Positions 1-27,048 of a stretch of 27,048 nucleotides of DNA are shown here, piece after piece; within the stretch, counting starts at the first letter, position 1; each line of letters begins with the position of its first letter. The stretch covers positions 1 to 27,048 of the forward strand of contig JACTMV010000308.1 of NCBI GenBank assembly GCA_014584455.1. The letters are read 5' to 3'. The DNA comes from Pseudomonadota bacterium. Its GTDB lineage: Bacteria > Myxococcota_A > Polyangia > Haliangiales > Haliangiaceae. A program made the translations under genes and the position numbers. A model generated the notes under the pieces. That model ran no database searches. It saw only the letters and a list, made by a program, of their open reading frames with translations, and was not told the origin of the DNA.

Positions 1-1
1 C

Positions 2-673
2 ACCGCCAGCATGGCGCTCGACGACGCCGGCAAGCTCGCCGGCCTGACCTTCGTGCCCCGGCCGCCGCTGCCGCCCGATCCCCACGCCGACCGCCCGCTG
101 CGCGCGCGCCTGCGCCTGCCCTTCGACGGTCAGTGGTTCGTGTTCTGGGGCGGACCCAGCGCCACGGTCAACTACCACGTGGTCGCCCCCGACCAGCGTC
201 ACGCCTACGACCTCGTGATCTGGAAGGACGGCGGCACCCACACCGGCGACGGCACCCGCAACGAGCAGTATCACTGCTGGGGCCAGCCGGTGCTGGCGCC
301 GGCCGCCGGCACGGTCGTCGCCGTCGAGAACGGCCTGCCCGACAACCCGCCGGGCAAGATGGACGCGAGCGCCAAGGCCGGCAACCACGTCGTGCTCGAT
401 CTCGGCGACGGGGCCCACGCGCTCCTCGCCCACCTGCAACAGGGTTCGGTCGCGGTGCGGCTCGGCGATCGGGTCACCGCCGGCCAGCGGCTCGGCCTCA
501 CCGGCAACAGCGGCAACACCAGCGAGCCCCACCTGCACCTCCACCTCCAGGACGGCCCCACCCTGTTCCGCGGCGCCGGCCTGCCGGTGTGGTTCGACGA
601 CGCCTGCGTCGACGGTCAGCCGCCGGCGCGGGTCGCCCCGGTGCACGGCCAGTTCGTCGAGCACTGCCGCTGA
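2..673 (+). CDS. M23-family (LytM-like) zinc metallopeptidase, probably 5'-truncated by the window edge
   Basis: The translation contains the M23 signature motifs HAYD (HxxxD) and GNSGNTSEPHLHLHLQ (GxSGxS...HxH). The frame is open from position 2 with no stop before the first ATG at 11. No signal peptide is visible, so the N-terminus probably lies upstream of the window. Stop TGA at 671-673. Confidence 0.75.
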   Translation, partial: TASMALDDAGKLAGLTFVPRPPLPPDPHADRPLRARLRLPFDGQWFVFWGGPSATVNYHVVAPDQRHAYDLVIWKDGGTHTGDGTRNEQYHCWGQPVLAPAAGTVVAVENGLPDNPPGKMDASAKAGNHVVLDLGDGAHALLAHLQQGSVAVRLGDRVTAGQRLGLTGNSGNTSEPHLHLHLQDGPTLFRGAGLPVWFDDACVDGQPPARVAPVHGQFVEHCR

Positions 674-690
674 CGCCCGCCGCGGCGCAG

Positions 691-713
691 AGCGTGTGAA
701 GGAATCACACGCT
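691..713. terminator. Perfect hairpin AGCGTGTGA-aggaa-TCACACGCT between convergent gene ends; candidate bidirectional terminator
   Basis: A 9-bp perfect inverted repeat with a 5-nt loop sits ~20 bp after the M23 stop and within the 227-bp gap before the 3' end of the minus-strand gene at 901. There is no U-tract, which is common in high-GC genomes. Confidence 0.3.
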
Positions 714-900
714 CGGGTCGATCGGTCGGTCCCGGCGAGGACGCCGGCGCCGACCTGAGTCGGAGCCGATCGCCTCGGCTGCGCCTCGGCGCAGAGCCTG
801 TCATCGAATCGATGCCAGGCTCTCTCTCGATCGATCGACCTCGCCCGCTGACGGGCTCGTCCGATCTCCTCCGGACCAGCGCCGCACCGCTGCGCTCGGC

Positions 901-1911
901 TCAGGCGGCGCGCTCGTCCAGGTGCCGCCGCACCAGCCGCGCGCACCACGCGATCGCGCCGGTCGCCAGCAGCAAGCAGACGACGAACAGCGGCAGGCCC
1001 TGGGCGCCGTCGAGCGTCGCCCGCCACTCGATGGCGTGGGCGCGATCGACCTCGCGCAGCGCCGCCACCGCGAGGAACAGCGCGACCGCGCCGACGGTGG
1101 CCAGCCGTCGCCCCGCCCGCCCGCGCCCGCCGGCGAGCGCGATCATCCCGGCCGCGGTCACCGCCGCGCCGCTCCCCGCCAGCACCAGCCACGGCGTGGC
1201 CATCGCCGGCAGCTCGCCGGCGCGCCCGCCGACCGTCCCCACCGCCGCCGCCGCCGCCACCGCCAGGCCGGTCAGCCCGAGCCCGCCCAGGCGGCGCAGC
1301 TCGGCGCGTCCCGCCCGCGCCCCGGCCAGCCACGCCGCGCCGGTCGCGAACGCCACCGCCGCCAGCCCCAGCCACAGCGCCAGGCGGACGGCGATCACCG
1401 GGTCGCGGTGGAACACGCGCCCGTCGCGGTAGTGCGCGACCCAGGTCTCGGCGCCGGCCGCGGCCAGGGTGTGCTCCTCGATCCACGACCACGCGACGAA
1501 GAGGAACGCGAGCAGGGCGGCGCCGCTCACCAGCCCCCGCCGCGCCCCCGACCACGCCCGCGCCCGCACGCTCTTGCCCAGGTACAGCAGGTAGAAGCCG
1601 GCGATGAGCGCCGGCACGATCGCCATGAACCGGTGCGACATGAGGAGCGTCGCCGTGTACACGCGGTGCTGGTAGAGGACCTGGATCAGCAGCAGCGGCG
1701 CCACCCCGGCGGTGATCGCCGCGCCGAGTGCGAACGGCAGCCAGTCGCGGGCCGCCGCCGCCACCGGGTCGTCGCCGCCGACGAGCGCCCGCGCCGTCGC
1801 CCACGCCGCCGCGCCCAGCACGAAGCCGACGAGCAGCGCGTGGGCGGCGAAGGTGACCACGAGCAGGAGCACGTAGCCCCCCGGGCCACCGAGCTCGGCG
1901 AACAGGCTCAT
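901..1911 (-). CDS. Polytopic membrane protein (336 aa), candidate partner or subunit II of the upstream CydA-like protein
   Basis: This is the in-frame C-terminal part of the artefactual 1379-aa ORF, starting at ATG 1909-1911 (MSLFAELGG...). It is very hydrophobic with several predicted TM helices. Its ATG overlaps the TGA of the upstream gene (ATGA, 1908-1911), which implies translational coupling. No CydB motif was recognised, so the subunit II call is only a hypothesis. Confidence 0.55.
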   Translation of the reverse strand: MSLFAELGGPGGYVLLLVVTFAAHALLVGFVLGAAAWATARALVGGDDPVAAAARDWLPFALGAAITAGVAPLLLIQVLYQHRVYTATLLMSHRFMAIVPALIAGFYLLYLGKSVRARAWSGARRGLVSGAALLAFLFVAWSWIEEHTLAAAGAETWVAHYRDGRVFHRDPVIAVRLALWLGLAAVAFATGAAWLAGARAGRAELRRLGGLGLTGLAVAAAAAVGTVGGRAGELPAMATPWLVLAGSGAAVTAAGMIALAGGRGRAGRRLATVGAVALFLAVAALREVDRAHAIEWRATLDGAQGLPLFVVCLLLATGAIAWCARLVRRHLDERAA

Positions 1912-3383
1912 CGCGCACCCCCGCGCCCGCCACCCGTGGCCTCGCCCGGCGGCCGCGGCCGCTCCGGCGCCGGCGCGGTGCCGGCCTCGTCGAGCCAGCG
2001 CCCGATCTGCGCCAGCGCCACCGGGTCGTCGGACACCGGCCAGGCGGCCGGCGCGCCCGCCGCCTCCCAGCGGATGAGCTGGGCCACCGCCTCGACCTCG
2101 GTCGCCGGCCCGGCGAACGGCGGCATGAAGCCCTTGGTCTCCTGCAGGCGCGCGATCGCGATGCGGAGCTGCTCGAGCGACCAGGCGCCGCCGAGGTGGA
2201 CCAGGCCGTTGGCGCCCTTCATCGTGTGGCAGGCCGCGCACTGCAGCCGCACCACGCGCGCGCCGAGGGCGAGCTGCGCCGTCGGGTAGCGCGCGGCGTC
2301 GCGCAGCGGGTACGGGTCCCGCGCCACCGAGCCCTCGGCGCGCAGCCGCGCGACCTCGGCCGGCGCGATGGCGTTGGAGTACAGGACCTGGCGGATCGTG
2401 AACGGCTTGCGCGCGCCCTCGCGCACGAACTCGCCGGCGGCGGTGGCGCCGAACGCCAGCGCCAGCAGGAGCGCCGCGGTCGCGCCGCTCACGTACAGGC
2501 GCCGCCACCAGATCCCGACGAGCGCGTAGGCGCCGATCAGCAGCGACGCCCCGGCGGCCAGGGCCAGGAACATCGACATCGCGACGCTGCCCCCGGTCAG
2601 CCACGCCCGGCTGTCGGCGGGGATCACCGCCACGTACCACAGCCCCAGCGCCGGCATCGCCGCCATCGGCACCAGCAGGCGCGCGGCGCGGGCGAGGAGG
2701 GCGTGGCGCGCGGCGCGGTCCAGGTCCATCGTGTTGATGACGGCGATCGCGGCCAGCGCCCCCAGCGTGCTCGACACCGCGACCCGGTAGAGCAGCGACG
2801 GCCAGAAGCTGGGGTTGAAGAAGCCGGCCCACACGTCGCCGGAGGCCAGCCACGCCCCCGGGGTGAGCTGCCACGACAGGATGCCGTTGATCCAGAACAG
2901 GCTGCCGAACGACGCCAGCGCGTAGGTGGCGAGCAGGCGCAGGCGCACGCCGTCGGGCAGGCGCTCGCCGTAGCGCAGGAACATGTAGCCGGCGACGATC
3001 TCGACCGCGAAGCAGCACCACTCGATCGCCCAGATCCAGTGGAACTCGTCGACCATGAGCCCGATCGTGCGCGGCCCGACCTGGATCGTCGTCAACCACA
3101 TCGCCACGCCGGTCAGGGCGCCGGTGACGAAGCTGACCAGCACCAGGTACTTGAAGAAGCTGTCGAGGAAGCGGCGCGCGTCGGGCACGCCGCGCCCGGC
3201 CAGCCACTGGAAGTACGTCATCAGGAACCCGCCGCCGATCGCGAACTGGGCGAGGAAGACGTGGAGGATGCCGACCGCGCCGATGACCATGCCGCGCATC
3301 GCCGGACCGAAGTCGTTGACCGGGTAGGCGGTCGGCTCCATCCCCGCTGGGATGATGCCACCGCCGGCGCCGGCATGCGTCAT
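1908..3383 (-). CDS. Cytochrome bd subunit I (CydA)-like membrane protein with a fused C-terminal mono-haem cytochrome c domain
   Basis: The N-terminal ~330 aa is polytopic and has blocks resembling CydA (HVFLAQFAIGGG...; FVTGALTGVAMWLTT; WAIEWCCFAVEI compared with E. coli CydA LAIEGLMAFFLE). The C-terminal ~150 aa is soluble and carries a CAACH haem-binding motif (RLQCAACHTMKG). Stop TGA on the minus strand at 1908-1910. Confidence 0.65.
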   Translation of the reverse strand: MTHAGAGGGIIPAGMEPTAYPVNDFGPAMRGMVIGAVGILHVFLAQFAIGGGFLMTYFQWLAGRGVPDARRFLDSFFKYLVLVSFVTGALTGVAMWLTTIQVGPRTIGLMVDEFHWIWAIEWCCFAVEIVAGYMFLRYGERLPDGVRLRLLATYALASFGSLFWINGILSWQLTPGAWLASGDVWAGFFNPSFWPSLLYRVAVSSTLGALAAIAVINTMDLDRAARHALLARAARLLVPMAAMPALGLWYVAVIPADSRAWLTGGSVAMSMFLALAAGASLLIGAYALVGIWWRRLYVSGATAALLLALAFGATAAGEFVREGARKPFTIRQVLYSNAIAPAEVARLRAEGSVARDPYPLRDAARYPTAQLALGARVVRLQCAACHTMKGANGLVHLGGAWSLEQLRIAIARLQETKGFMPPFAGPATEVEAVAQLIRWEAAGAPAAWPVSDDPVALAQIGRWLDEAGTAPAPERPRPPGEATGGGRGGAR

Positions 3384-3428
3384 CGCGTCGCGGCGATCCG
3401 CCGGCCGCGTGGCTCGCCCCGCCTTCGC

Positions 3429-4973
3429 TCAGGGCGCGAGGCGGGCGACGAAGGCGTCGGGCCTGGCCAGCTTGGCGCCCTCGGCCTGGACCGCGGTCGG
3501 CCCGCCGGGGACGAGATCGAGCGTGAAGCGGTAGGCGCCCGAGACGTAGGGCGTGCCGTCGCGGCCGATGGCCACCGCCAGCCCGACGTCCTGATCCTTG
3601 GCCCCCCAGCGCCGGCTCCACGCGTGGTTGCCGGCGGCGTCGAGCTTGAGGAAGAAGCCGTCCATGTAGCCGGCGGTCTTGAACGGGCCACCGCCGAGGT
3701 CGATCGTGGTCTCGAAGCCGCCCACGACCACCAGGTTGCCGGCGGCGTCGGTGGCGACGCCGAGCCCGACGTCGGCGCGCTCGCCGCCGTAGGTCTTGAC
3801 CCACAGGAGCTTGCCCTCGGGCGACAGCCGGGCCACGAACACGTCGGACTCGCCCTTCGACAGCACCGGCGTCCCCAGCACGTCGAGGTCCTTGTCGAAC
3901 GAGCCGGTGATCACGACGTGGCCGGCGGGGTCGACGGCGAGCCCGCCCGCCCGCTCCTGGAACGGGTTGCCGAGGCGCACGCTCCACACGTGGTTGCCCA
4001 CCGCATCGAAGCGGGCCACGAACAGGTCGTCGTCGCCGGCGCTCTTGTGGGTGGTGCCGCCGAGCGTGATCGTGCCCTTGAAGCGGCCGAGGGCGTAGAT
4101 GTTGCCGGCGGGGTCGACGGCGACGTGGCTCACCTCGTCGGGGTACTCGCCGCCGAGCTGGGTCACCCACTCGACCTCGCCGCCGGCCCCGAGCTTGACC
4201 AGCGCCGCGTCGTCGCCGCCGCGCGAGGTCACGGTGGTCGCGCCCAGCGCCACCTCCTGGCCGAACGACACGGCGACGATCCAGCCGCCGTCGCCGGCGG
4301 CGGCGATGGCGGTGGCGGCGTCGGAGGCCGGGCCGCCGGCGGTCCACAGCCACTGCACCTCGCCGGCGGGGTCGAGGCCGACCACGAACAGGTCGTCGGA
4401 GCCGGTCGCCTTGCCGCTCAACCCGCCGGCGGTGACCGTGGCCGAGAAGAGCCCGGTGGCGGCGACGTTGCCCTTGTCGTCGACCGCGACCGCGTCGCCC
4501 CGCTCCTCGTGCTTGCCGCCGATCGTCGTCACCCAGGTCACCGCGCCGCTGGCGTCGAGGCGGGCGACGAAGGCGTCGCTCTTGCCGGCCGCGGTGCGCG
4601 CGCCGGCGCCGGCGAAGGTCGCGGCCTCCTCGAAGTCGCCCACCGCGTAGACCGCGCCGTCGCCGCCGACCGCGAGCCGCCGCACGATGTCGACCCGGGT
4701 GCCGCCGAGGCTCGTGACCCAGGCCACCGCGCCGGTGGCGCCCGGCGGCGACTCGGCCAGCGGGGGCAGCGGACGCGGCGGCGGCGCCACCCGCGGCTCG
4801 GCCGGCGCCGCGCTGCCGGAGGCGCTGCCGGACCCGCTGCCGGCGCCGTCGCGCTCGACCTTGCCGGCCCCGGCCTTGCCGGCCGGCTCCTTCTTGCCGC
4901 AGGCGACGAGGGGAACGGCCAGGGTCAGCGCGACCGGGCCGACGAGGGCGAGCGAGACGAGGCGTGTGCGCAT
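3429..4973 (-). CDS. Lipoprotein with SBBP-type beta-propeller repeats
   Basis: Signal peptide with lipobox (LAVPLVAC-G). At least 8 repeats of the form D.FV.KLD..G...W...GG... (DAFVARLDASGAVTWVTTIGG, DLFVVGLDPAGEVQWLWTAGG, DAALVKLGAGGEVEWVTQLGG, and others) are typical of the SBBP repeat (PF06739). A GAGGAA Shine-Dalgarno sits 4 nt upstream of ATG 4971-4973 on the minus strand. Confidence 0.8.
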   Translation of the reverse strand: MRTRLVSLALVGPVALTLAVPLVACGKKEPAGKAGAGKVERDGAGSGSGSASGSAAPAEPRVAPPPRPLPPLAESPPGATGAVAWVTSLGGTRVDIVRRLAVGGDGAVYAVGDFEEAATFAGAGARTAAGKSDAFVARLDASGAVTWVTTIGGKHEERGDAVAVDDKGNVAATGLFSATVTAGGLSGKATGSDDLFVVGLDPAGEVQWLWTAGGPASDAATAIAAAGDGGWIVAVSFGQEVALGATTVTSRGGDDAALVKLGAGGEVEWVTQLGGEYPDEVSHVAVDPAGNIYALGRFKGTITLGGTTHKSAGDDDLFVARFDAVGNHVWSVRLGNPFQERAGGLAVDPAGHVVITGSFDKDLDVLGTPVLSKGESDVFVARLSPEGKLLWVKTYGGERADVGLGVATDAAGNLVVVGGFETTIDLGGGPFKTAGYMDGFFLKLDAAGNHAWSRRWGAKDQDVGLAVAIGRDGTPYVSGAYRFTLDLVPGGPTAVQAEGAKLARPDAFVARLAP

Positions 4974-5101
4974 GGTTCCTCTGGGGACACCGCGAGAGCC
5001 CTGACGTTGTCATGGCATCGCCTCCCAGGGCAACGCGCACTTCGAGGGAACCGCCGCGGCGCCGCGTTGTCCAACTCGCCGCGGCAGGCTATCTCTCCCT
5101 C

Positions 5102-5308
5102 ATGCGCGTGGTCGGAGATGACGACGGCGTCGCGGCGCTCAAGGCGCTGGCCGCCGACAACCGTGACTACCTCAAGTTCCTGATCACCGAGGCGCAGTCC
5201 AACAGCGACCACACCGCCTCCTTCCGCGCCGCCGACGACACCCGCTGGGTGGTCCGCTTCCACCCGGAGTCGGGCGAGCTCGAGGTGCGACGCGCCCCCG
5301 CGCCGTGA
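5102..5308 (+). CDS. Small hypothetical protein (68 aa), possibly co-translated with the downstream gene
   Basis: An ATG at 5102 lies inside the reported ORF 4964..5308. GC3 is very high, consistent with coding. The stop TGA 5306-5308 overlaps the GTG at 5305 that opens the next ORF. There is no recognisable domain and no clear RBS. Confidence 0.35.
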   Translation: MRVVGDDDGVAALKALAADNRDYLKFLITEAQSNSDHTASFRAADDTRWVVRFHPESGELEVRRAPAP

Positions 5309-5322
5309 CGTATGGTCGCACC

Positions 5323-7524
5323 ATGCGGGTGCCCCTCCTCCTCGTCCCCCTCGCCCTCGCCCTCGCCGTCACCGGCTGCCCCCGTCCCGGCGCCACCGGC
5401 GAGCCCCGCCCCGATGACCGCCCGCTGACCCGCGAGGACCGCCTCCAGGTCGCGCGGCTCGAGGCCCAGCGCGACGCCGCGGTGCCTCGCCTGATCGAGC
5501 TGACGCGGGATCCCTCGGTGGCCCGCCGCGCCCTCGCCCTGCGCGCCCTGGGCCGGATCGGCAGCCCCGCCGCCGTCGCCGCGCTGCGCGCCGCCCTCGC
5601 CGGCGACGCCGCGGTCACCGCCAGCGCCGCGCTCGGCGTGGCCGGGGCCACCGGCGCGCTCGAGCCCGACGTGGGGGCCGCGATCACCTCCGAGCTGGCG
5701 AAGGTGACCGCCGCCGGCGCCGATCGCGCGACCGTGATCGAGGCCCTCGGCCGCGTCGCCCACCCGACGGCGGCCGCGACCGTGGGCGGCGCCCTGGGCA
5801 GCCGCGACCGCGAGGTCGCCATCGCCGCCGGGATCGCGCTCGGCCGCCTCGGCCGCGCCCAGGTGCCCCTCGACGAGTCCACCGAGCTGGCCGCGATCGG
5901 GCGCAGCCGCGACGACGATCCCGACGTCCGCTTCGCCGCCACCTACGCCCTGGCGCGGGCCCACATCCCGGCGAGCACGCCGCCGCCGGCCGCCACCGAT
6001 CCGGTGGTGCGCGCGCTGCGCGACCGCCTGACCGACCCCGAGCCGCTGGTGCGCGCCACCGCCATCACCGGCCTGGCCGCGCGCCGCGCGGTGCCGGTCA
6101 CCACCCCGGCCCTCCTCGATCGCCTCGACGACAGCGACTGGCGGGTCGCGGTCGAGCTGGTGCGCGCCCTGGGCGGCCCCGCCGGCACCCCCGAGACCCG
6201 CAAGGCGCTGGTCGCCTTCCTGGCCCGGATCGCCAGCGAGTGGGCGGCGGGCCGGATGAGCGCGCCGTTCGCCCACGTCCTCCTCGAGGGGCTGCGCCAG
6301 CTCCCCGCCCGCGCCTCCGATCCGCGGGTGCGCGGCCTCCTGGTCTCGATCGCCCGCAGCTACGCCGACGAGCCGCCGGGCCGCCGCCCGCGGGCGCTGC
6401 AGCTCGCGTCGGCGTGGGCGAGCTGCCTGGCCCTGGCGGCGCTGGCCCGGCCGCTGCCCGAGACGCCGCCCGGCGACGCGCTCGGCGATCCGGAGGTGGC
6501 GCGGGCGCAGCTCGACGGCTGCGGCGCCGGCCTCGTCCCCGAGGCCGAGGTGCGCAAGCTCGTCCTCGACGTGAGCGCCGAGCGCGGCGGCGCCGACGCC
6601 GTCCGCCGCCTCGCCCTGTCGGCGGGCCACGGCGACGTCCGCATCGCCGCCCACGCCGTCGGCCTCCTGCCCGGCCTGTGGACGCCGGCCTCCCACGGCG
6701 AGCGCATCCTCCTCGCCGACGCCCTCGCCGGCGCCGTCGCGCGCGCCGAGGCCGCGGTGGCCGGCGCCGCCGCCGAGGCCAGCGGCCCGCTCCTGGCCGA
6801 GCACGGCCAGGCCGGCCCGCTGGCGTCGGTCGCCACCGCCGTCGTCGATCGCCTCGCCGCCGGCGGCGATCCCGAGCTGGTGACCGCGCTGCTCGGCGCC
6901 ATCGCCCGGGCCCGGCTCGACGCGCTGCCGGCGTGCCAGGCGCTGCGCACCGACCCCAGCCCGCCGGTGCGCGCCGCCGCCCGCGCCTGCGTCACCGCGC
7001 TGGTCGGCGAGGACCCGGGGCCGGCGACCGCGGCGGCCGCGGCCGTGGCGCCGCCGATCGATCCGCTGGTCGCGCTCGGCGGCGCCCGCACCTGGCGCCT
7101 GACCACCACCCAGGGCGAGGTCGCGATCGCGCTCGCCGGCGACCTCGCGCCCTGGCACGTCGCCGCGATCATCACCCTCACCCGCAGCGGCTTCTACGAC
7201 GGCCTCACCTTCCACCGCGTCGTGCCCGGCTTCGTCATCCAGGGCGGCGATCCCACCGGCTCGGGCTGGGGCGGCCCCGGCTACACGCTGCCGGCCGAGC
7301 CCGGCTCGCGCCTCGACGCGCCGGCCCCCACCTACGGCCCGGGCGCGGTCGGGGTCGCCGACGCCGGCAAGGACAGCGGCGGCTCGCAGTGGTTCGTCAT
7401 GCACGGGCGGGCGCCGCACCTCGACGGCCGCTACACCTGGATCGGGGCGGTGACCGAGGGCGCGGACGTCTTCGACCGGCTGCTGCAGGGCGATCGCGTC
7501 ATCCGCGCCCGCGTCGAGCCCTGA
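5323..7524 (+). CDS. Lipoprotein fusing HEAT-like (PBS-lyase type) repeats with a C-terminal cyclophilin-type peptidyl-prolyl isomerase domain
   Basis: Signal peptide plus lipobox MRVPLLLVPLALALAVTGC. The central ~500 aa consists of Ala/Leu-rich repeats of the type D..VR..A..ALGRIG...A..AL, which are HEAT-like. The C-terminal ~170 aa carries the cyclophilin signature (FHRVVPGFVIQGGDPTGSGWGGPGY ... SQWFV). An alternative GTG start at 5305 would add 6 aa. Confidence 0.8.
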   Translation: MRVPLLLVPLALALAVTGCPRPGATGEPRPDDRPLTREDRLQVARLEAQRDAAVPRLIELTRDPSVARRALALRALGRIGSPAAVAALRAALAGDAAVTASAALGVAGATGALEPDVGAAITSELAKVTAAGADRATVIEALGRVAHPTAAATVGGALGSRDREVAIAAGIALGRLGRAQVPLDESTELAAIGRSRDDDPDVRFAATYALARAHIPASTPPPAATDPVVRALRDRLTDPEPLVRATAITGLAARRAVPVTTPALLDRLDDSDWRVAVELVRALGGPAGTPETRKALVAFLARIASEWAAGRMSAPFAHVLLEGLRQLPARASDPRVRGLLVSIARSYADEPPGRRPRALQLASAWASCLALAALARPLPETPPGDALGDPEVARAQLDGCGAGLVPEAEVRKLVLDVSAERGGADAVRRLALSAGHGDVRIAAHAVGLLPGLWTPASHGERILLADALAGAVARAEAAVAGAAAEASGPLLAEHGQAGPLASVATAVVDRLAAGGDPELVTALLGAIARARLDALPACQALRTDPSPPVRAAARACVTALVGEDPGPATAAAAAVAPPIDPLVALGGARTWRLTTTQGEVAIALAGDLAPWHVAAIITLTRSGFYDGLTFHRVVPGFVIQGGDPTGSGWGGPGYTLPAEPGSRLDAPAPTYGPGAVGVADAGKDSGGSQWFVMHGRAPHLDGRYTWIGAVTEGADVFDRLLQGDRVIRARVEP

Positions 7525-7525
7525 C

Positions 7526-7565
7526 GCCATCGCCCGCGCGGGCCCGCGCCGCGGCGCGATGGCGC
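7526..7565. terminator. GC-rich imperfect hairpin immediately after the HEAT-PPIase stop
   Basis: GCCATCGC..CCGCGCGGG / CCCGCGCCGCGG..GCGATGGC form inverted arms within 40 bp of stop codon 7522-7524, ahead of the MscS promoter region. The arms are imperfect and there is no U-tract. Confidence 0.25.
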
Positions 7566-7611
7566 CCCGGGTGGTTTGATCTGCGAGCATCGGGGCGGCT
7601 ACGGTAGCCCC

Positions 7612-15963: not shown

Positions 15964-16539
15964 TCACAGGCAGGTCACGCTGCTGACCGCGGTGTGGCTG
16001 CAGTGGGTGTCGGGATCGGTCGAGGCCGCGGTCAGGTGGTAGATGCGACAGGCCAGCGTGTTGCCGGCGATGTCGCTGGCGTCGTAGGTCTCGGTGGCGT
16101 CGAGGCCGGGGCAGGCCGCCAGGCAGGCGGCGACCGAGGCGTAGGGCGGCACCGCCTGGTCGCTGCACAGGGCGTCGGTGATGGCGCAGAAGCTCTCGCA
16201 GTTGGTGCCGCAGGTGCCGTCGCCGCCGGGGCCGGCGCGGGTGCAGGCGGTGGGGTCGCCCTCGGCGATCGCCGCCCAGTACGTCCGGCAGGCGATGGTC
16301 TGGCCGCCGCGATCGTCGGGCGCGCCCAGCTCCAGGGTCTCGCACGTCGCCTGGCAGGTCGAGACGTCGGAGAACTGCGCGACCGCGCCCTGGCAGTTGC
16401 GCATGACCAGCACGCAGTAGTCCTCGCAGGCGTTGGCGACCCGGTCGACCTCCGTCCCGCCACAGGCGAGCCCCGCGAGCGCGGCCCCGATCATGACCAT
16501 GGTGCCGCCGACGAGTCCCCGGGTTCGCATCGCCTGCAT
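15964..16539 (-). CDS. Cysteine-rich lipoprotein (191 aa) built from an internally duplicated ~65-aa 6-Cys module
   Basis: Start MQAMRTRGLVGGTMVMIGAALAGLACGG (lipobox) at ATG 16537-16539; the larger 325-aa ORF upstream is Arg/Pro-rich junk. The two halves align as CEDYC..NC..AVAQFSDVSTCQATCETL...QTIACRTYWAAIA and CESFC..LC..AVPPYASVAACLAACPGL...NTLACRIYHLTAA. Confidence 0.6.
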   Translation of the reverse strand: MQAMRTRGLVGGTMVMIGAALAGLACGGTEVDRVANACEDYCVLVMRNCQGAVAQFSDVSTCQATCETLELGAPDDRGGQTIACRTYWAAIAEGDPTACTRAGPGGDGTCGTNCESFCAITDALCSDQAVPPYASVAACLAACPGLDATETYDASDIAGNTLACRIYHLTAASTDPDTHCSHTAVSSVTCL

Positions 16540-16601
16540 CGTAGGTGAGGCCGTGGCCGCCGGCAACCGACTGGCCGCCGCGGCGCCCGGGCGGCCCGGG
16601 A

Positions 16602-18143
16602 TCAGGCGAACGCGAGCTGGCGGGGGGTCGGGCCGTAGCGGGCCAGGTAGCCGGCGAGCGCCAGCTTCTTCAGGGCCGCCGCCGACGACATGTAGCGGAC
16701 GACGCCGAAGATCGGACGCTCGGGCGCCCACGGGCGATCGAAGCGGCCCAGGGTCCAGAAGATGCCGCTGTACGAGTTGGGATCGCGGCCGTCGACGGCG
16801 TGCTTGTTGTTGAGGTGGACGAGCGCGGCCAGCGCGGCGCGCGGCGACGGCGACCACTCGAGGACCTTCTTGCCCCACAGCATGCGCAGGTAGTTCTGGA
16901 TCCGGCCGTCGCGCACGAGCTGGGTCTGGGCGGCGTTCCACAGCGGATCATGGGTGGCGGCCGCCTCGAGCGCCGGCAGATCGTAGCGGTGCGGCCGCGG
17001 ATCGGCGGCGTGGTCGTCGAGGGTGCGCCGGGCCCACGCCGGCAACGACTCGTAGCGATCGTGATCGTCGGGGCGGTGGAAGGCGAAGCCGTGGCCGAGC
17101 TCGCGCCAGGTGAAGACCTCGTCGACGAAGGCCTCGGCCGGCGGCGGCAGCCCCCACCACCCCTCGCGCTTGCCCGAGGCGCGGGTGGCGATCCGCGACG
17201 GATCCCAGTCGGCCTCGGCCCACACCCGGTGCAGGACCTGGTGGGCGCCGACGTGGCCGAAGTGGAGGTACGACGACAGCCCGCTGGCGGCGTCGGCGTC
17301 GGGCTGGTTGCGATCCTCGGCGTACCGGGGCAGGCGGCGGGCGATGAAGTCGTCGAGCACGGCGACCGCCGCCGGCGCGCCGCCGCGCTCGGCCACCGGG
17401 CGGACGGCGTGATCGATGGGCAGCCGGGCCAGCGCCGCGGCCTCGCCGGCGAGCAGCGCCGCGCTCGCCGCCGGCCACCGCCGGGCGACCGCGCCCGGGA
17501 CCTCGCCGCCGCGGACCACGGCCGGGGCGGCGGCCAGCGGCGCCGGCGACGGCGCGCTCACGAGATGGGGATGGATCACCTTCTGCCAGTGCCAGCGGAA
17601 GGCGGCCGCCGTGGCGAAGGCGCGCTCGCTGGCGCGCAGCGGCAGGAGGCCGTTGCCGTCGACCTGCTCGACCCGCACCGCCAGCCTCGCCGCCGCCGCC
17701 GCCACCATCCGCGGCACGAAGAAGCACGGCCACTCGTCGGTGACCACCAGCGCGGCGCGCGCGGCCAGGGCCTCGAGCAGGCCGCGCCCCGCGCCCGGCG
17801 CCGGCTCGACGTACGGGTGGTACGCGACGCCGGCGGCGGCGAACGCGCGGGCGCTGGCGGCCATGCCGTCGAGGACGAAGCGGTGCAGGCGGTCGCTGGC
17901 CCACGGGTAGCCGGCGCGCAGGGCCTCGAGGACGAGCAGCGGCCGCCCCAGCTCGGCGGCGCGGGCGAGCGCGTGATCGAGGCCGAAGCTCCACGCGGCG
18001 CGGCGCGCCGCCACCATCCAGTAGAGGACGTGGGCGCCGCGGGGCGCCACCGGCCGGTCGTTGACCGCGGTCACGCGGGCGGCCGGGGCCGCGGCGGGCG
18101 GCGCCGGGGCCGCGACGCGCGAGCGGGAGAGTGAGCGGGGCAC
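16602..18143 (-). CDS. phr: Deoxyribodipyrimidine (CPD) photolyase, class II
   Basis: Collinear class II photolyase motifs: N-terminal HVLYWM (M. mazei PhrB: PVVYWM); SSYLHFGHV; C-terminal YLRMLWGKKVLEWSPSPRAALAALVHLNNKHAVDGRDPNSYSGIFWTLGRFDRPWAPERPIFGVVRYMS (compared with [69 protein letters not shown]). The reported start is a GTG; the true start may be a little downstream. Confidence 0.85.
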   Translation of the reverse strand: MPRSLSRSRVAAPAPPAAAPAARVTAVNDRPVAPRGAHVLYWMVAARRAAWSFGLDHALARAAELGRPLLVLEALRAGYPWASDRLHRFVLDGMAASARAFAAAGVAYHPYVEPAPGAGRGLLEALAARAALVVTDEWPCFFVPRMVAAAAARLAVRVEQVDGNGLLPLRASERAFATAAAFRWHWQKVIHPHLVSAPSPAPLAAAPAVVRGGEVPGAVARRWPAASAALLAGEAAALARLPIDHAVRPVAERGGAPAAVAVLDDFIARRLPRYAEDRNQPDADAASGLSSYLHFGHVGAHQVLHRVWAEADWDPSRIATRASGKREGWWGLPPPAEAFVDEVFTWRELGHGFAFHRPDDHDRYESLPAWARRTLDDHAADPRPHRYDLPALEAAATHDPLWNAAQTQLVRDGRIQNYLRMLWGKKVLEWSPSPRAALAALVHLNNKHAVDGRDPNSYSGIFWTLGRFDRPWAPERPIFGVVRYMSSAAALKKLALAGYLARYGPTPRQLAFA

Positions 18144-18173
18144 CCGACTAGGACGGCGCCGGCGACGGGGCGG

Positions 18174-18902
18174 TTACGCCGCGCGGGCCGGGTGCAGGCC
18201 GTCGGCGGCGCGCCGCAGGGCGGCCGGCGCGTCGGCGGTGACCACCGCGCCGTGGCCGGGCACGACCCGGGCCAGGCCGGGCCAGGCCGCGAGCCGGCGC
18301 AGGTGCGCGGCGTAGGCGGCGCGATCCTTCACGAGGAACCAGCGGGCGGTGCGCGTGACCTTGGGCCCGCCGGTCGAGCCGATGAGCGCGACCACCCTGC
18401 CCTTCCAGCCCGGGAGTCGATCGGGGAGGTTCATGAACGCGTCGTTGAAGACCGCGGTCACGGCGCCGTCGCCGTCGCGGTGGAGGAGGACCGCCTCCTC
18501 GGGGACGCCATCGAGCGCCTGCCAGGTCACGGCCGCGCCGCCCGGCAGGAGCGCCAGGTCACCGTCGACCGCGACCCGGCGCGCCACCGCCGCCTGCGAC
18601 GCCGCCGTCGTCACCACCCGCGCCGCGGGGTAGCGCGCCTTCCAGCGCGGGGCGTCCATCGTGTGGTTGCGGCTGGGCACGACGATCCAGCGCACCGGCC
18701 CCAGCGCCTCGATCGCGGCCTGGGTCGCGTCGTCGCAGCACACGACGCTGTGCACCGCCAGGCTGCCGTCGCCCAGGCGCAGCACCGTCATGCGGCGGCC
18801 GATGGGCAGGAGGTCGAGGCTGGCGTCGACGATCCACAGGCCGTCGGCCAGCATCGTGAGCGGTCCGTGCGATGCTTGCCGCCATGAGTCCCGGGTGGCC
18901 AT
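18174..18902 (-). CDS. Hypothetical protein, possibly DUF4336-like (MBL-fold) family, upstream of and co-oriented with the photolyase
   Basis: 242-aa soluble protein (…RRMTVLRLGDGSLAVHSVVCCDDATQAAIEALGPVRWIVVPSRNHTM…). A 30-bp gap separates it from the photolyase start. An alternative start at ATG 18852-18854 (MLADGLW) would avoid overlap with the divergent gene. The family assignment is from memory of the motif pattern and is not verified. Confidence 0.5.
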   Translation of the reverse strand: MATRDSWRQASHGPLTMLADGLWIVDASLDLLPIGRRMTVLRLGDGSLAVHSVVCCDDATQAAIEALGPVRWIVVPSRNHTMDAPRWKARYPAARVVTTAASQAAVARRVAVDGDLALLPGGAAVTWQALDGVPEEAVLLHRDGDGAVTAVFNDAFMNLPDRLPGWKGRVVALIGSTGGPKVTRTARWFLVKDRAAYAAHLRRLAAWPGLARVVPGHGAVVTADAPAALRRAADGLHPARAA

Positions 18903-21571
18903 CCGGCTGCGATGCTCGCCGGATCGCGTTCGTCGCGCCAGCCGCGGCGGTCGCCTTGTGCGCGGCCGCCGCCCACCACCCGGCCGCCGCCGACGACGCC
19001 CGCGACCTGTTCGGCCTCGACGCGCCGGCCGACGCGCCGGCGACCTGCGCCGACGCCCGCGACCTGCCGTGCCCGGTCGACGACGCGCGGCCGCCGGCGG
19101 CGTGGCGCACCCGGCTCCGCGCCACGTACCTCCTGCGCCTGCCCCTGGCCGCGGCCGACCTCGACGCCGCCGCCGGCCTCGTGGTGGGCGCCGGCCGCGA
19201 CGACGGCGGCCTCTACTACGCCGGCGCGACCTCGGCCGACAACCGCTGGCTGGTGGACGGCGCGGCCGTCGACTCGCCGCGGCTGGGCAACCTCGGCCTG
19301 CGGGTGCCGCTGGCGTTCGTCGACGAGGTGACGGTGACCACCGGCGGCTTCTCGGCCCGCGACCGGGCCGCGGTCGGCGCCGTGATCGAGGCCCGCCTGC
19401 GCGAGGGCGGCGACCACCATCGCGCCACCGCCCGCGCCTGGCTCGGCGCCGGCGCGCCGCCGCGGCTCACCGCGCCGGTGCGCGGCGAGTACCGCTCGTT
19501 CCAGGGCCGCCTCGCCGATCAGCGCGCGCTCGACCTGGCGCTCGTCGGCGACGGGCCGCTGCTCCGCGCCGGCGGCGCGCGCCTGTGGTACGCGGCCGGC
19601 GTCGCGCCGCGGCTGGCGGACGCCTCGCTGGTCCGCCACGCCTGGCGCCGCGCCGACGCCGACGGCGACCTGCGCCCCGACCGGCGGCCCGACGGCCTCC
19701 TGGTCCACGACCCGCTGGGCACCGCCCACCGCGACGCGGTGGCGTGGTCGGTGCCGGCGATGCTGCGGCTGGGCGCGCGCGCCGCCCACCACGATCTGGC
19801 CGCCACCGCGCTGGTCACCGCCGCCGGCGACACCCGGTGGCGGGTCACCGCCGAGGAGGACGCCGCCGGCGTCGATCGTCGCGACCTCGACGCCTCGCTG
19901 TCGGCGACCTGGCGCGGCACCTGGCCGCGCACCCGCGCCCGCGTCGTCGCGAGCTGGCTGCGCGCCGGCCGCGTCGAGTCGCCGCGCGCCGCCGGCGGCC
20001 TCGCCCCCGATCTCGGCCTCGCCTACATCCCGCCGCCCGAGGCCACGACGACCGGCGCCGATCGCGCCGTCCGCGCCGGCTGCACCGATCAGGTCGCCGA
20101 CGATCCGTACCCCGGCTTCGTCAACTGCCCGTTCCCCACCGGCTACTACCACGTCGGCGGCGTCGGCCAGCTCGGCGACGTGATCCAGGACCGGCCGGGC
20201 GTGGTGGCCGAGCTCGAGCGCGCCATCGGCGACCACACCATCGCCGCCGGGGTGAGCGGCGAGGACGCCCGCGTCGTCCTCCGCACCCGCTACAGCGGCG
20301 GCTACCTCCGCCGCCAGCTCGGCCCCGAGGCCTACGTCGACTACCGCCTGGTGCGGGTCGGCGCCGGGCCCGGCCTCGACGACGCCTGCGGCGACGTGGC
20401 GTGCGACTGGCTCGACGAGCACGAGCGCACGATCCGTACCCGCCACGTCGCGGCCTGGCTCGCCGACACCTGGCGACCGGGCGCCGCGATCGCGGTCGAG
20501 TACGGGGCGCGCGCCGAGGCCAGCCAGATCGGCGAGTCGGTGCGGGTCCGCGATCTGCTGCCGCGGCTGGGCGCGGCCTGGGACTTCCTCGGCGGCGGCC
20601 GCTCGCGCGCCTTCGTCGGCTGGGGCCGCTACGCCGCGGCGCTGCCCGCGGGCGCCGGCGAGCGCGTGTTCTCGGGGCCCACCGTCTACCAGCAGGCGAC
20701 CTTCGGCCCGACCATGACCCACGCCCTCGCCGCCAGCGGCGAGGTGCCGATCGCGCCCGACCTGCGCGGCGTGCGCGTCGACGAGGCGCTGGCCGGCGTC
20801 GAGGTCGGCGCCGCCGACGTGGCGCGGCTGGGCGTGGTGGCGCGCCACCGCCACCTCGGCCGCGGGCTCGAGACCGTGGGCGGCGTGCTGACCGTGGTCG
20901 GCGCCGAGCCCGGCCAGGCCGCCGCCACCCGCGAGCTGATCGAGGTCGGCGTGACCGGCGAGACCTCGCCCGCCGCCGCGGTCACCGTGCGCGCCGGCTA
21001 CGCCTGGTCGCGGCTGCGCGGCAACTGGGCCGGCCCCCACGATCCGGTCGACGGCTTCGGCCTCTACCTGTCGTCGGCGCTCGACGACGGCGCGATCAAC
21101 GCCACCGGCCCCCTGCCCAACGACCAGCCCCACCGCTTCTTCGCCGAGGTCACCGGCCGCGGCCGCAAGGCCGGGTTCGAGCTCGAGCTCGGGCTGCGCG
21201 CCGCCGCCACCTCGGGCCGGCCGCGCAGCGTGCGCACGATCGCCGGCCAGAGCTTCCTCCTGCCTCGCGGCGCCGCCGGCCGCCTGCCGACGGTGGCCCA
21301 GACCAGCGCCCGCCTGGCGGCGCGCCGCGGGCGCCTCACGGTCGGCCTCGACGTGCTCAACCTGTTCGACCGTCGCGGCACCGTCGCCGTCGACGAGGTC
21401 CACGTCATCGACGCGCTCCTGCCCATCGACGGCGGCGACGCCGGCGACCTGATCTTCGCCAAGGACAACGTCTTCGAGTCGGAGCCGGCCCGGGTCAACC
21501 GTCGCCGCGGCGCGCCCAGCCGCTTCCAGGCGCCGCTGCTCGCCGTGCTCGGCGTGCGCGTCGAGCTGTGA
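18872..21571 (+). CDS. Outer-membrane TonB-dependent-receptor-like protein (plug domain plus large beta-barrel), ~899 aa
   Basis: N-terminal signal-like hydrophobic segment. Plug-domain signature NRWLVDGAAVDSPRLGNLGLRVPLAFVDEVTVTTGGFSARDRAAVGAVIEARLREGG (compared with the TBDR plug ..DGV......G..dl..iP...IERIEV..GP.S.lYG..A.GGVINI.T). The remaining ~750 aa are rich in alternating beta-strand-like segments, and the protein ends ...LLAVLGVRVEL. The terminal residue is Leu rather than Phe, so it is atypical. Confidence 0.5.
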   Translation: MLAAMSPGWPSGCDARRIAFVAPAAAVALCAAAAHHPAAADDARDLFGLDAPADAPATCADARDLPCPVDDARPPAAWRTRLRATYLLRLPLAAADLDAAAGLVVGAGRDDGGLYYAGATSADNRWLVDGAAVDSPRLGNLGLRVPLAFVDEVTVTTGGFSARDRAAVGAVIEARLREGGDHHRATARAWLGAGAPPRLTAPVRGEYRSFQGRLADQRALDLALVGDGPLLRAGGARLWYAAGVAPRLADASLVRHAWRRADADGDLRPDRRPDGLLVHDPLGTAHRDAVAWSVPAMLRLGARAAHHDLAATALVTAAGDTRWRVTAEEDAAGVDRRDLDASLSATWRGTWPRTRARVVASWLRAGRVESPRAAGGLAPDLGLAYIPPPEATTTGADRAVRAGCTDQVADDPYPGFVNCPFPTGYYHVGGVGQLGDVIQDRPGVVAELERAIGDHTIAAGVSGEDARVVLRTRYSGGYLRRQLGPEAYVDYRLVRVGAGPGLDDACGDVACDWLDEHERTIRTRHVAAWLADTWRPGAAIAVEYGARAEASQIGESVRVRDLLPRLGAAWDFLGGGRSRAFVGWGRYAAALPAGAGERVFSGPTVYQQATFGPTMTHALAASGEVPIAPDLRGVRVDEALAGVEVGAADVARLGVVARHRHLGRGLETVGGVLTVVGAEPGQAAATRELIEVGVTGETSPAAAVTVRAGYAWSRLRGNWAGPHDPVDGFGLYLSSALDDGAINATGPLPNDQPHRFFAEVTGRGRKAGFELELGLRAAATSGRPRSVRTIAGQSFLLPRGAAGRLPTVAQTSARLAARRGRLTVGLDVLNLFDRRGTVAVDEVHVIDALLPIDGGDAGDLIFAKDNVFESEPARVNRRRGAPSRFQAPLLAVLGVRVEL

Positions 21572-21589
21572 GCCGCCGCCGCCGCGCGG

Positions 21590-23011
<1,422 letters not shown>

Positions 23012-23086
23012 GATGGGGGCGCGCACCTTGCCACGGGTGGGGCCGGCATACCAGCCGGACCCTCCGGAGGCGACCGGTGGCCTATC

Positions 23087-24415
23087 ATGAGGGGCATGCG
23101 GCGGCTCGCGCCCCTCCTCGCGCCCCTGGCGCTCGCCGCCGCGTGCGGCGACAACCTGCCCCAGGTCCACCGCCTCGACATCGTCGGCCACACCGACCTG
23201 GGGGCGCGCGGCATGTACGCGGCGCTGGCGGTCGCTGGCGACACCGCCTACGTCGGCTCGCGCAACGACAAGAAGGGCGTGCTCATCGTCGACCTCGCCG
23301 ATCCGGCGCGGCCGACGGTGGTCGGCGAGCTCGGCCCGCCCGACGAGGGGCTGCCGTCGATGTCGTCGCGCGAGCTGCGCGCGGTGCCCGACCTCGACCT
23401 CCTGATCGTGCTCAACATGGTCTGCGGCGAGGAGCAGCACGGCTGCGCGCCGACCGGCGGCGAGGTCGAGAACTTCAAGCTCTACGACATCGCCGACCGG
23501 CGGGCGCCGCGCCTGGTCGCGACCATCCCGGTGACCGGCGACTTCCGCCGGCCGCGCAGCCCGCACGAGTTCTACCTGTGGCGCGACGGCGCGCGCGTGC
23601 TGCTGTTCGTGTCGGCGCCGCCGGGGCCGCCGGCGTTCGAGGTCATCGACGTCACCGATCCACGGGCGCCGGTGCGCACGACGTGGGATCCGACCCAGGA
23701 GGGCGTGCGCCGGCTGTCCGGCGACTACATCCTGCACTCGGTGGGGGTGTCGGCCGACGGCAAGATCGCGTACCTCTCACACCTCCGCGCCGGCCTCCTG
23801 CTCGCCGACGTCTCGGCGCTGCCCGCGGTCCGGCTGCTCACGCCGCCCGACGCGGCGGTGACCTGGCCGCCCGCCGAGTTCGCCGGCCCGCACTCGGCCG
23901 TGCAGCTCCGCGGCCGCAACGTGCTGGTGCTGAGCGAGGAGGTCTACCCCAACCCGCTCGGCACCGGCTGCCCGTGGGGGCACGTCCGCACCGTCGATGC
24001 CTCCGATCCCGCGGCGCCGGTGCTGCTCGGCGAGTTCCGGCTGCCCGAGAACGATCCGGCCTACTGCGCCGGCGGCGACCACGACCGCGTCGCCTTCACC
24101 GCCCACAACATCACCACCACCCGCGACCTGGCCTTCGTCACCTGGTACTCGGGCGGCCTCCAGGTGATCGACGTCGAGGATCCGCGGGCGCCGGTGGGGC
24201 TGGCCGAGCTGCGGCCCGAGCCGGTGCCGGTGGTCGAGCACGAGGACCCGACCCTGGGCGGCCACCCGGTGCTGATGTGGAGCTACCCGGTGATCCAGGG
24301 CGGCCTCGTCCACGTCGTCGACTCGCGCAACGGCCTCTACGTCCTGCGCTACCGGGGCCGCCACGAGGACCAGCTCTTCGAGGACCTGTTCGTCGAGGGC
24401 AACAGCAACCTGTGA
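23087..24415 (+). CDS. Lipoprotein with LVIVD beta-propeller repeats
   Basis: Lipobox [11 protein letters not shown]. Recurrent LVIVD-repeat motifs (PF08309-like): [53 protein letters not shown]. There is an alternative start at ATG 23096, preceded by GAGGGG. Confidence 0.8.
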
Positions 24416-24443
24416 CCGGCGCCGGCGCGGTCGCGCCCGGCGG

Positions 24444-24497
24444 GCCCGGTCAGGCCGGTCAGGCCGGTCACGCCGGTCACGCCGGTCACGCCGGTCA
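24444..24497. repeat. 9-bp tandem repeat (GCCGGTCAG / GCCGGTCAC) x6
   Basis: Six tandem units (cccggtcag gccggtcag gccggtcac gccggtcac gccggtcac gccggtcag) fill the gap between convergent genes (stops at 24415 and 24500). They share the GCCGGTC core with 15904..15930. Confidence 0.7.
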
Positions 24498-24499
24498 GG

Positions 24500-25519
24500 T
24501 CAGGGCGCGAGGGTCGCCGCGGCGGGCTGGGCCTCGACGTCGGCGAGGTGGTCGACGTAGCCGGCCAGCGCATGCGGCAGCGGGTGGGCGTCGCAGGGCG
24601 TGGGCGTGCCGAGGATGAACGTGGCGGCCGGCGGGACGCCAGCCTTGGCGTAGGCGCAGACGTCGGTGGCGGCGTTGCCGTAGGCGCGGACGACGCGCAG
24701 CCCGGCGGCCTGGAGCGCGGTCAGAGCCTCGCGCTTGAACGCGCCGACGCCGTCGCGGCTCGGTCGGCCGTCGCGCAGACGATCGGGGGTGAACAGCGGC
24801 CCGAACGGGAAGCCGCCGGTCACCAGCCAGCGCCGGGTGCGCTCGCGCAGCGGGTACGGGCGGCCGGTGACGTAGACGACGAGGTAGCCCTTGTCGGCCC
24901 AGGCCCGGGCCACCGCGGCGGCGCCGGCGAAGGCCTCGGCGCCACGCCCGAGCAGGTCGTCGAGCAGCTCGCCGTCGTCGATCGTGAGCGTGCCGTCGAT
25001 GTCGAACACCACCGCCGGCGTGGCGCCGGGCAGCACCCAGACGCCGCCCTCGGCGGCGCTGCCGTCGCCGGCGACCCGCATCCAGTAGCGGTGGTGCCCG
25101 GGCGGCAGCGCCGGCGCCTGGTAGCCGGCGCGGCCGTCGTCGTCGGTGCCGGTGCGGCCGAGGCGGCGGACCGCGCAGTCGGCGCCCGCCAGGTAGACGT
25201 CGACGTCCTCGCCCTCGAGGTCCTTCGAGACCTTGCCGTAGGCGAACTTGGCGACGAGCTCGGGCCGGGTCCGCGCCGGCACGACGACGTCGCTGGCGAC
25301 GTGGCGCGGCTCGCCCATGCGCGCGACCACGGCGCTGCGATCGTGGCGCCACGCCGCGCCGCTGGCGGTCGGCGGCGCGCAGGCCGGCGCCTCGCCCGGC
25401 CACGGCACGCGCGGCGCCGCCCGCTCGCGCTGGCAGCCGCCGGCGAGGACGAGCGCGGCGGCCAGGGTGGCGAGCGCGACGAGCGTGGAGGGGGTGAGGG
25501 TCGAGGTAGGGCGGGTCAC
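24500..25519 (-). CDS. Lipoprotein with HAD-superfamily (DxDGT) phosphatase-like domain (LNS2/App1-like)
   Basis: Lipobox LVLAGGC. HAD motif I VVFDIDGTLT; downstream YVTGRP...R..T..WL and GNAATD (motif IV-like). The exact subfamily is not resolved. Confidence 0.6.
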   Translation of the reverse strand: MTRPTSTLTPSTLVALATLAAALVLAGGCQRERAAPRVPWPGEAPACAPPTASGAAWRHDRSAVVARMGEPRHVASDVVVPARTRPELVAKFAYGKVSKDLEGEDVDVYLAGADCAVRRLGRTGTDDDGRAGYQAPALPPGHHRYWMRVAGDGSAAEGGVWVLPGATPAVVFDIDGTLTIDDGELLDDLLGRGAEAFAGAAAVARAWADKGYLVVYVTGRPYPLRERTRRWLVTGGFPFGPLFTPDRLRDGRPSRDGVGAFKREALTALQAAGLRVVRAYGNAATDVCAYAKAGVPPAATFILGTPTPCDAHPLPHALAGYVDHLADVEAQPAAATLAP

Positions 25520-25542
25520 GGCGCGTCGCGGAGCGTACCGGA

Positions 25543-25592
25543 TCCGGGTCCGGACTCGGGCTCGGGTTCGGATTCGGGCTCGGGTTCGGCTC
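25543..25592. repeat. Degenerate hexamer repeat (TCGGGY)n, ~8 units
   Basis: ccgggtccggactcgggctcgggttcggattcgggctcgggttcggctccgag in the 106-bp gap between the helicase C-terminal gene stop (25626) and the HAD-lipoprotein start (25519). It lies in the leader/promoter region of the latter. Confidence 0.6.
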
Positions 25593-25625
25593 CGAGACCG
25601 ACGACGACCTCGGCCGGCGCGGACG

Positions 25626-27048: not shown

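Follow-up and report, generated by a model that had tools for sequence, protein, structure and literature searches.

A CydA-like subunit fused to a c-type cytochrome and its paralogous partner: a probable OR-C1-type gene pair in a Haliangiaceae bacterium

Genes and features of the locus

The gene pair lies on the minus strand of the window, by which we mean the whole stretch of 27,048 nucleotides analysed. Its first open reading frame (1908..3383) has a codon GC content of 70, 55 and 98 % at positions 1, 2 and 3, a profile typical of genes in a window of about 75 % GC, and is therefore taken to be a real gene. An earlier note had ascribed to its 491-aa product CydA-like transmembrane (TM) blocks and a C-terminal CAACH haem c site, and had described an ATGA overlap with the gene of a 336-aa membrane protein; frame, motif and overlap are all seen in the sequence. 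The features referred to below are:

1908..3383, minus strand: longest ORF of subunit I (probable OR-C1a type, see below), 491 aa, CydA-like core of 8 TM helices plus C-terminal cytochrome c
3339..3341, minus strand: Met15, probable true start of subunit I, yielding 477 aa
2403..3308, minus strand: subunit I membrane core, 8 TM helices (residues 26-327)
3261..3263, minus strand: His41, H19 equivalent (HMM alignment to 5DOQ_A, H41 with H21)
3021..3023, minus strand: Glu121, E99 equivalent (same alignment, E121 with E101)
3000..3002, minus strand: Glu128, E107 equivalent (same alignment, E128 with E108)
2784..2789, minus strand: Tyr199-Arg200, with Tyr at the H186 position (same alignment)
2418..2420, minus strand: Glu322, E445 equivalent, in the RExxRKP motif (same alignment)
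1983..2285, minus strand: class I cytochrome c domain, predicted periplasmic (residues 367-467)
2226..2240, minus strand: CAACH, the sole CxxCH (residues 382-386)
2124..2126, minus strand: axial Met420 (FMPPF)
1908..1911, minus strand: ATGA, overlap of the subunit I stop TGA and the subunit II ATG, read directly from the sequence
901..1911, minus strand: ORF of subunit II (probable OR-C1b type), a 336-aa membrane protein with 9 TM helices
1840..1842, minus strand: subunit II His24
1051..1053 and 1042..1044, minus strand: subunit II Glu287 and Arg290

The true start of subunit I is probably Met15, giving 477 aa rather than the 491 of the longest frame, since aligned homologues begin at the equivalent methionine and a 477-aa NCBI record (MBE7453508.1) belongs to the same 90 %-identity cluster. 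A promoter and terminator scan of 600..5300 returned nothing usable, no small hydrophobic CydX-like ORF was found downstream of the pair, and the window offers no gene for a cytochrome c, for haem maturation or for another respiratory function from which the electron donor might be identified.

A search with a low-diversity alignment (A2) recovered 80 related genome loci, a set that this alignment biases towards relatives of at least 60 % identity. The gene pair is the sole conserved unit across these loci and is found in every one with enough downstream DNA; no third gene is kept in more than 21 of the 80. At the 69 gene junctions compared, the two frames overlap by 4 nt in 22 and by 1 nt in 23, and are separated by 2 nt in 6. 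Related genomes of Myxococcota and Planctomycetota keep the two genes together, as a rule with translational coupling.

A CydA-like core with a fused cytochrome c

Subunit I matches the Pfam family Cyt_bd_oxida_I (PF01654) with 47.5 bits (cut-off 26.2) over residues 38-246, as the earlier note had anticipated, the match spanning profile positions 10-224 of 418. When the single sequence or a profile of close homologues was compared with solved structures, only cytochrome c6 was matched; the CydA relationship emerged only with a diverse alignment (A3) built from a representative search, whose profile matches Geobacillus CydA (5DOQ_A, E 2.4e-17) and also 9r2g_A, 7ose_A and 6rko_A. The AF2 model of subunit I, which contains no cofactors, reaches a pLDDT of 78.7, only a moderate confidence; its top 18 Foldseek matches are all bd oxidase subunits, and CydA chains make up eight of the first nine. 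Its core helices comprise residues 26-63, 77-99, 104-141, 144-173, 193-216, 223-253, 267-293 and 300-325.

By these alignments the first four helices are homologous to those of CydA and retain the equivalents of H19, E99 and E107, with Glu121 and Glu128 spaced seven residues apart exactly as are Geobacillus E101 and E108. The near-invariant RExxRKP motif containing Glu322 aligns with the E445 motif of Geobacillus CydA (AEvGRQPW), and Arg325 corresponds to the arginine three residues after E445 in the conserved GRQPW. Among 50 diverse homologues sharing only 23-60 % identity, H41 is kept in 49, E121 in 47, E128 in 48, R200 in 49, E322 in 48 and P327 in all 50; E318, R321 and R325 likewise fall within the range of 47-50.

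The haem ligands by which the earlier note would have recognised a CydA are only partly present. The H19 equivalent is kept, along with those of E99, E107 and E445, whereas the alignments show neither of the haem b558 ligands, H186 and M393, nor a Q-loop. The residue aligned with H186 is Tyr199, a position that is variable and hydrophobic across the 50 homologues; a conserved methionine at the start of TM7, where the M393 equivalent would lie, is absent, M269 occurring in only 10 of the 50; and the TM6-TM7 loop, with only 16 residues, leaves no Q-loop. A third haem site formed by His46 and Met172, residues common in most family members, was considered and rejected, as the two lie at very different membrane depths and change without clean covariation. 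Where most members have His, Val/Phe and Met, the clade of Myxococcota and Planctomycetota has Gln46, His115 and Gln172.

The domain that follows the core matches Pfam Cytochrome_CBB3 (PF13442) with 27.6 bits (cut-off 27) over residues 370-435. Its profile finds cytochrome c6 (E-values down to 1e-6), c551, and CcoP and QcrC (1e-7 to 1e-10), and FMPPF aligns with the methionine ligand motif "MPaF". With helices at 369-382, 403-416, 427-441 and 454-467 in the AF2 model, the domain has what defines a class I c-type cytochrome: a CxxCH close to its N-terminus, a distal methionine within an MP-type motif and, over about 80-100 residues, an all-alpha fold. C382, C385, H386 and M420 are invariant in the 50 diverse homologues. 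For this domain a location in the periplasm is predicted, the compartment in which haem c is attached and in which the earlier note had placed it, because the eight helices give an N-out/C-out topology, with nine Lys and Arg residues in cytoplasmic loops and two in the short periplasmic ones. The PF01654+PF13442 architecture recurs in nearly all of the best 120 subunit I homologues. Subunit I has matches in 139 clusters of a 50 %-clustered library at E<=1e-30, rising to 447 clusters at E<=1e-10, and nearly all full-length matches carry their first CxxCH at about residues 350-400. The fusion is therefore neither a chance event nor an assembly artefact.

A paralogous second subunit

Subunit II contains no CxxCH and matches no Pfam family, and in Pfam scans of 45 of its homologues no CydA or CydB family appeared even at E<=10. 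By fold it resembles CydB about as closely as CydA. Compared by hhalign with the low-diversity alignment A2 of subunit I (Neff 1.8), it scored a probability of 9.5 %; the comparison was repeated with the A3 alignment and with reversed and shuffled controls. Among the 45 homologues, which reach down to 30-40 % identity, His24 is kept in 44 and Glu287-x-x-Arg290 in all, and a near-invariant His147 lies at the periplasmic end of TM4. Equivalents of Glu121 and Glu128 are absent. We conclude that subunit II is a diverged paralogue of the subunit I core, with the bd fold, and a CydA'-type partner, in agreement with the earlier suggestion that the downstream protein is a bd subunit. A profile search returned 770 proteins; among the best 120, none has a Pfam domain or any name beyond "hypothetical", so that they offer no link by name to the OR-C1b entries already published.

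Family assignment, proposed chemistry and alternatives

Very probably the two genes form an operon whose products assemble into an OR-C1-type heterodimer of the cytochrome bd superfamily, an assignment made by matching the features of the locus to those published. The OR-C family, with subfamilies OR-C1a and OR-C1b, was described from sequences, with cytochrome c proposed as donor, and recorded in 41 phyla, with Myxococcota and Planctomycetota present in Table S3 (Murali, Gennis & Hemp 2021, bioRxiv 10.1101/2021.01.16.426971; also ISME J). Like subunit I, OR-C1a has eight TM helices, the H19, E99 and E107 equivalents, neither Q-loop nor H186/M393, and a C-terminal periplasmic CxxCH, one haem c being the commonest count (Table S7 of Murali et al.). 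Like subunit II, OR-C1b is an adjacent paralogue lacking the two glutamates, and many of its entries are named "hypothetical protein" and listed with no haem c. Among the details that differ, E445 is marked absent ("-") in the Desulfovibrio OR-C1a reference (Table S6 of Murali et al.), whereas Glu322 occupies that position here, and nine TM helices are predicted for subunit II against the eight stated by Murali et al. Searches with phmmer link subunit I at E 1e-40 to 1e-60 to forms with two, three and eight haems, like those listed for Desulfovibrionia. The interpretation put forward in the earlier note is therefore supported yet not new, the OR-C1a/OR-C1b architecture having already been published.

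Canonical CydAB(X) enzymes (qOR1-3; E. coli 6RKO/6RX4, Geobacillus 5DOQ) share with the present pair the fold of both subunits, the H19, E99, E107 and E445 residues with the arginine three residues after E445, and a two-subunit operon with subunit I first. They differ in that the pair described here lacks the haem b558 site and the Q-loop, has a cytochrome c domain where subunit I would have TM9, and has as its second subunit not a recognisable CydB but a paralogue of CydA with the His and ExxR motifs retained; no gene for a CydX-like peptide was found at the locus. The archaeal CydAA' enzymes (qOR4a/qOR4b) are likewise heterodimers of two CydA paralogues, and their second subunit, as here, keeps the H19 equivalent and has lost the proton-channel glutamates (Table S6, Murali et al.); unlike this pair, they oxidise quinol via b558 and the Q-site in subunit I, carry no haem c and are confined to Archaea. 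A functional analogue only is the cbb3-type cytochrome c oxidase (CcoNOP), a membrane oxidase fed via periplasmic class I cytochrome c domains, whose CcoP-type Pfam family (PF13442) is the one matched by the fused domain; its catalytic subunit is unrelated (haem-copper superfamily), whereas here there is no copper site and proton pumping is not expected.

On the reading we prefer, subunit I would keep the parts of a bd oxidase in which the two active-site haemes are held, namely the four-helix bundle and the TM8 motif, with Glu121 and Glu128 as a putative proton path facing the cytoplasm. The quinol-oxidising module would have been lost and a class I cytochrome c with a single haem, on the periplasmic side, would stand in place of TM9, while subunit II (OR-C1b), an apparently ancient duplicate of the same core, would take the role of CydB. 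The fused haem c would be reduced from the periplasm, by a c-type cytochrome or some other donor there, and electrons may pass from it to the nearby di-haem site beneath, located where TM1 and TM8 reach the periplasmic side; there O2 would be reduced to water with protons from the cytoplasm. Because those protons would be drawn from the cytoplasm, the reaction would add to the membrane potential by charge separation, without pumping, and the complex would in effect be a copper-free cytochrome c oxidase on a bd scaffold. The earlier note had proposed cytochrome c as donor instead of, or in addition to, quinol; since the haem b558 ligands and the Q-loop are missing, "instead of" fits and "in addition to" is argued against. 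The searched literature contained no report of a purified or assayed OR-C enzyme nor any biochemical data, so that both the reduction of O2 and the direction in which electrons flow are assumed by analogy with bd enzymes that oxidise quinol. We put the cytochrome c to O2 chemistry at about even chances, and regard the whole explanation, in which family, architecture and chemistry are taken together, as moderately probable.

Catalase- and peroxidase-like side activities are reported for canonical bd oxidases, and the same architecture might serve a physiological substrate other than O2, as a membrane-bound peroxidase or detoxifier that receives electrons from periplasmic cytochrome c and acts on H2O2, NO or the like, or as an electron sink under anoxic or micro-oxic conditions. 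An OxyR-type regulator adjoins the pair in 21 of the 80 loci, accompanied in 11-12 by AhpC and AhpD, and it is in the closest Kofleriaceae and Haliangiales relatives that ahpD-ahpC and the regulator lie beside the pair. These genes are convergent or divergent to the pair, not co-transcribed with it, restricted to one lineage and absent from the window, which weakens them as an argument for detoxification; for the OR-C1 oxidase explanation, too, they are weak contextual support. In Sulfurospirillum multivorans, adaptation to the fermentation of pyruvate is accompanied by a roughly 40-fold higher abundance of SMUL_0150, a distant OR-C1a member (PMC6242987). This is unlike what would be predicted for a simple aerobic respiratory oxidase and favours a non-O2 role, but can also be explained by O2 scavenging in strict anaerobes under nominally anoxic growth. 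As the family's most conserved residues are moreover the E99/E107 and H19/E445 equivalents, which serve the O2-reducing site of bd enzymes, we consider a substrate other than O2 unlikely.

Electrons might also flow in reverse: quinol would be oxidised in subunit II or where the two subunits meet, electrons would leave through the fused haem c, and the complex would be an oxidoreductase passing them from quinol to cytochrome c or another periplasmic acceptor. We regard this as quite improbable. That the pair is a canonical quinol-oxidising CydAB with merely an extra cytochrome c domain, as the database name "cytochrome ubiquinol oxidase subunit I" and the PF01654 match imply, is hardly credible and already contradicted by the features examined: the match ends at position 224 of a profile of 418, subunit I lacks the H186 and M393 equivalents and the Q-loop, subunit II matches no Pfam CydB family, and no CydX-like ORF follows the pair. 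Turning to subunit II within the OR-C1 assignment, the retention of equivalents of both CydA active-site haem ligands and of His147, together with the loss of the proton-channel glutamates, raises the doubtful idea that it is no inert CydB-like scaffold and may bind haem(s) of its own. If it does, OR-C1 would be a multi-haem complex with pseudo-symmetry, for which the solved bd oxidases offer no counterpart, and the fermentative up-regulation of the distant member could mean that the real job of the complex is to transfer electrons across the membrane or within the periplasm and not to respire O2.

The present locus leaves the overall picture of OR-C unchanged; what it contributes is the E445-type ligand motif retained in subunit I and a Pfam-dark partner that is a true CydA paralogue with its ligand motifs kept. 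Despite the spread of OR-C over so many phyla, the searched literature yielded no study of its enzymology or structure, and cultured aerobic myxobacteria (Polyangium spp., about 60 % identity) are tractable sources for its biochemistry. If these proteins are indeed copper-free cytochrome c oxidases on a bd scaffold, OR-C would add a class of terminal oxidase, one whose two subunits are at present misnamed in metabolic reconstructions as "ubiquinol oxidase subunit I" and "hypothetical protein".

Gene pair and domain architecture of subunit I

The earlier note had described a CydA-like protein with a CAACH haem c site whose stop overlaps the start of the next ORF. Pfam searches and codon-position GC confirmed the first observation, and the ATGA shared by the two genes was confirmed in the sequence. 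The pair and its immediate neighbours are:

11..673, plus strand: M23 peptidase, convergent with subunit II
901..1911, minus strand: subunit II, 336 aa
1908..3383, minus strand: subunit I, 491 aa, third-position GC 98 %
3429..4973, minus strand: SBBP beta-propeller lipoprotein (LipL53-like), ending 45 nt short of where the longest subunit I ORF starts

With its third-position GC, the subunit I ORF is a real gene in a window of ~75 % GC. Its longest form, from which residues are numbered here, is probably over-extended by 14 codons (3339..3383, minus strand); the true start is likely Met15 (window 3339..3341; MEPTAYPVNDF...), since homologues begin at this residue and NCBI holds a 477-aa record in the same 90 %-identity cluster. 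The high GC also yields long spurious ORFs, such as one of 1379 aa at 901..5040 (minus strand) that crosses three real genes out of frame and then reaches subunit II, and mechanical ORF lists for this window need filtering by codon-position GC. The nearest named relatives are Kofleriaceae and Myxococcales MAGs, and contig CAADGB010000349.1 ("uncultured delta proteobacterium PRO4") is 100 % identical over the gene region.

Subunit I matches Pfam Cyt_bd_oxida_I (47.5 bits, cut-off 26.2) over residues 38-246, equivalent to profile positions 10-224 of 418, and Cytochrome_CBB3 (27.6 bits, cut-off 27) over residues 370-435, with its sole CxxCH, CAACH, at residues 382-386. The AlphaFold model (pLDDT 78.7) has 8 TM helices followed by an all-alpha C-terminal domain; its top 18 Foldseek matches are all bd oxidase subunits, CydA chains making up 8 of the first 9. 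The C-terminal domain, attached ~40 residues past the TM8 ligand motif, matches cytochrome c6, c551, CcoP and QcrC, whose Met-ligand motif aligns with its FMPPF, and is by homology a class I cytochrome c. Lysines and arginines in the short loops number 9 on the cytoplasmic and 2 on the periplasmic side, and a CydA-like N-out orientation with 8 helices would leave the cytochrome c domain on the periplasmic side, which is where haem c is attached. TM6 and TM7 are joined by just 16 residues, so the Q-loop is absent.

Fusion of a CydA-like core to cytochrome c is conserved and occurs widely. Subunit I has over 1,300 matching proteins, and among the 120 best (64-100 % identity) almost all share the two-domain architecture. 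When the library is clustered at 50 % identity, 139 clusters match at E<=1e-30, 447 at E<=1e-10 and 785 at E<=1e-3. Full-length family members have 1, 2, 3, 8 or up to 11 CxxCH motifs, and in nearly all of them the first falls near residues 350-400, just past the membrane core.

Active-site residues and the partner subunit

A profile of 50 diverse subunit I family members with 23-60 % identity to the query (alignment A3) matched the solved CydA chains of Geobacillus (5DOQ_A, E 2.4e-17) and M. smegmatis (9r2g_A, 3.5e-10) as well as the E. coli bd-II and bd-I CydA structures, and provided the residue equivalences below.

Table. Subunit I residues and their equivalents in solved CydA chains
Subunit I; Geobacillus CydA; E. 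coli CydA
His41; H21; H19
Glu121; E101; E99
Glu128; E108; E107
Glu322 (in FVREGARKPF); Glu of LAEVGRQPW; E445
Tyr199; H186; H186

Conservation in A3 is almost complete for H41 (49/50), E121 (47/50) and E128 (48/50), for R200, E318, R321 and R325 (49/50 each), E322 (48/50) and P327 (50/50), and complete for the haem c residues C382, C385, H386 and M420. Position 199, that of H186, holds a variable hydrophobic residue, and no conserved Met was found in A3 at the start of TM7 (M269, 10/50). By alignment, subunit I of this bd-type heterodimer keeps the predicted ligands of the di-haem active site together with the two cytoplasmic glutamates, and has lost the b558/quinol module.

The 336-aa subunit II had no match in Pfam or NCBIfam; neither CydA nor CydB families appeared among the Pfam matches of 45 homologues, even at E<=10, and the sources list these homologues as "hypothetical protein" or unnamed. 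Its family profile (alignment A1, members 30-67 % identical to the window protein) aligned with A3 at 91.5 % probability (E 8.6e-7, 275 columns), covering TM1-TM8 of both subunits in register, with a score of 58.5 against 11-19 for reversed and column-shuffled controls. Subunit II has 9 predicted TM helices and no CxxCH. Its His24 falls on His41 of subunit I and its Arg286-Glu287-x-x-Arg290 on Arg321-Glu322-x-x-Arg325, all kept in 44-45 of 45 homologues; Val and Gly/Phe occupy the Glu121 and Glu128 positions. The interpretation in the earlier note of a variant bd-type two-subunit complex is supported.

Related loci and gene neighbourhood

Searching GTDB species representatives with two family-specific peptide motifs gave 455 relatives. 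Of these, the 80 best loci belong to Myxococcota (Kofleriaceae, Haliangiales, cultured Polyangium species) and Planctomycetota (Planctomycetaceae, Pirellulaceae, Phycisphaerae), with single Eiseniibacteriota and Tectomicrobia MAGs. Wherever downstream sequence suffices (69 loci and one further locus, L039), subunit I is followed on its own strand by a homologue of subunit II; at the 69 junctions examined, stop and start overlap by 4 nt or 1 nt in 45 cases and are separated by a 2-nt gap in 6 more. No other gene accompanies the pair in more than 21 of the 80 loci, and neither the SBBP lipoprotein nor the M23 peptidase is conserved beside it. A VanX-like D-Ala-D-Ala dipeptidase lies upstream in 19 related loci. 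In the window, no CydX-like small hydrophobic ORF was found downstream of the pair, nor any respiratory or cytochrome-maturation gene in the remainder.

In the closest Kofleriaceae/Haliangiales relatives the pair is directly followed by ahpD-ahpC in convergent orientation (CMD-family and AhpC/TSA peroxiredoxin), and is also flanked by an OxyR-type LysR regulator, which is divergent and contains the motif GHCLRDQ (for example loci L005, 5866..7974; L013, 8400..10614; L041, 8342..10415; L020, 8779..10863). OxyR occurs in 21/80 loci and AhpC/AhpD in 11-12/80; the window lacks this arrangement and has the M23 peptidase gene in its place.

Elsewhere in the window lie two further genes, ~1.1 kb apart on the same strand:

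9000..11537, plus strand: 845-aa bacterial protein homologous to the eukaryotic Major Vault Protein (89 bits to Pfam MVP_shoulder, 33 bits to Vault_3)
12633..15092, plus strand: 819 aa, carrying VIT, VWA and proprotein-convertase P domains

VIT and vWA domains also occur in vPARP, a partner of the eukaryotic vault.

Relation to the OR-C family and possible function

The bd superfamily has been split into qOR, OR-C and OR-N (Murali, Gennis & Hemp, bioRxiv 10.1101/2021.01.16.426971), a classification taken up in later papers. In that work, OR-C subunit I (OR-C1a) typically combines 8 TM helices with a haem c extension that lies C-terminally and in the periplasm, and its haem c count is 0 to 8 (commonest 1); the adjacent paralogue is named OR-C1b, many entries of which have none; "b"-type subunits generally lack E99/E107; and the tables list OR-C for 41 phyla, Myxococcota and Planctomycetota among them. 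All the structural defining features of OR-C that we tested are present in the pair, which, judged on sequence, is a further member of this already described kind. It differs in that subunit I has the E445-type motif, which Table S6 of Murali et al. scores as missing from the Desulfovibrio reference, and in that subunit II has 9 predicted helices rather than 8. Potential haem- or proton-related side chains also show a clade-specific swap: this Myxococcota/Planctomycetota clade has Gln46 (window 3246..3248), His115 (3039..3041) and Gln172 (2868..2870), in contrast to His46 in 36/50, Val/Phe115 in 40/50 and Met172 in 44/50 OR-C1a homologues.

We infer that electrons would pass from a periplasmic donor to the haem c of subunit I and on to two membrane haemes, where O2 would be reduced to water; as the protons would be cytoplasmic, the enzyme would be electrogenic without pumping. 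Function as a canonical quinol oxidase is contradicted by the features tested, and reversed flow, from quinol to haem c, is a further alternative. Alternatively, the acceptor of this machine might be peroxide, NO or some other compound, or it might serve as an electron sink under anoxia, a reading supported by the ahpCD/oxyR neighbourhood of related loci and by the OR-C1a member SMUL_0150 of Sulfurospirillum multivorans, whose ~40-fold rise in fermentation-adapted cells (PMC6242987) is not what one would expect of an aerobic terminal oxidase.

A search of the literature for biochemical work on OR-C enzymes found none. This result and the haem-ligand motifs kept by the partner subunit are what still make the family of interest, and they leave a real but small chance that the complex departs from the simple picture of a cytochrome c-fed bd oxidase.
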